Assembly (NCBI GenBank): GCA_964638435.1
Contig: CAZXAY010000010.1
Location: 1 to 30,573, forward strand
Length of the DNA: 30,573 nt
DNA from: an uncultured Candidatus Saccharibacteria bacterium
GTDB lineage: Bacteria; Patescibacteriota; UBA1384; JAMDBS01; CAZXAY01
Direction of reading: 5' to 3'
In this document: piece after piece, positions 1 through 30,573 of the stretch
How positions within the stretch are numbered: position 1 is the stretch's first letter
Layout of the letters: each line of letters opens with the position of its first letter
Notes under the pieces: model-generated
What the model was told of the DNA's origin: nothing
The model's input: the letters and a program-made list of their open reading frames with translations, nothing else
Database searches by the model: none
Program-made: the position numbers and the translations under genes

Positions 1-15
1 ATCTCATTTTCTTAA

Positions 16-255
16 TTATATTCTATCTTTTAAATATCTTCTTCCAAAACCGGTTTTAAAATACTTTTCTCGTTTGATTGCCCTATTTTTATTCAAACAC
101 CCTTCGAAATAAACTAATACTAACGGTCTTCTTAGTTTTGTCGATTCATTTTTTCCATTATTGTGCTCAGTTAATCTCTTTTTTAAATCACTTGTAAAAC
201 CAATATATAATTTATTATCAACCTTACTTTTTAATACATATGTATAATAAAACAT
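16..255 (-). CDS. GIY-YIG nuclease family protein (small, UPF0213-like)
   Basis: 79 aa. Motif YIGFTSDLKKRLTEHN is typical of the GIY-YIG catalytic domain. ORF runs to the window edge. Confidence 0.65.
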   Translation of the reverse strand: MFYYTYVLKSKVDNKLYIGFTSDLKKRLTEHNNGKNESTKLRRPLVLVYFEGCLNKNRAIKREKYFKTGFGRRYLKDRI

Positions 256-331
256 AGTATTAACACTATATAGCTATTGCAAACTTTAGTCAAGTGTAGT
301 ATAGTAAAGTTAAAGAGGGATTGGAGGCGAA

Positions 332-853
332 ATGAACGGGGTTTTTGTAACCATTCTCGTTTTCGCAGGGCTAATAGCATTAGTCTGGCAAACCTCAAAT
401 CTTGTGGCCTACTTTTTAGGTATACCATTTATTAGAACTCCTAGATATGCAATTAAAGACATTTTAGAGTTAGCTGATATTAAATCAGGTGAACGATTCT
501 TTGAGTTAGGTAGCGGTTGGGGTGAAATACTATCATATGTTAGTAAAAAATATAATATTAAAGCATATGGTATTGAGGCATCGCCAGTTCATTATTTCTT
601 TAGTGCAATTGCACACTATGGTAATAAAAAAGTTAAAATTCGTTGGGCTGATTTTAGCGATTTTACGTTGACAAAGGCAAATGTTGTTTATTGTAGCGTT
701 ACTCAAAAACTATTAAAAAAGATGGAGAATAAATTCGTTAATGAATTAACGCCGGGTACAAGATTATTGGTAAACAATGGTCAACTGTCAGGCTATGAGC
801 CGAAGTTTACTTATCAGGCTGGCAAGAATAAAATAAACTTTTATCAATTCTAA
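332..853 (+). CDS. class I SAM-dependent methyltransferase with N-terminal TM helix
   Basis: 173 aa. Motif I ELGSGWGEI (GxGxG). Hydrophobic N-terminus. GGAGG RBS 7 nt upstream of the ATG. Confidence 0.6.
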   Translation: MNGVFVTILVFAGLIALVWQTSNLVAYFLGIPFIRTPRYAIKDILELADIKSGERFFELGSGWGEILSYVSKKYNIKAYGIEASPVHYFFSAIAHYGNKKVKIRWADFSDFTLTKANVVYCSVTQKLLKKMENKFVNELTPGTRLLVNNGQLSGYEPKFTYQAGKNKINFYQF

Positions 854-895
854 TTGCTAAATGAATAACGAATTATGGGAAGTTAACTAAACCTT

Positions 896-930
896 ATAAT
901 TCATAATTCATAATTCATAATTCATAATTC
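896..930. repeat. tandem heptamer (ATAATTC)x5 plus one degenerate unit
   Basis: Five perfect ATAATTC copies were counted directly at 896-930, followed by the degenerate unit TTTATTC. Confidence 0.9.
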
Positions 931-1100
931 TTTATTCATTAGACTTATTACGAAATAACATTTTTACTACAAACTAATAATTTTGGTTAAAAAATAATTC
1001 ATAGTTCGTCAGCGTAACTCTGTTACAACTTCCTCGCTCTTCATTATTTTCACTCAAAATTCTTAGCTTTCGCTACAAAAATTATTACGTAACAAGTCTA

Positions 1101-1607
1101 TTATTCGTTTTTTCTGTCAATGCGATCAAGATCGCGTTTTTTTATTACTTCACGTTTATCAAAGAGTTTTTTACCCCTTCCTAACCCAAGCTCCACTTTT
1201 GCTTTGCCATTTTTGAGATAGATTTTTATGGGGATTAGCGTTAGATTTTTTTCTTGAGTTTTACCAATTAATCTACTTATTTCTTTACGGTGTAAAAGAA
1301 GCTTTCTGGTGCGAGTGGGATCACTGTCGAATACATTGATATGTGTACCTAAAAGAAATAATTCTGGTTTAGAAGTAGAAGCTGGTATTTGGTATCTAGT
1401 ATTTAGTATTTTTGATTTATTTATACTAGATACTCGCTTCTTAATACTCGCTTCTAGAATTTTAGCATAAGAGCCTGTTAAATTCACTTTCCCCACCCTA
1501 ATTGCCTTAATTTCTTTACCACTCAAAACAATGCCGGCTTCAAATGTTTCCAGGATTTCATAATTATGGTAGGCTTTTCTATTTTCACTAACAATTTTAT
1601 AACTCAT
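1101..1607 (-). CDS. smpB: SsrA-binding protein SmpB (carries an in-frame ~24-aa insertion)
   Basis: N-terminus KAYHNYEILETFEAGIVLSGKEIKAIR and the DPTRTRKLLLHRKE block match the SmpB family. An extra segment sits between SYAKIL and ELFLLGTH relative to E. coli SmpB. Confidence 0.85.
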   Translation of the reverse strand: MSYKIVSENRKAYHNYEILETFEAGIVLSGKEIKAIRVGKVNLTGSYAKILEASIKKRVSSINKSKILNTRYQIPASTSKPELFLLGTHINVFDSDPTRTRKLLLHRKEISRLIGKTQEKNLTLIPIKIYLKNGKAKVELGLGRGKKLFDKREVIKKRDLDRIDRKNE

Positions 1608-1780
1608 CTCAGTATATCATCTTTCAGAATATTTATTTTAATGTTTTTATTCTAACTAGTTAATAAGCCCAGATAACAACTTTTTAGGTTTAACACATTA
1701 GTAGTGTTAATAAATATTTAAAAACATACTGAAAGTTGTATTACTGAGTCATAACTTAATTTTACCTGATTATTTAATAT

Positions 1781-1868
1781 CTGTAAACAATTTTATCGCA
1801 AGAAAAAGCGATCGCTGTAAACTGCGATAAAATAATTTTTTGACATTTGATAATCAAAATGATAAATT
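1781..1868 (+). promoter_or_regulatory. operator-like repeat architecture plus sigma70-like promoter upstream of tmk
   Basis: Direct repeat CTGTAAAC at 1781-1788 and 1815-1822. Inverted repeat TTTTATCGCA (1791-1800) / TGCGATAAAA (1823-1832) encloses a central GCGATCGC palindrome. TTGACA at 1840-1845, 17-nt spacer, TAAATT at 1863-1868. AAGGAGG RBS at 1880-1886. Confidence 0.5.
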
Positions 1869-1891
1869 TAGATAAGTAAGAAGGAGGCGCA

Positions 1892-2575
1892 TTGAGTATT
1901 CGAAAAAAAGGAAAACTTATCGTGATAGATGGGGTTGATGGATCGGGTAAAAAAACTCAGACTGATATTTTGGTACGCCGATTAATCAAAGAGGGATATA
2001 AAGTAGAGGTTGCTGATTTTCCACGTTATGGTGAGCGATCTGCAGCACTAGTTGAGGATTATTTAAACGGTAGGTTTGGAGATGCTAAGTCTGTTAATTC
2101 TTATGCTGCCTCAATTTTTTACGCTGTAGATCGCTATGCCGCATCATTTGAAATTAAAAAATGGTTAGATCAAGGGAAAATTGTTATTTCTAACCGTTAT
2201 GTTTCGGCCAATATGGGGCATCAATGTGGGAAATTAAAAACTAAAAGTGAAAAGCAAATTTTTTTAAAATGGTTGAATAATCTTGAGTTTGAAATATTTG
2301 GTATTCCTAAACCTGATAAAAATATCCTATTGTACGTTGAACCAGGAATAGGTCAGAAATTAGTGGATAAAAAAGGCCATCGCGATTATATTGGTGGAAC
2401 CAAGCGTGATATTCACGAAGCAGATATTAATCATTTGAGGGATGCAGTTAATACTTATTTATACGTTGCCAAAAAATATCATTGGGATGTAATCAAGTGT
2501 TTTAAATCTGATAAAATGCGTCATATCGAAGAAATATCCCAAGACATTTGGCAATTAGTTATGGAGGTTTTATAG
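1892..2575 (+). CDS. tmk: thymidylate kinase (TTG start)
   Basis: P-loop LIVIDGVDGSGKKTQ. Lid/DR(Y) region AVDRYAAS. Length 227 aa. AAGGAGG lies 5 nt upstream of TTG. Confidence 0.85.
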   Translation: MSIRKKGKLIVIDGVDGSGKKTQTDILVRRLIKEGYKVEVADFPRYGERSAALVEDYLNGRFGDAKSVNSYAASIFYAVDRYAASFEIKKWLDQGKIVISNRYVSANMGHQCGKLKTKSEKQIFLKWLNNLEFEIFGIPKPDKNILLYVEPGIGQKLVDKKGHRDYIGGTKRDIHEADINHLRDAVNTYLYVAKKYHWDVIKCFKSDKMRHIEEISQDIWQLVMEVL

Positions 2576-2602
2576 CAATTATAAAAAAGTTACGGATATT
2601 CA

Positions 2603-2723
2603 AACCTGTTCCAACTTCGTCCTTCAATATGTTCAGGACGCCCTGTCTTCGACTCTGAGGGATGAGCCCTCAGGCTCAGACTCGAACGAGAGCTTGTCGA
2701 ATGGGCGGAGGTTGGTACAGGTT
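2603..2723 (+). ncRNA. candidate structured RNA / cis-regulatory leader (unclassified, multi-stem)
   Basis: GC-rich patch in an AT-rich intergenic region. Outer 13-bp stem AACCTGTTCCAAC (2603-2615) pairs with GTTGGTACAGGTT (2711-2723), one mismatch. Nested stems: GACGCCC/GGGCG, TTCGAC/GTCGAA, hairpin CTGAGGG-ATGAG-CCCTCAG, and GCTC/GAGC. No stop-free coding potential on the + strand. Confidence 0.4.
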
Positions 2724-2758
2724 CAAAATAACATAACTTTTAATAAATAAGGAGTGGG

Positions 2759-3355
2759 ATGATGAATAAATTAGTTTGTATTGTTGGTATGACTGGATCG
2801 GGGAAATCAGTGGTGGCTGATGAATTTGTTAAAGCCAGATACGGATATCTACGATTTGGGCAATTAACACTTGATGAGGTTAAAAAAAGATATGGTAATA
2901 ACCCTCCAGAAGGTTTTGAAAAAGTAGAAAAAGAGATTCGTGAAGGGTTTCGTGCTAAATATGGCATGGGAGCTTTTGCCACTTTGAATATTCCCAAATT
3001 TGATGAGTTGTTAGAAAAAGGCAACGCCTTAGGCGATGGTTTATATAGTTGGACAGAATATAAAATTTTAAAAGAAAAGTATCGAGACAAATTTTTTGTT
3101 ATTGCAGTTTATGCTCCGCCAGCTTTGCGATATCAAAGGTTAGTTAATAGATCAAAAGATGTAAAAGATGATCCCAAACTAAGGTACCGGTCTTTTACTC
3201 TGGAAGAAGCAAAATCACGAGATTTTGCCGAGATCGAAAATATCGAAAAAGGTGGTCCCATCGCCATGGCTGATTATACTATAGTAAATATTGGTGATAT
3301 GGACGAAGTTATTAAAAAGACTAAAGAAATAATAGAAGAAATAGGTAACAAGTGA
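2759..3355 (+). CDS. P-loop nucleotide/nucleoside kinase (NMP-kinase fold, CoaE/dNMP-kinase-like)
   Basis: Walker A VGMTGSGKS. The lid-like region YAPPALRYQRLVNR resembles the dephospho-CoA-kinase/NMP-kinase superfamily. It lies inside a dTMP-pathway gene string. AAGGAG RBS. Confidence 0.55.
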   Translation: MMNKLVCIVGMTGSGKSVVADEFVKARYGYLRFGQLTLDEVKKRYGNNPPEGFEKVEKEIREGFRAKYGMGAFATLNIPKFDELLEKGNALGDGLYSWTEYKILKEKYRDKFFVIAVYAPPALRYQRLVNRSKDVKDDPKLRYRSFTLEEAKSRDFAEIENIEKGGPIAMADYTIVNIGDMDEVIKKTKEIIEEIGNK

Positions 3356-3381
3356 CAAAGTAACCAGTAACAAGGAGTACT

Positions 3382-3936
3382 ATGAAAAGTGATGATCAAA
3401 AAATCCACGAGGAGTATGAAAAGCGCCCAAGTTGGGATGAGTATTTTATGGAAATTGCTCATGTGGTAGCAACACGCGCAACATGTAATAGAAATGTTGA
3501 TTTAAAATATCGCCCAGGATTTAAAGGTTGTGGAGTAGTTATTGCCAAAGATAAAGTGTTGCTTTCAACCGGCTACAACGGCGCACCAAGAGGAATGGAA
3601 CATTGTGGACATACTAATCACGAGATGGTAGAAGGGCATTGTATCAGGACAGTGCATGGCGAGGCAAATGCAATTGCTCAAGCTGCAAAAAATGGTGTAG
3701 CAATTGATGGCGCAACCTTGTACACAACTGGGTCAAGTTGCTATGACTGCTTTAAATTATCAGTTAATGCTGGGATAAAAAGGGTTGTTTATGGACAATT
3801 TTACGATAGTCGTTATGGAATGAGTAGCAAGGTTTTGGAACTAGCGAAAAAGGCAGGAATTGAAATGTTACATATAGATGAGTGCAAACCAAAAGTCACC
3901 TCTCGACATCGCTCTAGGCAGGAAGCTAAAAAGTAA
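3382..3936 (+). CDS. comEB: dCMP deaminase (cytidine/deoxycytidylate deaminase family)
   Basis: Zinc-binding motifs HGEANA and SSCYDC (CxxC). 184 aa. Confidence 0.85.
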   Translation: MKSDDQKIHEEYEKRPSWDEYFMEIAHVVATRATCNRNVDLKYRPGFKGCGVVIAKDKVLLSTGYNGAPRGMEHCGHTNHEMVEGHCIRTVHGEANAIAQAAKNGVAIDGATLYTTGSSCYDCFKLSVNAGIKRVVYGQFYDSRYGMSSKVLELAKKAGIEMLHIDECKPKVTSRHRSRQEAKK

Positions 3937-3937
3937 A

Positions 3938-4363
3938 ATGAAAATTAAAGTTAAAAAAATCAATAGTGTTGCAAAAATCCCAGAATATTCCAGAGTGGGT
4001 GATGCGGGGATGGATATTTTTGGTTGTGAGGAGTACGAGCTAATGCCGGGTGAAAAGCATATTTTTGGCTCGGGCATTGCTGTGGAATATCCTGATGATC
4101 ATTTGGCTTATATTTATGACAAAAGTGGACTTTCATGTAAGCATGAATTAATCACTCTTGGCGGTGTAATGGACCCAAACTATCGTGGCGAATGGCAAAT
4201 AACTATCAAAAATATTGGCTCCAAGCCGTATAAAATCGAAAAAGGTGAAAAAATCTGCCAAATAGTTTTCCATAAAATATCTCAAGCTGAAGTTGAGGAG
4301 GTGGACCAGTTAGATAATACTAATCGCGGCGACGGCTGGGCTGGAAGTAGTGGAAGATTCTAA
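3938..4363 (+). CDS. dut: dUTP diphosphatase
   Basis: MKIKVKK...IPEYSRVGDAGMDIF and GGVMDPNYRGE are dUTPase motifs. The likely true ATG is at 3938, one nt after the dCMP deaminase stop. The ORF-track extension to 3878 overlaps the upstream gene and has no RBS. Confidence 0.85.
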   Translation: MKIKVKKINSVAKIPEYSRVGDAGMDIFGCEEYELMPGEKHIFGSGIAVEYPDDHLAYIYDKSGLSCKHELITLGGVMDPNYRGEWQITIKNIGSKPYKIEKGEKICQIVFHKISQAEVEEVDQLDNTNRGDGWAGSSGRF

Positions 4364-4407
4364 TCTAGTAACAAGTAACCAGTGACCAGTGACGAGGAAT
4401 GTAAGAA

Positions 4408-5037
4408 ATGATCAATCAAATAATTAAAGAAGTAGAAAAATACCTAAAAGGGCGGAGTGATTCGCACGATATTGAGCATTGTCATCGTGTGGCTAAAATA
4501 GCCCGTGAGGTTGCCAAAGACTATAACAAAGCCGATACGGAGATTATTATTGCAGGGTGTTATTTACATGACGTAGGTTATACCAAAGCATCTTATGGTC
4601 ACCCGCATTGCGTGGCTGGAGTTAAAATTGCTCAAGATATTCTAGAAAAAATTGGTTACTCACAAGACAAAATTGATAAAATATGCGAAATAGTATTACA
4701 TCACGAAGATAGCAAATTTGGCATAAAATACCAGCCTAATCTAGAAACTAGAATAGTCCAAGATGCTGATGCAATTGATGGCTTTGGAGCTGTTGGGCTA
4801 TCAAGATTTTTCCAATTCGCTGGCTCAACTAATATGCCTCTTTGGATTCCCAGTTACAAAAAAGAACCAAAGATAATTTATGAAAATATAAGTATAATCC
4901 ATAACATCGAGGCAGTGATTAAATATGCTGGTGAAATTTGTACTACAAAGCTTGGTAAAAAATTGTTTAAATATCGCCTAAAGGTAATGAAAAGTTTTGT
5001 TAAAGAATTTAAAAAAGAATGGACCACCCAGATATAA
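4408..5037 (+). CDS. HD-domain phosphohydrolase (possible 5'-deoxynucleotidase)
   Basis: H..H...HD motif: HCHRVAKIA ... YLHDVGY ... LHHED. 209 aa. Sits in the dNMP/dTMP metabolic context. Confidence 0.7.
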   Translation: MINQIIKEVEKYLKGRSDSHDIEHCHRVAKIAREVAKDYNKADTEIIIAGCYLHDVGYTKASYGHPHCVAGVKIAQDILEKIGYSQDKIDKICEIVLHHEDSKFGIKYQPNLETRIVQDADAIDGFGAVGLSRFFQFAGSTNMPLWIPSYKKEPKIIYENISIIHNIEAVIKYAGEICTTKLGKKLFKYRLKVMKSFVKEFKKEWTTQI

Positions 5038-5048
5038 AATTTCATCAG

Positions 5049-5800
5049 TAACCTGTTATCACCCTCAAGGTGATAACAGGTTATCTACGATATTTTGTTT
5101 ATATGAATTATAGAAAACAACCATTAGTTAATGAAGGAATCTATCATATTCTGAATAAGAGTATCGCAGAGTATAAAATTTTTAGTAATAATTTTCACTT
5201 TAGAAGAATGATGCAATTATTAGTTTACTATCAATATGCCAATGTACCAGTAAGATATTCTTATTTTATTAAGCTTGATCCACAAGAGCAAGATGAAGTA
5301 TTTAGATATTTACAGATAAAAAATGATAAACTTGTTGATATAATTTCCTATTGCCTTATGCCTACCCATTATCATCTTATTTTAAAACAGTTATTGAAAG
5401 GTGGTATTTCAAAATATATCAATTTAATCCAAAACAGCTATGCAAAATATTTTAACATAAAACACGATCGAAATGGCCCATTATGGCAAGGGTATTTTAA
5501 AAATGTATTAGTAGATACAGATGAACAACTTTTGCATTTAACTCGCTACCAACACATAAATCCAGTATCTGCTGGTTTGGTAGAGGATCCTATTGAGTGG
5601 GAATATTCATCTTATAAAGAATATATAGGGAAAAAACAAACTAAAATTTGTAGTTATAATAATTTAATTGATGTCAGACCAAAAATATATAAAAGATTTG
5701 TTGAAAATAGAATTAGTTATCAGCGAGAATTAACAAGAATTAAAAAAATTATATTAGAATAAAAATATCAAACTTAACCTGAAATCACCTTGAGGGTGAT
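5049..5800 (+). mobile_element. REPtron-like unit: RAYT / IS200-like Y1 transposase gene flanked by inverted palindromes
   Basis: Left end: perfect 15-bp stem palindrome TAACCTGTTATCACC-CTCAA-GGTGATAACAGGTTA at 5049-5083. Right end: ATCACC-TTGAG-GGTGAT at 5784-5800. Its loop is the reverse complement of the left loop, and it is preceded by the same TAACCTG..ATCACC arm. Confidence 0.7.
5103..5762 (+). CDS. REP-associated tyrosine transposase (Transposase_17 / IS200-like HUH-Y1)
   Basis: HUH motif in YCLMPTHYHLIL. GPLWQGYF. C-terminal RYQHINPVSAGLVEDPIEWEYSSY matches the RAYT signature NPV.AGLV..P..W.WSS. The ORF-track GTG start at 5070 lies inside the left palindrome, so the ATG at 5103 is preferred. 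Confidence 0.75.
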   Translation: MNYRKQPLVNEGIYHILNKSIAEYKIFSNNFHFRRMMQLLVYYQYANVPVRYSYFIKLDPQEQDEVFRYLQIKNDKLVDIISYCLMPTHYHLILKQLLKGGISKYINLIQNSYAKYFNIKHDRNGPLWQGYFKNVLVDTDEQLLHLTRYQHINPVSAGLVEDPIEWEYSSYKEYIGKKQTKICSYNNLIDVRPKIYKRFVENRISYQRELTRIKKIILE

Positions 5801-5834
5801 ATAAGGTAGGCAATGAAATTTATGTGAGTAAAAT

Positions 5835-7232
5835 ATGGGGAGAAATATGGCAAATAATACAAGAAGAATCTACCAATTAGATCAAAATTTAACACCCGAG
5901 CAAAGGATTGTTACTTTTGCTAAGTGCTCGCGTAGTGCTGAACCATTTGATAAAATCGCCAAAGAACTAACCGACGAAAAAGCAGCCAAATTTAATCAAC
6001 GTTATGTTGTAGCTTTTGGTCACCTGTCAGTGGCCGAGCATGCTGCTTTTAATATCGCTATGGAAGACGTTTCGATATTGGCGACAAAGATAATTGAGGA
6101 TAATCGCTTGGGATCGTTTACCGAGCGTTCCACCCGTTATCAAGTTTATGATAAAAATAGTTATTATAAACCAGATAGTATTATGAATTCAAAATATGCT
6201 GATGTCTATGGAAAAGCTGGTAATTATCTTTTTGAAATTTACGAAAAACTTTATCCGATAGTATGCGAGGATATGAAAAAAAACTACCCAAAAACTAATG
6301 ATAATATTAAAACCTACGACACAATGATTAAAGGTAAAACATGTGATGTAGTAAGATATATTCTACCTGTAGCAACTCTAACAAGTCTAGGTATGACGCT
6401 CAATGCTCGCAATTTAATTTACGCAATTAACAAAATGATAACCAGCCCGCTTGGTGAGATGCAAGATATCGGTAATGATCTAAAAAAGATTGCCGAAAAG
6501 TCTATTCCTACAATTGCTAACATGATTAAACCAATTAAATATCTAGCTGAAACCTTGCCAGAATTACAGAAAACAGTTAGTCGGATATCATTTAATCAAA
6601 CAGATATTAAGCAAGAACCAGTTACTCTAGTAGATTATGATGTTAATGCTGATGATAAATTAGTTACAGCATTAATTTATAGGTTTTTATCACAATCGTA
6701 TGAATCAATTAAAAATAAAGTAAGTAAAATGAGCCAAATTCAAAAAGAGGATATTATTGATCAGGCGCTTAAAAACCGCTCAGCTATGGATCAACCACTT
6801 CGCGAACTCGAGCATATTTATTATACCTTTGATATTTTAATGGATTATGGGGCATTCCGTGATATTCAGCGGCATAGGATGTGCTCGCAAACTAATCAAC
6901 TTGTAACATGCGATCATGGTTATGAAATACCAGACAAGATTCGAGAATTGGGTGTTGAGAAAAAATATATTTCTGCTATGGACACATCACGAGAGGCTTA
7001 CGAAAAGATAAAAAAAGATTTTCCCCAAGAGGCTCAATATATTGTAGCATTTGCTTATAAAAAACGCACTCTATTCACATGGAATTTAAGAGAACTACAC
7101 CATTTTATATCTCTTCGCAGTCGCCCAGCTGGTCACGTCTCATATCGCTTAATTGCTAATCAAGTCTATGATGAACTTGCTAAAGTCCATCCACTACTTG
7201 CTAAATACATAAACGTTGTAAAAATAAAATAG
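5835..7232 (+). CDS. thyX: flavin-dependent thymidylate synthase ThyX, tandem two-domain form
   Basis: Domain 1 has HLSVAEHAAF and DNRLGSFTERSTRY (a degenerate RHR but an intact S.RY). Domain 2 has QRHRMCSQ (RHR intact, S.RY missing). Both halves carry the F.W..N.R.L..F motif (LNARNLIYAI and FTWNLRELHHFISLR). 465 aa. Confidence 0.8.
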   Translation: MGRNMANNTRRIYQLDQNLTPEQRIVTFAKCSRSAEPFDKIAKELTDEKAAKFNQRYVVAFGHLSVAEHAAFNIAMEDVSILATKIIEDNRLGSFTERSTRYQVYDKNSYYKPDSIMNSKYADVYGKAGNYLFEIYEKLYPIVCEDMKKNYPKTNDNIKTYDTMIKGKTCDVVRYILPVATLTSLGMTLNARNLIYAINKMITSPLGEMQDIGNDLKKIAEKSIPTIANMIKPIKYLAETLPELQKTVSRISFNQTDIKQEPVTLVDYDVNADDKLVTALIYRFLSQSYESIKNKVSKMSQIQKEDIIDQALKNRSAMDQPLRELEHIYYTFDILMDYGAFRDIQRHRMCSQTNQLVTCDHGYEIPDKIRELGVEKKYISAMDTSREAYEKIKKDFPQEAQYIVAFAYKKRTLFTWNLRELHHFISLRSRPAGHVSYRLIANQVYDELAKVHPLLAKYINVVKIK

Positions 7233-15848: not shown

Positions 15849-16126
15849 ATGTTTTCAAAATCTCCGTTAAAGTCTGATAAGACTTTTGCTAATTCTTTTA
15901 TATCATTATTATTAAATTGGTTATGCATTTTGCTTTTTGTTGAGTTTTGGCTAATAACCACATTCATATTTGTTAACTCATGGCCATTTTGACAATTCAC
16001 CCCCAAAAAAAATATATTACCCCAAAATCCTTTTAGTTTTATCTCGGGTATTTGGTATTTGCGGTGGCAAATTGGGCAAGAGAGAATCTTTTGAGCTTGT
16101 TTAATAATTTCGTCTAATTCTCTCAT
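15836..16126 (-). CDS. small zinc-ribbon protein
   Basis: MRELDEII...CPICHRKY...CQNGH: CxxC...CxxGH. The ORF-track N-terminal extension to 16219 crosses a terminator hairpin. Confidence 0.45.
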   Translation of the reverse strand: MRELDEIIKQAQKILSCPICHRKYQIPEIKLKGFWGNIFFLGVNCQNGHELTNMNVVISQNSTKSKMHNQFNNNDIKELAKVLSDFNGDFENIWKK

Positions 16127-16208
16127 AAACTTCCATTTTATTGTTATTATTGTAGGATTTATTAACACTATATCAAAATATATTAATAAAATCAACCCAT
16201 ATTTAATA

Positions 16209-16244
16209 AAACACCCCATTCAACTTTGCTTAGGGTGTTTTTTG
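16209..16244. terminator. bidirectional rho-independent terminator
   Basis: AACACCCC ... GGGTGTTTTTT on the + strand. On the - strand it reads AAAACACCC...GGGGTGTTTTATT. Lies downstream of tRNA-Gln (minus strand). Confidence 0.6.
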
Positions 16245-16344
16245 GCTTCGGGACTTGGATTTTCACACCGCCTATCTTGCCCCGTCCTTTTTTCAAGGCG
16301 GGGTAAAGGTGGGGTAAGCCAAGATTGACGGCTTTCCAGTACAA

Positions 16345-16419
16345 GGCTCGGGGACCAGGATTCGAACCTGGATTCACAGCTTCAAAGGCTGCTGTCCTAC
16401 CATTAGACGATCCCCGAGC
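16345..16419 (-). tRNA. tRNA-Gln (anticodon UUG)
   Basis: Minus-strand sequence GCTCGGGGATCGTCTAATGGTAGGACAGCAGCCTTTGAAGCTGTGAATCCAGGTTCGAATCCTGGTCCCCGAGCC. 7-bp acceptor stem. Anticodon arm GCAGC-CTTTGAA-GCTGT. T-arm CCAGG-TTCGAAT-CCTGG. No encoded CCA. Confidence 0.85.
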
Positions 16420-16530
16420 ACTATACGGGATTTCACGTCGGCCGCTGCTTGCCGTGTACCGAACTTTATTCTGGTGCGGGGTCATTTACCACCCCGCTGA
16501 GGTGGGGCAAATTAGACGATCCCAGAATAT
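16420..16530 (-). ncRNA. GC-rich structured segment upstream of tRNA-Gln (leader or unclassified small RNA)
   Basis: About 110 nt, markedly GC-rich and stop-free on both strands. Hairpins: CCACC-TCAGCGG-GGTGG and GGGGT...ACCCC. It starts with GGGATCGTCTAAT, a 13-nt copy of the tRNA 5' end. Shares the 7-mer AAGCAGC with SRP RNA, but no SRP fold could be fitted. Confidence 0.3.
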
Positions 16531-16554
16531 ATTAACAGTTTAACAAATAAATAT

Positions 16555-16582
16555 TGACTTGGCAAGTAAAATTTGCTATGAT
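16555..16582 (+). promoter_or_regulatory. sigma70 promoter of rnpB
   Basis: TTGACT (16555-16560), 17-nt spacer, TATGAT (16577-16582). Predicted TSS about 7 nt downstream coincides with the start of the RNase P RNA P1 helix. Confidence 0.7.
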
Positions 16583-16592
16583 ATATATGCTT

Positions 16593-17014
16593 TAGTAGTA
16601 AAGATTATCGCTCCGATGTAAATCGGGGAGGAAAGTCCGAGCACTTCAAACAATTTACCACGTGTAAACGTGGCCGTCGCAAGACGAGGGAATAGTGTCA
16701 CAGAAATTATACCGCCTAACTATTGCTTGCAATAGTGGTAAGGTTGAAATCGTGAGCCCCTCAATTAAGAGGGGATAGCCTCGAACATTCGGGGTAAAGT
16801 AAGAGCTCACGCGTTTAATTGGTAACAATTAACTGGGTAAACCCTAAATGGTGCAAGTCAGGTGGGTCCGATCATCATCAAAAAGTTAGTTTGGCTCGAT
16901 GTCCACGGATCCTGACGCTTAGACCTCGCCTTTATAGGCGGGGCAAGATAGATGATAATCTAACCTTTTGAGGTAACTCATAGGTAAACAGAACTCGGCT
17001 TATTTACTACTACA
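16593..17014 (+). ncRNA. rnpB: RNase P RNA (bacterial type A)
   Basis: P1 pairing AGTAGTAAA (16596-16604) with TTTACTACT (17004-17012). P4 5' strand GGAGGAAAGTCCGAGC. Conserved ACAGAAATTATACCGCC. GGTAAAGTAAGAGCTCAC. P4 3' strand ACAGAACTCGGCTTAT. Confidence 0.85.
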
Positions 17015-17022
17015 GTATAACA

Positions 17023-17057
17023 AAAACCGCCTATTTAATTAGACGGTTTTTGTTTTT
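17023..17057. terminator. bidirectional terminator between rnpB and the surface-protein gene
   Basis: AAAAACCGCC-TATTTAATTA-GACGGTTTTTGTTTTT. Stem plus T-runs on the + strand, and an A-run/T-run in the reverse reading. Confidence 0.55.
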
Positions 17058-17065
17058 ATCGATCG

Positions 17066-19261
17066 TTACCAGCGAGTTTTATCGTCTTGCTTATCAATGC
17101 TTTCTTTAGGCAACGACTTATCAATATTTATGTTATTGATAGGTTTAACCATTGATGATTCACTTAAGGTTTCTTCTATAGGAACTGACCAGATGGTATA
17201 TCCCCAATAACTTAGTCCTAAGATAGCTAAGCCAATAATTATTGATAAAGTTAGCAACCATCGATTAGTATTTTTAACTTCTTCTGCTTCCAAACCTTCA
17301 GTAACAATCTCAGATGCTTTGATTTTTCCCAATGAATCATCCGCGACTTCGACTATTGTATCTTTATTCTCTTTAATCGTTGTTTGACCAGGAGATTTAG
17401 TTGAACTAATTGATGTTGTTGTGCTGTTTGGTATAGACCCCTCTGATTTATTAGTTATTGAGTTAGTTGATTTAGTGCTAATATCTTTTACTTCAATACT
17501 AAATATTTGGCTTGCATTACCTGATATAACCTTAACTTTGTAATTACCAACTTTGTTAGCCATAAATCTGCCAGTTGAATCAATTGTTGCATTATCCAGA
17601 CCCTCAACTACAATCCAAGCAAGGTTTGGGTTAGACAATAAATTATTGTCTGCATCATAAGCATTGGCACTAAATTGATGGATAGTATTAATATAGATTA
17701 TTTCTGTAGTACTAATAATATCAATTCTCGATGGCACCCCGGGATTGTCAATTGTGACACTTGTGGTAATTGATTTATTGCCATATGTAGCAGTAACTTG
17801 CCATGTGCCAACTTTACCAGCATTGTAAATATTGTTGGAAAATGCACCTTTTGGGTCAGTTGTTGAAAAACTTGCTTGGTTAGAAATATCCCAACTATTC
17901 CCATATTGATCTAATGCCCACACAATATATGTTTGTGATTGGTCTGTATTAGATAAATGGGTGTTTATAGGGGAAATAGTCAAGTGATTAATTGTCTCGG
18001 CATGTTTTACAGTAACAATAGTGTTGGTTGAACTTATATTTCCGACAGTGGCGTTAACATCATATGTTCCAACTAGGTTAGTTGTGAATAACCCGTTAGA
18101 ATTAGTTCCAACCCAAAAAATCACATCATTTCTAACATTTCCAAATTGATCGTAAGCAGATGCTGTAAATTGTAAAGTATCGCCTGCTTTGATAGTTTGA
18201 TTTGAATTGGGGGAAATTGTGATGTGATCTAAGGCAGCTGGGTTAATGGTAACATTTACAGAACTAGAACTAATTGATCCGGATGTAGCCTTAATTTGAT
18301 AAGTACCTGCTAAAGTATTACTAAAAAGTCCAGTGTTGTTTGCATTAGTCCAGATAAATGTATCACCAGCGCGGATATTACCATAGCTATCAGTTCCAGT
18401 TACCGTGAATTGAATAGTTTGCCCAGCTATAATAGTTTGCGTGCTACTAGGGGTGATATTTATTGTCCCTAGCGTACCAAAAGCAAAATTAATTACACCA
18501 GAATTACCAGTTTTACCATTATCAGTAACAGTAACAAATTGATTAGCCTGAGAGCTATACGATCTGATAGTTACATTTGCAATCCCATTAGTAAATACAA
18601 TCGGCCCATAATATGGAGTAGTTGCATTTGGTGAGGTAGCTAAACCTGAAAGTGCAGGTGTGCCATTATATGATGTTATCGTATTATTAGAGTTATTCTG
18701 CGCAGTGATGGTTAAATTTACATCATTACCAACTGTCGTGTTTGTAACAGATGGAACTACGTTAAAGTGATCCAATGTTTGAACTTGTCCAATAGTAAAT
18801 AGTGCTGATTGGTTTGGACCATCAATATTTTGACCACTTGAGTTTCTTGTTTCAACGTTTACAGAGTAATTTCCATTTGCTGAAGAATTAATCACATGCA
18901 ATAGCTGAAAAGATATTAGTGATGAATTGCCAATATTACTAGTTGAATCTAATGTTAAAAACACTGTATCAACAACTTTAGTAATAGTTGGATTACCAAG
19001 ATTACCTGAATATCCTCCTAATGTTACGTTATTGAGGTTAAATCCAGCTGGGTAGGTGATTTTGATCATTCCACCCTGAGGGATCGCTCCAACACTAGAG
19101 GTTCTAAAAGTTACAGTGTGATTAGTCGAAACTGCTGGGGTAGTTGAGTCTGGAGTTAATGTAAATTCACTAATGTTAGCAGCATATGCATTATTAGTAG
19201 CAAAAAGTGTTATGATTCCTAATATAACAAATGTAATACTTAGTTTAAGTAATTTAATCAT
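17066..19261 (-). CDS. cell-surface protein with signal peptide, multiple Ig-like (Big_2-type) repeats and C-terminal TM anchor
   Basis: N-terminal signal MIKLLKLSITFVILGIITLFATNNAYA. Repeated about 80-aa modules (ITISPNSNQTIKAGDTLQFTASAYDQFGN...; INITPSSTQTIIAGQTIQFTVTGTDSYGN...; IDIISTTEIIYINTIHQFSANAYDADNN...). C-terminal RWLLTLSIIIGLAILGLSYWGYTIW TM helix plus a charged tail. Confidence 0.7.
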   Translation of the reverse strand: MIKLLKLSITFVILGIITLFATNNAYAANISEFTLTPDSTTPAVSTNHTVTFRTSSVGAIPQGGMIKITYPAGFNLNNVTLGGYSGNLGNPTITKVVDTVFLTLDSTSNIGNSSLISFQLLHVINSSANGNYSVNVETRNSSGQNIDGPNQSALFTIGQVQTLDHFNVVPSVTNTTVGNDVNLTITAQNNSNNTITSYNGTPALSGLATSPNATTPYYGPIVFTNGIANVTIRSYSSQANQFVTVTDNGKTGNSGVINFAFGTLGTINITPSSTQTIIAGQTIQFTVTGTDSYGNIRAGDTFIWTNANNTGLFSNTLAGTYQIKATSGSISSSSVNVTINPAALDHITISPNSNQTIKAGDTLQFTASAYDQFGNVRNDVIFWVGTNSNGLFTTNLVGTYDVNATVGNISSTNTIVTVKHAETINHLTISPINTHLSNTDQSQTYIVWALDQYGNSWDISNQASFSTTDPKGAFSNNIYNAGKVGTWQVTATYGNKSITTSVTIDNPGVPSRIDIISTTEIIYINTIHQFSANAYDADNNLLSNPNLAWIVVEGLDNATIDSTGRFMANKVGNYKVKVISGNASQIFSIEVKDISTKSTNSITNKSEGSIPNSTTTSISSTKSPGQTTIKENKDTIVEVADDSLGKIKASEIVTEGLEAEEVKNTNRWLLTLSIIIGLAILGLSYWGYTIWSVPIEETLSESSMVKPINNINIDKSLPKESIDKQDDKTRW

Positions 19262-19550
19262 TCTTGTTCCTTCTTATTAGATTATCGACCGTAGTTCTCA
19301 ATTTAATTGAATAATAATTAATCAAACTAAAAATAACTTGTAAACTTGTTTGACAGATAGAAGCCCATCCATCAATTTACAAAAGGTAATACTTTGATTA
19401 TTATTAGGATTTATCAAAAGAATTCTAAACAGATAGTATTTACCATCCGTACGTAAAACAAATCCTAGTTATTCACCCAATAAATATGAGATTAACTTTA
19501 TTGTATAAGGTTTAAAATCATTGTCAATATATATTACGTACGCAAAATTA

Positions 19551-19572
19551 ATACCCCTAGAATTAGGGGTAT
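19551..19572 (-). terminator. perfect hairpin downstream of the lipoprotein gene
   Basis: ATACCCCTA-GAAT-TAGGGGTAT: 9-bp perfect stem. Lies just 3' of the minus-strand CDS that ends at 19596. Confidence 0.5.
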
Positions 19573-19595
19573 ACTGGTTAGGTGCATTATTATGA

Positions 19596-19982
19596 TTATT
19601 TAGGGATTAATTTGACAGTATAAGAGAAGGTTGGAGTGGTTGGTGTGATATTTTGCTCGTCAGTGTTATACAAGGCGTGCTGGGTAGTGATTTTGTAGAG
19701 TTGGACTGTCATATTTTTTGCTACCGCATTCCCAGATGAGTCTGATTCGGTTTTGATGTTAGTAGGTGTAAATGTTACGTTAGCTTGATTAATTGGTGCA
19801 TTGTTGGAATTATTTAGTACTTTGATGGTAATTTCGGTTTTGTCTGGATCTGGTGTTGGGCTAGGTAGAGCACCACCTGAGGTTGAATAATAGTTATTAG
19901 TACTGCCACCACCTACGGAGCACCCTATAGCATAAAGTACAACAATGCAGAAAACCACAATTACAAAAATAATTTTCACCAC
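19596..19982 (-). CDS. small secreted lipoprotein (GTG start)
   Basis: AAGGAGG lies 8 nt upstream of the GTG at 19982. Signal peptide (M)VKIIFVIVVFCIVVLYAIGC with lipobox AIGC. The ORF-track extension to 20057 has no RBS and translates through an inverted-repeat element. Confidence 0.6.
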   Translation of the reverse strand: MVKIIFVIVVFCIVVLYAIGCSVGGGSTNNYYSTSGGALPSPTPDPDKTEITIKVLNNSNNAPINQANVTFTPTNIKTESDSSGNAVAKNMTVQLYKITTQHALYNTDEQNITPTTPTFSYTVKLIPK

Positions 19983-20030
19983 AAAAATCGCCTCCTTAAT
20001 CATTTGATTTATGTAAATGTGTCTTCCTAA

Positions 20031-20242
20031 CCTGATGGGTCTGTCGCCAAACATCATTTTGGCTGAAAATTACCATATTTGGCTGTGGTTCGACTTTGCT
20101 CACCATCCTGAGCCTGTCGAAGGACAAACTTCATTATATTCCTCTGCTTATCACCTGATAGGCATCGTCATCTACTAAAGTTTTCGCTCAAATGTGATTA
20201 ATTTTCATTCCCAAAGCACATTCGGCGACAGACCTCTGATAG
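20031..20242. mobile_element. MITE-like element with ~20-bp imperfect terminal inverted repeats
   Basis: CCTGATGGGTCTGTCGCC (20031-20048) versus reverse complement of GGCGACAGACCTCTGATAGG (20223-20242). The 11-bp core GGTCTGTCGCC / GGCGACAGACC is perfect. Internal CTGATAGG motif is repeated. No ORF. Confidence 0.4.
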
Positions 20243-20251
20243 GAAATCTAC

Positions 20252-20422
20252 CAAGATATTAACCTAAAAAATTCTTCTTGTCAAGAAGATTGCTAAATCT
20301 TAAATCATAAATCTAAAATCTAAAATTGTTTAGAGTACTTTTTTGAGATATTGGCCAGTAAAAGAAGTTTTTACTTTAACAACTTCTTCTGGAGTTCCTT
20401 GAGCAACAATTTGTCCGCCCAT
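20252..20422. repeat. 171-bp direct repeat (left copy) = target duplication of the IS
   Basis: Identical by eye to 22026-22196 (171 bp). Includes a copy of the last ~94 nt of uvrA plus downstream sequence. Confidence 0.85.
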
Positions 20423-22025
20423 CCCGACTTGTAACATTCTGTTTTTTAAAAGAAATTTGATTGATTATCTAACCATATAACTTGTTTCAAAACTCATTTT
20501 TTGTCATACTAATGGCATGTTTCATATTAGAATAACAAAAACTGCTTCATTATCAAGCGCTGTTCAAGTAGTTCGCTATGAACAACGTAGATTAATTGTT
20601 GTAAAACATATTGGTAGTGCCCATACCTCAGAAGATATTAAGGCGCTAAAATTAATTGCGCGCGAGTGGATAGAAAAGAAGTCTAAACAGCACTCTCTTT
20701 TCCTTGCACAAAAAACAACAGCTTCTCGATTTATCTCTTTGGAGAAAAGCCAGTTTTTGGGAACTCGTTATCCTTTTATTCATCAATTTCTGACCAAAAT
20801 ATCTAGTCGATTTAACTTTGAAAAATTAAATTGTAATTTACTTACCGATTTAGTGATTATCCGTATTATTGAGCCTGCGTCTCTTCTGCGTTCCACAGAG
20901 CTTTTAGACGAGTTGTTTGGTATTAAATATTGGCGTGAGGATTTCTATCGTTATTTGCCACATTTTATCGGCTGGAAAGAAAAAATAGAAGAATGTGCGC
21001 TAACTTTAGCAAAAAGAGAACTTAAGTTCAATTTTACACTCGTCTTTTATGATGTAACAACTTTGTATTTTGAATCATTTAAAGCTGATAATCTAAGAAA
21101 ACCTGGTTTTTCTAAAGATGGTAAATCTGCCCAACCTCAAATCTTAATCGGTTTGCTTGTAAGCTCTGAGGGGTTTCCTGTCGCCTATGAAATATATGAG
21201 GGCAATAAATTTGAAGGTCATACTTTAATTCCTTCTATCTCAAATTTTCAACAAAAATATGAGATCAAAACACTGACAGTTGTCGCTGATGCAGCCATGA
21301 TCAGTTCTGACAATATTAAAGCCCTAAAAGGAAATCAGCTTTCATACATCGTGGGTGCTAGAATTACTAATCTTCCCAAGTTAGTAATAGATGAGATTAA
21401 TAAGAAACTTAAACCTGAAGATGGGACAACCATCAGAATAATATCCAAACATGGAATTTTAGTCTGCGGTTTTTCAACTAAGAGGTATAACAAGGACAAA
21501 CGCGAGATGGAAAAGCAAATCGCTAAAGCAACAATATTACTTAAGTATCCGACAAAAGCCAAGCGTACAAAATTTGTTAAAAGTAAAACTAAAACTAGCT
21601 TTGAGTTAAACAAAACGTTAATTGAAAAAACTAAAAAACTCCTTGGGATTAAAGGATATTACACAAATCTTAATGAAGTTGATGATCAAACTATCATCGC
21701 CAGGTATCATGATCTTTGGCACGTTGAACAGGCTTTTAGAATAGCAAAAAATGATCTCGAGACTCGTCCCGTTTATCATTTTAAAGAAGATCCTATTAAA
21801 GTTCATATTATGATCTGCTTTATGGCTTTGGCCGTTTGCAAATATCTAGAGATCAAAACTGGTAAATCAATTAAGAACATTATCAAATTATTTAAAAGTG
21901 TGGTAGATGCCCGAATTCTGAATACTGTAACAAGAGAAGAAATCACAATGCAATCTGTTATATCAAAAGAAGTGAAAGATATTTTAGAAATATTAAGATT
22001 GCCATACTAATTGTTACAAGTCGGG
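20423..22025 (+). mobile_element. IS4-superfamily / IS1634-family insertion sequence
   Basis: Terminal inverted repeats CCCGACTTGTAACA (20423-20436) and TGTTACAAGTCGGG (22012-22025), 14/14. Single DDE transposase ORF. Flanked by a 171-bp direct duplication. Long variable target duplications are a hallmark of IS1634-like elements. Confidence 0.8.
20517..22010 (+). CDS. DDE transposase, IS4/IS1634 family
   Basis: 497 aa. Candidate catalytic D in FYDVTTLYFES and VADAAM. C-terminal YHDLWHVEQAFRIAK fits the IS4 Y-x2-[R]-x3-E-x6-K signature (here L replaces R). Confidence 0.75.
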   Translation: MFHIRITKTASLSSAVQVVRYEQRRLIVVKHIGSAHTSEDIKALKLIAREWIEKKSKQHSLFLAQKTTASRFISLEKSQFLGTRYPFIHQFLTKISSRFNFEKLNCNLLTDLVIIRIIEPASLLRSTELLDELFGIKYWREDFYRYLPHFIGWKEKIEECALTLAKRELKFNFTLVFYDVTTLYFESFKADNLRKPGFSKDGKSAQPQILIGLLVSSEGFPVAYEIYEGNKFEGHTLIPSISNFQQKYEIKTLTVVADAAMISSDNIKALKGNQLSYIVGARITNLPKLVIDEINKKLKPEDGTTIRIISKHGILVCGFSTKRYNKDKREMEKQIAKATILLKYPTKAKRTKFVKSKTKTSFELNKTLIEKTKKLLGIKGYYTNLNEVDDQTIIARYHDLWHVEQAFRIAKNDLETRPVYHFKEDPIKVHIMICFMALAVCKYLEIKTGKSIKNIIKLFKSVVDARILNTVTREEITMQSVISKEVKDILEILRLPY

Positions 22026-22196
22026 AAGATATTAACCTAAAAAATTCTTCTTGTCAAGAAGATTGCTAAATCTTAAATCATAAATCTAAAATCTAAAATT
22101 GTTTAGAGTACTTTTTTGAGATATTGGCCAGTAAAAGAAGTTTTTACTTTAACAACTTCTTCTGGAGTTCCTTGAGCAACAATTTGTCCGCCCATG
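22026..22196. repeat. 171-bp direct repeat (right copy), contiguous with intact uvrA 3' end
   Basis: Matches 20252-20422. Confidence 0.85.
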
Positions 22197-24601
22197 TCAC
22201 CACCGTCTGGTCCCATATCAATTATATGGTCAGCACATTTGATTACATCCATATTATGTTCGATGACTAAGACTGTATTACCTTTATCAACTAATGCCTG
22301 AAGGACTTTTAGTAAACGGTCTATATCTTCAAAATGTAAGCCAGTAGTTGGTTCATCAAGAATATACAAAGTTTGACCTGTATCTTGTCTAGCAAGCTCA
22401 GTAGCTAATTTAACACGTTGGGCCTCACCACCAGAGAGAGTTGTAGCTGATTGACCTAACTTCATATAACCAAGCCCAACAGCAGACAATACCGAAAGTT
22501 TAGTATTTAATATTGGTACGTCTTTAAAAAACTGCCAAACATCATCTATGGTCATTTCTAGAACATCAGCAATATTTTTGCCTTTATGGTAAATGTCTAA
22601 TACTTCCTTATTATATCTACGACCGTGACATGTATCACAAGTAATATAAACGTCTGGTAAAAAGTGCATTTCGAATTTAATAACCCCATCTCCTTTACAA
22701 TTTTCGCATCGACCACCTTTAACGTTAAAGGAAAAATGACCAGAATTATAGTTTCTTTTAACTGCTTCTGTGTTAGATGTAAAAATTTCTCTTATTGTTG
22801 TAAAAACACCAGTATAAGTTGCGGGGTTACTGCGAGGTGTTCTACCAATAGCCGATTGGTCAATGTTAATTACTTTATCAATAAATTGGGTACCAATTAA
22901 TGCTTTGTGAGCTCCGGGCTCAGATTTGGCATGGTGGAATTTTTTAGACAATGCTTTAGCGAGAATGTCAGAAACCAAGGTTGATTTACCACTTCCAGAA
23001 ACACCTGTAATACAAGTAAATGTGTTCAAGGGTATCTTTACGTCAATATTTTTTAAATTATGTTCTGTAGCACCTTTAATAATTAAATACTTATTATTTG
23101 TTGTGCGGCGTTTTTTTGGAATCATTATCCCTTTTTTACCAGTTAAATATTGACCAGTTAATGAATTGGGATCATTTTTAATCTCTTGGGGTGTCCCTTG
23201 AGCCATCACTTTACCGCCTAGCTCGCCGGCTCCGGGGCCAATATCAATTATATAATCTGCAGCATCCATAGTTTGTTTATCATGTTCGACTACAATTACT
23301 GTATTATCTAGGTCGCGTAACCTAAATAGATTTTTAATTAATTTTTCTTGATCCCTTTCGTGTAACCCAATGGATGGTTCATCAAGAATATATATAACAC
23401 CCGTTAGATATGATCCAAGTTGAGTTGCCAGACGAATTCTTTGTGCTTCACCACCAGCAAGACTTTCAGCATTACGATCAAGAGTTAGGTAGGATAAACC
23501 AACTTCGATGATAAATTTTAACCTTTTAATAATATCATTAACGATTTGCTCAACTATCTTTTTTTCTGTAACAGACAATTTTGAATTTAATTTATTAAAA
23601 AAATCTAATATTTGGGTAATATTCATTGCAGAAATTTCTACAATATTTTTTTTATCGATTGTAACTTTTAAGATCTCTTGTTTAAGTCTTTTACCACCAC
23701 AAACTGGGCAGATTCGTTTAACCATATATTTTTCGATTTCGTTTTGAATATAATCAGAATCTGTTTCTTTGTACCTTTTTTCTAGGTTTGGGATTACTCC
23801 TTCAAAATATTTACTATCTGTTGGTACACCAAAACCATCTAAAATAACTTTTCTAATTTGTTTTGTAAGATGACTCACAGGTGTTTCTAAACTAAAATGA
23901 AAATCTTGTGCAAGTTTTTGCAAAGCTTTATTATACCAACTACTATGTGATGTTGTCCGGCTCCAAGGTCTAATAGCACCTTCGGATATGGTAAGTCTTA
24001 AATTTGGTAAAACTAACTTAGGATCGACTTCTAATCTTTCTCCAAGCCCTTGACAACCAGGGCAGGCACCGCGAGGACTATTAAAAGAAAAGGAACTAAT
24101 ATTAAGTTCAGAAAGAGAATATTGACAATCTAGACATTGATAAATAGTTTGGTTGATTTTATTATTGGCAACTTTTTTGTCTTCTTCATCAGGCTTGATT
24201 ATTTCTATTTCGCGTTTAACTAATTTTTTGCCACAATTAATGCAGTGCGAGATACCAATCCTTGTAAATAATAACCTAAGATAGTCATATATCTCACTCA
24301 TCGTGCCAACAGTGGAACGGGGACTAATACCAGCAGTTTTTTGATCTATAGATAGAGCTGGGGATAAACCTTCTATATAATCAACGTCAGGTTTTTCTAA
24401 TGATCCTAAAAATTGTCTGGCATAATTTGATAATGATTCAACATATCTGCGTTGCCCTTCGGCATATATTGTGTCAAATGCTAGTGACGATTTACCACTA
24501 CCAGAAATACCGGTTAATACAGTAAGTTGGTTTCTAGGAATTTCAACAGTAATATTTTTTAGATTATGTACTCGAGCGCCAACAACTTTGATTTTATCCA
24601 T
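22103..24601 (-). CDS. uvrA: UvrA-family ABC ATPase, short form lacking the UvrB-binding domain
   Basis: Two ABC ATPase modules ([20 protein letters not shown]). Signature LSGGE and Zn modules ([16 protein letters not shown]). Only about 35 aa separate CINCGKK from CLDCQYS, where E. coli UvrA carries the ~130-aa UvrB-binding domain. 832 aa. Confidence 0.8.
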
Positions 24602-24691
24602 ACGGTCCTTAAAACAAATTCAAATTTCAAAACTCAAATTTTAAATCAAATCCAAATGTTTAAATGTTTTAAAATTAGAATTTAATTAATT

Positions 24692-24724
24692 GACCTGCCC
24701 GACATGCCAGTCATGGCAGGCGGG
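24692..24724 (+). repeat. REP-like nested-hairpin element (part of a ~80-bp repeated block at 24653-24733)
   Basis: GACCTGCCCGACATGCCAGTCATGGCAGGCGGG. Outer stem CCTGCC/GGCAGG and inner stem TGCCA-GTCA-TGGCA. The block is repeated at 30501-30573, with an inverted copy at 10931-10964. Confidence 0.8.
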
Positions 24725-24882
24725 TTAAAAATTTATAATTTCAAATTTGAATTTTATTCATTTGTTGAATTACTTTTCCAAGCATATCATATTTGTCAAG
24801 ATTATGCAAGTAGAGCAATACCCTTGCCAAAAGATAAAAAAATGTTATAGTAAAAACAAGTAAAATAAATATTTATTAATCA

Positions 24883-24910
24883 GCGAGATCCGTTCGAAAC
24901 GCGAGATCCG
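24883..24910 (+). promoter_or_regulatory. direct repeat GCGAGATCCG x2 separated by TTCGAAAC, just upstream of the bactofilin RBS
   Basis: GCGAGATCCG at 24883-24892 and 24901-24910. The spacer contains the palindrome TTCGAA. GC-rich in an AT-rich leader. Confidence 0.35.
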
Positions 24911-24929
24911 CAGGTGAGAAAGGAGTAAT

Positions 24930-25382
24930 ATGTTTGATAAAAGTCAAGAAGCTACAAGTGGTCCGGGAACAATTGTAGGAGCAAATGTAAAATTAACAGG
25001 TATCTTAAAAGATGCTAACGATATTACCATCTTTGGTCACGTTGAGGGAGAGGTGATCTCAGATAAAAATGTAATGCTTGAAGAAAATGCATCAATCAAA
25101 GGGCCAATTACTGCTCAAGTTATTACAGTTTCCGGTAGTGTTAATGGTTCCATTAATGCTGAAACTAAACTTGAAATTACCCCAACAGGTAAAGTTACAG
25201 GTAGTATTACTACTCGAGATTTAATAATTAAATCTGGTGCTCAATTTGATGGCAAAAGTGCAATGATTAAATCTAAATCAGATGGTAGCAAAACAAAGGT
25301 TGTTGAAGAAGTAGAAGATGACTTAAAAGGTGATGAAGCTCAAAAAGATAAAAAAGAAGAACCAAAATACGAAGTGGAGTAA
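24930..25382 (+). CDS. bactofilin (polymer-forming cytoskeletal protein)
   Basis: Beta-helical repeat pattern typical of DUF583 / bactofilin: ILKDANDITIFGHVEGEVISDKNVMLEENASIKGPITAQVITVSGSVNGSI...IKSGAQFDGK. Charged C-terminal tail. AAAGGAG RBS. Confidence 0.7.
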   Translation: MFDKSQEATSGPGTIVGANVKLTGILKDANDITIFGHVEGEVISDKNVMLEENASIKGPITAQVITVSGSVNGSINAETKLEITPTGKVTGSITTRDLIIKSGAQFDGKSAMIKSKSDGSKTKVVEEVEDDLKGDEAQKDKKEEPKYEVE

Positions 25383-25397
25383 TCAGTAGGTAATTAT

Positions 25398-25478
25398 CGC
25401 CACTAATTTTAATACACTAATTTCACTAATAATTCGTGATATTTGTGAAAATATATTAGTGGAGATTAATACAATAAA
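25398..25478 (+). promoter_or_regulatory. repeated 5' leader element, copy A (CACTAAT repeats ... ATTAGTGGAGATTAATACAATA)
   Basis: About 80% identical over about 75 nt to 26813-26894. Three CACTAAT direct repeats and a distal inverted ATTAGTG, which can form a long-range stem. Confidence 0.5.
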
Positions 25479-25482
25479 TATC

Positions 25483-26280
25483 ATGTATTATTACATTTTT
25501 GAACAACCCAAAGGATTATCTGAAAAAAATCTTCAGAAAAAAATAAAAGATTCACTAGGGTTATTAGGTTTAGCTGGCGAGACCGCAAATGTCTCTCCAG
25601 CCCGGACCACTGAGGAGCTAGTCGACATTGCATTAGCTAAAGAGTATAACACTATTGTTGCCGTAGGATCTGATCAGTTAATTAACAAAGTCGCATCTTT
25701 GATAATTGGTAAAGATGTTGTTTTGGGTATTATCCCAATCAAAACTAGTGATATTATTAATAAAATTATTGGATTAGATAATATAGAAGATGCTTATAGG
25801 GCGCTAAAAAAAAGATTTCTAAAAATTGTAGATTTAGCATATTTGTATCCAGGAAGTTATTTTATCACTAAAGCCGGAATAAAATCAGAAAAACCTGTAG
25901 AATTAGAACTAGAAATTGATCAATTCAAGTCAACAGTTATGGTAACAGATCTATCGGTTATTAGCCCGGCGATTAATACTGTTAAATCAAATCATAGCGA
26001 ACTTGAGCAATCAGATAATCGTTTAAATATTTATCTAACAAATAAGAATAAACAACCATATGATATTGTTAAATTTTTTAATAAAGCCATTGGTAAAGAT
26101 GTAATAGATAAAGTTAGTAGCGTTTTTAGAGCCAGAAAATTTATAATTAACTCGACCTCGCCTATACCCATTGTTATTGATGGGAAAATTGTTGACAAAA
26201 CACCTGTAATTTTTACAACAAAACCTAAGGTCTTGAAAATAATTACAAATCGTGCTAAAATAGAAGTTAAGAAAAATTAA
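25483..26280 (+). CDS. DAGK_cat-family lipid kinase-like protein (degenerate GGDG motif)
   Basis: IVAVGSDQLINKV aligns with the GGDGT nucleotide-binding motif of the YegS/BmrU/DgkA-like kinases. The start is uncertain (ATG 25483 versus GTG 25459), and neither has a good SD. Confidence 0.45.
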   Translation: MYYYIFEQPKGLSEKNLQKKIKDSLGLLGLAGETANVSPARTTEELVDIALAKEYNTIVAVGSDQLINKVASLIIGKDVVLGIIPIKTSDIINKIIGLDNIEDAYRALKKRFLKIVDLAYLYPGSYFITKAGIKSEKPVELELEIDQFKSTVMVTDLSVISPAINTVKSNHSELEQSDNRLNIYLTNKNKQPYDIVKFFNKAIGKDVIDKVSSVFRARKFIINSTSPIPIVIDGKIVDKTPVIFTTKPKVLKIITNRAKIEVKKN

Positions 26281-26310
26281 ATTATTATTAATAGTAGCTG
26301 GAGGTATCAA

Positions 26311-26811
26311 ATAACATTACGTCAAAGACTAAATAATCAAATTACCGCACCAGAAGTTTTTTTGATAAGTGAAGATGGTAGGGCATATGGTAAAGTTAGT
26401 TTGGATCAAGCTTTATTTTTGGCTTATGATAGAGGTATAGATTTGCTTGAGATAAATCCAAGTATCCAGCCACCTGTATGTAAATTACAGGATTATGGTA
26501 AGTTTTTATACGAAAGATCAAAACAAGTTCAAAAACAAAGAGCAAAACAAAAAAATTCCGAACTTAAAGAAATTAAATTAAGTATTAATATTGGAGATCA
26601 TGATTTAAAAGTTAAAGAAAAAAGAGCCTTAGAATTTATTAGTTCTGGTGATAAAGTCAAGATATTCATGGTTCTAAGAGGTCGCGAGATGATGTTTAAA
26701 GATAAAGTAAAAGATGTAATGAACAGGTTTAAAGATGACATTGGTTTAGACTTTGCTGAACCAGTTAATCATCAAGGTAATCGCTTCTCGGTTATGTTAA
26801 AGAAGAAATAA
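26311..26811 (+). CDS. infC: translation initiation factor IF-3, non-AUG (ATA) start
   Basis: GGAGG at 26300-26304, then ATA at 26311. The frame is open from 26281. N-terminal NNQITAPEVFLISEDGRAYGKVSLDQALFLA matches the IF3 N-domain consensus (INEEIRA.EVRLID.DG...). The ORF-track TTG at 26362 would remove the conserved N-terminal block. Confidence 0.7.
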   Translation: MTLRQRLNNQITAPEVFLISEDGRAYGKVSLDQALFLAYDRGIDLLEINPSIQPPVCKLQDYGKFLYERSKQVQKQRAKQKNSELKEIKLSINIGDHDLKVKEKRALEFISSGDKVKIFMVLRGREMMFKDKVKDVMNRFKDDIGLDFAEPVNHQGNRFSVMLKKK

Positions 26812-26812
26812 T

Positions 26813-26894
26813 ACCACTAATACACAGATTTCACTAATATCACTAATCATCCGTGTAATTCGTGTAATAGAATTAGTGGAGATTAATACAATAT
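26813..26894 (+). promoter_or_regulatory. repeated 5' leader element, copy B, between infC and rpmI
   Basis: CCACTAAT...TTCACTAATATCACTAAT...CGTG..CGTG...ATTAGTGGAGATTAATACAATA. Followed by AGGAA RBS and the rpmI ATG. Confidence 0.5.
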
Positions 26895-26903
26895 AGGAAT
26901 CAT

Positions 26904-27101
26904 ATGAAATTAAAAACAAGCAAGTCAGCAATTAAAAGAATAAAAAATATCACTCCACGTGGTAAAGTTATGGTTAGCAATATGTCGGCACAACATAGAA
27001 CAACTGGTAAGTCACCACGGACTTTGCGTAATTCAGCACATAGTTATGTTGTTTCAAGCGCAAATATGAAGACAATGAAAAAATTAATCCCAGGATTATA
27101 A
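26904..27101 (+). CDS. rpmI: 50S ribosomal protein L35
   Basis: MKLKTSKSAIKRIKNITPRGKVM is the L35 family N-terminus. 65 aa. Confidence 0.85.
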   Translation: MKLKTSKSAIKRIKNITPRGKVMVSNMSAQHRTTGKSPRTLRNSAHSYVVSSANMKTMKKLIPGL

Positions 27102-27187
27102 CAAGTCTACACCTTCGCCTCTACCTAACGGGAAAAGGCAAAACTTATTAGGATTAAATCTTGATAAGAGTAAAAGAAAGGAAATCT

Positions 27188-27532
27188 ATGAGAGTAAAAC
27201 GCGGCGTAATGGTAAAAAAACGCCATAAGAACATTCTAAAACTTACTAAAGGGTTTAAACACGGTCGTAAAAAATTAATAAAGCACGCCAAAGTAGCCCT
27301 ACTTAAAGCCGGAACATTTGCTTATCGCGATCGTCGTAATAAAAAACGAGATTTCCGCAGATTATGGATCGTTAGAATTAATGCAGCTGTGCGCGAATAT
27401 GGTTTAACTTACTCTAAATTTATTAAACTATTATCGAACAAAAAAATCGAGCTTGATCGTAAGATTCTAGCAGATCTAGCAATGAATAATCCAGAAGAAT
27501 TTAAAAAAATTGTGGAAAAAGTCCAAGTTTAA
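27188..27532 (+). CDS. rplT: 50S ribosomal protein L20
   Basis: [23 protein letters not shown]...[23 protein letters not shown] matches L20. AAGGAA RBS 5 nt before the ATG at 27188. The ORF-track TTG at 27161 is an upstream extension. Confidence 0.85.
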
Positions 27533-27535
27533 CTA

Positions 27536-27560
27536 TTAGACTTATTACGTAACAAGTCTA
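27536..27560 (+). repeat. palindromic motif TTAGACTTATTACGTAACAAGTCTA (intact copy)
   Basis: Arms AGACTT/AAGTCT and core TTACGTAA. Partial copies at 939-952 (left half), 1081-1100 (right half), 27096-27109 and 28394-28407 (minus strand). Confidence 0.7.
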
Positions 27561-27568
27561 TTCTAATC

Positions 27569-27605
27569 AAAAAATCACTTCTCAATAAGTTCGAAGTGAT
27601 TTTTT
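27569..27605. terminator. bidirectional rho-independent terminator between rplT (+) and lspA (-)
   Basis: Perfect 13-bp inverted repeat AAAAAATCACTTC (27569-27581) / GAAGTGATTTTTT (27593-27605) with an 11-nt loop. A/T runs on both sides. Confidence 0.8.
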
Positions 27606-27642
27606 GATCCCTAAATTGCTAAATTTATTGTGAGCTATTCAA

Positions 27643-28044
27643 TCACTTTTTTCTAAAACTCGTCCATAAATATAAAACTATTCCTACAAACAGATATAAA
27701 TCAGCCAAGTTAAAATGATTTAAGTTAAAAAAACTAAAAAAATCAATAACAAATCCATGCCAAACCCTATCGATGATATTAGATATGGCCCCTGCGATAA
27801 TTAGCATAATTGACCAACGATATATAGGTTTTTTAAGATCAGAATTAAAAACTATCCAGATCATAGAAATTATTCCAATAACCAATAACCAATAACCAAT
27901 AACTTGATTATTTACCCAACCAAATATTGTGCCTTTATTACTTGTAATATATGTAGAAAACCTATTAAACATTAACCATTTTAAAAATTGATCCATCAGG
28001 ACCAAAACTATTGTAAATATAAATAACTGATGTTTATTAATCAT
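27643..28044 (-). CDS. lspA: lipoprotein signal peptidase (signal peptidase II)
   Basis: 133 aa, 4 TM. Motifs NKGTIFGW, IIDRVWHGFVIDF, FNLAD are characteristic of LspA. Confidence 0.8.
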   Translation of the reverse strand: MINKHQLFIFTIVLVLMDQFLKWLMFNRFSTYITSNKGTIFGWVNNQVIGYWLLVIGIISMIWIVFNSDLKKPIYRWSIMLIIAGAISNIIDRVWHGFVIDFFSFFNLNHFNLADLYLFVGIVLYLWTSFRKK

Positions 28045-28385
28045 TTTTTTTGTTTTTTACTACAAACAACACAAGTTAAGGCTGCAGGGAAAACCTCAAG
28101 ACGATTTGCTTCTATCTGATTATCGCAAATATTACATAACCCATACTTGTTATTATCAATATTATCTAATGCTGTGGTGATATCTTTTAACAATGTTTTT
28201 ACACTTAATTCCAAACCTTTATAACCTTCAAAACGTTCAACCTCTTGAGCGTTAGCTTCTTCAGTATCGCCATATTGTGGGAATTTATTTATAGCTTTTA
28301 ACTCTTCTTCAACACGAGCTTTCTCGGCAAGTAGAATGCTTTTTTGTTTAGCAATATAAGCCTGATACTCAATTTTCTTAATCAT
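28041..28385 (-). CDS. DksA/TraR-family C4 zinc-finger protein
   Basis: C-terminal CNICDNQIEANRLEVFPAALTCVVC (CxxC-x17-CxxC) plus an upstream coiled-coil. The ATG at 28385 with AAGGT upstream is preferred over the ORF-track start, which would overlap lgt. Confidence 0.65.
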   Translation of the reverse strand: MIKKIEYQAYIAKQKSILLAEKARVEEELKAINKFPQYGDTEEANAQEVERFEGYKGLELSVKTLLKDITTALDNIDNNKYGLCNICDNQIEANRLEVFPAALTCVVCSKKQKK

Positions 28386-28422
28386 AAATACCTTATTAGA
28401 CTTGTTATATAATAATTTTCGA

Positions 28423-29190
28423 TTATTTGTGTAATTTGTGTGATTTGCTTGCCACAAACTTTGTCGAGAGGTGTATTTGTAGTCTATGTCTATCATATAA
28501 AATCATACTACAAATTGCAAGTATACTAATAATCATTATAACTAATCCTGTAAATTGTCCACTTGTAATTTTACCAACCATCGAATCAACTCGCCAATGA
28601 TCAACTATTAATCGTACCAGACCGTAATAAGTAAGTGTAAATAAAAATATCATTGAGGCGATTAGTTTTATTCTTGAATATATTTGATAAAACAATACAA
28701 ATCCAAATAAACAAATTATGCCTTCTAATAAAGGGACGGGTACTTGACCATTAATTGCTAGCCAACTACTTGTAACAACCGACGGGTGATCTCCAGTTAA
28801 GGTGCAGCCAATTCGCCAAAAAAAGTCAGATAGTAAAAAAGCTAAAGCCAGAATATCCAAATTGTGCGCTAGATTTTTGCGAAATAATAAGAAATAGGTA
28901 ATTAGTCCACCAATTAGCCCGCCAAAGGAGACTAATCCTCCTTGCCAAATATAAAAAATCTGCCACCAATTATCAAATTGATTATAATATATTACAAAAA
29001 ATGTGATTCGCGAAACAACTATTCCAGTAATAAAAACTAGTAATACTTTATCTATTAATTTATCAGTGGAAACGCCTTCTCTTTTGTTAATCAAATGTAT
29101 AATAATATATCCCGCAATAAATGCTAAGGATGCAAAAAATCCATAAGAATAAAAATTGATTTTACCAATGCTAAATAAAATTGGATGCAT
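28423..29190 (-). CDS. lgt: prolipoprotein diacylglyceryl transferase
   Basis: N-terminus MHPILFSIGKINFYSYGFFASLAFIAGY and FFWRIGCTLTGDH are Lgt-family features. Polytopic membrane protein, 255 aa. Confidence 0.75.
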   Translation of the reverse strand: MHPILFSIGKINFYSYGFFASLAFIAGYIIIHLINKREGVSTDKLIDKVLLVFITGIVVSRITFFVIYYNQFDNWWQIFYIWQGGLVSFGGLIGGLITYFLLFRKNLAHNLDILALAFLLSDFFWRIGCTLTGDHPSVVTSSWLAINGQVPVPLLEGIICLFGFVLFYQIYSRIKLIASMIFLFTLTYYGLVRLIVDHWRVDSMVGKITSGQFTGLVIMIISILAICSMILYDRHRLQIHLSTKFVASKSHKLHK

Positions 29191-29297
29191 AATTTACTTA
29201 TAACATATAACTTGATACTTATAACTCATTATCATTATACTTTTAATTGTAAATTTTATCAATATATGATATAGTCCTAAGAGGAGCAAAAGAACAA

Positions 29298-29846
29298 ATG
29301 CGTGTCATAATTGAAACAATTTATGAACTATTTAAAACCATAATTTTTGTACTAATTATGGCGTTTTTATTAAGGTTCTTTATTTTTCAACCTTTTATGG
29401 TTCAGGGGATCTCGATGGAACCAAATTTTCACGATAGTCAATATCTGATTGTTGACCGCTTGTCGTATCGCATAAAAGAGCCAGTTCGTGGTGATGTGGT
29501 TGTCTTTGTTGCACCTGATCATCAAAATACTGATTATATAAAGAGAATTATTGGTTTACCCGGTGAAAAAGTTGAGATTACTGATAACAAAATATTAATA
29601 AATGATAGCCCAATTAATGAAAAATATCTTCCTAGTGACTATAAAACATTAATTAATGACAGTAACGAAGCTGATTTAATAAAAAATCTTAGTCAAGAAG
29701 AATATTTTGTGATGGGGGATAATCGCCAACATTCATTAGATTCTCGAATATTTGGTCAAATAAAAAAATCAGCCATTATAGGCCGAGCTTGGGCAGTGCT
29801 TTATCCACTAGAATATTTTGGACGAGTAGTTAAACAAAGTTATTAA
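29298..29846 (+). CDS. lepB: signal peptidase I (S26 family)
   Basis: Catalytic Ser box GISMEPNF. Lys-box region RIIGLPGE. GDNRQHSLDSR box. N-terminal TM anchor. Confidence 0.85.
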   Translation: MRVIIETIYELFKTIIFVLIMAFLLRFFIFQPFMVQGISMEPNFHDSQYLIVDRLSYRIKEPVRGDVVVFVAPDHQNTDYIKRIIGLPGEKVEITDNKILINDSPINEKYLPSDYKTLINDSNEADLIKNLSQEEYFVMGDNRQHSLDSRIFGQIKKSAIIGRAWAVLYPLEYFGRVVKQSY

Positions 29847-30450
29847 CTTGTTTATCTTCTACCTGATCAAACTGTTCATAAAATTGTCCTACTGCAAAAA
29901 ATTCGGCAGGTGTTTCTAAACAAATTAGGTCGTCGACCTTATTTTTTAATAGTTCTAATAATTCAGTAGGTGCAACGGGAATAGCAATAATAATTGTTTT
30001 GGGATTTTGAGATTTAACAAATTCAACAGCCGCAAGAATAGTATGGCCAGTTGCAACGCCATCATCAACAATTATTACATTTTTATTTTTAATAACTAGT
30101 GGTTTTTTGCCTCGTCGATATAACTCAAGTTTTTGTTTAATTTCATCGCGCAATTTTATAATTGCGTTATCCAAGTAATCTGGAGTAATACCCATAGTGC
30201 CGATAACTTCATCATTTAATACGGGTTCGCCAGATGATGTTACTCCACCAATAGCATATTCAGGATTATTAGGGGCACTGATTTTTTTAGCTATTACAAT
30301 GTCTAGTGGTAAATTTAATTTATTGGCTACAACTTTAGCACAAACTATACCGCCACGAGGCATACCTAAAACCAGGGTATCAGGTTGATTTTGATACTTT
30401 ACTAGGTTTTTAGCAAGTTTTTCGCCGGCATCGGCTCTATCGTAGAACAT
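29830..30450 (-). CDS. phosphoribosyltransferase-family protein (type I PRTase fold, function unknown)
   Basis: PRPP-binding motif VIIVDDGVATGHT. N-terminus MFYDRADAGEKLA is typical of the ~210-aa putative-PRTase family. GAGGAG lies before the ATG at 30450. The ORF-track TTG at 30471 overlaps the RBS. Confidence 0.65.
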   Translation of the reverse strand: MFYDRADAGEKLAKNLVKYQNQPDTLVLGMPRGGIVCAKVVANKLNLPLDIVIAKKISAPNNPEYAIGGVTSSGEPVLNDEVIGTMGITPDYLDNAIIKLRDEIKQKLELYRRGKKPLVIKNKNVIIVDDGVATGHTILAAVEFVKSQNPKTIIIAIPVAPTELLELLKNKVDDLICLETPAEFFAVGQFYEQFDQVEDKQVNNFV

Positions 30451-30532
30451 AATCTCCTCATAAAAATTCAAAATTCAAATTTGTAACCAAATTCAAAATT
30501 CAAATGTTTTAAAAATTGGAATTTAATTAATT

Positions 30533-30565
30533 GACCTGCCCGACATGCCAGTCATGGCAGGCGGG
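30533..30565 (+). repeat. REP-like nested-hairpin element, third copy (block 30501-30573)
   Basis: Identical to 24692-24724. The flanking AT-rich block CAAATGTTTTAAAA.TTGGAATTTAATTAATT is shared with 24653-24691. Confidence 0.8.
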
Positions 30566-30573
30566 TTAAAAAT

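Follow-up and report, generated by a model that had tools for sequence, protein, structure and literature searches.

A probable nested palindromic mobile element in the tmk-kinase spacer of a Candidatus Saccharibacteria bacterium, with a 45-nt core found across Patescibacteria/CPR

The segment 2603-2723 of a 30,573-nt contig from an uncultured Candidatus Saccharibacteria bacterium (the whole stretch analyzed, hereafter the window) is best explained, and we consider this likely, as a nested, non-autonomous palindromic mobile element of the RPE/REP/MITE kind, probably moved as a DNA hairpin, which constitutes a lineage-specific insertion into the spacer between tmk and a kinase gene. Three layers may be distinguished in it. 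The core is a 45-nt GC-rich imperfect palindrome (2646-2690) belonging to a multi-copy family spread through the CPR. The inner shell is an inverted repeat around this core (GCCC..TTCGAC / GTCGAA..GGGC), like the shells present in many other genomes. Finally, a 16-bp REP-like hairpin (AACCTGT...ACAGGTT) encloses the whole in its loop; hairpins of this kind flank a RAYT gene in the same window.

Results

A preliminary description of this DNA, made from the letters and a list of open reading frames, had pointed out a GC-rich segment with a closed multi-helix fold, and both properties were confirmed. The G+C fraction was 0.53 at 2600-2699 vs 0.28-0.40 in the flanks. The minimum free energy of 2603-2723 was -53.8 kcal/mol, identical on the + and - strands, with fold z-scores of -4.21 (+ strand) and -4.79 (- strand), and none of 200 shuffled sequences folded as well. 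The parts of the segment and its neighboring genes are as follows (a strand is given where the feature has one):

1892..2575, + strand: tmk (thymidylate kinase), Pfam PF02223
2603-2618 with 2708-2723: outer helix over 16 positions, among which are one T/T mismatch (2610/2716) and one G-T wobble
2603..2618: 5' arm of the outer hairpin, AACCTGTTCCAACTTC, REP-like, from folds and AACCTGTT matches
2619..2639: side hairpin GTCCT-TCAATATGTTC-AGGAC within the outer hairpin, GTCCT (2619-2623) pairing with AGGAC (2635-2639), from folds
2640..2645: 5' side of the inner shell, GCCC-T-G, 2640-2643 pairing with 2703-2706, from the fold
2646..2690, + strand: 45-nt core unit, variant V1, TCTTCGAC-TCTGAG-GGATGAGCCCTCAGG-CTCAGA-CTCGAACGAG, from exact family matches
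2691..2707: 3' side of the inner shell, AGCTT-GTCGAA-T-GGGCG, from folds
2708..2723: 3' arm of the outer hairpin, GAGGTTGGTACAGGTT, from sequence and folds
2759..3355, + strand: AAA_18-type nucleotide kinase, Pfam

The element is small (121 nt), non-coding and bounded by inverted repeats with 16-bp arms. The 13-bp outer helix proposed earlier (2603-2615 with 2711-2723) is present as the core of the 16-position helix, and the nested helices were recovered in the folds, TTCGAC (2648-2653) pairing with GTCGAA (2696-2701) and GCCC (2640-2643) with GGGC (2703-2706). The two terminal hairpins were also found, CTGAGGG-ATGAG-CCCTCAG at 2655-2673 and the GCTC/GAGC pairing in the minus-strand fold. The palindrome of the 45-nt core is imperfect: it contains a C/C mismatch and one bulged base, and its center measures 15 nt. 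Folded alone, the core was weak (z between -1.5 and -2.4) and gave a heterogeneous ensemble without a single well-defined fold. The side hairpin at 2619-2639 had no counterpart at other loci of the 45-nt family and is therefore specific to the window composite. A possible 4-bp TCAA repeat lies on either side of ACCTGT...ACAGGT. No second copy of the element was detected in the 30.5-kb window by repeat search or nhmmer profile, so that the additional copies for which a search had been proposed are missing there; copies of the core are widespread in other CPR genomes.

The Rfam gathering scan of the whole window returned only RNase P RNA and a tRNA, both elsewhere, and a permissive scan of 2500-2850 (E up to 10) only a 12-bit chance match to CRISPR-DR22; the proposed Rfam/Infernal check thus gave no credible family match in the region at either threshold. 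A T-loop-like sequence on the minus strand (GTTCGAGTC) is indeed present, as the reverse complement of 2680-2688, and ARAGORN called no tRNA at the site, in agreement with the earlier exclusion of a tRNA. The same is true of the hammerhead, whose core motifs disagreed when checked by eye; box C/D K-loop and bulge-helix-bulge intron motifs, checked in the same way, did not fit either, and the R''/R' consensus of an integron attC site was absent. With respect to the stop-free frames, three of the six were stop-free across the 22-mer 2653-2674, but their reading as a sign of an RNA gene did not hold, this being a trait of the whole repeat family.

A promoter scan gave a promoter-like site at 1840-1868, upstream of tmk, and neither a promoter nor a terminator was found within 2576-2758 (promoter/terminator scan). 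The kinase gene is probably co-transcribed with tmk through the element, and its Shine-Dalgarno sequence (AAGGAG at ~2750) lies outside the structured segment. A comparison with homologous spacers had been proposed, and in these the element was not conserved. It was absent from the orthologous spacer in five relatives (L002, L003, L203, L204, and L205), which keep the SmpB-tmk-kinase order with spacers of 55-302 nt and have a kinase identity of 73-83%; in L002, L203, and L205 the spacer instead contains a hairpin resembling a terminator and, after it, a TTGACA promoter box. In the closest relative, L001 (kinase identity 86%), the site of the element is occupied by a plain hairpin (CTGTCGCAACCTC-A-GAGGTTGCGACAGGTT), which corresponds to the outer arms of the window element with compensatory differences. 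The L001 contig starts exactly k-1 = 30 nt into this hairpin, as expected at a repeat, and this break gives indirect support to the existence of dispersed hairpin copies.

A RAYT-like gene is located 2.3 kb downstream of the structured element, with the following features:

5050..5082: REP-like hairpin AACCTGTTATCACC-CTCAA-GGTGATAACAGGTT, immediately 5' of the RAYT gene
5070..5762, + strand: RAYT-like Y1 (HUH) transposase gene, Pfam Y1_Tnp E = 2.4e-7, likely ATG start at 5103
5776..5807: second REP-like hairpin AACCTGAAATCACC-TTGAG-GGTGATATAAGGT, 3' of the RAYT gene and inverted with respect to the first

This gene also matched the NCBIfam REP-associated tyrosine transposase model (E = 1.2e-16, below the curated cut-off), and it is flanked by two inverted repeat copies, as in a REP/REPIN-RAYT system. 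Both flanking hairpins start with AACCTG, have reverse-complementary loops and contain no 45-mer. The sequence comparison showed that the claim of a shared AACCTGTT between the outer arms and the RAYT-flanking palindrome was correct: the first 8 nt (precisely this sequence) and the last 7 nt are common to the outer hairpin and the flanking hairpins, and the remaining stem differs. The 30.5-kb contig thus holds three such REP-like hairpins.

The 22-mer 2653-2674 had exact matches in 79 genome stretches, a single MAG containing as many as 6 loci, and the stem-only pattern matched at least 120 metagenome stretches. Nearly all the named matches, among those listed, belong to Patescibacteria/CPR, and several copies of the unit occur per genome. 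The 45-nt family exists, is multi-copy and occurs in either orientation; no description of it was found in Rfam or in the literature searched. Bases outside the searched 22-mer were 94-100% conserved (column conservation). The mismatches and the bulge of the core are conserved, and 129 of the 141 unique copies among the matches listed were exactly 45 nt (15 codons) long. According to the flank logo, G occupied position -1 in 140 of the 141 unique copies among the matches listed (G2645 in the window), and C was enriched at -3 and -4. This 5' flank, an invariant G and CC(T/G)G, suggests insertion next to a short motif, although the G could belong to the element itself.

The intergenic copies showed no orientation bias (27 with and 23 against the local gene direction), the majority gene direction being a crude proxy for the replication strand. 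With respect to the stem, the loop was found either way round (V1/V2 and an inverted-loop class), and among its variants are several C-to-T changes by which G-U pairs would be maintained on the + strand. In three pairs of copies, the flanks were 75-81% identical and the cores agreed at 43-45 of 45 positions; at positions not fixed by the search patterns, ~14 differences were expected by our own estimate vs 3 observed. The core changes more slowly than its flanks. A purely selfish repeat would not usually stay nearly identical between CPR lineages so far apart, which hints that the core has a function or often spreads horizontally. Two scans of viral contigs and a scan of plasmids gave no match to the family, and therefore no sign of a phage or plasmid vector.

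Many copies of the 45-mer occupy the tip of another palindrome. Palindromes for which both a filled and an empty form was identified are CCTGCCTGCCGG/CAGGCAGG, ATTCCCG/CGAAGGCGGGAAT, and ATCCTG/AGCGAAGCGAAGGAT; these sites show no duplication, and after in silico excision the flanks folded at -4.8 vs -3.4 kcal/mol in controls (p = 2e-6). An AGC..GTCGAA..N' shell with covarying closing bases surrounds the copies at L018, L029, L037, L041, L051, L053, L054, L063, L073, and L081. In addition, Berkelbacteria have four copies of a ~190-nt unit and Blackburnbacteria four copies of a ~160-nt unit, all bounded by inverted repeats and with the 45-mer inside, and these composites resemble the 121-nt unit of the window. 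AT-rich copies at four loci (L078, L020, L030, and L067) are flanked by direct repeats of ~14 nt, which a model without target duplication leaves unexplained. A casposon-like 14-bp duplication was considered and rejected; 45 + 14 nt would break the frame of MutY (L078), yet this ORF is intact.

Protein-coding genes also harbor the unit: of 81 copies, 24 fall within ORFs 150 codons long or longer, and each of the three stop-free frames and both orientations are represented. In-frame copies (about a quarter of all copies) occur in housekeeping genes such as those for RF2, S7, aminoacyl-tRNA synthetases (ValRS among them), LepA, IscS, and MutY. By our own count, one stem orientation dominates in the coding hosts (~19 of 21). 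Compared with RF2 of the PDB, the copy-bearing RF2 has a clean insertion seen as a 16-residue gap, and the insertion in S7 amounts to ~21 residues with respect to the solved structure. Three Saccharibacteria RF2 orthologues carry HSTLR(D/N)EPSGSD(L/S)KS at KISG/GDFLYG, and the insert is missing from the most similar aligned homologue (79% identity) and from all others aligned; no target duplication was found at this insertion. Presence among close orthologues is therefore patchy, and copies are tolerated in frame within essential genes as a 15-codon insertion. It must be considered that the patchiness of RF2 could also stem from precise loss or from recombination between strains. The peptide motifs encoded by the 45-mer in its frames are STLRDEPSGSDS, SFESEPEGSSLRVED, and HSSLSLRAHPSESKT, and a protein search with the three joined as one query returned 8 candidates, none of which was a match.

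The genes near the copies were compared in an all-against-all clustering of 1,786 ORFs within 3.5 kb, which revealed no widely shared family that could supply a mobilizing gene. The top cluster was a small GIY-YIG protein at 9 of ~195 loci among the matches listed, about chance level by our rough estimate; three of these nine genes directly abut the element. The tblastn search with the RAYT protein of the window detected a single homologue (L007), that is, at one of the 205 loci among the matches listed. Likewise, neither a parent autonomous IS with the same ends nor a recurrent neighbor gene family was found.

Discussion

The candidate of a MITE-like insertion with structured interior and arms related to the RAYT palindrome, one of three put forward in the preliminary description, is supported in essence, the interior being the widespread 45-nt CPR unit. 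We infer that this unit is selfish, non-autonomous DNA moved in trans as a single-stranded DNA hairpin, and its movement would be of a cut-and-paste or copy-in type without target duplication. The target would lie next to a ..CC(T/G)G motif, preferentially in hairpin loops, and the candidates for the enzyme are an IS200/RAYT-type Y1/HUH transposase and an endonuclease that triggers gene conversion. In the window, the element would be carried on the tmk-kinase transcript as an intercistronic hairpin, and any effect on expression would be a side effect and not that of a dedicated sensor. Against this explanation stand the lack of a mobilizing enzyme near the copies, the lack of strand bias with respect to gene direction among intergenic copies (as judged by a crude proxy), the weak folding of the 45-mer alone and the near-identity of the core across very distant lineages.

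The other readings were weighed against this one. That the segment is a cis-regulatory RNA (a riboswitch or RNA thermometer) in the kinase 5' leader, sensing a nucleotide-related signal for an operon of dNTP metabolism, had been the first of the earlier candidates. Its position is suggestive, since it lies on the coding strand of a nucleotide-metabolism cluster and ends 35 nt before the kinase gene starts, and so are its strong predicted fold and its probable transcription with tmk; nevertheless, five relatives lack it and the closest one has a plain hairpin in its place, the core occurs in ~200 unrelated contexts among the matches listed, in both orientations and inside ORFs, no Rfam family matched at E up to 10, and there is neither a terminator nor a sequestered ribosome-binding site. 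This proposal is already largely refuted and we regard it as extremely unlikely. The candidate of a small stable RNA is not supported either, given the lack of strand bias relative to transcription and of a promoter or terminator of its own. A related possibility would make the 45-nt core an RNA module with a function of its own, for instance a new self-cleaving ribozyme or protein-binding motif, that travels in lineage-specific repeats in the way known for hammerhead or twister ribozymes. A core far more conserved than its flanks even in coding hosts, the conserved mismatches and bulge next to variable and covarying peripheral helices, the G-U-compatible loop variants and the dominant stem orientation in coding hosts would all fit with it. 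We give it little credence, however, since no Rfam family matches, intergenic copies show no orientation bias relative to transcription, the 45-mer lacks a single well-defined fold and nothing varies within the core in a way that would demonstrate covariation; moreover, a loop that occurs either way round on its stem is hard to square with a precise RNA active site.

With regard to readings at the DNA level, the whole 121-nt unit might be a REP/REPIN of the neighboring RAYT, with the interior as REP spacer and the RAYT mobilizing the 45-mer. The shared AACCTGTT of the outer arms, the proximity of the gene and the repeat-like behavior of the L001 hairpin in assembly argue for it, but a RAYT homologue was present within the fetched stretches at only one 45-mer locus, the RAYT-flanking hairpins lack the 45-mer and the L001 hairpin lacks the interior; the outer hairpin and the core therefore appear to be distinct elements, and a single REP/REPIN unit is improbable. 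The core could also be a host-beneficial DNA signal read by machinery shared among CPR (e.g., for DNA uptake, replication/segregation or nucleoid binding) and kept by selection instead of transposition, which would account for its orientation-independent near-identity across distant lineages and for its absence from the viral contigs and plasmids scanned. This we judge very improbable: a handful of copies per genome seems too few, when uptake sequences occur about once per kb, the copies are discrete 45-nt insertions relative to orthologues and not motifs made by point mutation, and they sit in other selfish-looking palindromes and are part of lineage-specific composites which multiplied within genomes. 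A DNA-uptake sequence in particular was dropped on the first two of these grounds. Finally, the core may be the recognition module of an undescribed CPR-specific mobile system that inserts a 15-codon hairpin into hairpin loops and essential genes, or a functional RNA/DNA motif kept by superphylum-wide selection, which is unlikely but deserves mention.

The nested mobile element favored here resembles several known systems without coinciding with any. The Rickettsia palindromic elements (RPE) are short palindromic repeats lying between genes and in frame in conserved genes, to which they add a short hydrophilic peptide; to our knowledge they are ~100-150 bp long, confined to Rickettsia and devoid of a transposase gene of their own, and we know of no mechanism that mobilizes them. 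The 45-nt unit shares with these elements, reportedly described by Ogata et al. in 2000, the short palindromes in an AT-rich small genome, the intergenic and in-frame copies, the short hydrophilic peptide added by the latter and the lack of an own transposase. It differs in its 45-nt length, in a core near-identical across a superphylum and in being usually nested in other palindromes. The 45-mer can be said to work like an RPE, not to be a member of that family. REP/REPIN sequences are also imperfect palindromes, a few tens of nt long, in which the mismatches are conserved and whose multiple copies are mostly extragenic, and the window has its RAYT-like gene with two inverted hairpins and an outer helix beginning with the same 8 nt as these. 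REPs seldom fall within ORFs, and as far as we know their families are species-specific and co-occur with their RAYT, whereas the 45-mer is common to several phyla and the RAYT homologue was limited to 1 of 205 loci among the matches listed.

MITEs (Correia of Neisseria, ERIC, RUP, and BOX) are likewise small, non-autonomous and bounded by inverted repeats, form long hairpins when transcribed and are often co-transcribed with their neighbors, and the composites of 121 nt and ~160-190 nt recall them. Nevertheless, no clear target-site duplication accompanies the 45-nt family (only the possible 4-bp TCAA at the window copy), its common part is the interior and not the termini, and no parent IS with the same ends is known. 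Yeast mitochondrial GC clusters, among them reportedly an optional 46-bp cluster in var1, are present or absent between strains, some with short AT-rich direct repeats, and spread by gene conversion that is partly known. Like the 45-mer, they are GC-rich palindromes, ~45 bp long, within an AT-rich genome, and can lie in frame in a protein gene, but they belong to another domain of life and no sequence relation is expected. The PATE derived from IS200/IS605 share hairpin-based ends and the apparent lack of target duplication, and they insert next to a short specific motif, as the invariant G and CC(T/G)G suggest for the 45-mer; a single-stranded DNA intermediate would fit the hairpin-loop targets of the 45-mer. 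However, a replication-linked strand bias is usual among IS200/IS605-type elements and PATE need two different hairpin ends, whereas here there is one 45-nt palindrome, with no gene-direction bias and no cognate TnpA found.

For the window, a false lead is removed, as neither a riboswitch nor an sRNA is supported there, and the odd GC-rich fold would be explained by nested selfish palindromes. The 45-nt family gives access to the question of how mobile DNA persists in ultra-small, streamlined genomes, and its unit could serve as a marker when CPR contigs are binned. It must be noted that the unit is likely to cause assembly breaks, because the L001 contig breaks at the REP-like hairpin, and that the family leads to annotation artefacts, in which conserved proteins show 15-residue inserts and small ORFs are called spuriously. 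An enzyme dedicated to hairpin-loop targets, should there be one, would be interesting for its mechanism and possibly for biotechnology, and if the core were such a recognition module or a selected motif, it would represent a new class of bacterial element and not another REP or MITE.

Structure and Genomic Setting of the Element

The segment between tmk and the following kinase gene was originally described, from the sequence alone, as GC-rich and folded into nested helices. Both points stand: the G+C fraction is 0.53 at window positions 2600-2699 against 0.28-0.40 around it, and the nested helices occur in the sequence as well as in predicted folds.

Features of the element (each seen in sequence and predicted fold) and of neighbouring genes
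1892-2575: tmk, upstream of the element
2603-2618 with 2708-2723: outer helix, 16 positions, one T/T mismatch and one G-T wobble
2619-2639: side hairpin GTCCT...AGGAC
2640-2643 with 2703-2706: inner helix GCCC/GGGC
2648-2653 with 2696-2701: helix TTCGAC/GTCGAA
2655-2673: hairpin CTGAGGG-ATGAG-CCCTCAG
2759-3355: AAA_18 nucleotide kinase, downstream of the element
5050-5082 and 5776-5807: hairpins around the RAYT gene, starting AACCTG, loops reverse-complementary
5070-5762: RAYT-like gene, likely ATG at 5103, Pfam Y1_Tnp match

The minimum free energy is -53.8 kcal/mol on either strand (z-scores of -4.2 and -4.8; no shuffled sequence folded as well), and the predicted structure is thus real on paper and beyond chance. 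The element is palindromic and hence folds equally on both strands, which hints at symmetry at the DNA level. The isolated 45-nt imperfect palindrome at its centre (45-mer, 2646-2690) folds only weakly (z -1.5 to -2.4); the strong fold first noticed arises from the nesting of outer hairpin, inner shell (GCCC..TTCGAC / GTCGAA..GGGC) and 45-mer.

The cluster order is tmk, kinase, dCMP deaminase, dUTPase, HD hydrolase, RAYT-like Y1 transposase and ThyX, with SmpB upstream. A promoter-like site precedes tmk and, since neither promoter nor terminator was found within 2576-2758, the element is probably carried on a tmk-kinase transcript. The kinase homologues belong to Patescibacteria/CPR bacteria, and six relatives were fetched through them: L001, L002, L003, L203, L204 and L205 (kinase identity 86, 83, 81, 79, 81 and 73%, respectively). 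The last five keep the SmpB-tmk-kinase order, and their tmk-kinase spacers (55-302 nt) hold no counterpart of the element; in its place, those of L002, L203 and L205 have a terminator-like hairpin upstream of a TTGACA box. The L001 contig begins with CTGTCGCAACCTCAGAGGTTGCGACAGGTT and continues into the downstream flank found in the window, so the orthologous spot is a plain hairpin only. Its arms differ from those of the window by C-G to G-C, T/T to C-G and T-G to C-G, pairing being maintained or improved. The contig opens with 30 nt of the hairpin, which is k-1 of the Logan assemblies (k = 31), as expected where a contig breaks at repeated sequence. By this comparison, a REP-like hairpin has either gained the 90-nt interior in its loop or lost it from there. 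A riboswitch or RNA thermometer dedicated to the kinase is refuted, as the element has no conserved place in the operon.

The suggested Rfam scan matched nothing in the element, whether the gathering threshold or an E limit of 10 was applied, and Rfam 15 holds no model for the 45-mer. ARAGORN called no tRNA at the element, in agreement with the preliminary description. Over the window, the two programs matched only a bacterial class A RNase P RNA (16592-17017, plus strand, 174.6 bits) and a tRNA-Gln (anticodon TTG; 16345-16417, minus strand).

The RAYT-like gene also matched the NCBIfam REP-associated tyrosine transposase model, below its cut-off, and to lie between two such hairpins is classical for a RAYT gene and its REPs. 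Sequence shared with these hairpins, AACCTGTT/ACAGGTT, does occur in the outer helix, as had been noticed; we therefore read this helix as a REP-like hairpin belonging to the window's RAYT system, in whose loop a separate element, the 45-mer with its shell, is lodged.

The 45-mer Family

An exact search with CTCTGAGGGATGAGCCCTCAGG (2653-2674), one genome per species, retrieved 79 stretches. Nearly all were labelled CPR (Saccharibacteria, Berkel-, Curtiss-, Levy-, Blackburn-, Doudna-, Komeili-, Moran-, Uhr-, Falkow-, Colwell- and Peribacteria, WWE3), with several loci per MAG and a maximum of six. A metagenome scan specifying only the stems gave more than 120 stretches, a lower bound. No match was found in the viral contigs and plasmids searched, and no description of the 45-mer was found in papers accessible without subscription, searched by sequence, peptide and keyword. 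The interior of the element belongs to a very large family. A few copies (L019 [DFBH01000072.1], L034, L040, L071 and L075) carry other record labels, namely Actinomycetota (one MAG; Candidatus Oleimmundimicrobium) or, in some third-party assemblies, "uncultured Gammaproteobacteria"; these are either mis-binned or mislabelled CPR contigs or a presence outside CPR.

The alignment shows a nearly invariant block, G followed by TCTTCGAC-TCTGAG-GGATGAGCCCTCAGG-CTCAGA-CTCGAA(T/C)GAG, with conservation of 94-100% outside the searched 22-mer and a length of exactly 45 nt in 129 of 141 unique copies. The stems TC-TTCGAC-TCTGAG and CTCAGA-CTCGAA-T-GA contain a C/C mismatch and one bulged base and enclose a 15-nt centre. 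The window copy represents variant V1; in V2 (TCATTCGAC...CTCGAAGAG) the stem ends are exchanged relative to the centre, which is equivalent to an inverted centre. The centre is more variable than the stems: among the stem-only matches listed, it was canonical in 29 of 122 copies, the others including many single-base variants, inverted-centre and 17-nt classes. At three orthologous or paralogous site pairs the flanks are 75-81% identical while the cores agree at 43-45 of 45 positions. About 14 differences would be expected by our own estimate and 3 were observed, counting positions unfixed by the search patterns, so the core is kept or homogenised rather than simply decaying.

Position and Flanks of the Copies

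All but one of the 141 unique copies are directly preceded by G (140 of 141). Further out, T or G occupies position -2, and C predominates at -3 and -4. On the other side, V1 has A and V2 has C at position +1, which allows pairing between -2 and +1. The flanks place many copies at the tip of another palindrome.

Filled palindromes (slash, position of the 45-mer)
CCTGCCTGCCGG / CAGGCAGG: empty form in L012 and L017
ATCCTG / AGCGAAGCGAAGGAT: empty form in L068
ATTCCCG / CGAAGGCGGGAAT
TTCGACAAG / CTCAGG

Neither these sites nor the release factor 2 (RF2) gene show a target duplication. When the unit was removed in silico, the joined flanks folded at a mean of -4.8 kcal/mol versus -3.4 for nearby controls (p = 2e-6), and six or more pairs enclosed the junction in 46% of copies versus 34% of controls; the preference for predicted hairpin tips is clear, though some copies depart from it. 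The AT-rich copies, most of them saccharibacterial, have direct repeats of ~14 nt on either side, such as AATCTTGAATTTTG in L078. The MutY ORF there is intact, whereas a 14-bp duplication would break the frame, so we tentatively read these repeats as pre-existing short tandem repeats or parts of composites. Composites occur in Berkelbacteria PEZW01, where four copies lie in a common ~190-nt unit bounded by TGTCATTCC...GGATGACA with further inverted repeats outside, and in Blackburnbacteria, where four lie in a ~160-nt unit bounded by GGGTGTCGGGAGC...GCTCCCGACAGGCCCC. The 121-nt unit of the window has the same design: outer 16-bp hairpin, inner shell and 45-mer.

Orientation and Copies Inside Genes

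Intergenic copies run with and against the local gene direction at 27:23. Of 81 copies, 24 fall within ORFs of 150 codons or more, and all three stop-free frames are represented: +2 (encoding STLRDEPSGSDS(K/N)), -0 (SFESEPEGSSLRVED) and -1 (HSSLSLRAHPSESKT). The host genes, identified by eye from translations, include ValRS, ribosomal protein S7, RF2, LepA, IscS, MutY, GlyRS, DNA ligase and a UvrD-like helicase. In alignments with solved structures, a clean gap of 16 residues falls precisely at the RF2 insert, and S7 has an insertion of ~21 residues. HSTLR(D/N)EPSGSD(L/S)KS lies between KISG and GDFLYG in three Saccharibacteria RF2 orthologues; the most similar homologue aligned with them (79% identity) lacks it, as does every other sequence in the alignment. 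Such a patchy distribution fits gain, precise loss or exchange and is typical of mobile DNA. The 45-mer behaves as DNA and not as a strand-specific RNA.

Several further observations concern these copies. In-gene copies (L005-L078) strongly prefer the sense strand xTCATTCGAx...xTCGAAGAx, that is, V2 sense or V1 antisense, in ~19 of 21 convincing cases by our count, with ~63% expected from reading-frame availability alone by our estimate; intergenic copies have no bias. The RF2 protein P0184 of a Saccharibacteria MAG carries a different 8-residue insert, PSTSLRAG, at another site (alignment A1, columns ~153-160). A palindromic module of the TTCGACAAGCTCAGG type, which also hosts the 45-mer, looks to be the source of this insert by translation, and thus in-frame entry into proteins may extend to other small palindromes. 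Class I aminoacyl-tRNA synthetase ORFs in L067 (~1165-2580, minus strand) and L064 (minus strand) end directly after the 45-mer, 10 codons past the start of the 22-mer (...SHSSLSLRAHPSESKT*). The L067 stop is mid-gene, past the WCISRQ..WGHRIP motif, and could be a disrupted gene, a split gene or an assembly frameshift. LepA/EF4 of L074 (2021-2096) contains 1.5 tandem 45-mers in frame near its N-terminus (HTHPSESKTNLSFESEPEGSSLRVED), and the leader peptide of a type IV pilin-like protein in L025 (~300-400; also L088) contains one in frame (MKRIGLAPSSTLRDEPSGSDSNESKSRGFTLIEL...).

Other Features of the Window

The 28-nt GC-rich ATTCTTACCCCGCCTGCCATGACTGGCA or its reverse complement occurs three times (10923-10950, 24705-24732 and 30546-30573), two copies being part of a direct repeat of 111 nt with 86% identity (24622-24732 and 30463-30573); this genome thus seems to have a further family of small palindromic repeats. 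A perfect 170-nt direct repeat is found at 20253-20422 and 22026-22195, 1,773 nt apart. The ThyX ORF (5835-7232, 465 aa) has two Thy1 domain stretches and about twice what we take to be the expected length, which suggests a tandem duplication.

Nature and Mobility of the Element

The 45-mer forms a multi-copy family in both orientations, tolerated in frame in essential genes, with a hairpin-tip preference, patchy presence among orthologues and a conserved core. A functional RNA motif is an improbable reading of the 45-mer, and a functional DNA motif is just as improbable. The element is instead probably a nested selfish palindromic repeat and not a dedicated RNA.

As to the mobilising enzyme, RAYT was rejected as a general candidate, a homologue being present in only 1 of 205 loci, and no other recurrent gene family was found near the copies. 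In three loci (L189, 182-516; L140, 437-831; L063, 986-1507), a small GIY-YIG nuclease gene with the orientation of the 45-mer starts directly 3' of it, and a GIY-YIG gene follows the kinase gene in the window's relatives L003 (2599-2877) and L204 (3613-3885). Enrichment near copies is weak (9 of ~195 loci); the direct adjacency nonetheless makes this nuclease a candidate partner. The 45-mer may move by a route resembling single-strand transposition by Y1/HUH enzymes, or homing by an endonuclease with gene conversion. The HUH-type route is conceivable and rather doubtful, as neither a replication-proxy strand bias nor a cognate enzyme near the copies was found.

Among known systems, the element works most like the Rickettsia palindromic elements, which likewise interrupt conserved proteins in frame, and like REP/REPIN and MITE repeats, yeast mitochondrial GC clusters being a further analogue; membership in any of them is not demonstrable. 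The 45-mer would be a non-autonomous selfish element that an enzyme acting in trans moves as a DNA hairpin. It would enter its sites beside ..CC(T/G)G, frequently in hairpin loops that are exposed, and leave no target duplication.

Follow-up and report, generated by a model that had tools for sequence, protein, structure and literature searches.

A RAYT-type gene between two cognate hairpins, a long-standing resident of the dut-thyX interval

The unit at positions 5,037 to 5,821 of the window, by which we mean the whole 30,573-nucleotide stretch of DNA analyzed here, is most probably an element of the REPtron/TIRtron type: it comprises the gene of a RAYT-class HUH/Y1 single-stranded DNA (ssDNA) nuclease/transferase, together with two cognate hairpins. 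This is a known kind of semi-selfish element, found in an unusual host, where it is a long-standing and dispensable resident. Comparisons of related loci show that the hairpins are inherited along with the gene and vary in concert with it, and that there is one copy of the gene per hairpin type, as opposed to a multicopy insertion sequence.

This report extends the RAYT/TIRYT hairpin-plus-nuclease architecture to Berkelbacteria and to hundreds of genomes in poorly studied phyla. Together, the six loci compared here provide a natural series, of a kind rarely available for a single-copy RAYT unit, with full, solo hairpin and empty states; the same series displays three decay states of the adjoining HD gene, and bears on the function of RAYTs in genomes that lack REPs for them to maintain. 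Both this series and the wide distribution of the family among candidate phyla should be of use to others; a specialist of Y1 transposases would not be surprised.

Results

Genes surrounding the unit

According to Pfam, the genes in this part of the window are, in order, tmk, an AAA-type (P-loop) kinase gene, the genes for dCMP deaminase and dUTPase, HD, the unit and thyX. The HD-domain phosphohydrolase gene (4,408 to 5,037, forward strand; Pfam HD) is intact, with 11 nt between its end and the left hairpin. On the other side, thyX (5,847 to 7,232, forward strand) encodes a double Thy1-domain, FAD-dependent thymidylate synthase (Pfam Thy1, TIGR02170) and starts 37 nt past the right hairpin; we retained 5,847 (461 aa) as its most likely start, rather than 5,835, because the homologues are 461 aa long and GGGGAG is present 5 nt upstream. 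An earlier note on this DNA had described a tightly packed dTMP-synthesis operon with the unit inserted in it. The string of genes and the position of the unit between HD and thyX stand, but the packing is not uniformly tight, the tmk-kinase spacer being 183 nt long and containing a structured element. Presumably, thyX is transcribed either through the unit or from behind it. Nothing ties the unit functionally to dTMP synthesis, and, for annotation, its gene should be kept apart from the thymidylate pathway.

A gene of the RAYT class

The gene at 5,103 to 5,762 (forward strand) encodes a 219-aa protein that is recognized as a RAYT-type HUH/Y1 nuclease from Pfam, NCBIfam, PDB and fold matches; no obvious Shine-Dalgarno sequence is present upstream of it. 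Rereading of the ORF recovers the HUH motif, in the context PTHYHLIL, as well as the C-terminal RAYT signature that had been pointed out, TRYQHINPVSAGLVEDPIEWEYSSY. The predicted catalytic residues are H89 and H91 (HUH) and Y149. The HMMER comparison that the earlier note had called for gives a match to Pfam Y1_Tnp (PF01797) at 31.5 bits, for a gathering cut-off of 23 (E = 2.2e-7). Its second proposal, a match to RAYT profiles, is borne out in part: REP_Tyr_transpos (NF047646; 61.1 bits, E = 1.1e-16) is the sole NCBIfam match of the protein, but this score does not reach the equivalog cut-off of 80 bits, which counts against the REPtron/TIRtron reading.

When the PDB was searched with phmmer, the sole match was 4er8_A, the TnpA-REP of E. 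coli, with the HUH histidines and the tyrosine aligned. An AF2 model, for which 61 homologues of the protein served as input, has a pLDDT of 93, and its top PDB match with Foldseek is also 4er8_A (E = 1.2e-7, TM 0.69 on the target); the transposases of IS608 and ISDra2 match it at about 1e-4, and those of IS608, ISDra2 and IS200 are all roughly 1000-fold weaker matches. Throughout the alignment of the 61 homologues, H89, H91, Y149 and some 25 other positions are invariant. The tyrosine motif of the window protein is YQHINP and that of the family consensus YIHLNP, both of the form Y-x-x-x-N-P and without Y-x-x-x-Q; the first form is a mark of class 2 (TnpA-REP-like) proteins, the second of IS200 (Quentin et al. 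2018, PMC6006769). Taken together, the Pfam, NCBIfam, PDB and fold matches, the invariant residues and the Y-x-x-x-N-P motif identify the predicted product as an intact RAYT-class HUH/Y1 enzyme and not as an IS200 TnpA, in agreement with what had been proposed from the sequence at first sight.

It is very unlikely that the unit is an active insertion sequence of the IS200/IS605 kind, recently transposed into the HD-thyX spacer and behaving as a multicopy element. Such an origin would account for the Y1_Tnp fold and for the subterminal hairpins, both common to IS200 and IS608. However, the tyrosine motif is Y-x-x-x-N-P instead of the Y-x-x-x-Q that the classification assigns to IS200 (PMC6006769), and no tnpB is present between HD and thyX.

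Two hairpins within a terminal inverted repeat

The whole unit is bounded by a 67-nt terminal inverted repeat, the arms of which (5,037 to 5,103 and 5,755 to 5,821) are 76% complementary and reach past the stems of two hairpins, one of which precedes the start codon of the RAYT gene by about 20 nt while the other follows its stop codon after about 12 nt. The left extended palindrome (5,036 to 5,096) is defined by its sequence, with 28-nt arms that are 82% complementary, by its ssDNA fold and by covariation. Its core (5,049 to 5,083) is a perfect 15-bp stem, TAACCTGTTATCACC / GGTGATAACAGGTTA, closed by a CTCAA loop at 5,064 to 5,068, and the outer stem is weaker (AAAAT / ATTTT in the predicted fold, ATATCA / TGATAT in relatives). 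A 73-nt stretch around this hairpin has a predicted ssDNA folding energy of -16.4 kcal/mol (z = -7.3). By analogy with characterized enzymes, the adjacent nuclease is presumed to bind the left hairpin and to cleave there. The right extended palindrome (5,762 to 5,822), recognized as a degenerate copy of the left hairpin and from its ssDNA fold (-8.0 kcal/mol, z -3.0), has its core at 5,775 to 5,809, with TAACCTG at 5,775 to 5,781 and the apex ATCACC-TTGAG-GGTGAT at 5,784 to 5,800. The right loop, TTGAG, is the reverse complement of the left loop, that is, the copies are inverted. The palindromes, with their stems, loops and TAACCTG arm, are all found as originally reported.

That both ends are copies of one palindrome, and not distinct left and right ends, is a further argument against a newly arrived insertion sequence, whereas the base composition would suit it: the unit is AT-richer than its neighbours, with a G+C content of 26-29% versus 34-41% in the flanking genes. 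The G-over-C skew of the neighbouring genes is absent from the unit.

Within the 30.5-kb window, the 17-nt hairpin core occurs at two sites only, one on each flank (0.02 expected by chance), which bears out the initial observation that the window holds no further copies of the palindrome; a gapped hairpin pattern detects the left copy only (0 expected). Dispersed hairpin copies were found neither in the window nor in 1.2 Mb of related loci, and this counts against the REPtron/TIRtron reading. A metagenome scan for the 17-nt core listed matches in at least 119 stretches, each a single match attributable to chance and most of them in coding DNA rich in GC; neither the extended hairpin nor a RAYT homologue was present among the matches listed, and the window's own contig was not among them. 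One match to the gapped pattern, at locus L110, proved to be an unrelated, terminator-like stem.

The structured element at 2,603 had also been suggested as a possible distant relation of the hairpin, on the basis of a shared 8-mer, AACCTGTT. This 8-mer occurs twice outside the hairpin versus 1.44 times expected, which is chance level. As to the AACC...GGTT foot, it is present in 20 of 132 hairpins of the family, being common yet not universal, so that the relationship with this element is unproven. Rfam, at the gathering threshold and at E <= 1, contains no family for the hairpins or for the 2,600 to 2,725 element, the palindrome giving nothing but sub-threshold miRNA noise.

Eight hairpin copies from five lineages could be aligned without gaps. 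Their common structure consists of the 15-bp stem plus a short outer one (ATATCA...TGATAT), with 85% of the cells paired and compensatory double changes in 11 of the 22 pairs. The covariation score is 0.386, versus 0.15 in shuffles (0/500) and at most 0.11 with partners slid. Invariant in the eight copies are the foot, AACC...GGTT (TAACC...GGTTA in the window), and the apex, C.CC / GG.G; the mid-stem varies. These aligned hairpins have no conserved GTAG or GTGG (the GT[AG]G foot), another point that counts against a REPtron/TIRtron, and the GGGGWSAS motif is missing from the window repeats, neither of which has a GGGG run.

Least probable among the explanations considered, and hardly credible, is that the palindromes are ordinary transcription terminators or mRNA-stabilizing stem-loops, unrelated to the ORF between them. 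They are strong intergenic stem-loops placed directly past the stop codons of HD and of the RAYT gene, and REP hairpins do act on mRNA stability in E. coli. However, no T-tract follows either hairpin, neither scores as a terminator in a promoter/terminator scan (where promoter-like sites were no commoner than in shuffles), and the copies share flanks beyond the stem, over the 67 nt of the terminal inverted repeat.

History of the interval in relatives

Four related contigs were collected by their closest ThyX, and a fifth (L210/L211) was reached via its RAYT. The closest ThyX proteins are 84-87% identical to that of the window, where full length, and the next best are at most 58% identical. 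The window carries dut, HD, the unit in its hairpin-RAYT-hairpin form, and thyX. In L128, a DCD-like gene is followed by HD, a 43-nt spacer and thyX: the RAYT gene is absent, HD is a full-length copy, 87% identical to that of the window, and the search for a hairpin relic in the HD-thyX spacer gave a best local alignment that is not significant (76/1000 shuffles). L122 contains a DCD-like gene, the unit and thyX. L129, which comes from the same sample as L122 and has 85-89% nucleotide identity with it, bears a solo hairpin at the site of the L122 unit; the gene is gone, and the hairpin aligns to both L122 copies. The order in L127 is dut, unit, the last ~19 codons of HD, ~130 nt, and thyX, the unit and thyX being ~200 nt apart, HD stub included. 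Finally, in L210/L211, dut is followed by codons 1-35 of HD (88.6% identity, E = 1e-17), the unit and thyX. With blastn, the window unit and thyX are collinear with L122 at 75% nucleotide identity, and the unit alone is collinear with L127 at 71%. The tree derived from ThyX identities is ((window, L127), (L128, (L122, L129))).

Pairwise identities among the five RAYTs linked to thyX amount to only 60-63%, yet these proteins form one clade among 61 family members (neighbor joining bootstrap 82%). The simplest reading of these sequences is that a single old acquisition in the dut-thyX interval was followed by vertical inheritance, the RAYT diverging faster than ThyX. The insertion is old, since orthologous units are found in the same dut-thyX interval of four lineages at only 60-63% protein identity, and comparison of the loci shows that the unit has been resident there since before the sampled lineages diverged. 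A recent transposition event could explain that presence or absence of the unit varies among relatives and that the HD junctions differ, but not that the orthologues at this locus are so diverged and still a clade.

The RAYT gene is dispensable to the operon, since two close relatives are without it, L129 with its solo hairpin and L128 with its empty site. The unit of L128 was either lost or never there. For L129, the alignment to L122 indicates that the gene was lost and a solo hairpin left, and we infer that the latter arose via recombination between the two flanking hairpins. Given the age of the unit (orthologues at 60-63%) and the absence of its gene in two close relatives, neither branch of the alternative put forward in the earlier note, a RAYT domesticated within the operon or one that recently split it, is retained. 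Nor is the ORF a conserved gene fixed at this site, as full unit, solo hairpin and empty site all exist among relatives.

Domestication can be formulated more precisely, as a gene serving the operon, for example in thyX regulation or in DNA processing under nucleotide/thymidylate stress. We consider this highly improbable. In favour of it, the gene keeps one position and orientation relative to thyX in four lineages, a distance of 20-37 nt separates the right hairpin from the start of thyX in the window, L122, L129 and L211, and the gene is intact, with invariant catalytic residues; but vertical inheritance suffices to explain the linkage to thyX, the gene is missing in L128 and L129, both close relatives, and the L127 RAYT is ~200 nt (with the HD stub) away from thyX. 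Moreover, family members elsewhere reside in unrelated contexts, such as NifU/MarR in L123.

An intact HD is found at just two loci, the window and L128, the latter free of the unit; of the five lineages in which the unit is or was present, four have a truncated HD or none. This suggests, from six loci, that the unit promotes adjacent deletions. The junctions with HD differ, being located after the stop codon in the window, before the last ~19 codons in L127 and after codon 35 in L210/L211. Deletions by themselves could not have produced these three junctions out of a single arrangement, and one or more local relocations have to be postulated. The linkage of HD to thyX is the native state. In our assessment, the need for a relocation was counted against the REPtron/TIRtron explanation.

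The wider family and its paralogues

A pattern scan of the GTDB species genomes yielded at least 573 loci of the family, distributed among Omnitrophota, Planctomycetota, Berkelbacteria and other CPR, Elusimicrobiota, WOR-3, Nitrospirota and others. Among the best 80 of these at least 573 loci, 64 have a hairpin core common to both sides of the gene within 260 nt, and 34 of these 64 two-sided loci have a window-like ACC-loop-GGT apex. The usual distances in the family are 12-60 nt upstream and 0-35 nt downstream of the gene. The apex CCACC-TCGTA-GGTGG recurs across phyla; in the complete Berkelbacteria genome CP011213, the hairpin is ATTCCACC-TCGTA-GGTGGAAT. Proteins that resemble each other more closely also tend to have more similar hairpin apices (Mantel r = -0.30, 0/2000 permutations). 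Both the matching hairpins on the two sides of the gene, in many phyla, and the covariation of hairpin with protein speak against stem-loops that would have nothing to do with the ORF.

Most 20-kb loci among the best 80 of the at least 573 have the two flanking copies only. Some Omnitrophota and Planctomycetota loci have 3-7 hairpin copies, tandem doublets included; no extra copies were found in any Berkelbacteria locus examined. Where orientation could be scored, the flanking copies are inverted at 22 loci and direct at 22, which rules out strict inversion as a rule of the family. This proportion, only about half inverted, was also entered against the REPtron/TIRtron explanation.

Besides the gene of the window, bin ACD58 of the Rifle aquifer, from the lineage later named Berkelbacteria (CPR), contains three paralogues (P0013, P0068 and P0097) that share 50-60% identity with the window protein (P0001) and among themselves. 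Readable flanks are available for two of them, and the private hairpins there differ; the contig of the third is incomplete on one side. Nearly all protein clusters of the family hold 1-3 sequences, and no near-identical copies were found; with same-bin paralogues as distant as 50-60% identity, this argues against the multicopy behaviour of an active IS200/IS605-like element.

Discussion

How a REPtron/TIRtron-type element might act at this locus can be proposed by analogy with the biochemistry of TnpA-REP and IS608 (PMC3479197, PMC6006769). The protein would bind the folded hairpin on single-stranded DNA, for example on the lagging-strand template, in the manner of E. coli TnpA-REP and IS608 TnpA, and would recognize the conserved apex (CACC-loop-GGTG) and the foot of the stem. 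Cleavage would take place near the hairpin, with a metal bound by H89 and H91 and with Y149 as the 5'-phosphotyrosine nucleophile. Rejoining of the strands could then lead to excision, inversion, deletion or copying of the hairpin-bounded DNA.

A more far-reaching reading, which we hold to be rather unlikely, is that the window protein belongs to a large TnpA-Y1 subclass outside the published classifications, 'REPtrons without REPs', that promotes the loss of adjacent genes. Features of this subclass would be a T-H-u-H motif, a length of ~220 aa and at least 573 loci in GTDB species genomes. Its members would keep only two private hairpins, with an apex of the CCACC-TCGTA-GGTGG type, and stay long at one locus; HD would have been eroded from either side in different lineages, and the unit would thereby be an agent of gene loss in CPR genomes that are already minimal.

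Comparison with known systems

Among HUH/Y1 elements, those of class 1 TnpA-Y1 (IS200, IS608, ISDra2) have the HUH/Y1 fold in common with the window protein, and recognize subterminal hairpins on ssDNA, a likeness that for the window is predicted from sequence. Their Y-x-x-x-Q motif, length of ~150 aa, multicopy near-identical elements, distinct ends and frequent tnpB are all missing here.

REPtrons, composed of a RAYT (TnpA-REP) gene and flanking REPs, are exemplified by E. coli YafM/TnpA-REP, PDB 4ER8 (Nunvar 2010, PMC2817692; Messing 2012, PMC3479197; Quentin 2018, PMC6006769, class 2). The preferred REPtron/TIRtron reading draws on a series of traits shared with them: an HUH plus single-tyrosine core with Y-x-x-x-N-P, TnpA-REP as the top match in both sequence and fold, a gene bracketed by copies of one palindromic hairpin (inverted in the window), one gene copy per hairpin type with largely vertical inheritance, and several diverged paralogues per genome, each with a private hairpin. 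Unlike that of a canonical REP, the foot of the window hairpin lacks the GT[AG]G tetranucleotide, and no dispersed REP/REPIN population was detected in the window or in the Berkelbacteria loci. The protein misses the NCBIfam equivalog cut-off and, at 219 aa, has ~50 residues more at each end than 4ER8. Furthermore, the family has T-H-Y-H, with a nearly invariant T, whereas the key motifs tabulated for the subclasses of PMC6006769 all begin with D or N.

TIRtrons consist of a TIRYT (TIR-associated tyrosine transposase) gene and of TIRs, some of which are self-complementary, copies in the genome being few (Di Nocera 2013, PMC3733652), and they predominate in species without classical REPs (PMC3733652). 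TIRYT is probably the same as subclass 2.1 / Bertels group 1 of PMC6006769. The window repeats lack GGGGWSAS, unlike those of TIRtrons, and the window protein differs from subclass 2.1 in its length (219 aa, versus a median of 238 aa) and in having no C-terminal HTH-like domain of the DnaA_C/HTH_23/28 type, Pfam giving Y1_Tnp only at E <= 0.01. The resemblance lies in the RAYT-like gene enclosed in terminal inverted repeats with few or no other copies, in the family consensus YIHLNP, which is one of the motifs of subclass 2.1, and in an SS motif in the C-terminal tail. In short, the unit would work like a REPtron and looks like a TIRtron.

Composition of the operon and of a neighbouring unit

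The position held in the operon of the window by a 161-aa dUTPase (3878-4363) is occupied in three related loci by a 179-aa gene of the DCD-like/dUTPase family (L128 1589-2128, L122 533-1072 and L129 532-1071). L210 likewise has the 161-aa form and L127 the C-terminal part of it, both being related loci with a RAYT unit upstream of thyX. Identity between the two products is only about 28-31%; the replacement is non-orthologous or very divergent, in a clade with ThyX proteins 84% identical. ThyX itself (461 aa, 5847-7232) contains two Thy1 stretches, that is, an internal duplication, and several relatives encode fusions of thymidylate kinase with such a double ThyX, of about 700-740 aa.

A duplication of another kind is found in the RAYT unit of L122, whose right hairpin (L122 1826-1873) has a 13-nt tandem duplication of the 3' arm (CAGGGCGGTAACA twice), a sign that slippage or processing has taken place at the hairpin itself.

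Repeats and palindromes in the window

A GC-rich palindromic repeat, GACCTGCCCGACATGCCAGTCATGGCAGGCGGG, is present in three copies across 30 kb (24694-24730 and 30533-30569 on the plus strand, 10929-10965 on the minus strand), in AT-rich surroundings. Two of the three are enclosed in a 111-nt repeat (24622-24732 and 30463-30573, 86%). The palindromic repeat bears no relation to the RAYT hairpin, and no RAYT flanks it in the window; it could represent a REP-like family of the ACD58 genome, or else a common promoter or leader.

A different repeat, intergenic and 62 nt long (25415-25476 and 26832-26893, 82%), has ATTAGTGGAGATTAATACAATA at its end, just 5' of gene starts. A 26-nt part of it is matched at 96% identity in L127 (947-979), within a palindromic element of about 95 nt located between thyX and the HD stub (the last 19 or so HD codons). 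The window further contains a perfect (100%) direct repeat of 170 nt (20253-20422 and 22026-22195, copies 1773 nt apart), which may reflect a repeat protein, the assembly or a gene duplication, and an imperfect palindrome (14617-14707) with 45-nt arms, 73% complementary, and a 1-nt spacer.

Stable RNAs and structured elements

Class A RNase P RNA (16592-17017, plus strand, 174.6 bits) and tRNA-Gln(TTG) (16345-16417, minus strand) are encoded in the window, as is smpB (1101-1607, minus strand); despite the latter, no tmRNA gene turned up there with either ARAGORN or Rfam.

The 183-nt spacer between tmk and the kinase gene holds a GC-rich structured element (2600-2725; RNA MFE -53.8 kcal/mol, z -4.0), whose long outer stem reads AACCTGTTCCAAC...GGTTGGTACAGGTT; no Rfam family matches the element at a cut-off as loose as E <= 1. 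Its 42-nt core recurs at 90% identity in a second Berkelbacteria genome (L159 5886-5927, minus strand), immediately 3' of tRNA-Arg(CCT). Downstream of P0097, a RAYT paralogue of the ACD58 bin, the flank (L212 700-806) has, in place of a simple hairpin, an element of about 95 nt in which a GC-richer interior is enclosed by a long outer stem, ACTTTCTCACTTTCC...GGAAATGAGAAAGT; it resembles the tmk-kinase spacer element in style.

Follow-up and report, generated by a model that had tools for sequence, protein, structure and literature searches.

A tandem two-domain ThyX whose active-site motif is divided between its two fused domains

The flavin-dependent thymidylate synthase ThyX (FDTS) is the sole thymidylate synthase of many bacteria and a drug target. 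To our knowledge, mechanistic and structural work on ThyX has all been carried out on homotetramers with four identical sites, each built from three subunits. In the stretch of DNA analysed here (the window, a 30,573-nucleotide contig of an uncultured Candidatus Saccharibacteria bacterium), an open reading frame at 5835-7232 on the forward strand encodes a protein in which the ThyX signature RHR-x7-S-x-RY seems to be shared out between two halves. We asked whether this protein is a fusion of two ThyX domains and, if so, how such a chain might build a working active site.

The open reading frame yields 465 residues from the ATG at 5835 and 461 from an in-frame ATG at 5847; all residue numbers below are counted from ATG 5835. 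A reading of the DNA made earlier from its letters alone (the sequence-only reading) had proposed two fused Thy1 domains. This proved correct: when residues 1-233 and 234-465 were scanned separately with the Pfam Thy1 profile (PF02511), each half matched independently, over residues 18-225 and 265-453, respectively (the whole protein scored 2.1e-53). The resulting architecture is:

5847 to 7232, forward strand: thyX, tandem two-domain flavin-dependent thymidylate synthase (ORF list; protein P0001; TIGR02170)
5886 to 6509, forward strand: ThyX domain 1 (D1), residues 18-225 (PF02511 4.2e-27; hhalign 92%; AF2 pLDDT 91)
6510 to 6626, forward strand: inter-domain linker, residues 226-264, helix then coil (AF2 secondary structure)
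6627 to 7193, forward strand: ThyX domain 2 (D2), residues 265-453 (PF02511 1.3e-25; hhalign 88%)

The hhalign values are probabilities against T. maritima ThyX, the alignment to which was also used for all residue mapping, with the reference sequence checked against PDB 1KQ4/1O26. The protein scores 112.4 bits with the thyX equivalog TIGR02170 (cut-off 87.9), a score that draws on two matched stretches. Its AF2 model (pLDDT 91.3, pTM 0.89) shows two domains with the ThyX fold in a compact unit, and the best 50 Foldseek matches in the PDB are all ThyX/PolB chains (probability 1.00, target-normalised TM-score 0.60-0.79). Aligned directly with each other, D1 and D2 gave a spurious local match only, and their homology shows solely through profiles. 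Across 141 tandem ThyX proteins, the mean majority fraction is 0.51 for D1 and 0.45 for D2, the linker being the least conserved part (0.29). The second half, scanned by itself, matches Thy1 (1.3e-25), which rules out that it is an unrelated insertion rather than a second domain.

We then mapped the signature and its associated ligand positions onto each domain, and assessed their conservation in a sample of 141 diverse tandem ThyX proteins sharing 30-50% identity:

6018 to 6041, forward strand: D1 G62-H63-L-S65-V-A-E68-H69, equivalents of T. maritima H53/T55/E58/H59 (hhalign)
6099 to 6140, forward strand: D1 motif D89-N90-R91-L-G-S94-F-T-E97-R-S99-T-R101-Y102, with D-N-R at the RHR position and E..S.RY intact
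6354 to 6356, forward strand: D1 R174, equivalent of T. maritima R147 (hhalign; Arg in 140/141)
6867 to 6899, forward strand: D2 motif Q345-R346-H347-R348-M-C-S351-Q352-T-N354-Q355, with RHR intact and S-x-R-Y replaced
7038 to 7040, forward strand: D2 Y402, at the T. maritima R147 position (hhalign; Tyr in 135/141, a basic residue in 0/141)
7116 to 7118, forward strand: D2 R428, counterpart of the uracil-activating T. maritima R174 (hhalign; Arg in 140/141)

The D1 segment, DNRLGSFTERSTRY, occupies residues 89-102 (nucleotides 6099-6140). The sequence-only reading held that D1 had lost RHR and retained S.RY. The latter is indeed intact; the former is lost in part, its third Arg being kept as R91. 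Conservation in this segment is high, with R91 found in 135 of the 141 proteins, E97 in 140, S99 in 140, R101 in 141 and Y102 in 134. For D2, the same reading had RHR intact and S.RY lost within QRHRMCSQTNQ, and residues 345-355 agree with it fully: R346 is present in 141/141, H347 in 133/141 and R348 in 140/141, while S.RY occurs at the aligned D2 columns in none.

Two other elements had been assigned to both halves, and each turned out to hold for one. The H..EH flavin region is present in D1 (H63 in 118/141, S65 in 141/141, E68 in 129/141), where it also corresponds to M. tuberculosis H69/S71; in D2, E326 is kept, the first His is without an equivalent and H327 is found in 31/141. The F.W..N.R.L..F helix is literally present in D2, and in D1 N190-x-R192-x-L alone is kept.

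Two asymmetries had escaped the sequence-only reading: at the position of T. maritima R147, D1 has R174 and D2 has Y402, and at that of T. maritima R174, D1 has M201 and D2 has R428. T. maritima R147 is presumably a dUMP phosphate ligand. Y402 is invariant in phage copies too. M201 follows from the ungapped register of the helix counted from N-x-R, in which a basic residue is found at this D1 position in 0/141 and the neighbouring K200 is conserved; hhalign instead aligns K200 with T. maritima R174. We tentatively prefer M201 as the D1 counterpart; D1 may keep a basic residue near this position.

The sequence-only reading had suggested looking for the same complementary loss in other lineages, and the split does recur across all 141 diverse representatives. 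For RHR, the count is 0/141 in D1 and 132/141 in D2; for S.RY, it is 137/141 in D1 and 0/141 in D2. A complete signature, RHR-x7-S(-x-RY), is present within a single domain in 0/141 and is formed only by combining both domains; in the window's protein as well, careful alignment finds the full motif in neither domain. Among 120 close homologues, both versions of the motif are conserved at about 100%. One word of the earlier account has to be dropped, namely "degeneration": purifying selection acts strongly on each half, and the canonical residues have given way to others that are themselves conserved (D89, K200, Y402 and T351/Q352/Q355, with Thr or Ser at 351). D89 is Asp in about 72% of the sample, R91 is kept in 96%, K/R200 in 131/141 (93%) and Y402 in 96%. 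From this conservation, we read the split as a fixed, ancient subfunctionalisation, and the window's thyX is an ordinary member of the tandem family. That one half is decaying or has become a pseudogene can be rejected, given the conservation of both halves and a pattern fixed from one phylum to the next.

What the split could mean for catalysis is suggested by published work on canonical ThyX, a homotetramer with four sites and three subunits per site (PMC6514825). For the enzymes of M. tuberculosis and H. pylori, the S-x-R-Y loop is described as coming from a different subunit than RHR and the counterpart of T. maritima R174. Subunit A contributes RHR and R199 (T. maritima R174), together with FAD-A, subunit C contributes S105/R107/Y108 (T. 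maritima S88/R90/Y91), and S71/R190 belong to subunit B, the third contributor (PMC6514825). Likewise, Arg182 of PBCV-1 ThyX, the R174 equivalent, and its Ser88 loop are contributed by different monomers (PMC3498832). R174 activates dUMP (PMC8316439); R174, S88 and Y91 are important for catalysis (PMC8316439, PMC11940539); the first Arg of RHR stabilises the reduced flavin, and Y91 mutations lower the rate of flavin oxidation about 1000-fold (PMC11940539). In the tandem protein, each member of the T. maritima ligand set (R78, H79, R80, E86, S88, R90, Y91, R147 and R174) is present once per chain, the equivalents being R346/H347/R348/R428 in D2 and E97/S99/R101/Y102/R174 in D1. The earlier suggestion of a pseudo-heterodimer whose halves give different parts of a composite site is thus upheld as regards the residues, the number of sites being a prediction: D2 keeps the set of one subunit (RHR and the R174 equivalent) and D1 that of the other (S-x-R-Y), and therefore a D2+D1 pair could build one complete site. 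We infer the convergence of D1 and D2 ligands on one site from the subunit roles in PMC6514825. The grouping of T. maritima R147 with the S-x-R-Y loop we likewise infer, from the retention pattern and from what the 1O26 structure reportedly shows.

We propose that an ancient duplication and fusion of a ThyX domain was followed by a division of labour between the copies. D2 would give the FAD-binding and uracil-activating residues (R346-H347-R348, R428 and H434), and D1 the residues of the neighbouring subunit that keep dUMP in place and seal the site (R91, E97, S99, R101, Y102 and R174), probably together with the folate-side His and Ser (H63, S65 and S32). One D2+D1 pair would make one complete site, while the mirror-image D1+D2 pair would be without all these residues and unable to work. 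Two chains would assemble into a four-domain pseudo-tetramer that holds two FAD, has two active sites and converts dUMP to dTMP by means of CH2-THF and NAD(P)H. The D1 that completes each site could come from the same chain or from the partner chain. The residue pattern predicts two sites per four domains, unlike the four equivalent sites of the homotetramer, and so probably half the usual number. Overall, we consider it likely that the protein is a working ThyX/FDTS with its labour split between the fused domains and assembled as a two-site dimer of fusions; its catalytic activity, assembly and stoichiometry are all predicted. D1 and D2 alike conserve the third-subunit residues (T. maritima N163/R165), a fact that neither possible arrangement of the pseudo-tetramer fully explains.

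The genes that precede thyX, all on the same strand, bear on the chemistry:

1892 to 2575, forward strand: thymidylate kinase gene (tmk; PF02223 2.1e-20)
3382 to 3936, forward strand: dCMP deaminase gene, dUMP supply (PF00383 4.6e-18)
3878 to 4363, forward strand: dUTPase gene, dUMP supply (PF00692 1.6e-26)

From these preceding genes we conclude that the thyX product most probably works as a thymidylate synthase. In 80 related loci, tmk, dCMP deaminase and dUTPase genes each lie near tandem thyX in 14, and at least one such gene does so in about 27, by a tally of the per-gene lists. Some homologues carry an N-terminal Tmk fusion, a natural Tmk-ThyX-ThyX, and phage copies of tandem thyX adjoin dCMP deaminase.

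Other readings of the same residues have to be weighed. The chain might be active alone, with one composite D2-D1 site within it. In its favour, the model of the monomer is a compact one of high confidence (pTM 0.89), and one chain has all the residues that the two main roles call for; there would also be a parallel in herpesvirus dUTPase, a monomer derived from a trimeric enzyme by duplication, with its motifs redistributed. Canonical sites, however, require a third subunit, third-subunit residues (S65, R192 and R419) are still conserved here, and the large tetramer interfaces of the ThyX domains would presumably lie exposed in a monomer, so that we regard a single-site monomer as unlikely. 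Alternatively, the fold might serve another chemistry or substrate, as a methylase or hydroxymethylase of another pyrimidine nucleotide, comparable to PolB acting on UMP/dUMP. The ThyX superfamily does include such enzymes, PolB (PDB 4P5A/4P5B) was matched both by sequence and by fold, neither single domain has the canonical motif, and some phages with modified DNA are said to carry ThyX homologues. Yet the uracil/dUMP ligands (R428, R101, S99, Y102, E97 and R174) are all kept in trans, thyX is part of a cluster with tmk, dCMP deaminase and dUTPase, genes that recur near tandem thyX across lineages, thymidylate kinase is fused to it in some species, and the TIGR02170 equivalog cut-off is exceeded. 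PolB itself is a distant sequence match (E 5.7e-4), single-domain and encoded in a nucleoside-antibiotic cluster, whereas the window's protein is two-domain with housekeeping nucleotide-metabolism neighbours. A change of chemistry or substrate is decidedly unlikely on this evidence.

The remaining alternatives concern the reciprocal pockets. All four pockets might be catalytic, with D89/N90, K200, Y402 and T351-Q352-x-x-Q355 forming a second, non-canonical type of active site. The good conservation of the substitutes (K/R200 in 131/141, Y402 and R91 each in 135/141) speaks for this, but the reciprocal pocket is without the first Arg of RHR, usually Asp there, which stabilises the reduced flavin (PMC11940539), and without R174, S88, R90 and Y91 together; we hold catalysis in all four to be highly improbable. 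Still, given the highly conserved R91, K200 and Y402, the second pair of pockets could be other than simply inert. Because the replacements that line them (D89, R91, K/R200, Y402, T/S351, Q352 and Q355) are strongly conserved, one may also imagine the "dead" pockets repurposed for a second ligand, such as NAD(P)H, a regulatory (deoxy)nucleotide or folate. We consider this doubtful; if true, it would give the tandem enzyme an allosteric or electron-delivery site absent from homotetrameric ThyX. The reading that we prefer remains the dimer of fusions with two sites.

Compared with homotetrameric ThyX (T. maritima TM0449, 1O26; M. tuberculosis, 2AF6; PBCV-1, 2CFA), the tandem protein is alike in the fold of each half, the Pfam/TIGRFAM family, the overall set of FAD and dUMP ligands and the pathway context. 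It differs in having two domains per chain, a signature that is never complete in one domain and two predicted sites per four. A laboratory precedent reportedly comes from Leduc et al. (PNAS, 2004), in whose hands mixed ThyX heterotetramers of complementary inactive mutants are said to rebuild a working site. There too, sites are shared between subunits and two differently defective subunits restore one site; those were laboratory mixtures of point mutants, whereas here the complementation would be hard-wired by fusion and fixed by selection. One of two pseudo-symmetric composite sites has also degenerated in monomeric herpesvirus dUTPase and in heterodimeric ABC transporters, where a single ATP site is degenerate. 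These share with tandem ThyX the pairing or duplication of homologous domains and the complementary loss of motif halves that leaves only one of the two reciprocal sites catalytic, but folds and chemistry are unrelated and the likeness is one of analogy alone.

The domain duplication itself was already noted in 2009: Valas & Bourne state that a duplicated ThyX exists in Chloroflexi and "a few other species" and "has not been characterized" (PMC3224940). Its two-domain architecture is that of the window's protein, and full-length tblastn matches in Chloroflexota (Anaerolineae, Thermoflexus and Chloroflexia) share 39-44% identity with it. The split motif is not described there, and the distribution found now is far wider: tandem ThyX is counted in no fewer than 592 species genomes and, at the 50% identity level, no fewer than 733 clusters. 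Among the genomes retrieved from Patescibacteria, DPANN archaea, Chloroflexota and Acidobacteriota, ThyX takes this form, which several large phages also carry. In the literature searched in full text, Valas & Bourne 2009 alone mentions ThyX duplication and none describes the split motif; PDB searches by sequence and by fold found no tandem ThyX structure, and the literature and PDB searched yielded no biochemical or structural data on any tandem ThyX. One other long ThyX is the chlamydial CT632, reportedly characterised biochemically as an FDTS by Griffin et al. (JBC, 2005). We take it to be about 529 residues, roughly double length. Chlamydial ThyX is described as too divergent for alignment with other ThyX (PMC6171736), and searches seeded with two 530-residue tandem ThyX returned Clostridia, Acidobacteria, Patescibacteria and glaucophytes and no Chlamydiae.

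Large and ancient, the tandem family amounts to a natural partition experiment, in which catalytic residues have been sorted onto two domains, showing which of them act from the same subunit. The partition predicts the units R80/S88/R90/Y91/R147 and R78/H79/R174/H178 (T. maritima numbering). Tandem ThyX would also allow a clean test of whether a particle can do with two sites. For annotation, the single-domain RHR-x7-S signature fails on 141/141 diverse tandem sequences, in a family of several hundred 50%-identity clusters.

As to the start of the gene, both in-frame ATGs pointed out in the sequence-only reading, 5835 and 5847, are present. In a promoter and terminator scan near thyX, the number of sites was not above chance expectation, and the matches therefore carry no information on the start codon. 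The NCBI protein P0001 is 100% identical to the product of the open reading frame, is 461 residues long and starts at the second ATG, and most homologues begin one residue past the second Met. Homologue N-termini and the NCBI annotation both point to 5847 rather than 5835 as the probable start codon.

The tandem thyX gene lies at 5835..7232 (+) and, counted from its first ATG (5835), from which all residue numbers are given here, encodes 465 amino acids. P0001, the NCBI protein (461 aa), is identical to this product and begins at the second in-frame ATG, 5847. Among 120 aligned close homologs, the majority start one residue past the second Met and 5847 is therefore the better start. A scan for consensus promoters and terminators gave a number of sites not above chance expectation.

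Pfam Thy1 (PF02511) matched two stretches of the full-length protein (2.1e-53), and scanning each half separately, as the sequence-only reading had proposed, yielded two domains:

D1, aa 18-225 (+): N-terminal ThyX domain, PF02511 4.2e-27 with residues 1-233 scanned alone
D2, aa 265-453 (+): C-terminal ThyX domain, PF02511 1.3e-25 with residues 234-465 scanned alone

TIGR02170 (thyX, equivalog) scored 112.4 bits against a cut-off of 87.9. An AlphaFold2 model (69 homologs; mean pLDDT 91.3, pTM 0.89) describes a confident, compact two-domain unit. The top 50 Foldseek matches in the PDB were all ThyX or ThyX-like PolB chains of ~180-245 residues, with target-normalised TM-scores of 0.60-0.79 and query-normalised scores of ~0.35, indicating that each hit covers a single half; sequence and fold searches of the PDB returned zero solved chains with two ThyX domains. 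Its domains, fold and equivalog score all place the protein in the ThyX family, and tandem proteins are already named “FAD-dependent thymidylate synthase” in databases. The classical single-domain ThyX signature is absent from it.

The profile of each half was aligned by hhalign (probability 92% for D1, 88% for D2) to the T. maritima ThyX sequence, which was confirmed to be identical to PDB 1KQ4/1O26.

Counterparts of T. maritima ThyX residues in D1 and D2 (hhalign, unless stated)
H53 / T55: D1 H63 / S65; D2 without His (M318; F/H/Y in the family)
E58 / H59: D1 E68 / H69; D2 E326 / H327
R78-H79-R80: D1 D89-N90-R91; D2 R346-H347-R348
S83: D1 S94; D2 S351
E86: D1 E97; D2 N354
S88: D1 S99; D2 L356
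R90: D1 R101; D2 T358
Y91: D1 Y102; D2 C359
R147: D1 R174; D2 Y402
N163 / R165: D1 N190 / R192; D2 N417 / R419
R174: D1 M201 (ungapped helix register) or K200 (hhalign); D2 R428
H178: D1 S204 (H in many relatives); D2 H434

The motif split is thereby confirmed, with minor corrections. Both motif strings had been read correctly, at nt 6099-6140 (D1) and 6867-6899 (D2). The RHR described as lost from D1 is replaced at its first two residues (D89-N90) and retains its third Arg (R91); of two elements ascribed to both halves, H..EH is full in D1 and incomplete in D2, and F.W..N.R.L..F is literal in D2 and not in D1. Two further reciprocal differences had been missed: R147 is present only in D1, and R174 only in D2.

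Both motif versions are essentially invariant among the 120 close homologs (≥51% identity). A library-wide HMMER search returned 733 clusters (50% identity) at E ≤ 1e-30 and 4142 at E ≤ 1e-3, and key residues were counted in an alignment of the query with 140 full-length representatives (30-50% identity).

Key residues in the diverse set (n = 141)
RHR: D1 0/141; D2 132/141
S-x-R-[YF]: D1 137/141; D2 0/141
R147 position: D1 Arg 140/141; D2 basic 0/141 (Tyr 135)
R174 position: D1 basic 0/141 (adjacent K/R 131); D2 Arg 140/141

A complete RHR-x7-S-x-RY within one domain occurs in 0/141 tandem ThyX, and the case of both halves retaining full motifs is thus absent. Mean column conservation is 0.51 in D1, 0.45 in D2 and 0.29 in the linker. 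Both halves are under purifying selection, the “lost” positions carrying conserved replacements of their own, and the pattern is one of subfunctionalisation after an old duplication, now fixed, and of neither chance nor decay. The two domains can no longer be aligned directly with each other. The gene studied here is a typical member of the tandem ThyX and no oddity of this genome.

What the split means for the active site can be read from residue roles. In M. tuberculosis ThyX, subunit A brings its RHR (95-97) to FAD-A, and its R95 and R199 (T. maritima R78, R174) contact flavin and dUMP; subunit C contributes Q103 (backbone), S105, R107 and Y108, the last as a “lid” (E86, S88, R90, Y91), and subunit B S71 and R190 (T55, R165) (PMC6514825). 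Independently, in PBCV-1 ThyX one monomer provides Arg182, the R174 equivalent, and another the Ser88 loop (PMC3498832). R174 activates dUMP, with S88 and Y91 assisting methylene transfer (PMC8316439); R78 stabilises the reduced flavin, and flavin oxidation is ~1000-fold slower in Y91 mutants (PMC11940539). In the tandem protein, every A-role residue maps to D2 and every C-role residue to D1. A 222-symmetric assembly of two D1 and two D2 would have exactly two complete sites (A = D2, C = D1), its two reciprocal pockets (A = D1, C = D2) being without R78, H79, R174, S88, R90 and Y91 together. Filling A and C with the same domain type was ruled out, as it would leave zero complete sites. From these roles we infer a half-site architecture; the mapping and its family-wide conservation support the proposed pseudo-heterodimer with half the number of sites. 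The third-subunit role could fall to a second D1 (H63/S65/R192 conserved) or a second D2 (N417/R419 conserved). Retention of R147 in D1 with the S-x-R-Y loop predicts that both are parts of one functional unit, a grouping that presumably matches the 1O26 description.

Named close relatives are from Patescibacteria and Woesearchaeota, and a one-genome-per-species scan found a relative in at least 592 species. The matches listed include Patescibacteria, DPANN archaea (Woese-, Aenigmat-, Iain-, Nanoarchaeota), Chloroflexota (Anaerolineae, Thermoflexus, Chloroflexia), Armatimonadota, Methylomirabilota/NC10, Acidobacteriota, Entotheonella and Zixibacteria; Terriglobales (e.g. Silvibacterium dinghuense) and Clostridia form further branches. 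Tandem copies with the same split are also found in phages, namely the Microcystis phage Ma-LMM01 group, Tunturi_5 and Vibrio jumbo phages:

L081 181-1653: gp020, Microcystis phage Ma-LMM01
L082 277-1830: gp50, Tunturiibacter phage Tunturi_5 (309 kb), following dCMP deaminase
L083 163-1602: ORF269, Vibrio jumbo phage BONAISHI

The same complementary loss, whose occurrence in long ThyX of other lineages had been raised as a question, is fixed across phyla and recurs in these phages. The single-domain ThyX proteins encoded by Sulfolobus and Stygiolobus viruses align with the D1 half only. Two glaucophyte-derived tandem ThyX, P0142 and P0398 (one a Gloeochaete wittrockiana transcript, the other a EukProt gene model), share 68% identity with each other and ~58% with their nearest relatives, in Patescibacteria (Kerfeld-/Uhrbacteria); the D1 “GH” is “GD” in P0142. 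Their origin is either horizontal acquisition by glaucophytes or contamination. Six MAG contigs from third-party assemblies (L001, L002, L006, L007, L009, L019), titled “uncultured Gammaproteobacteria” or “Methanosarcinales”, encode tandem ThyX with 51-55% identity to ours in Patescibacteria-like neighbourhoods, and their taxon labels look unreliable.

Just upstream of thyX, the run at 1892-5037 (+) is a dTMP/dTTP-synthesis cluster, including dUMP-making enzymes and a dTMP-consuming enzyme:

1892-2575 (+): thymidylate kinase (Tmk)
between Tmk and dCMP deaminase (+): P-loop kinase-like ORF (AAA_18)
3382-3936 (+): dCMP deaminase
3878-4363 (+): dUTPase
3' of dUTPase (+): HD-domain ORF

The dCMP deaminase and dUTPase ORFs as listed overlap by 59 nt; dUTPase may therefore start further downstream. 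When the window's proteins were compared with 80 related loci of other species, the genes for Tmk, dCMP deaminase and dUTPase were each found in 14, at most ~6 kb away from tandem thyX, and at least one of them was nearby in ~27 (tally of per-gene lists). Six homologs of 690-742 aa (P0052, P0078, P0097, P0106, P0109, P0116), from some Patescibacteria, e.g. Staskawiczbacteria, carry thymidylate kinase (PF02223) N-terminal to tandem ThyX, a fusion that is a three-domain dUMP-to-dTDP module. The remaining window genes are ordinary bacterial housekeeping genes (SmpB, ThrRS, L25, UvrA, IF3, L20, Lgt, LspA, signal peptidase). Because of the nucleotide-pathway neighbours, the Tmk fusions, the phage dCMP deaminase linkage and these surroundings, the gene most likely encodes a working thymidylate synthase; that tandem ThyX acts on a different substrate, as PolB does, is possible and finds little support.

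We rate tandem ThyX as an uncharacterised variant of ThyX: in the searchable literature, the complementary split and its structural meaning are not described, and no tandem ThyX structure or enzymology was found. Chlamydial ThyX, at about double length, has reportedly been studied biochemically (Griffin 2005); were it of tandem architecture, the novelty of the split would be lowered. It is very divergent (PMC6171736).

Several other ORFs stand out in the window:

5070-5762 (+): 230-aa ORF with GTG start, flanked by the HD gene and thyX and weakly matching IS200-like Y1 transposase (31 bits)
7360-8192 (+): two ORFs of 90 and 187 aa, directly 3' of thyX; zero Pfam matches
17066-19261 (-): 731-aa ORF, no match in Pfam
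20517-22010 (+): DDE_Tnp_1 transposase, near the 731-aa ORF
11614-13779 (+): 721-aa ORF with eukaryotic Major Vault Protein domains

The first has a counterpart in 0/80 related loci and thus seems to have been inserted into the nucleotide-metabolism cluster; the 90- and 187-aa ORFs likewise have zero counterparts there. The 721-aa ORF matches MVP_shoulder at 1.4e-29, Vault repeat families at 1e-12 to 1e-19 and Band_7/SPFH weakly, and a vault-protein homolog is unusual for an apparent Patescibacteria genome.

Follow-up and report, generated by a model that had tools for sequence, protein, structure and literature searches.

The window analysed here is the 30,573-nt stretch at positions 1-30,573 of contig CAZXAY010000010.1 (assembly GCA_964638435.1) from an uncultured Candidatus Saccharibacteria bacterium, and the locus under study lies at positions 16209-17057. 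The host is a tiny groundwater bacterium with a minimal, AT-rich genome. Two divergent transcription units are predicted at the locus, one for the RNase P RNA (rnpB) on the plus strand and one for a single pre-tRNA-Gln on the minus strand (Table 1). An intact tRNA-Gln gene, adjoining rnpB, has on either side one half of another tRNA-Gln copy, which is broken and whose pieces we call O1 to O4; the segments between them are called I1 to I3. Comparisons were made with contigs of Ig-protein and L25 homologues, of which L041, L049, L052, L053 and L054 were informative; contigs L039, L040, L047, L048, L051 and L055 were uninformative for the nested layout. Contigs L052 and L041, both from one sample, were joined by a 21-nt overlap inside the tRNA, an overlap that is itself repeated sequence; the joined pair is referred to below as the relative.

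Table 1. Observed and predicted features of the rnpB/tRNA-Gln locus, in window coordinates
Feature	Position	Strand	Basis
RNase P RNA, bacterial class A (rnpB)	16592..17017	+	Rfam RF00010
rnpB promoter, TTGACT-17-TATGAT, TG ahead of the -10 box	16554..16582	+	promoter scan
Hairpin and T run 3' of rnpB (AAAAACCGCCTATTTAATTAGACGGTTTTTGTTTTT)	17022..17057	+	direct sequence reading
Predicted promoter of the tRNA-Gln unit, TTGCCA-17-TAAACT, upstream TG	16537..16565	-	promoter scan
O1, copy of tRNA-Gln positions 1-16 (TCTGGGATCGTCTAAT): acceptor 5' strand and start of the D arm	16511..16526	-	
I1, lineage-specific insertion with GC-rich hairpins GCGGGGT..ACCCCGC and CCCCACC..GGGGTGG	16446..16510	-	
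O2, GCGGC+C, homologous to the outer copy's anticodon-stem 5' strand and C32	16440..16445	-	homology
I2a, leader; AAATCCCGTATAGTGC in its 3' part supplies the stalk's 5' strand	16418..16439	-	leader-trailer pairing
Intact tRNA-Gln(UUG), U1-A72, G73, no encoded CCA	16347..16417	-	Rfam tRNA and ARAGORN
I2b, trailer CCTTGTACTGG, 3' strand of the stalk	16336..16346	-	pairing; homologous to L041 and L053 trailers
O3, AAA GCCGT CAAT CTTGG CTT	16316..16335	-	homology to L053 tRNA 3' half
I3, GC-rich hairpin(s) in the outer T loop; inner hairpin CCCCGCCTT..AAGGACGGGG	16264..16315	-	
O4, AAAAT CCAAG TCCCGAA G CCA	16243..16263	-	homology to tRNA-Gln 3' end
Predicted intrinsic terminator of the tRNA-Gln unit (AACACCC..GGGGTGTTTTATT)	16205..16239	-	hairpin then U run in fold

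An earlier, sequence-only reading had described a stable-RNA locus with GC-rich flanks, and such a locus is present: G+C is 0.49-0.56 over 16200-16499 against ~0.30 in the surroundings, and the fold of 326 nt of the minus strand has an energy of -124 kcal/mol (z = -5.15). Its placement of rnpB at 16593-17014, behind a near-consensus promoter TTGACT-N17-TATGAT, agrees closely with our results. At 174.6 bits (E = 5.6e-55; gathering score 100), the match to RF00010 covers model positions 1-367, the full model, and aligns both P4 strands, GGAGGAAAGTCCGAGC and ACAGAACTCGGCTTAT, which places the RNA in class A; its counterpart in L052 shares 85% identity with it. The promoter scores 10/12 consensus matches plus the upstream TG and is kept in two relatives, as TTGACT-17-TATAAT in L052 and TTGACT-17-TATGAT in L054. 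A simple terminator scan made no call at the hairpin 3' of rnpB, which is likely, from its sequence, a terminator common to rnpB and the convergent Ig-protein gene.

The -35 box of the tRNA-Gln unit stands back to back with that of rnpB in a 12-bp pair common to both units. Its promoter is likewise kept, as TTGCCA-17-TAGAAT in L052 and TTGCTA-17-TAAAAT in L054, and the presumed transcription start is the one that this promoter prediction gives. The simple scan missed the terminator of this unit because its loop is longer than 8 nt; L041 has a terminator of another sequence and the same design (AAAAACTCCCTTGAGGGAGTTTTTG).

The earlier assignment of a tRNA-Gln(UUG) to 16345-16419 is also borne out. 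The inner gene scores 65.8 bits with RF00005, against a threshold of 29, and ARAGORN types it as tRNA-Gln(ttg) with ends at 16345-16417(-). Leader and trailer of this tRNA form a stalk of 11-12 bp that continues the acceptor stem outward, base -1 being paired with G73. Leader-trailer pairs number 11/16 in the window, 12/16 in the relative and 15/16 in L053, with changed base pairs, and the window leader is identical to the L053 leader at 12/16 positions. The stalk is retained with altered pairs in L042, L043 and L046 as well. Together, inner tRNA and stalk take the place of the anticodon loop in the outer copy.

The first sign of that outer copy was the exact 13-nt repeat of the tRNA 5' end already pointed out in the sequence-only reading. 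The repeat, GGGATCGTCTAAT, is confirmed at 16511-16523 and 16402-16414, and it extends to a 15/16 match (TCTGGGATCGTCTAAT vs TCGGGGATCGTCTAAT) that gives O1, located a few nucleotides past the -10 box of the tRNA-Gln unit promoter. O1 has counterparts in L052 (TCCGGGATCGTCTAATGTTAGGAT) and L054 (TCCGGGATCGTC) and matches tRNA 5' halves with p<=0.0005 in a shuffle test. O2 is complementary to GCCGT at 16328-16332; in L052 it reads GTGGCC, identical to positions 27-32 of the L053 tRNA. O3, which reads GCCAT CAAT CTCGG in L041 over the corresponding segments, contains the outer anticodon-stem 3' strand, the variable loop, the T-stem 5' strand and the start of the T loop, and its match to the L053 tRNA 3' half has p<0.0005 by shuffling. 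O4 continues with the end of the T loop, the T-stem 3' strand and the acceptor 3' strand, after which come G73 and a CCA that is encoded in the gene copy. It is identical to L041 at 23/24 positions and equals the L053 tRNA 3' end save for a G71 to A change. The outer pieces thus correspond to the plain tRNA-Gln of L053. With 2000 shuffles, each flank matches one half of a tRNA-Gln (p<=0.0005), the upstream one the 5' halves and the downstream one the 3' half of the L053 type; against the opposite halves both give p>0.2-0.9, a pattern repeated in the relative. A degenerate tRNA duplicate had been suggested for the upstream block. That block does start with one, but the suggestion was incomplete, the downstream block being the matching tRNA-derived 3' half.

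The outer copy is interrupted at three loops: the D region by I1, the anticodon loop by the inner pre-tRNA and the T loop by the GC hairpin of I3. The first 45 nt of I1 cannot be aligned with a 60-nt AT-rich counterpart in L052, whereas its last 20 nt (AGTTCGGTACACGGCAAGCA) can and are moderately conserved. I3 measures 52 nt in the window vs 24 nt in L041, with a common core GCCCCGCC..GGGG, and L049 has a similar hairpin within a T loop. Between I3 and P18 of rnpB (16939-16951), 13 nt are held in common (CGGGGCAAGATAG). A derivation of the downstream block from rnpB was rejected as the main explanation, only the I3 hairpin resembling P18; other 'P4-like' motifs (GGAAAGCC, CTTGGCTTA, AAGTCCCGAAGC) are accounted for by tRNA homology and the stalk. 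Also rejected was a mobile GC-hairpin element of high copy number, CCCC[GA]CC-type heptamers being rare outside the locus.

In the relative, the order of the pieces and their junctions are as in the window. Junctions and insertion points are common to both, and the architecture therefore predates their split. A gap-free central block of 150 nt and end blocks of 25 nt and 24 nt are identical at 179/199 positions (90%), with 70/71 for the inner tRNA and 84-96% for the outer pieces. Four-fold sites of the L25 gene in the same two genomes are 0.44 identical vs ~0.40 expected from base composition, that is, saturated, and the L25 proteins are 69% identical. Because the alignable blocks are 90% identical despite this saturation, the outer pieces look selected; I1 and the terminator are unalignable. 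A third lineage, L054, retains the promoter and O1, and the nested architecture was seen in all in two full sequences and one partial one. These data also settle the status of the ORFs that the earlier reading had called products of the GC-rich block: the 97-aa ORF at 16192-16485(-) is spurious, because it overlaps the tRNA-Gln gene and the indels between window and relative in its region (65 vs 80 nt and 52 vs 24 nt) are not multiples of three.

Wider searches gave the following. Synteny anchored on L25 in eight species-representative Patescibacteria genomes showed no tRNA or rnpB within 4 kb. A metagenome scan anchored on the inner tRNA returned five loci with unrelated flanks and a 5' partial copy only in L046. 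Four viral-contig scans yielded one chance match within a phage gene of high G+C, plus two ordinary tRNA-Gln genes of phages.

The earlier reading had also raised the question whether a second small RNA, SRP RNA, a tRNA fragment or another, is co-transcribed with tRNA-Gln. GC-rich, strongly folding blocks in an AT-rich genome would fit one or more independent RNAs of a described class (SRP RNA, 6S RNA, a tmRNA piece or an L25-operon riboswitch), and the motif AAGCAGC does resemble SRP domain IV. The SRP reading fails because an Rfam search of both strands of 16150-16620, run at E<=10 and with permissive filters, yields only the tRNA and a chance overlapping sub-threshold hit, with no match to RF00169, and because the motif is unconserved, reading AGGCAGT in L052. 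The check that had been recommended, a tRNA search together with the RF00169 and RF00010 models, returned tRNA-Gln and rnpB above threshold and no SRP match, and the whole window searched at gathering thresholds contains no SRP, 6S or other such families. ARAGORN found no tmRNA, and the outer acceptor stem has U1-A72 with G73 rather than the G3-U70 pair and tag reading frame of a tmRNA. Nor can the trailer block be an L25-operon leader, because in L041 this block lies opposite the 3' end of a gene that runs towards it. As tRNA-Gln homology already accounts for the blocks, we regard independent small RNAs as highly improbable. Since the nested layout persists in distant relatives, the GC-rich flanking RNA is, by sequence comparison, a tRNA-derived leader and trailer rather than SRP RNA or another known small RNA.

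Homology to a tRNA could also be the mark of a past event. A partial tandem duplication, or the integration and loss of a mobile element of the kind that recombines in the anticodon loop, could have left the outer pieces as inert tRNA-Gln scars without function. Element integration is known to leave fragments of tRNA genes beside intact ones (PMC9897764). The locus is, moreover, recombination-prone: the rnpB-tRNA block is inverted in the window relative to L052 and L054, a stand-alone tRNA-Gln 3' half from the anticodon loop onward directly follows a NUDIX gene in L049, and L046 has a lone 5' partial copy. Defects of the outer stems also differ lineage by lineage. The window's acceptor stem has a C2xA71 mismatch and its D-stem 3' strand is missing, and the relative's T stem has a CxA mismatch; judged from the sequences, these defects look like relaxed constraint on tRNA shape. 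However, the spacers to the intact gene, 11 nt (16336-16346) and ~110 nt (16418-16510), contain no integrase or other mobile-element DNA and no credible ORF, and the junctions are those of the relative. The outer pieces have furthermore kept their identity despite saturation at four-fold sites and an I1 and a terminator that no longer align, whereas neutral scars would be expected to decay. We consider functionless scars unlikely.

If the pieces are selected, the outer copy might be expressed in its own right, as a tRNA-like RNA with an encoded CCA, in two pieces or religated, and with a function beyond cis; the inner pre-tRNA would be its 'intron', removed by RNase P and a 3' endonuclease. 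In keeping with this, both lineages conserve the outer 3' G73-CCA, whereas CCA is absent from the inner gene and from L053, and a short AU-rich leader lies ahead of O1. Complementarity is mostly retained in the acceptor, anticodon and T stems, the anticodon stem changing from GCGGC/GCCGT in the window to GTGGC/GCCAT in the relative by a C-G to U-A switch, and outer and inner sequences differ in every stem, which would restrict cross-pairing. A canonical tRNA, however, cannot be rebuilt. With the three insertions removed, ARAGORN accepts a cloverleaf for the relative's outer pieces only with a nonsense anticodon and rejects that of the window. Removal restores neither a canonical 7-nt anticodon loop nor a T loop: the residual loops are C+GGGAAA or C+TGGAAA (anticodon) and YTT+AAAAT (T), the latter without TTC. 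Joining leader to trailer as a rebuilt anticodon loop was discarded, as it gives a hairpin with the loop GUGCC(C/U)U and not CUUUGAA. Both the window and L054 have lost the D arm, and Rfam reveals no group I intron or other splicing signal. The outer copy is without decoding ability.

Folding and covariation lend little structural support to an expressed outer RNA. In favour of a leader and trailer scaffold, the nested tRNA-like fold needs only 6.1 kcal/mol in the window and 3.9 kcal/mol in the relative beyond the unconstrained minimum; on the other side, unconstrained folds pair O1 with I1 rather than with O4. RNAalifold, run on the alignable blocks, keeps the O1:O4 pairing and the stalk, and it places O2 and O3 in local hairpins (a leader hairpin enclosing O2 with three double changes, and AAGCC/GGYTT), not in tRNA-like anticodon and T stems. 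Covariation was dropped as proof of the outer cloverleaf, because with two sequences a blind search turns up at least one compensatory pair in 95% of permutations, so that a single such pair is not significant. We hold an expressed outer RNA acting beyond cis to be quite unlikely. Rather unlikely, too, is that the outer molecule is a functional bacterial 'tRNA inside a tRNA-like RNA', with an encoded CCA and a stalk-extended anticodon arm bearing a complete tRNA-Gln; RNase P and a 3' endonuclease would then perform an intron-free excision that leaves a two-piece tRNA-like RNA.

On balance, we think it somewhat probable that the outer pieces serve a single pre-tRNA-Gln transcript as a conserved scaffold of leader and trailer, derived from a tRNA. 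This transcript would run from ~16530 to the terminator at 16205-16239, with the intact tRNA-Gln(UUG) in its middle. Upstream it would carry the 5' part of an older tRNA-Gln copy (positions 1-16 and the anticodon-stem 5' strand), and downstream the 3' part (from the anticodon-stem 3' strand through variable loop and T arm to the acceptor 3' strand, with G73 and CCA). Kept by selection, the outer pieces would most likely act in cis as structured leader and trailer, and pairing of O1 with O4 may join the ends of the precursor and so organise or protect its maturation. Maturation itself would involve an RNase III-type cut within the stalk, RNase P cleavage at U1 (16417) and trimming of the 3' end back to G73; CCA would then be added to the inner tRNA, because the inner gene encodes none.

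Were this layout functional, a minimal-genome bacterium would have turned a dead copy of a tRNA into the structured leader and trailer for the paralogue that still works, and RNase P, whose RNA is encoded next door, would face a natural substrate with a leader fully paired down to position -1. The leader-trailer scaffold would also account for GC-rich 'orphan' RNA-like blocks beside tRNA genes in genomes of the candidate phyla radiation (CPR), and annotators should be warned against labelling such blocks as new small RNAs or ORFs.

Several known systems resemble parts of this arrangement. Leader-trailer stalks around bacterial 16S and 23S rRNA are RNase III substrates, and the stalk described here is likewise a long helix formed by flanks, with 11-15/16 pairs here and in several Patescibacteria tRNA-Gln genes. 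Unlike the rRNA stalks, it encloses a single tRNA, pairs base -1 with the discriminator base and has tRNA-derived segments outside it. The anticodon loop is a classical sublocation of recombination in tRNA genes, and the break point here lies in that loop. Partial tRNA genes beside intact ones arise in prokaryotes through the integration of genetic elements (reviewed in PMC9897764), and O1/O2 and O3/O4 are, like these, partial copies in direct orientation adjoining an intact copy. Here, in contrast, 5' and 3' fragments bracket the intact gene with no element between them, and they are conserved across lineages whose synonymous sites are saturated, which is not the pattern of neutral decay. Group I introns sit in anticodon loops of Patescibacteria tRNA genes, in an account that does not mention tRNA-Gln (PMC13011429). 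Phylum and site class are the same, whereas the ~105-nt insert here is a pre-tRNA and no ribozyme; Rfam has no match to Intron_gpI or another intron model at the locus.

The archaeal tRNA-Trp intron carries a box C/D RNA. Disrupted tRNA genes with multiple non-canonical introns, as well as split and permuted genes, are described from Archaea and red algae (PMC4033280, PMC3978253). As in these, D, anticodon and T loops are interrupted here and the insert in the anticodon loop bears another functional RNA; unlike them, the locus is bacterial and no decoding tRNA can be reassembled from its outer copy. Both halves of that copy are colinear within one predicted transcription unit, and so are neither permuted nor split between loci. 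If functional, the layout would be a bacterial addition to the types of 'disrupted tRNA gene' found in Archaea and algae.

The locus has a G+C of 0.49-0.56, against ~30-35% genome-wide. tRNA-Gln(UUG) is called at 16345/16347-16417 (-) by both ARAGORN and Rfam, and Rfam matches a class A RNase P RNA in full (rnpB; score 174.6 bits, threshold 100). A promoter scan recovered TTGACT-17-TATGAT before rnpB, which is kept in two relatives, and a (-) strand promoter with an upstream TG, whose counterparts are TTGCCA-17-TAGAAT and TTGCTA-17-TAAAAT in the homologous contigs L052 and L054. The -35 boxes of rnpB and the tRNA unit adjoin, TTGACT running directly into TGGCAA on the (+) strand. The tRNA-Gln, rnpB, rnpB promoter and 13-nt repeat named in the sequence-only reading were thus all recovered (ARAGORN, Rfam, promoter scan, repeat comparison); the repeat is exact, and 15/16 when extended.

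Features of the tRNA-Gln/rnpB locus and of the rest of the window, with identity to the relative (L052 and L041 taken as one locus)
Feature	Position	Strand	Sequence	Assignment	Identical
O1	16526-16511	(-)	TCTGGGATCGTCTAAT	tRNA positions 1-16	15/16
I1	16510-16446	(-)	GC-rich hairpins	lineage-specific insertion	
O2	16445-16440	(-)	GCGGC+C	anticodon-stem 5' strand + C32	
Leader	16439-16418	(-)	3' end AAATCCCGTATAGTGC	stalk 5' strand	
Inner tRNA	16417-16347	(-)	intact tRNA-Gln	working gene	70/71
Trailer	16346-16336	(-)	CCTTGTACTGG	stalk 3' strand	
O3	16335-16316	(-)	AAA GCCGT CAAT CTTGG CTT	anticodon-stem 3' strand, variable loop, T-stem 5' strand	
I3	16315-16264	(-)	GC hairpins	insertion in T loop	
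O4	16263-16243	(-)	AAAAT CCAAG TCCCGAA G CCA	T-stem 3' strand, acceptor 3' strand, G73, CCA	23/24 (O4 block)
Terminator	16239-16205	(-)	AACACCC..GGGGTGTTTTATT	intrinsic terminator	
Left of tRNA					36/48
Right of tRNA					26/31
Stalk	16418-16433 / 16331-16347			leader-trailer helix	
tRNA-unit promoter	16565-16537	(-)	TTGCCA-17-TAAACT		
rnpB	16592-17017	(+)		class A RNase P RNA	85%
rnpB P18/J18-2	16926-16951	(+)			
Inverted block	16205-17057			tRNA-Gln unit + rnpB	
Y1 ORF	5070-5762	(+)		IS200-like transposase	
Spacer	10884-11052	(+)		ThrRS stop codon to 118-aa ORF	
Vault-protein ORF	11614-13779	(+)		721 aa	
DDE_Tnp_1 ORF	20517-22010	(+)		transposase	

By ribosomal protein L25, the nearest named relatives are Berkelbacteria and other Patescibacteria. 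Following synteny from L25 in eight species-representative genomes turned up no tRNA or rnpB within 4 kb, and the five loci recovered when metagenomes were scanned with the tRNA body as anchor have unrelated flanks. The informative contigs were those encoding near homologues of L25 and of the Ig-like protein next to the locus. L052 (Logan sample SRR22387827) carries rnpB, the shared promoter region, an upstream-block homologue and the tRNA's first 33 nt; L041, from the same sample, ends inside tRNA-Gln and carries a downstream-block homologue (nhmmer E = 5.7e-28). Their ends overlap by 21 nt, and we infer that they form one locus, hereafter the relative. In L054 (SRR22388163), rnpB and the promoter are accompanied by the repeat's first 12 nt; in L053 (JGI Ga0376277_0078534), a plain tRNA-Gln precedes the same two genes, for the small protein and L25.

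On the (-) strand, the window's flanks are colinear pieces (O1-O4) of the L053 tRNA-Gln, TCCGGGA TC GTCT AATGGTA GGAC A GTGGC CTTTGAA GCCAT CAAT CTTGG TTCGAAT CCAAG TCCCGGA G. Purer versions occur in the relative (TCCGGGATCGTCTAATGTTAGGAT, GTGGCC, GCCAT CAAT CTCGG, CCAAG TCCCGGA G CCA). Shuffle tests bear this out: upstream flanks match only the 5' halves of tRNAs, downstream flanks only the 3' half of the L053 type (p<=0.0005). The earlier suggestion of an upstream tRNA duplicate therefore holds, with O1 and O2 matching the 5' half, and was incomplete in that the downstream block is an L053-type 3' half as well. Compared with the outer type, the inner tRNA carries paired base changes in its acceptor, anticodon and T stems. 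Once the three insertions are taken out, ARAGORN accepts the outer pieces of the relative as a cloverleaf; those of the window are rejected because the D-stem 3' strand is gone.

Between window and relative, L25 shows 69% protein identity, and identity at its four-fold sites is 0.44 where base frequencies predict ~0.40, so that neutral sites are saturated. Apart from the last 20 nt of I1, neither that insertion nor the terminator could be aligned between the two. The remainder of the unit aligns gap-free in three blocks (25, 150 and 24 nt), 179/199 positions being identical. Since the junctions and insertion points are common to both, the architecture is older than their split. Judged by these identities, the outer pieces are constrained at least as strongly as rnpB. 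With neutral sites saturated, such constraint counts against the outer pieces being inert scars, an explanation we consider unlikely. The best explanation, which we think somewhat probable, is a single pre-tRNA-Gln unit with a conserved leader and trailer derived from a split tRNA-Gln paralogue.

The outer copy may still fold like a tRNA, and the evidence on this points both ways. In favour, a forced nested fold lies 6.1 (window) and 3.9 (relative) kcal/mol above the minimum; on the alignable blocks, RNAalifold retains O1:O4 pairing and the stalk, the helix formed by leader and trailer beneath the inner tRNA; and the outer anticodon stem switches from C-G to U-A between window and relative. 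Against such a fold, O1 pairs locally with I1 in unconstrained folds, and RNAalifold favours two other hairpins: one in the leader that encloses O2 and shows three double changes, and a local one, AAGCC/GGYTT, that takes up O3. A CxA mismatch also occurs once in the outer stems of either lineage. In permutations, single compensatory pairs arise in 95% and helices with two in 6.6%. That the outer copy is an autonomous tRNA-like RNA seems to us quite improbable. An SRP RNA or second known small RNA, raised in the sequence-only reading, found no support: over 16150-16620, Rfam with permissive filters (E<=10) returned only the tRNA and one 16-bit chance match overlapping it, and the SRP-like 7-mer is not kept in the relative. 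We regard it as very improbable that either or both flanks are a known small RNA.

Counted from -1/73 outward, the stalk pairs at 11/16 positions in the window, 12/16 in the relative and 15/16 in L053, where several base pairs are changed; leader and trailer of L053 and of the inner gene are homologous (12/16 and 9/13 identical). Three further contigs (L042, L043, L046) pair at 13-14/16, and by the same leader-trailer count the stalk is absent in L044, L045 and a phage tRNA-Gln. This helix suggests a double-strand-specific first cut ahead of RNase P. In L042, L043, L046, L053 and the window, the stalk extends the tRNA-Gln acceptor stem to ~19 bp, and none of these stalk-bearing Patescibacteria genes encodes CCA. 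The plain tRNA-Gln(UUG) genes of two IMG/VR phage contigs (L056 275-345 (+), L057 935-1005 (-)) have an acceptor stem of the outer type, TCCGGGA/TCCCGGA, and no stalk (8/16 pairs).

The outer sequence type is that of the functional L053 gene, whose leader and trailer are those of the inner gene. A leader-tRNA-trailer copy may have inserted, nested, into the anticodon loop; alternatively, partial tandem duplications could have been followed by deletions, or the inner body could have been replaced. The locus is prone to rearrangement. We note that, between the window and two relatives (L052 1-770 with L041 5560-5765; L054 1-640), the 0.85-kb block of tRNA-Gln unit and rnpB is inverted with respect to its neighbours, the Ig-protein and small-protein/L25 genes; the two units stay linked through their back-to-back -35 boxes. 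Contig L049 (2232-2330 (-)) bears a lone tRNA-Gln 3' half of the inner type, 14 nt past a NUDIX stop codon, that begins in the anticodon loop (TTTTGAA) and has in its T loop a GC hairpin like I3, then the same trailer; no 5' half was found on that contig. The more distant Patescibacteria contig L046 (JAEAME010000172.1, 2499-2600 (+)) has a partial 5' copy (CCGGGGTCGTCTAATGGTAG) followed by two GC hairpins, ~100 nt upstream of an intact tRNA-Gln, with no matching 3' fragment in the 220 nt read downstream. The I3 hairpin and the window's rnpB P18/J18-2 share 13 exact nt (CGGGGCAAGATAG) and ~38/42 aligned nt; the relative's rnpB (L052 223-655) has no P18 at all, and the relative has a shorter insertion in the T loop than the window.

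Elsewhere in the window, a 721-aa ORF encodes a protein clearly homologous to eukaryotic major vault protein, with Pfam matches to MVP_shoulder (1.4e-29) and to Vault, Vault_2 and Vault_3 repeats; residues 112-663 match solved MVP chains (E = 1e-86). Such a homologue is unexpected in a Patescibacteria genome. The GC-richer 169-nt spacer before the 118-aa ORF that precedes this gene folds into a long hairpin and a second hairpin (-56.7 kcal/mol, z = -4.6) and had no Rfam match in the whole-window scan; it could be a leader or small RNA beside the vault-protein gene. The transposase-like ORFs are of the Y1 (2.4e-07) and DDE_Tnp_1 (5.2e-12) types, the latter separating the Ig-protein region from a UvrA-like gene, the two being adjacent in the relatives L039 and L047.

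In the literature searched, we found no description in Bacteria of an intact tRNA flanked by conserved paralogue halves. Patescibacteria tRNA genes carry anticodon-loop group I introns, in an account that mentions neither tRNA-Gln nor nested copies (PMC13011429). tRNA gene fragments left by element integration are well documented (PMC9897764), and for Archaea and algae there are accounts of tRNA genes disrupted by several introns, and of split or permuted halves (PMC4033280, PMC3978253).

Follow-up and report, generated by a model that had tools for sequence, protein, structure and literature searches.

A perfect 170-bp direct repeat brackets an IS1634-family insertion sequence at the 3' end of uvrA

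We analyzed a 30,573-nt stretch of DNA (hereafter, the window) in which a single IS1634-family element very probably transposed into the 3'-end region of uvrA and generated a 170-bp target duplication. This reading draws on the observed anatomy of the element, its family membership, a relative in which the site is empty, and the long perfect repeats that are seen again and again around related elements.

The insertion sequence (IS) occupies positions 20423..22025 on the plus strand (1603 bp) and is bounded by perfect 14-bp terminal inverted repeats. The left inverted repeat (IRL; 20423..20436, plus strand) reads CCCGACTTGTAACA, and the right one (IRR; 22012..22025, minus strand) is its perfect reverse complement. 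The sequence and its reverse complement have only these 2 matches in the window, even when up to 2 mismatches are tolerated, against a chance expectation of 0.09. IRL agrees with C-----YT, the consensus published for the ends of the family (PMC2266710), with C at position 1 and TT at positions 7–8 of the IS ends (CCCGACTT...), and the length of 1603 bp lies inside the family range of 1500–2000 bp. At the sequence level, the boundaries are independently confirmed by copies found elsewhere: L001, a public contig of 1605 bp, consists of TT followed by the element of the window at 97.6% identity and stops exactly at the right IS end, and L015 and L016, the only two loci returned when metagenome DNA was scanned once with the IS-end pattern, are 1603-bp copies (81% and 88% identity) with ends identical to those in the window. 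A further repeat, D6 (TTGYCATACTAAT), was weighed as a candidate subterminal binding site and rejected, since its right-hand copy encodes the C-terminus of the transposase and includes the stop codon.

The element is flanked by the 2 copies of a 170-bp direct repeat, the left one (20253..20422) running up to the first base of the IS and the right one (22026..22195) beginning at the base that follows its last. Alignment of the copies gives 100% identity over 170 nt, and the mismatches at their edges (C20252 versus G22025 and C20423 versus G22196) set this length exactly. All four junctions, at which the direct and inverted repeats abut each other to the base, are present on one contig, and no additional short duplication lies beside the 170-bp repeats at the IS termini. 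Chance cannot account for a perfect 170-nt repeat that touches the IS exactly at either terminus.

Each repeat comprises the last 93 nt of uvrA, stop codon included, and 77 nt of downstream DNA (22026..22102, minus strand, duplicated at 20253–20329). The gene is intact (22103..24601, minus strand; 832 aa; NF001503 1265 bits against a cut-off of 1147, TIGR00630 1207 bits), and its last 93 nt (22103–22195) lie inside the right repeat, which supplies the functional 3' end. The left repeat holds a dead uvrA 3' fragment of the last 30 codons and the stop codon (20330..20422, minus strand), whose translation is identical to the UvrA C-terminus; an ATG within IRL (20437–20435, minus strand) starts a 35-aa open reading frame (ORF) that runs into this fragment. 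For genome annotation, this means that uvrA is to be treated as intact, the upstream copy of its tail as a by-product of insertion rather than a pseudogene, and the 170-bp repeat as a transposition scar. An earlier note on this DNA had placed the element and its perfect 14-bp inverted repeats at the positions that we reproduce, and had correctly described identical direct repeats on both sides, a share of uvrA within them, a complete gene, and a dead 3' fragment on the left. Its coordinates need small corrections: the repeat is 170 bp and not 171 (20252–20422 and 22026–22196 are off by one), the uvrA share is 93 nt rather than about 94, and the fragment starts at 20330 instead of 20329. The note had also proposed the repeat as an internal clock; there are indeed zero mismatches between the copies, but 170 bp gives a loose clock only.

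Within the 77-nt segment downstream of uvrA, a small hairpin (UCUUCUU-GAC-AAGAAGA) precedes a U-run, and a sigma-70-like match (TTGACA-17-TAATAT, 10/12) is found on the minus strand in both repeat copies; such features hint weakly at a terminator or promoter role for the segment. A terminator downstream of uvrA was tried and rejected: the hairpin is no better than shuffled sequence (z = -0.66), and the terminator scan made no call. Promoter-like matches are not enriched in the region either (12 found versus 10 expected from shuffles).

The transposase gene (20517..22010, plus strand) encodes a 497-aa DDE-type protein containing YHDLWHVEQAFRIAK, and its stop codon (22008–22010) lies 1 nt ahead of IRR. 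The protein matches the profile NF033559.2, “IS1634 family transposase,” with 325.9 bits against a cut-off of 100, residues 28–496 aligning to positions 5–482 of the 483 in the profile, and scores 46 bits with Pfam DDE_Tnp_1; the runner-up IS profiles (IS1380, IS1182, IS4, and IS701) reach 20–26 bits, well under their own cut-offs. Published hallmarks of the IS1634 family are a DDE triad, a long spacer between the second D and the E, and a YREK motif without the arginine (PMC2266710). In 19 homologues with 33–97% identity, D179, D258, and E404 are invariant, the spacing from D258 to E404 being 146 aa, as is Y397-x2-L400-x3-E404-x6-K411, a YREK motif with L replacing R. Judged by profile and motifs, the transposase is thus confirmed as a clear IS1634-family member, in line with the IS1634-like assignment of the earlier note. 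The same note had used the label IS4-superfamily DDE transposase, of which the DDE part stands; ISfinder-type classification separates the IS1634 family from IS4 because the YREK motif is incomplete, and membership in the IS4 family sensu stricto fails on L400 in place of R, on the 170-bp duplication, and on NF033592 (23.7 bits against a cut-off of 115). The intact ORF, the perfect inverted repeats, and the identical direct repeats are indirect signs of transposition activity. Homologues at E <= 1e-60 number 6734, with named matches in Patescibacteria-type groups, Ignavibacteria, Bacteroidota, and other phyla, and the majority of the 120 listed sit on IS-sized contigs of ~1.6 kb, as multicopy elements would give. 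Exact-protein look-ups returned no match for the transposase, uvrA, the neighbouring 153-aa, 731-aa, and 150-aa proteins, or P0241.

The corresponding locus is free of the element in a syntenic relative (L018), in which the transposase is absent and uvrA has a single 3' end, with no tandem duplication of it. The UvrA of this relative (832 aa) is 79% identical over its full length to that of the window; bactofilin and DAGK-like genes lie upstream in both, and a homologue of the 731-aa protein of the window, the RNase P RNA, and a tRNA region follow downstream. As an empty site, L018 comes from another species, with merely 75% nucleotide identity in uvrA.

Long perfect repeats recur around related elements. 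On single contigs, they measure 41 bp (L010), 38 bp (L012), and 54 bp (L005), and an element whose transposase (P0229) is 58% identical carries perfect 18-bp repeats in 4 loci (L028, L031, L032, and L034) and a perfect 41-bp repeat at a second site (L027), each on a single contig. Perfect repeats also flank elements on plasmid records of cultured bacteria that were deposited as complete, namely, Rhodococcus rhodochrous pNit (93 bp; L045), Actinomyces oris (54 bp; L047), and R. pyridinivorans (32 bp; L044). Together with the repeat around the one copy in the window, the perfect single-contig repeats around family members span 18–170 bp. A 29-bp repeat pair was inferred by eye across two contigs. 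For the IS type of the window (97% transposase identity), left and right flanks paired across contigs overlap by 81 and 118 bp, and the flanks of the 88%-identical copy L016 overlap by 65 bp. The 65-, 81-, and 118-bp cases are contigs of the form IS-end + N + IS-start, cycle-like or cross-paired, and true tandem IS arrays are also possible; L016, L020, L024, and L025 were accordingly no longer counted as proving long repeats, since a contig of this form looks the same whether it stems from a cycle in the assembly graph or from a true tandem array. Around L007, L015, L039, and L040, no flanking repeat was found, and L015 and L016 are without a usable flanking repeat on one contig. A helical-phase periodicity of the repeat lengths was looked for and dropped, with too few cases and no pattern seen. 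Because the syntenic relative has neither the IS nor a second uvrA 3' end, and because related elements carry perfect flanking repeats of 18–93 bp, including those on complete-plasmid records, the long duplication is attributable to the transposase and is probably no artefact of assembly. The earlier note had likewise read the repeat as a target duplication, which is borne out by the exact abutment, the IS-free syntenic relative, and the long perfect repeats around relatives.

The ends of the repeats bear on where the element stops. The same mechanism could have acted on an element of 1605 bp (20422–22026) with 15-bp inverted repeats, TCCCGACTTGTAACA, and a duplication of 168 bp, a variant that we consider unlikely. 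In a repeat search, the inverted-repeat pair does stretch to 15 nt once T20422 and A22026 are counted; among 43 distinct flanks of the clade, 40 have A as the outward neighbour of the CCYGACTT end, the IS-only contig L008 begins with T and finishes with A, and L042 has T and A immediately outside its IS ends. When measured from the C...G ends, however, the repeat of the window, all five repeats of one measured set, and the by-eye 29-bp pair have T at the 3' end, and all of them except the 65-bp case start with A; the T and A have therefore themselves been duplicated along with the target. A...T ends are consistent in the clade of the window. Were they part of the IS, a chance match at both repeat ends would be needed each time, whereas a preference for joining the target at an A, on either side, accounts for both facts. 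We thus retain the 1603-bp element and the 170-bp duplication.

It is very unlikely that the arrangement is an assembly chimera, in which two sub-populations carried same-orientation IS copies at sites 170 bp apart, each with a short duplication, one inside the uvrA 3' end and the other downstream, and the left junction of one was wrongly fused to the right junction of the other. Metagenome contigs with this multicopy IS do often pair unrelated flanks (L019–L025 and L028–L035; short-read), so chimeras across it are a real occurrence, and the sample had been assembled before with breaks at the locus: AMFJ01025028.1 spans only 22419–24677, and the locus tag ACD_58C00211G0001 suggests that the 153-aa ORF opened another old contig. 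Nevertheless, a chimera needs two independent same-orientation insertions within 170 bp, one of them truncating uvrA by 30 codons, and the joins seen elsewhere pair unrelated rather than overlapping flanks. An artefact is also needless as an explanation, given long perfect repeats on the complete-plasmid records (93, 54, and 32 bp) and, in a 2008 survey of the family, their documentation for IS1634 and IS1549 (PMC2266710). An origin of the repeat other than transposition, whether 170 bp already stood in tandem and the IS hit exactly the point where the two copies met or neighbouring IS copies later underwent unequal sister-chromosome recombination, is very improbable. Tandem segments of 8–13 kb flanked by or harbouring IS1634 occur in Mycoplasma mycoides (PMC1798306), so recombination does produce duplications in association with an IS, and the contigs with 65, 81, or 118 bp between IS sequences (L016, L025, and L020) might be tandem arrangements. 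Against this, L018 lacks a tandem duplication of the uvrA end, not a base separates either repeat copy from the IS, no extra short duplication is present, and the same architecture at unrelated sites, with 18 to 93 bp, fits a property of transposition better than repeated coincidence.

For the transposition reading, we infer widely staggered strand transfer followed by fill-in. In an uncultured Patescibacteria-type groundwater bacterium (Rifle aquifer bin “ACD58”), one IS would have inserted at the uvrA 3' end, its two 3'-OH ends joining opposite target strands 170 bp apart instead of the usual 5–10 bp, one 77 nt past the end of uvrA and the other 93 nt inside it. Repair or strand-displacement synthesis over the two long single-stranded stretches would then copy the 170 bp, yielding a 170-bp repeat on either side of the IS. 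Because the whole interval is duplicated, nothing is lost at the insertion site: to the right of the IS, uvrA retains its original end and the sequence that follows it, and to the left, the next gene (19596–20057, minus strand) retains the 270 nt originally upstream of it, the residue of insertion being a non-functional 30-codon uvrA tail beside the left IS end.

The 2008 survey gives 5–6 bp, AT-rich, as the typical duplication of the IS1634 family (PMC2266710), and ISGka5, a member of the family, was seen to leave a 6-bp repeat when it transposed (PMC8024623), so the earlier note overstated the case in calling long duplications the defining behaviour of the family. The survey reports long variable repeats of 8–514 bp for IS1634 and IS1549 only, citing both as forming them on insertion (PMC2266710); the 170-bp duplication falls in this long range and outside the typical one. 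No mechanistic model had yet been proposed for the family, and duplications of tens to hundreds of bp stood unexplained in that survey (PMC2266710). The range of repeat lengths (18–170 bp) and the A...T ends point to two strand transfers whose positions are not coupled to each other, and our survey of long repeats supplies concrete sites and elements on which this idea can be tested. Tentatively, long variable target duplications may not be peculiar to IS1634 and IS1549 and may even be what insertion ordinarily gives in a very large branch of the IS1634 family (the 6734 homologues above) that is widespread in the environment, each end picking its own 5'-A joining site with no fixed spacing; repeats would then run A...T because each joining site has a 5'-A on its strand. 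If this is true, the element, compact at 1.6 kb, would lend itself to study as a model of the unexplained duplication mechanism, and long duplications would render gene-end insertions non-disruptive in small, gene-dense genomes.

Since long duplication is already known in the IS1634 family, as one of its quirks, the element of the window adds a clean example to a known kind rather than founding a new one. What it adds is modest: long repeats look widespread in the family, and repeats in the clade of the window run A...T. IS1634 itself belongs to the same family by transposase HMM and shares with our element a single DDE transposase ORF, a size of 1500–2000 bp, and a long direct repeat made on insertion, the lengths reported for IS1634 and IS1549 varying from 8 to 514 bp (PMC2266710); it differs in length (1872 bp, PMC1798306, versus 1603 bp) and in residing in a mycoplasma rather than a Patescibacteria-type bacterium. 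IS1549 of Mycobacterium smegmatis and the copies annotated in Rhodococcus and Actinomyces plasmids are also members, with termini (CCCGAGTTGCACCAG and CCTGACTCGTGACA) that resemble CCCGACTTGTAACA, although their transposases are only 30–35% identical to that of the window, and in the Actinomyces copy, the base beside the CCTGAC core is A at the left end and T at the right, the opposite of the T...A in the clade of the window. ISGka5 of Geobacillus kaustophilus and the bulk of the family make duplications of 5–6 bp, compared with 170 bp in the window. The IS4 family proper (IS50/Tn5, IS10, and IS231) shares the DDE_Tnp_1 domain and Y-x2-?-x3-E-x6-K after the third catalytic residue, but its members carry a complete YREK motif and make target duplications of fixed length, 7–13 bp (PMC2266710), whereas the IS of the window has an invariant L for R and a duplication of 170 bp.

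The 1603-bp insertion sequence (IS) next to uvrA is bounded by 14-bp inverted repeats, CCCGACTTGTAACA at 20423-20436 and TGTTACAAGTCGGG at 22012-22025, recovered both by sequence reading and by a repeat search, in agreement with the boundaries proposed in the earlier note. A search of the 30.6-kb window tolerating 2 mismatches returned these two ends and nothing else (0.09 matches expected by chance). The boundaries are independently confirmed by public contigs: L001, of 1605 bp, consists of TT plus the element at 97.6% identity and stops at the right IS end, and the 1603-bp copies in L015 and L016 (81% and 88% identity, respectively) have the same ends. The GC content of the IS (0.32-0.35) is like that of its surroundings. 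The sole long open reading frame (ORF) of this intact element (20517-22010) encodes a 497-aa protein that covers nearly the whole NCBIfam profile NF033559 ("IS1634 family transposase") with 325.9 bits (cut-off 100); the IS1380, IS1182, IS4, and IS701 models give 20 to 26 bits, far under their own cut-offs, and Pfam identifies DDE_Tnp_1. In an alignment with 19 homologues (identity down to 33%), D179, D258, and E404 are invariant, and the signature Y397-x2-L400-x3-E404-x6-K411 is a YREK motif with the arginine replaced. The published features separating IS1634 from IS4, namely an incomplete YREK, long spacers between conserved transposase regions, a length of 1500-2000 bp, and C-----YT ends (PMC2266710), are all found here, and together with the profile score they uphold the original assignment to IS1634. 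The transposase of the window shares only 30-35% identity with those annotated as IS1634 family on plasmids from cultured bacteria, and its element is a divergent branch of the family.

Both IS termini are met to the base by identical direct repeats of 170 nt (20253-20422 and 22026-22195; 100% identity by repeat search and alignment), with all four junctions on one contig. The identical flanking repeat had been recognized previously, but as 171 bp and one base out of register. The inverted repeat grows to 15 nt in the repeat search once T20422 and A22026, with which the left direct repeat ends and the right one begins, are included; because these bases are common to both kinds of repeat, the IS boundary is ambiguous by one base per side. 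The repeat comprises 93 nt of uvrA (30 codons and a stop) together with 77 nt from downstream of the gene. As proposed, uvrA (22103-24601, minus strand) is complete at 832 aa, and a dead second copy of its tail lies at 20330-20422. Thus, uvrA retains its own end and 77-nt trailer after insertion, and the downstream ORF 19596-20057 retains its native upstream DNA. A weak hairpin and a promoter-like match within the repeat were without statistical support. A 35-aa ORF (20330-20437, minus strand), with its ATG within the left inverted repeat, runs from the IS across the junction into the dead tail of uvrA; this fusion ORF is probably meaningless.

Perfect flanking repeats also accompany related elements on single contigs. 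Those encoding transposase P0229 (58% identical to that of the window) have repeats of 18 bp at one site (L028, L031, L032, and L034) and 41 bp at another (L027), and metagenome-assembled genomes (MAGs) contributed repeats of 41 bp (Cytophagales, 388-kb contig; L010) and 38 bp (Gracilibacteria; L012). The 54-bp repeat in an Ignavibacteria MAG (L005; regions 2794-2883, which includes the 36 bp mentioned next, and 4502-4555) abuts the right IS end, and its left copy lies 36 bp off the other end; these 36 bp belong to a GTCATTCTGA/TCAGAATGAC palindrome, and the arrangement may reflect insertion into a palindromic element that is itself repeated, or else a secondary event. Family copies on plasmids whose records were deposited as complete have repeats of 93 bp (Rhodococcus rhodochrous pNit; L045, 1381-3076), 54 bp (Actinomyces oris; L047, 1376-3083), and 32 bp (R. 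pyridinivorans; L044, 1381-3076). Across two contigs, setting by eye the flank left of the IS in L037 against the one right of it in L038, we infer a 29-bp repeat. Comparison of all left with all right flanks of the window's own IS type (97% identical transposase P0121; L019-L025) yielded overlaps of 81 and 118 bp, and the L016 flanks overlap by 65 bp. Contigs L016 (1-1723), L025 (1-1714), and L020 (331-2112) read from the right IS end through 65, 81, or 118 bp, counted from the C...G ends, into the left IS end, and L024 is built likewise; this is compatible with an assembly-graph cycle around a repeat-IS-repeat unit or with a real tandem IS array and does not decide between them. No flanking repeat was found around the copies in L007, L015, L039, and L040.

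Of the 120 transposase homologues listed, most sit on 1.6- to 1.7-kb contigs, as long as the IS itself. Contigs with the same IS (L019-L025, L027-L036) pair differing left and right flanks between assemblies, with a single right flank found opposite four different left ones (L028, L029, L030, and L036, the last with its left flank cut off); short-read assembly has here produced chimeric joins across an IS present in many copies. Because flanks are so shuffled, many of the repeat-less copies may be chimeric joins. The same shuffling lends credibility to the idea that the window itself joins two nearby insertions from different cells, but two insertions of the same orientation would then have to lie no more than 170 bp apart, with uvrA truncated by one of them, and the idea is unnecessary given the long repeats on plasmids deposited as complete; we regard such a chimera as improbable. 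A duplication that pre-existed or was secondary to transposition is less probable still, given that the repeats abut the IS ends exactly and that the uvrA end is single in L018, a syntenic relative.

The L018 locus (JGI Ga0376277_0014556) encodes a UvrA 79% identical to that of the window, with bactofilin and DAGK-like genes upstream and a homologue of the window's 731-aa protein and the RNase P RNA/tRNA region downstream. It contains no transposase, and the uvrA 3' end is present in one copy only: the interval was formerly single-copy. L018 provides the empty site that the earlier note proposed seeking in relatives, albeit in one whose uvrA is no more than 75% identical at the nucleotide level. 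Exact abutment, this empty site, and the long repeats around related elements support the reading of the 170-bp repeat, after the 1-bp correction, as a target duplication. Its suggested use as a clock fares less well: there are indeed 0 mismatches in 170 bp, but the argument is weak: identity over this length bounds the age only loosely, and the clock could be reset by gene conversion from one copy to the other.

Several features of the neighborhood were recorded alongside. The RNase P RNA (class A; 16592-17017, plus strand; 174.6 bits) and tRNA-Gln (16345-16417, minus strand) form a block (16345-17017) with 75-83% nucleotide identity to L018. GC content rises to 0.44-0.45 at 12001-14000, compared with ~0.33 elsewhere, across a 721-aa ORF (11614-13779, plus strand) containing a 312-aa antisense ORF. 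Beside the insertion, a 153-aa ORF matches EKD56370.1 (ACD_58C00211G0001, uncultured bacterium) at 100% identity, and positions 22419-24677 recur at 100% identity in AMFJ01025028.1 (GCA_000299275.1), a contig of earlier date; the window is thus a more recent and more extended assembly of an uncultured bacterium of the same data set. Among UvrA homologues that carry a name, the best belong to bacteria of the Patescibacteria group and to Berkelbacteria. The window's UvrA is class-I-like (1085 bits to PDB 2r6f versus 665 bits to UvrA2, 2vf7), and its residues 154-832 correspond in the alignment to residues 268-956 of the chain, with ~110 aa absent from it; in UvrA structures this region is the UvrB-binding domain. 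Pfam PF17760 was found neither in this protein nor in its ~18 closest homologues (819-845 aa); it is present in remoter homologues of 925-985 aa.

In the CCYGACTT-ended clade, reading outward, the first base beyond the IS end is A for 40 of the 43 distinct flanks; by itself this suggests T...A as the ends of the element (1605 bp, with a 168-bp repeat). Measured from the C...G ends, however, the window's repeat, all 5 further measured repeats, and the by-eye 29-bp pair end in T, and all begin with A except the 65-bp case. The flanking T and A are themselves duplicated with the target, so IS-owned T/A would imply that the two ends of every repeat had matched by chance. A simpler reading, suggested by ~7 sites, is a target preference whereby each IS 3' end would be joined to a 5'-A, one per strand, with variable spacing.

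According to the 2008 family survey, no mechanistic model had been proposed for these variable duplications (PMC2266710). We infer that the two strand transfers took place on opposite strands, 170 bp from each other, and that the two free 3'-OH ends of the target then primed fill-in or strand-displacement synthesis, which duplicated the interval; this model is the minimal extension of ordinary staggered-cut transposition.

Long duplications look common across the IS1634 family, and repeats in the window's clade run A...T; we know of no description of such behavior in the lineage of the window, candidate-phyla bacteria. The termini of the elements in L045, L047, and L044 (CCCGAGTTGCACCAG, CCTGACTCGTGACA) resemble CCCGACTTGTAACA. 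Long repeats do not, as initially supposed, define the family, for which duplications of 5-6 bp were the norm in the 2008 survey (PMC2266710), and ISGka5 produced a 6-bp repeat in an observed event (PMC8024623), in contrast to the 170 bp found here. IS1634 and IS1549, on the other hand, generate long, variable repeats of 8-514 bp (PMC2266710), and the window's element, likewise long in its repeat, is thus a divergent new family member with a known if unusual behavior.

Follow-up and report, generated by a model that had tools for sequence, protein, structure and literature searches.

The stretch of DNA analysed here (the window; 30,573 nt, ~33% GC) carries three copies of a short GC-rich palindrome, which we refer to as the core. 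The earlier note had described three copies, one of them inverted, and this description holds. Copy 1 (24694-24724, plus strand) occupies the spacer that separates two divergent genes, uvrA (22103-24601, minus strand) and a bactofilin gene (24930, plus strand), at 92 nt from the uvrA start (24601). Copy 2 (30535-30565, plus strand) is located 84 nt upstream of the start of a minus-strand PRTase gene (30450), and the contig stops 8 nt past it. Copy 3 (10931-10962, minus strand) is found between thrS, which ends at 10883, and an ORF of 118 aa (11053). It is 47 nt past the thrS stop and also, as had gone unremarked, 90 nt upstream of the co-oriented 118-aa ORF. All three window copies are placed 84-92 nt upstream of a co-oriented start codon.

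Copies 1 and 2 have the same 31-nt sequence, CCTGCCCGACATGCCAGTCATGGCAGGCGGG, which can be divided into CCTGCC-CGAC-ATGCCA-GTC-A-TGGCAGG-CGGG. Copy 3 is 32 nt long, with one additional G within the loop segment, and the GC-rich core (31/32 nt) is all that it has in common with the other two. In shuffled sequences, no match to the 31-nt core is expected in the window. Similarity between copies 1 and 2 extends over 111 nt (24622-24732 versus 30463-30573, 86% identity) and includes their AT-rich left flanks (24622-24693 and 30463-30534, both plus strand, 86% identity). The repeats previously reported beside these two copies are indeed present, as AT-rich 7-nt tandem arrays that flank both of them. 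In copy 1, the left flank contains CAAATTT repeats (24615-24646), its proximal part being AAAATTAGAATTTA, and the right flank (24725-24756, plus strand) consists of 4.1 units of AAAATTT and is 80% complementary to 24616-24645. The left flank of copy 2 contains 6.4 units of AAAATTC (30463-30504). The copy 3 hairpin is lengthened by the local inverted repeats TTCTTA (10924-10929) and TAAGAA (10965-10970). Seven nucleotides is the commonest tandem-repeat period in the window, and core-less 7-nt arrays occur in several other spacers (896-939, 1385-1411, 4374-4393, 20294-20326, 22067-22099 and 27875-27903).

The window also contains other repeats and an unusual gene. Two exact copies of a 170-nt direct repeat (20253-20422 and 22026-22195) enclose a 1.6-kb IS (20253-22195 with the repeats), which encodes a 497-aa DDE_Tnp_1 transposase (20517-22010) and has perfect 14-bp terminal inverted repeats (CCCGACTTGTAACA and TGTTACAAGTCGGG). 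The 170-nt repeat takes in the last ~93 nt of uvrA, which is intact (832 aa, the same length as in the related locus L205), and the arrangement suggests insertion of an IS at the 3' end of uvrA with a target duplication of unusual length. In the infC-rpmI-rplT region, a 62-nt direct repeat (25415-25476 and 26832-26893, 82% identity, CACTAAT...ATTAGTGGAGATTAATACAATA) immediately precedes both a DAGK-like gene and rpmI (L35), and may be a shared leader or promoter element. An ORF of 721 aa (11614-13779) has matches to the Major Vault Protein domains of eukaryotes (MVP_shoulder, Vault repeats and Band_7) and lies in a region with a GC content of 0.44-0.45 versus ~0.33 elsewhere. A vault-protein homologue is unusual in a CPR bacterium.

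The core was searched for in GTDB representatives, one genome per species, with the pattern CCTGCC-N4-8-TGCCA-N3-5-TGGCAGGCGGG, which matched at least 117 stretches. Among Patescibacteria, hosts were found in Magasanik-, Davies-, Levy-, Woyke-, Falkow-, Moran-, Zambryski-, Curtiss-, Berkel-, Kuenen-, Kerfeld- and Vogelbacteria, as well as in Paceibacterota and Saccharibacteria. Outside the CPR, the core was found in Desulfobacterales, other Desulfobacterota and a few others. It is spread across many genomes of Patescibacteria and Desulfobacterota with its sequence kept: between lineages the flanks are unrelated, and the core is ~90-100% identical. The earlier note had considered such elements uncommon in CPR-type genomes and had allowed that these copies might be the only ones and not conserved in related genomes. 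The presence of the same core in many Patescibacteria classes and in many other genomes contradicts both. Some matches are in records named "uncultured Gammaproteobacteria", "Anaerolineales" or "archaeon", whose flanks match CPR or Desulfobacterales contigs, and these records are probably mislabelled or mis-binned. A few high-GC matches, for example in Komagataeibacter, Bryobacteraceae and Bacteroidales, resemble chance occurrences.

The uvrA loci examined from other bacteria, 741 kb in all, contained no core. The uvrA-based metagenome scan retrieved mostly distant bacteria, which serve as a negative control, and one real relative (L123). The consensus core had no match in 72,556 plasmids (7.3 Gb) or in 50,697 phages (2.3 Gb), and only three core-bearing contigs were found in IMG/VR, one of them being the same contig as a Deltaproteobacteria MAG. 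Decayed copies are few, with 19 partial versus 128 intact members retrieved by nhmmer. The family is mostly intergenic. Nearly all of the 8-kb loci contain a single core, with several copies per genome elsewhere, and the window has three in 30.6 kb. About 11 of the cores in the listed matches, copy 2 of the window included, are within 130 nt of a contig end, which fits a multicopy repeat that breaks assemblies. Full-text searches of the accessible literature for the core sequences and for REP-like elements of CPR returned nothing relevant.

The nested double hairpin originally drawn for the core cannot form, as its GGCAGG and TGGCA segments overlap. The minimum free energy fold of the plus strand of copy 1 pairs CCUGCC with GGCGGG (one G-U) and UGCCA with UGGCA, leaving a 5-nt bulge. 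When single sequences are folded, the two strands yield different hairpins, and hairpin stability z-scores range from -2.8 to -4.6. Among 128 family members, covariation was sought in the two segments that the search pattern leaves free, and these covary as CGCC/GGC(G), CGAC/GTC, CGCA/TGCG and GCT/AGC. The fold tested on 51 distinct cores pairs CCTGCC with GGCAGG and has an inner stem of 3-4 bp; its loop, (A)GTGCCA, measures 6-7 nt, its bulge 1-2 nt, and the CGGG tail at the 3' end is unpaired. Its pair 9:19 shows compensatory changes (CG 27, AU 12, GU 2), and its covariation score of 0.097, versus 0.052 in shuffles, was reached by none of the 500 shuffles. For copy 1, the comparative data accordingly favour CCTGCC:GGCAGG plus GAC:GTC over the minimum free energy fold. 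The alternative fold, CCCGCC:GGCGGG plus TGCCA:TGGCA, has no testable covariation in the 51 cores, and one of its pairs is broken in 17 of them. Since the search pattern fixes the outer stems, the loop and the tail, independent covariation support is limited to the inner stem. Loop and tail are conserved though unpaired. On the opposite strand, the core reads as a CCCG tag and then a hairpin, and a tag followed by a hairpin is the general architecture of REPs (PMC3733652). All six reading frames of the core are free of stop codons. At the gathering threshold, an Rfam scan of the window retrieved RNase P and one tRNA only, and with E-value thresholds neither the copy 1 region nor ten core-bearing loci gave a match at the cores.

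Locus L205 is syntenic with the window from uvrA through the PRTase gene. In the uvrA-bactofilin spacer, the core is absent from L205 and from the other syntenic Berkelbacteria relatives (L204, L123 and L210), and most of the AT-rich repeats are likewise missing from the spacer in all four. The block conserved among relatives starts at TTGTTGAATT...TTGTCAAGATTATGCAAGTAG, to the right of copy 1, and AAAATTAGAATTTA is present without the core in L204. L203 and L210, which come from different samples, are ~99% identical over ~350 nt and are distinguished by a clean 20-nt indel (L203, 105-124) with no target duplication. The 20-mer, CCTGCCTGCCGGTAGGCAGG, is a sibling palindrome that has the CCTGCC/GGCAGG ends in common with the core. 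It was detected eight times in core-bearing CPR loci, twice in the Berkelbacteria relatives and never in controls; copies with GGCAGG are found at L205:11175 and, between the direct repeats ttgaattttgaact, at L105:2473. Because two loci that are ~99% identical differ by this clean indel, small palindromes of this kind must be mobile in the Berkelbacteria lineage now or have been so recently. Two further observations were made in these loci. Upstream of the bactofilin spacer, L203:1-65 is not uvrA but a segment (aattttcaatccaaaagcgtatttggcgacagtccc) that resembles window 20190-20250 and possibly marks where another dispersed element or an IS ends. At L205:10540-10560, the orthologous PRTase gene is preceded by a different 14-nt GC palindrome, CCGCCAGCTGGCGG, between AT-rich repeats of the ATTAGNA type, a setting like that of copy 2.

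To find empty sites, cores were removed in silico and the joined flanks were compared by BLAST with all loci, which retrieved the same flanking repeats in contiguous, empty form. A precise core indel without target-site duplication was seen in at least 15 independent pairs. In the 17 pairs aligned, the difference is exactly the core, and target bases are neither duplicated nor lost beyond an ambiguity of 1-2 nt. Examples are L071/L059, L056/L090, L112/L119, L046/L026, L103, and L107 compared with window 20294-20321. The flanks attctggaca and agccagaatg are contiguous in L059 and separated by the core in L071, and the cagtttcct-gatgaaactg junction, empty in L090, is filled in L056. The outer hairpin made of CCTGCCCGCAATGCTTCGCAA and CGCGAGGCAGGCGGG is empty in L119, L120 and L122 and filled in L112 and L121. 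These comparisons define the mobile unit as exactly CCTGCC...GGCGGG, which enters DNA without duplicating or deleting target bases.

The core favours sites prone to become single-stranded, namely the apical loops of hairpins, its own copies included, and short tandem-repeat junctions. The apical loop of another hairpin is a frequent target, and cores nested in the loops of core-like hairpins were found in L096, L026, L042, L052 and L112. Tandem-repeat junctions are represented by L083/L079 and by L107 compared with the window. Perfect 7-nt direct repeats flank 7.5% of the cores versus 0.4% of control positions (p = 7.5e-9); because they are already present in the empty sites, they constitute target context and not target duplication. 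A purine precedes the core, at -1, in 81% of cases, and no fixed target word was found on either side. Some insertions are within genes. At L025:960-992 and L029:4700-4732, in two Desulfobacterales MAGs, a 33-nt core lies in frame and adds 11 aa (PRLPTPGTGGQ) to the C-terminal helix-turn-helix region of a protein with Y1_Tnp and DnaA_C domains. As separate observations, the TAAATCT array after uvrA in the window matches the core flanks in another CPR genome (L107), and in a Deltaproteobacteria/IMG-VR contig (L122:3400-8900; also in L119 and L120) a ~100-nt repeat with CTCTCACAGAG...CTCTGTGAGAG inverted repeats occupies every intergenic spacer, with or without a central core, in a cassette-like array.

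Overall, the GC-rich core is likely to be one member of a widespread family of mobile and selfish DNA palindromes that are ultra-small (31-33 bp) and non-autonomous. The selected structure would be the hairpin described above (CCTGCC:GGCAGG, an inner stem of 3-4 bp, the (A)GTGCCA loop and the unpaired CGGG tail). An enzyme acting in trans would recognise tag (CCCG, on the other strand) and hairpin in single-stranded form; the leading candidate for it is a nuclease of the HUH/Y1 type, RAYT- or IS200-like. A trans-acting HUH-type nuclease is our best guess because there is no target duplication, the targets are prone to be single-stranded and the core has a tag-plus-hairpin shape. In the window, all three copies would have inserted into intergenic spacers, that of copy 3 being the one downstream of thrS, and any effect of theirs on expression would be a by-product. 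Several observations sit less easily with a mobile palindrome. The stems other than the inner one are fixed by the search pattern, core orientation shows no replication-strand bias as judged by GC skew (50 vs 57), and an IS200/IS605-type route would need a fixed target tetranucleotide, whereas only the purine preference at -1 is seen.

No mobilising enzyme was found among the genes examined. The window encodes an IS200-like Y1_Tnp protein (5103-5762, 219 aa) with the HUH motif THYHLIL and the tyrosine motif LTRYQHINP. It forms part of an IS200-like or REPtron-like unit (5036-5821) with inverted hairpins of ~35 nt on both sides, TAACCTGTTATCACC-CTCAA-GGTGATAACAGGTTA at 5049-5083 and its partner at 5775-5809. 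The name given to one window protein places this contig (ACD_58C00177) in ACD58, a Berkelbacteria genome from the Rifle aquifer. At least three more, divergent, paralogues in ACD58 have their own AACC...GGTT hairpins (L207 and L209), and the Y1_Tnp gene of L056 also has its own, unrelated to the core. None of these Y1_Tnp genes (window, L207, L209 and L056) is flanked by cores, and a REPtron pairing of the core with the window gene or the ACD58 paralogues was ruled out by the different hairpins. Y1_Tnp genes were found near cores in a few Desulfobacterales loci, those of L025 and L029 having the core inside the gene. In L061, L064 and L102, cores have small GIY-YIG genes as neighbours, and the window has a stand-alone GIY-YIG gene (16-255, minus strand, 79 aa) with no core nearby. 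GIY-YIG was rejected as a linked gene, being common in CPR genomes and having no adjoining core in the window.

Selfish spread alone hardly explains that the 33-mer is near-identical across phyla with few decayed copies, a pattern suggestive of selection or of conserved host machinery that recognises it. As an alternative, the core could be a highly iterated, host-selected palindrome, comparable to HIP1, Chi, uptake sequences or parS, that does not transpose but is maintained and spread through its recognition by conserved recombination, repair, DNA-uptake or nucleoid proteins. Its extreme conservation across CPR classes and Desulfobacterota amid unrelated flanks, the scarcity of degraded copies and the conservation of the unpaired loop and tail speak for such a role. 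However, clean 31-33-nt indels, nested in the core itself and in other repeats, are unlike motifs driven by point mutation. The core is also absent from most bacteria and from the orthologous sites of close relatives, and the 121 loci revealed no associated gene. We regard host selection of this kind as unlikely.

The earlier note had raised the possibility of a shared regulatory role, given copies in two promoter regions, one of them that of uvrA. On this reading, uvrA, the PRTase gene and the 118-aa gene would have a cis-regulatory element in common, either an operator or an RNA hairpin in the 5' UTR. The uniform distance of the window copies from a start codon and the stability of the hairpin speak for it. 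Promoter-like sites for uvrA (minus strand, 24830-24801 and 24780-24751; consensus matches only) fall in the block conserved among relatives, upstream of copy 1, and because of their position copy 1 is probably transcribed inside a lengthened uvrA 5' UTR. Across loci, according to crude ORF calls, the CCTG end faces a gene start in 47 cases and a gene end in 26, a bias that weighs for regulation and against a mobile palindrome. Between co-directional genes, the two orientations are found 31 and 16 times, which is biased but not strict, and a further 11 cores are in divergent and seven in convergent spacers. Against regulation, the four syntenic relatives have neither the element nor most of its AT-rich repeats between uvrA and bactofilin, and cores border unrelated genes in every orientation, some of them lying in frame inside ORFs. 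All-against-all clustering of 1,459 ORFs from the 121 loci revealed no gene family enriched near cores, the largest protein cluster being present at nine of the 121 loci, and the neighbours have no common function. The core has no Rfam match, and its behaviour is that of a precise insertion. A regulatory role common to uvrA and its neighbours is not supported, and we consider a cis-regulatory element improbable. A sigma-54 promoter (TGGCAC...GC) was also considered and ruled out by hand, its spacing being 1-2 nt off.

An intrinsic terminator or insulator hairpin is very improbable. A GC-rich stem-loop in an AT-rich genome, the location of copy 3 shortly after the thrS stop and the 31 cores in one orientation between co-directional genes would suit this function. 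However, a T-run follows the core on neither strand, the base composition of the flanks reveals no U-tract and a terminator scan found no terminator-like site around copies 1 and 3; moreover, copy 1 occupies a divergent promoter region, and divergent contexts are at least as frequent as convergent ones. An assembly or sequencing artefact, or a chance palindrome, as the contig end next to copy 2 and the accidental look of some high-GC matches might suggest, can be practically dismissed, since the same core, with compensatory changes and structured variation, was recovered by dozens of independent projects and assemblers, chance alone would give no match in the window and a true multicopy repeat itself yields contig breaks at cores.

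The reading of the core as a mobile palindrome fits the window copies as insertions tolerated in spacers, with incidental effects on expression at most. More tentatively, the core and its 20-nt sibling might constitute an undescribed superfamily of the smallest known mobile DNAs, with CCTGCC...GGCAGG ends and a no-duplication mechanism aimed at hairpin loops and slipped tandem repeats. In that case, the near-identity between Patescibacteria and Desulfobacterota would point to a dedicated, horizontally shared enzyme or to conserved host replication or repair machinery. CPR genomes have a reputation for being streamlined and poor in repeats, and very small mobile repeats have been documented mainly as the SDRs of cyanobacteria and the REPs of proteobacteria. 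If confirmed, the present family would add the candidate phyla radiation to the documented hosts of such repeats. Unusually, a single 33-mer is conserved across phyla, and few of its copies are decayed. The core also offers a defined 31-33-nt hairpin substrate with exact ends for finding the insertion enzyme, and it explains contig breaks, spurious small ORFs and in-frame 11-aa insertions in MAGs of CPR and Desulfobacterota. Core hairpins should not be taken for regulators or terminators.

The earlier note had called the element REP/BIME-like or MITE-like. Its description as a dispersed, palindromic, REP-like intergenic repeat is retained, and presence/absence comparisons indicate that it is mobile; the MITE designation is not. 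Like REPs and REPINs, the core is a GC-rich imperfect palindrome of 20-40 bp, multicopy and mostly extragenic (Bertels & Rainey 2011, PMC3116915; Di Nocera et al. 2013, PMC3733652). It likewise has a conserved unpaired tetranucleotide at one stem end (CCCG/CGGG), some copies within genes and a presence that varies among related genomes, and the host genome of the window encodes Y1_Tnp proteins. The REP tag is a conserved unpaired GTAG (or CGTC) at the stem end (PMC3733652), whereas the core has neither, its tail being CGGG/CCCG. Unlike REPINs and BIMEs, cores are singletons and not inverted doublets, the window copies being 6-14 kb apart, and the RAYT (Y1_Tnp) genes examined are not flanked by the core. 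In addition, most REP families do not extend beyond one species or genus, whereas one core sequence is found across phyla. The comparison with REP/RAYT pairs thus holds for size, palindromy, copy number and extragenic location, but fails for the tag, the flanking RAYT gene and the doublets.

With MITEs, the core shares a non-autonomous and dispersed nature and inverted-repeat termini (CCTGCCCGC versus CCCGCCTGC, 7/9), and its generalised form can be written as CCTGCCCGC-[hairpin]-GCAGGCGGG. However, it has no terminal inverted repeats beyond the hairpin itself, no target-site duplication was observed in the filled and empty pairs, and its length is far below the usual 50-500 bp. The only DDE IS in the window has terminal inverted repeats (CCCGACTTGTAACA) unrelated to the core ends. 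Elements of the IS200/IS605 type have two different end hairpins, encode TnpA and always insert 3' of a fixed tetra- or pentanucleotide. The core is also defined by a hairpin, inserts without target duplication and prefers single-stranded targets, but it lacks the two end hairpins, an encoded TnpA and a fixed target word. Yeast mitochondrial GC clusters and the palindromic elements of Rickettsia (RPEs, 100-150 bp) are optional, nesting, short GC-rich palindromes of AT-rich genomes that can insert in frame into genes; their hosts and sequences are unlike those of the core.

The small repeats SDR1-8 of Nostoc and Anabaena, described by Elhai et al. in 2008, are reportedly 21-27 nt long, with hairpin potential, compensatory changes and precise insertion. 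They are also said to be self-nested, often within tandem heptamer repeats, and to have no known enzyme. SDRs are reportedly limited to one cyanobacterial subgroup, the heterocystous one, and the target of SDR5 is said to be the HIP1 octamer. The core and its sibling (20-33 nt) share with them the precise filled/empty insertion of fewer than 35 nt, the self-nesting and the embedding in heptamer repeats. In contrast to SDRs, the core spans many CPR classes and Desulfobacterota, has no fixed target sequence and is probably unrelated in sequence. By analogy, the core would most closely resemble, in its behaviour, the SDR elements of heterocystous cyanobacteria.

Follow-up and report, generated by a model that had tools for sequence, protein, structure and literature searches.

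Two spacers of a conserved operon in the analysed DNA (a stretch of 30,573 nt, here called the window) contain copies of a short palindromic element. These copies, A (25396..25478, + strand, bactofilin to lipid-kinase spacer) and B (26813..26894, + strand, infC to rpmI spacer), are best explained as lineage-specific, REP/MITE-like palindromic intergenic repeats of ACD58-type CPR bacteria that are tolerated by way of their hairpin, an explanation held with moderate confidence, belief and doubt being about evenly balanced. A third copy, C, brings the count to 3 copies in 30.5 kb, and elements of the family were found at four junctions in eight related genomes. A first-pass annotation had described copies A and B as a duplicated leader that was either a portable promoter/UTR module or an extension of L20/IF3-linked translational control to a second gene.

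The bactofilin gene (24930..25382, +) is the first in the operon and has a sigma-70-like promoter match upstream (TTGCCA-16-TATAGT with TG, 24824-24851). It is followed by a DAGK_cat/YegS-like lipid kinase gene (25483..26280, +), which begins at an ATG codon (MYYYI...) and has no SD sequence. The N-terminus MYYYI was found in 13 of 13 lipid-kinase homologues, which ruled out GTG 25459 as the start and settled the choice between the two codons, posed in the first-pass annotation, for ATG 25483. The infC gene (IF3; 26311..26811, +) has an ATA start at 26311 and an SD sequence, GGAGG, at 26300-26304, and the 30-nt spacer upstream of it in the window holds no element. The rpmI gene (L35; 26904..27101, +) has its own SD-like AGGA (26895-26898) and precedes rplT (L20; 27189..27532, +).

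Copies A and B belong to the CACTAAT subfamily and scored 68.7 and 65.6 bits, respectively, against the family profile (nhmmer). The duplication was confirmed by alignment and by repeat search: 25398-25478 and 26813-26894 are about 82% identical, the mean column identity in a MAFFT alignment of 25385-25485 with 26800-26906 is 84%, and a direct repeat of 62 nt (25415-25476 and 26832-26893) has 82% identity. The 5' words of copy A are CCACTAAT (25400-25407), ACACTAAT (25414-25421) and TCACTAAT (25423-25430), and its inverted 3' words are ATTCGTGA (25432-25439), ATTTGTGA (25441-25448) and ATTAGTGG (25455-25462), all given on the + strand. In copy B (+ strand) the 5' words CCACTAAT (26814), ACACAGAT (26822) and TCACTAAT (26831 and again 26840) are followed by the 3' words ATCCGTGT (26849), ATTCGTGT (26858) and ATTAGTGG (26872). 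CACTAAT occurs 13 times in the window on both strands, with 5.1 occurrences expected, and eight of the 13 lie in copies A and B, each of which has three direct occurrences and one inverted ATTAGTG, as had been described. The CGTG repeats that were also listed are present but are decayed inverted 3' words (ATTCGTG and ATTTGTG in copy A, ATCCGTG and ATTCGTG in copy B) and not separate repeats; the related genome L011 retains ATTAGTG at all three positions of the degenerate inverted words.

An identical 22-mer in the two copies was likewise verified. The sequence ATTAGTGGAGATTAATACAATA occurs twice in the window (25455..25476 and 26872..26893, both +; expected 0.01) and nowhere else in it, and the count stays at 2 when up to three mismatches are allowed. 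It consists in copy A of the outermost 3' word and the 3' flank, with an SD-like GGAG and a -10-like TACAAT (25470-25475) that ends 7 nt before ATG 25483, and in copy B the TACAAT (26887-26892) stands 11 nt before ATG 26904. At 18 nt (A) and 22 nt (B) from the start codon that follows, the embedded GGAG is excluded by its spacing as the SD sequence of either gene; rpmI has its own AGGA. The 5' half of copy B is orthologous to L009_B and L011_B (copies in relatives are named here by genome and site), which end in ...AATTAGTAGGAAACAAATCGGAGATTTGATATG, and its 3' half is an A-type end, which L011_A has too. These comparisons show that recombination or gene conversion between copies gave copy B an A-type 3' half in place of its own, and it is because of this replacement that the 22-mer is identical.

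Copy C (15041..15121, minus strand) lies between the upstream rplY/ctc gene (ribosomal protein L25; 15138..15848, minus strand) and a downstream UPF0004 + Radical_SAM (MiaB/RimO-like) gene (13839..15035, minus strand). It is of the CGCAGAA/TTCTGCG subfamily, to which L010_B, L010_M and L014_B also belong, and it ends in GATAGGAG, 7 nt before ATG 15035. Its score of 63.6 bits was obtained with the nhmmer fam2 profile, of which copy C is one of the 4 source sequences, and is not independent; its fold has z = -1.67.

Each element of the family is a palindrome of about 65-130 nt. An arm has two to four short words of roughly the form C-R-C-N-R-A-W, the 3' arm consisting of the inverted words, and the gap between the innermost two words ranges from 1 to 24 nt. 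The words differ between subfamilies (CACTAAT, CACNGAT, CACAGAA, CGCAGAA) with arm complementarity kept despite the change of word, and the outer words form perfect inverted repeats (CCACTAAT/ATTAGTGG and CTATCACAGAA/TTCTGTGATAG). The 3' flank is short and carries an SD-like GGAG or AGGA and, in many copies, a -10-like TACAWT as well. The long-range stem-loop proposed for both copies is the minimum-free-energy fold of copy A, in which CCACUAAU pairs with AUUAGUGG (-21.3 kcal/mol, z = -4.0), but in copy B this pairing appears in the centroid structure only, with a z of -1.65, which is not significant. Strong folds (z of -3.1 to -6.1) were obtained on the + strand for seven of 12 copies, four at site A (win_A -4.0, L011_A -4.3, L009_A -4.9, L018_A -4.2) and three at other sites (L010_B -6.1, L044_C -5.4, L014_B -3.1); the folds of win_B, win_C, L009_B and L011_B are no more stable than those of shuffles. 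All copies are intergenic. The predicted hairpin covers most of each spacer, and its base is 0-2 nt from the upstream stop codon in L010_B, L014_B, L018_A and the B copies; in L018 it touches the ATG start as well as the TAA stop.

Covariation between subfamilies supports the pairing of the arms, for which it had been named as the check. In a pseudo-alignment of the words 81% of cells pair, with changes on both sides in 13 of the 24 pairs, and the covariation score of 0.325 (0.178 in shuffles) was reached by 0 of 500 shuffles; in slid controls 32-39% of cells were paired. Such covariation is to be expected alike of an RNA stem and of an inverted repeat in the DNA. By minimum free energy there is little difference between the strands, the minus strand being if anything favoured, and G-U pairs number 20 on the mRNA strand and 42 on the minus strand, so that there is no mRNA-strand enrichment and any role at the RNA level is hypothetical. 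At its fourth position the word is degenerate and for the most part unpaired, which resembles a bipartite motif recognised by a protein more than it does a helix, and the word occurs in both orientations.

The four junctions are occupied by different sets of genomes: site A (bactofilin to kinase) in the window, L011, L009 and L018/L019; site M (kinase to infC) in L009, L010 and L014; site B (infC to rpmI) in the window, L009, L011, L010 and L014; and site C (rplY to miaB-like) in the window, L044 and L045. No element was found at the examined sites in L012/L013, L015, L016, L046 and L020-L023. In most relatives with the bactofilin-lipid kinase-infC-rpmI-rplT operon, whose synteny holds down to 33% kinase identity, the spacers are 8-50 nt long and have no element; the infC-rpmI spacer lacks it in the same operon of L012, L015 and L018-L023, and this spacer is 13-46 nt long in L012, L015, L018 and L020-L023. 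These comparisons show that the ancestral state was compact, that the elements expanded short (8-50 nt) spacers in both operons, and that they have been gained, lost and exchanged between sites. Subfamilies can replace one another within a site: site C has a CGCAGAA-type element in the window and a CACTAAT-type element in L044, whose L25 is 91% identical, and site A has a CACTAAT-type element in the window and L011 and a CACGGAT-type element in L009, whose kinase is 90% identical. Site A is still occupied in a relative with a kinase identity of just 43%, with the outer helix CCAC..GTGG kept, and between the window and L011 the word arms of orthologous and paralogous copies are about 84-89% identical, compared with 69-77% in the flanking coding DNA; this higher conservation and the occupancy at 43% identity could point to a selected function and not to a tolerated repeat.

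A protein-guided scan of metagenome contigs with the kinase alignment returned one close relative and distant ones, and supplied the ancestral spacers and L018. An exact search for the 18-mer ATTAGTGGAGATTAATAC in the genome-contig collection gave 7 single chance matches in unrelated taxa. The 15-mer CACTAATTTCACTAA matched at least 120 stretches of viral contigs, all consistent with chance, and with the family profiles no element was found among the 120 viral loci listed. No relevant description was found in the literature on intergenic repeats of Berkelbacteria/CPR.

The element is very probably no operator for L20 or IF3. L20 represses rpmI-rplT via mRNA structures that in E. coli lie close to this position and in Bacillus ahead of infC, and the placing of copy B in the infC-rpmI spacer and of copy A at the head of the kinase-infC unit would suit an L20 (or IF3) autoregulatory leader that had been duplicated to put the lipid-kinase/infC transcript under rpmI-rplT control. 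That history is nevertheless extremely improbable. No Rfam family, L20_leader (RF00558) included, was matched at the gathering score in the whole window, and no Rfam match at E<=10 was found over 24600-27700. The element is missing from the operons of most relatives, including the empty infC-rpmI spacers given above, the L009 and L011 B copies are no more stable than shuffles, and the words vary by copy and genome with no common rRNA-mimic sequence. Copies also stand before unrelated genes at four different junctions, a pattern that the first-pass annotation had itself named as grounds for rejection, and the family is not restricted to the L20 regulon, since the window, L044 and L045 have it between rplY and the miaB-like gene. 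The likeness to the L20 leader (RF00558) and the E. coli rpmI-rplT operator consists in the infC-rpmI-rplT neighbourhood and a structured RNA before rpmI; the element differs in having no covariance-model match, no conservation in orthologous operons, unrelated junctions as sites, and no constant mimic of the L20 site of 23S rRNA. The other proposal of the first-pass annotation, a portable promoter/UTR module or generic repeat, comes close in so far as the element is dispersed, exchangeable and intergenic; promoter activity would be conjectural, the -10-like TACAAT having no -35 at a distance that could be used.

Under the preferred explanation of a tolerated palindromic repeat, the element would be transcribed within the operon mRNA, and 66-91% of the spacer would be folded away in a long, imperfect hairpin, with some 10-35 unpaired nt left between the stop codon before it and the initiation region after it. 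An insertion of 70-100 nt between coupled cistrons, the SD-less kinase included, may be tolerated because the hairpin keeps stop and start close, and this would also account for the outermost helix being better kept than any other part. A stronger form of this idea, in which the hairpins are selected intercistronic RNA 'bridges' that set the stop codon beside an SD-less start for ribosomes to re-initiate across the stem base, and which were kept at the bactofilin-kinase junction from 100% to 43% identity and reused at other translation operons, appears quite unlikely. A selected cis-acting RNA hairpin (an RNase III-type processing site, an mRNA stabiliser or a device that couples downstream to upstream translation), recruited repeatedly at the infC, rpmI-rplT and rplY-miaB/rimO-like operons, is a rather unlikely alternative. 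It would account for the strong fold scores of seven copies, the arm covariation, the occupancy of site A over the same range of kinase identity with its outer helix, the abutment of the hairpin base on the upstream stop and in L018 on the start codon too, the G-U pairs that the outer helices of L009_A and L009_M have on the mRNA strand, and the translation genes that flank all three window copies, but three copies are far too few for enrichment at translation genes. It is also at odds with the minus strand, which folds equally well or better and has more G-U pairs (42 to 20), with the four copies (win_B, win_C, L009_B and L011_B) that have shuffle-level stability at no visible cost, with the many close relatives whose same operons have no element, and with a distance from the hairpin to the SD sequence or start codon that is inconstant among copies.

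A portable promoter with an operator array is also rather unlikely. By this account the words, three direct and then three inverted of the form CRC-N-RAW and comparable to ribbon-helix-helix heptad arrays, would be DNA sites for an oligomerising regulator and TACAWT would be the -10 of an internal promoter; as the kinase ATG follows TACAAT by 7 nt, the kinase mRNA would be leaderless. Elsewhere in the window TACAAT is the -10 of canonical-looking promoters (TTGACA-16-TACAAT at 19505 and TTGATA-16-TACAAT at 16154, both on the minus strand, and TGTTACAAT at 11483 on the + strand). In most copies TACAWT lies 7-8 nt past the last word; its distance to the SD-less kinase ATG is exactly 7 nt in the window, L011 and L009, and in the M copies it precedes the infC GGAGG by 7-8 nt. 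The degenerate, mostly unpaired fourth word position, the two orientations of the words, their conservation across genomes above that of coding DNA and the absence of an RNA-specific G-U bias on either strand also suit an operator. In no copy, however, does TACAWT have a -35-like hexamer 16-19 nt upstream; a sigma-70 consensus scan found no promoter-like site inside copies A and B, and inspection puts the nearest TTG-type hexamer at 21-22 nt from TACAAT. TACAWT is missing in L018_A, L044_C, win_C, L009_B and L011_B, the L018 array ends 1 nt before the ATG, and in L010_B and L014_B the 'TACATT' looks as if it came from a tandem duplication of the initiation region, ATAGGA..ATG. Word subfamilies differ at one site in close relatives and coexist in one genome, a pattern that one sequence-specific regulator would hardly account for, the gap of 1 to 24 nt between the innermost words suits a loop and not a fixed operator, and no DNA-binding regulator is encoded within the window.

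The finding in its present state is a modest and descriptive one. It removes a tempting wrong annotation, that of an L20 leader extended to the lipid-kinase gene, and documents, inside core ribosomal and translation operons, a fast-turnover family of small palindromic repeats in reduced CPR genomes, which are generally regarded as densely packed. If the hairpins are needed for stop-start coupling, or if the elements bear promoters, they would offer a simple, testable example of the accommodation or co-option of repeats in streamlined genomes.

Among known systems, TIGR arrays of the RNA-guided TIGR-Tas systems have been reported in CPR bacteria and phages (PMC12045711). They are similar to the element as short, repeat-rich non-coding arrays of weak sequence conservation in CPR genomes; the element differs in having neither the 36-nt unit periodicity nor the dual edge and loop repeats. 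A TIGR array was rejected on the word spacing of 8-17 nt, the palindromic layout and the lack of a Tas gene in the window, and no Nop-domain protein was found in Pfam scans of 30 window ORFs. REP/REPIN sequences of Enterobacteria and Pseudomonas are likewise short extragenic hairpin palindromes, often located inside operons between cistrons, but the arms of the element are arrays of 7-8 nt words and not a single REP unit, and the element is AT-rich where REP is GC-rich. REP/REPIN families are reported to persist across related genomes and to vary in their occupancy of individual orthologous sites. The window encodes a RAYT-like Y1 transposase (5103-5762; Pfam Y1_Tnp; NCBIfam REP_Tyr_transpos at 61 bits, below the cut-off of 80), which is flanked by a hairpin, GGTGATAACAGGTTA, that recurs only at its own two flanks. 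These flanks are not the spacer element and have only a TATCAC/GTGATA hexamer in common with it; a link between the element and this gene was rejected because the flanking hairpins differ, the shared hexamer being a lead only. No transposase could be tied to the element. The genome is also rich in other small repeats and encodes an IS1634 transposase besides the RAYT-like one.

The outer words of the element provide terminal inverted repeats, as in MITEs. Alignments of occupied with empty or differently occupied sites (window/L009 at site M, window/L016 at site A and window/L044 at site C) revealed no target-site duplication, and in all three pairs the spacer sequence had been replaced without flanking duplications. 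The omega protein of pSM19035, a ribbon-helix-helix protein, binds WATCACW heptads in direct and inverted orientation that adjoin promoters. The element words share with these heptads a (T/A)TCAC core and one degenerate position, but the heptads are contiguous and the words are spaced at 8-17 nt around a variable centre, a single genome has several different words, and no candidate repressor was identified. BOX of Streptococcus pneumoniae and ERIC/IRU are modular intergenic repeats with a tandem internal module (boxB) which can form stable stem-loops in transcripts and modulate the expression of adjacent genes; BOX modules are 45-59 nt long, compared with words of 7-8 nt in the element, and have no sequence similarity to it and another host lineage. 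Correia elements (CREE/NEMIS) of Neisseria are MITE-like, about 100-150 bp long, with terminal inverted repeats, and are located between genes; they are co-transcribed, their hairpins are cleaved by RNase III, and their ends can supply promoter elements to a neighbour. The element has no TA or other target-site duplication and no sequence relation to them, and its word-array arms are a feature that Correia elements do not have, but by analogy its hairpin and its -10-like and SD-like 3' flank may parallel the Correia arrangement.

The element under study recurs within a gene series comprising bactofilin (24930-25382), a DAGK_cat/YegS-like lipid kinase (25483-26280), infC (26311-26811), rpmI (26904-27101, with AGGA at 26895-26898) and rplT (27189-27532). 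Copy A occupies the bactofilin-kinase spacer (25396-25478) and copy B the infC-rpmI spacer (26813-26894). Their relatedness, proposed in the first-pass annotation, was borne out by a MAFFT column identity of 84 % over 107 columns and by a 62-nt direct repeat of 82 % identity (25415-25476 and 26832-26893) in a repeat search of the window. The identical 22-mer ATTAGTGGAGATTAATACAATA is found in the window only at 25455 and 26872, with up to 3 mismatches allowed (0.01 expected), and 8 of the 13 CACTAAT sites in the window (5.1 expected) fall inside the two copies. The kinase start, which had been queried, was set at ATG 25483 because every homologue has the N-terminus MYYYI. This ATG has no SD, and the GGAG of the 22-mer was rejected as an SD because it lies 18 nt (copy A) and 22 nt (copy B) from the start codons of the kinase and rpmI. 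The infC gene begins with ATA, preceded by a strong GGAGG (26300-26313), with ATC/ATT-type starts at the same place in relatives, and this non-canonical start fits classical IF3 autoregulation through the start codon. The 5' leader of bactofilin (24873-24912) carries a direct repeat, GCGAGATCCG(N9)GCGAGATCCG, between a predicted promoter (24824-24851) and the SD.

The gene order bactofilin-kinase-infC-rpmI(-rplT) is kept in contigs of relatives with kinase identities of 90, 78, 66, 65, 64, 57, 43, 41 and 33 %, and the source records label the related proteins Candidatus Berkelbacteria or Patescibacteria. Spacers in the distant relatives and in contigs L012/L013, L015 and L016 are only 8-50 nt long and contain no element; a compact operon is therefore the ancestral state and the elements are lineage-specific spacer expansions. 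Where an element is present, the layout of short words in the 5' arm and inverted words in the 3' arm is constant and the sequence variable. The bactofilin-kinase spacer holds three CACTAAT/A and three ATTAGTG words followed by GGAGATTAATACATTA in L011, and three CACGGAT words with ATCTGTG, ATCAGCG and ATCAGTG in L009; the infC-rpmI spacer holds three TCACAGAA and three TTCTGTG words in L010, and CGCAGAA with TTCTGCG and TTCAGCG in L014. The kinase-infC spacer, empty in the window, has an additional copy in L009, L010 and L014. At 1700-1716 of L009 the kinase frame enters an element and ends at a TGA within its first word (CCACTGAT), so that the upstream gene takes its stop codon from the element. 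With a CACTAAT-subfamily profile, the bactofilin-kinase spacer of L018/L019, in which the kinase is only 43 % identical, was also found to contain an element, arranged as TAA-CCACAGAT..TCACTGAT.ACACGGAT..ATCAGTGA.ATCTGTGA..ATCAGTGG-T-ATG. Palindromes built of entirely different words occur in more distant relatives (L025 1530-1620, ATAAAGT x4 ... AACTTTAT x3; L012 10392-10501, GTGATTA ... TAATCAC), and this architecture may be widespread in CPR intergenic DNA.

A CGCAGAA/TTCTGCG element, copy C (15041-15121, minus strand), lies between rplY (L25; 15138-15848, minus strand), just upstream of it, and a miaB/rimO-like radical-SAM gene (13839-15035, minus strand). It is similar to the infC-rpmI copy of L014 and to the infC-rpmI and kinase-infC copies of L010; its nhmmer score of 63.6 bits is not independent evidence, because copy C is among the four sequences that built the fam2 profile. 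The same junction carries a CACTAAT-type element closely like copy A in L044 (L25 91 % identical) and L045 (75 %), and no element in L046 (69 %). The family was thus found at no fewer than four junctions, before the lipid kinase, infC, rpmI and the miaB-like gene, with subfamilies exchanged at one site between close relatives. Copies in front of unrelated genes were what the first-pass annotation had named as the mark of a generic repeat, and they are observed. The 5' half of copy B (CACCACTAATACACAGATTTCACTAAT) is orthologous to the infC-rpmI copies of L009 and L011, whose ends read ..AATTAGTAGGAAACAAATCGGAGATTTGATATG and include an ordinary SD, and its 3' half is an A-type end found also in the bactofilin-kinase copy of L011. 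On the simplest reading, the shared 22-mer would stem from recombination or gene conversion in the lineage of the window, with an A-type copy as donor and B as recipient. The CGTG repeats pointed out in the first-pass annotation are present in the copies, but are decayed 3' words, because they align with the inner ATTAGTG words of the L011 bactofilin-kinase copy.

Compared with dinucleotide shuffles, folding is far better in seven of 12 copies (z -3.1 to -6.1) and no better in five (copies B and C, the kinase-infC copy of L009, and the infC-rpmI copies of L009 and L011). The long-range stem-loop proposed in the first-pass annotation holds for copy A, in which CCACUAAU (25400-25407) pairs with AUUAGUGG (25455-25462) at -21.3 kcal/mol (z = -4.0); the structure of copy B is not significant (z = -1.65). 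A word pseudo-alignment covering 13 copies, with three words from each arm, built to fit the structure and so biased towards pairing, had 81 % of cells paired against 32-39 % in slid controls, and both-side changes in 13 of 24 pairs. Covariation in the pairing scored 0.325 against 0.178 when shuffled (reached in 0 of 500), and does not distinguish RNA from DNA, being expected equally from an RNA stem and from a DNA inverted repeat of homogenised words. Both strands fold about equally well, and the mRNA strand shows no enrichment in G-U pairs (20 versus 42); RNA-level selection is therefore not established. The outermost helix is best conserved, and within each word the fourth position mostly stays unpaired. 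Of each spacer, 66-91 % lies within the hairpin and 10-35 nt remain unpaired, about the ancestral spacer length, with the stem starting 0-2 nt past the upstream stop codon in several copies and ending 1 nt ahead of the ATG in L018.

Control by L20 or IF3, as first suggested for copy B and the kinase, was rejected; no Rfam family, L20_leader included, matched at the gathering score or at E<=10. A TIGR array was also ruled out, with no 36-nt units and no Nop/Tas gene (Pfam, 30 window ORFs). Between rpmI and rplT, three genomes (window 27113-27142; L009 2610-2645; L011 2105-2140) share a small conserved motif of higher GC content, CCTTCGCC..(loop)..GGGAAAAGGC, which could be a GC-rich repeat remnant or a genuine structure before rplT; in the latter case any L20 feedback site would more plausibly lie here. 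From the three sequences, RNAalifold predicted only a weak fold of 7 pairs, without covariation.

The same genome contains GC-rich hairpin repeats, terminator-like hairpin repeats, tandem heptamer arrays and an IS1634 copy. Another upstream module, 111 nt long, is also present twice (86 % identity; 24622-24732 and 30463-30573), before uvrA and a phosphoribosyltransferase gene, both on the minus strand, and contains a GC-rich hairpin (CCTGCCCGACATGCCAGTCATGGCAGGCGGG) between TCAAAT/ATTTGA word arms. This GC hairpin recurs a third time, in inverted orientation, at 10923-10960, and related GC-rich hairpins follow the first 5' word of the element in L010 (817-1003), L014 (1577-1724) and L018 (3923-3946). 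TAGACTT-ATTACGTAAC-AAGTCTA hairpins at gene ends (937-958, 1074-1095, 27534-27555 and 28394-28415), one immediately after the rplT stop, are probably the intrinsic terminators of the organism; a consensus terminator scan of 24500-27700 detected none. Tandem arrays of 7-10 nt words stand directly before start codons in the window (897-931, 3345-3375, 4375-4402), L010 (1-33, 1830-1865) and L046 (1810-1840), examples being ATAATTC x5, AGTAACA/AGTAACC/AGTGACC/AGTGACG, ATTAGAA x3, CTGATTAA x3 and ATGTTTAKAT x3, and short-word tandem duplication seems a general property of spacers in the lineage. The AGTAACC word is shared with a hairpin flanking a RAYT-like IS200/Y1 transposase gene (5103-5762; HUH motif THYHL, Pfam Y1_Tnp), which scores 61 bits against the NCBIfam REP-associated tyrosine transposase model, short of its cut-off of 80. 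This gene is flanked by its own hairpins (TAACCTGTTATCACC/GGTGATAACAGGTTA at 5049-5083, a variant at about 5775-5803) within 67-nt inverted arms (5037-5103 and 5755-5821; region 5036-5821). An IS1634-family DDE transposase (20517-22010, 326 bits; within 20253-22195) is flanked by 170-nt direct repeats (20253-20422 and 22026-22195) of 100 % identity; for an IS element it is unusual that the flanks are direct and not inverted. A 721-aa protein (11614-13779) has Major Vault Protein repeat, shoulder and SPFH/Band-7 domains (Pfam Vault, Vault_2, Vault_3 and MVP_shoulder), by which it is a predicted MVP-like protein in a CPR bacterium; an extended -10 box TGTTACAAT and a terminator-like hairpin in the leader lie upstream (11483-11560).

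The elements are most likely REP/MITE-like palindromic repeats, spreading or being exchanged from one intergenic spacer to another. Their insertion between coupled cistrons would be tolerated because folding holds the stop and start near each other, and this proximity would account for a conserved outer helix and decaying inner words. The alternative of a portable module or generic repeat, raised in the first-pass annotation, was largely right. A sigma-70 scan showed no promoter-like site within the elements. A promoter or operator module is nevertheless a substantial rival, since TACAAT clearly serves as a -10 box at other places in the window, where good -35 boxes precede it, and in three genomes stands at a suggestive 7 nt from the kinase ATG that lacks an SD, on its upstream side; against it, the TACAWT box is missing from copy C, the bactofilin-kinase copy of L018, the rplY-miaB-like copy of L044 and the infC-rpmI copies of L009 and L011. 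A selected RNA hairpin is a rival of similar substance. The word arms are about 84-89 % conserved between the window and L011, against 69-77 % in flanking coding DNA, occupancy of the bactofilin-kinase site is ancient, no target-site duplication is visible at the elements and no transposase could be tied to them; these points count against a purely passive repeat, and both rivals are therefore retained beside the REP/MITE-like reading. No description of this family was found in the searchable literature, and the family belongs to a well-known kind of element.
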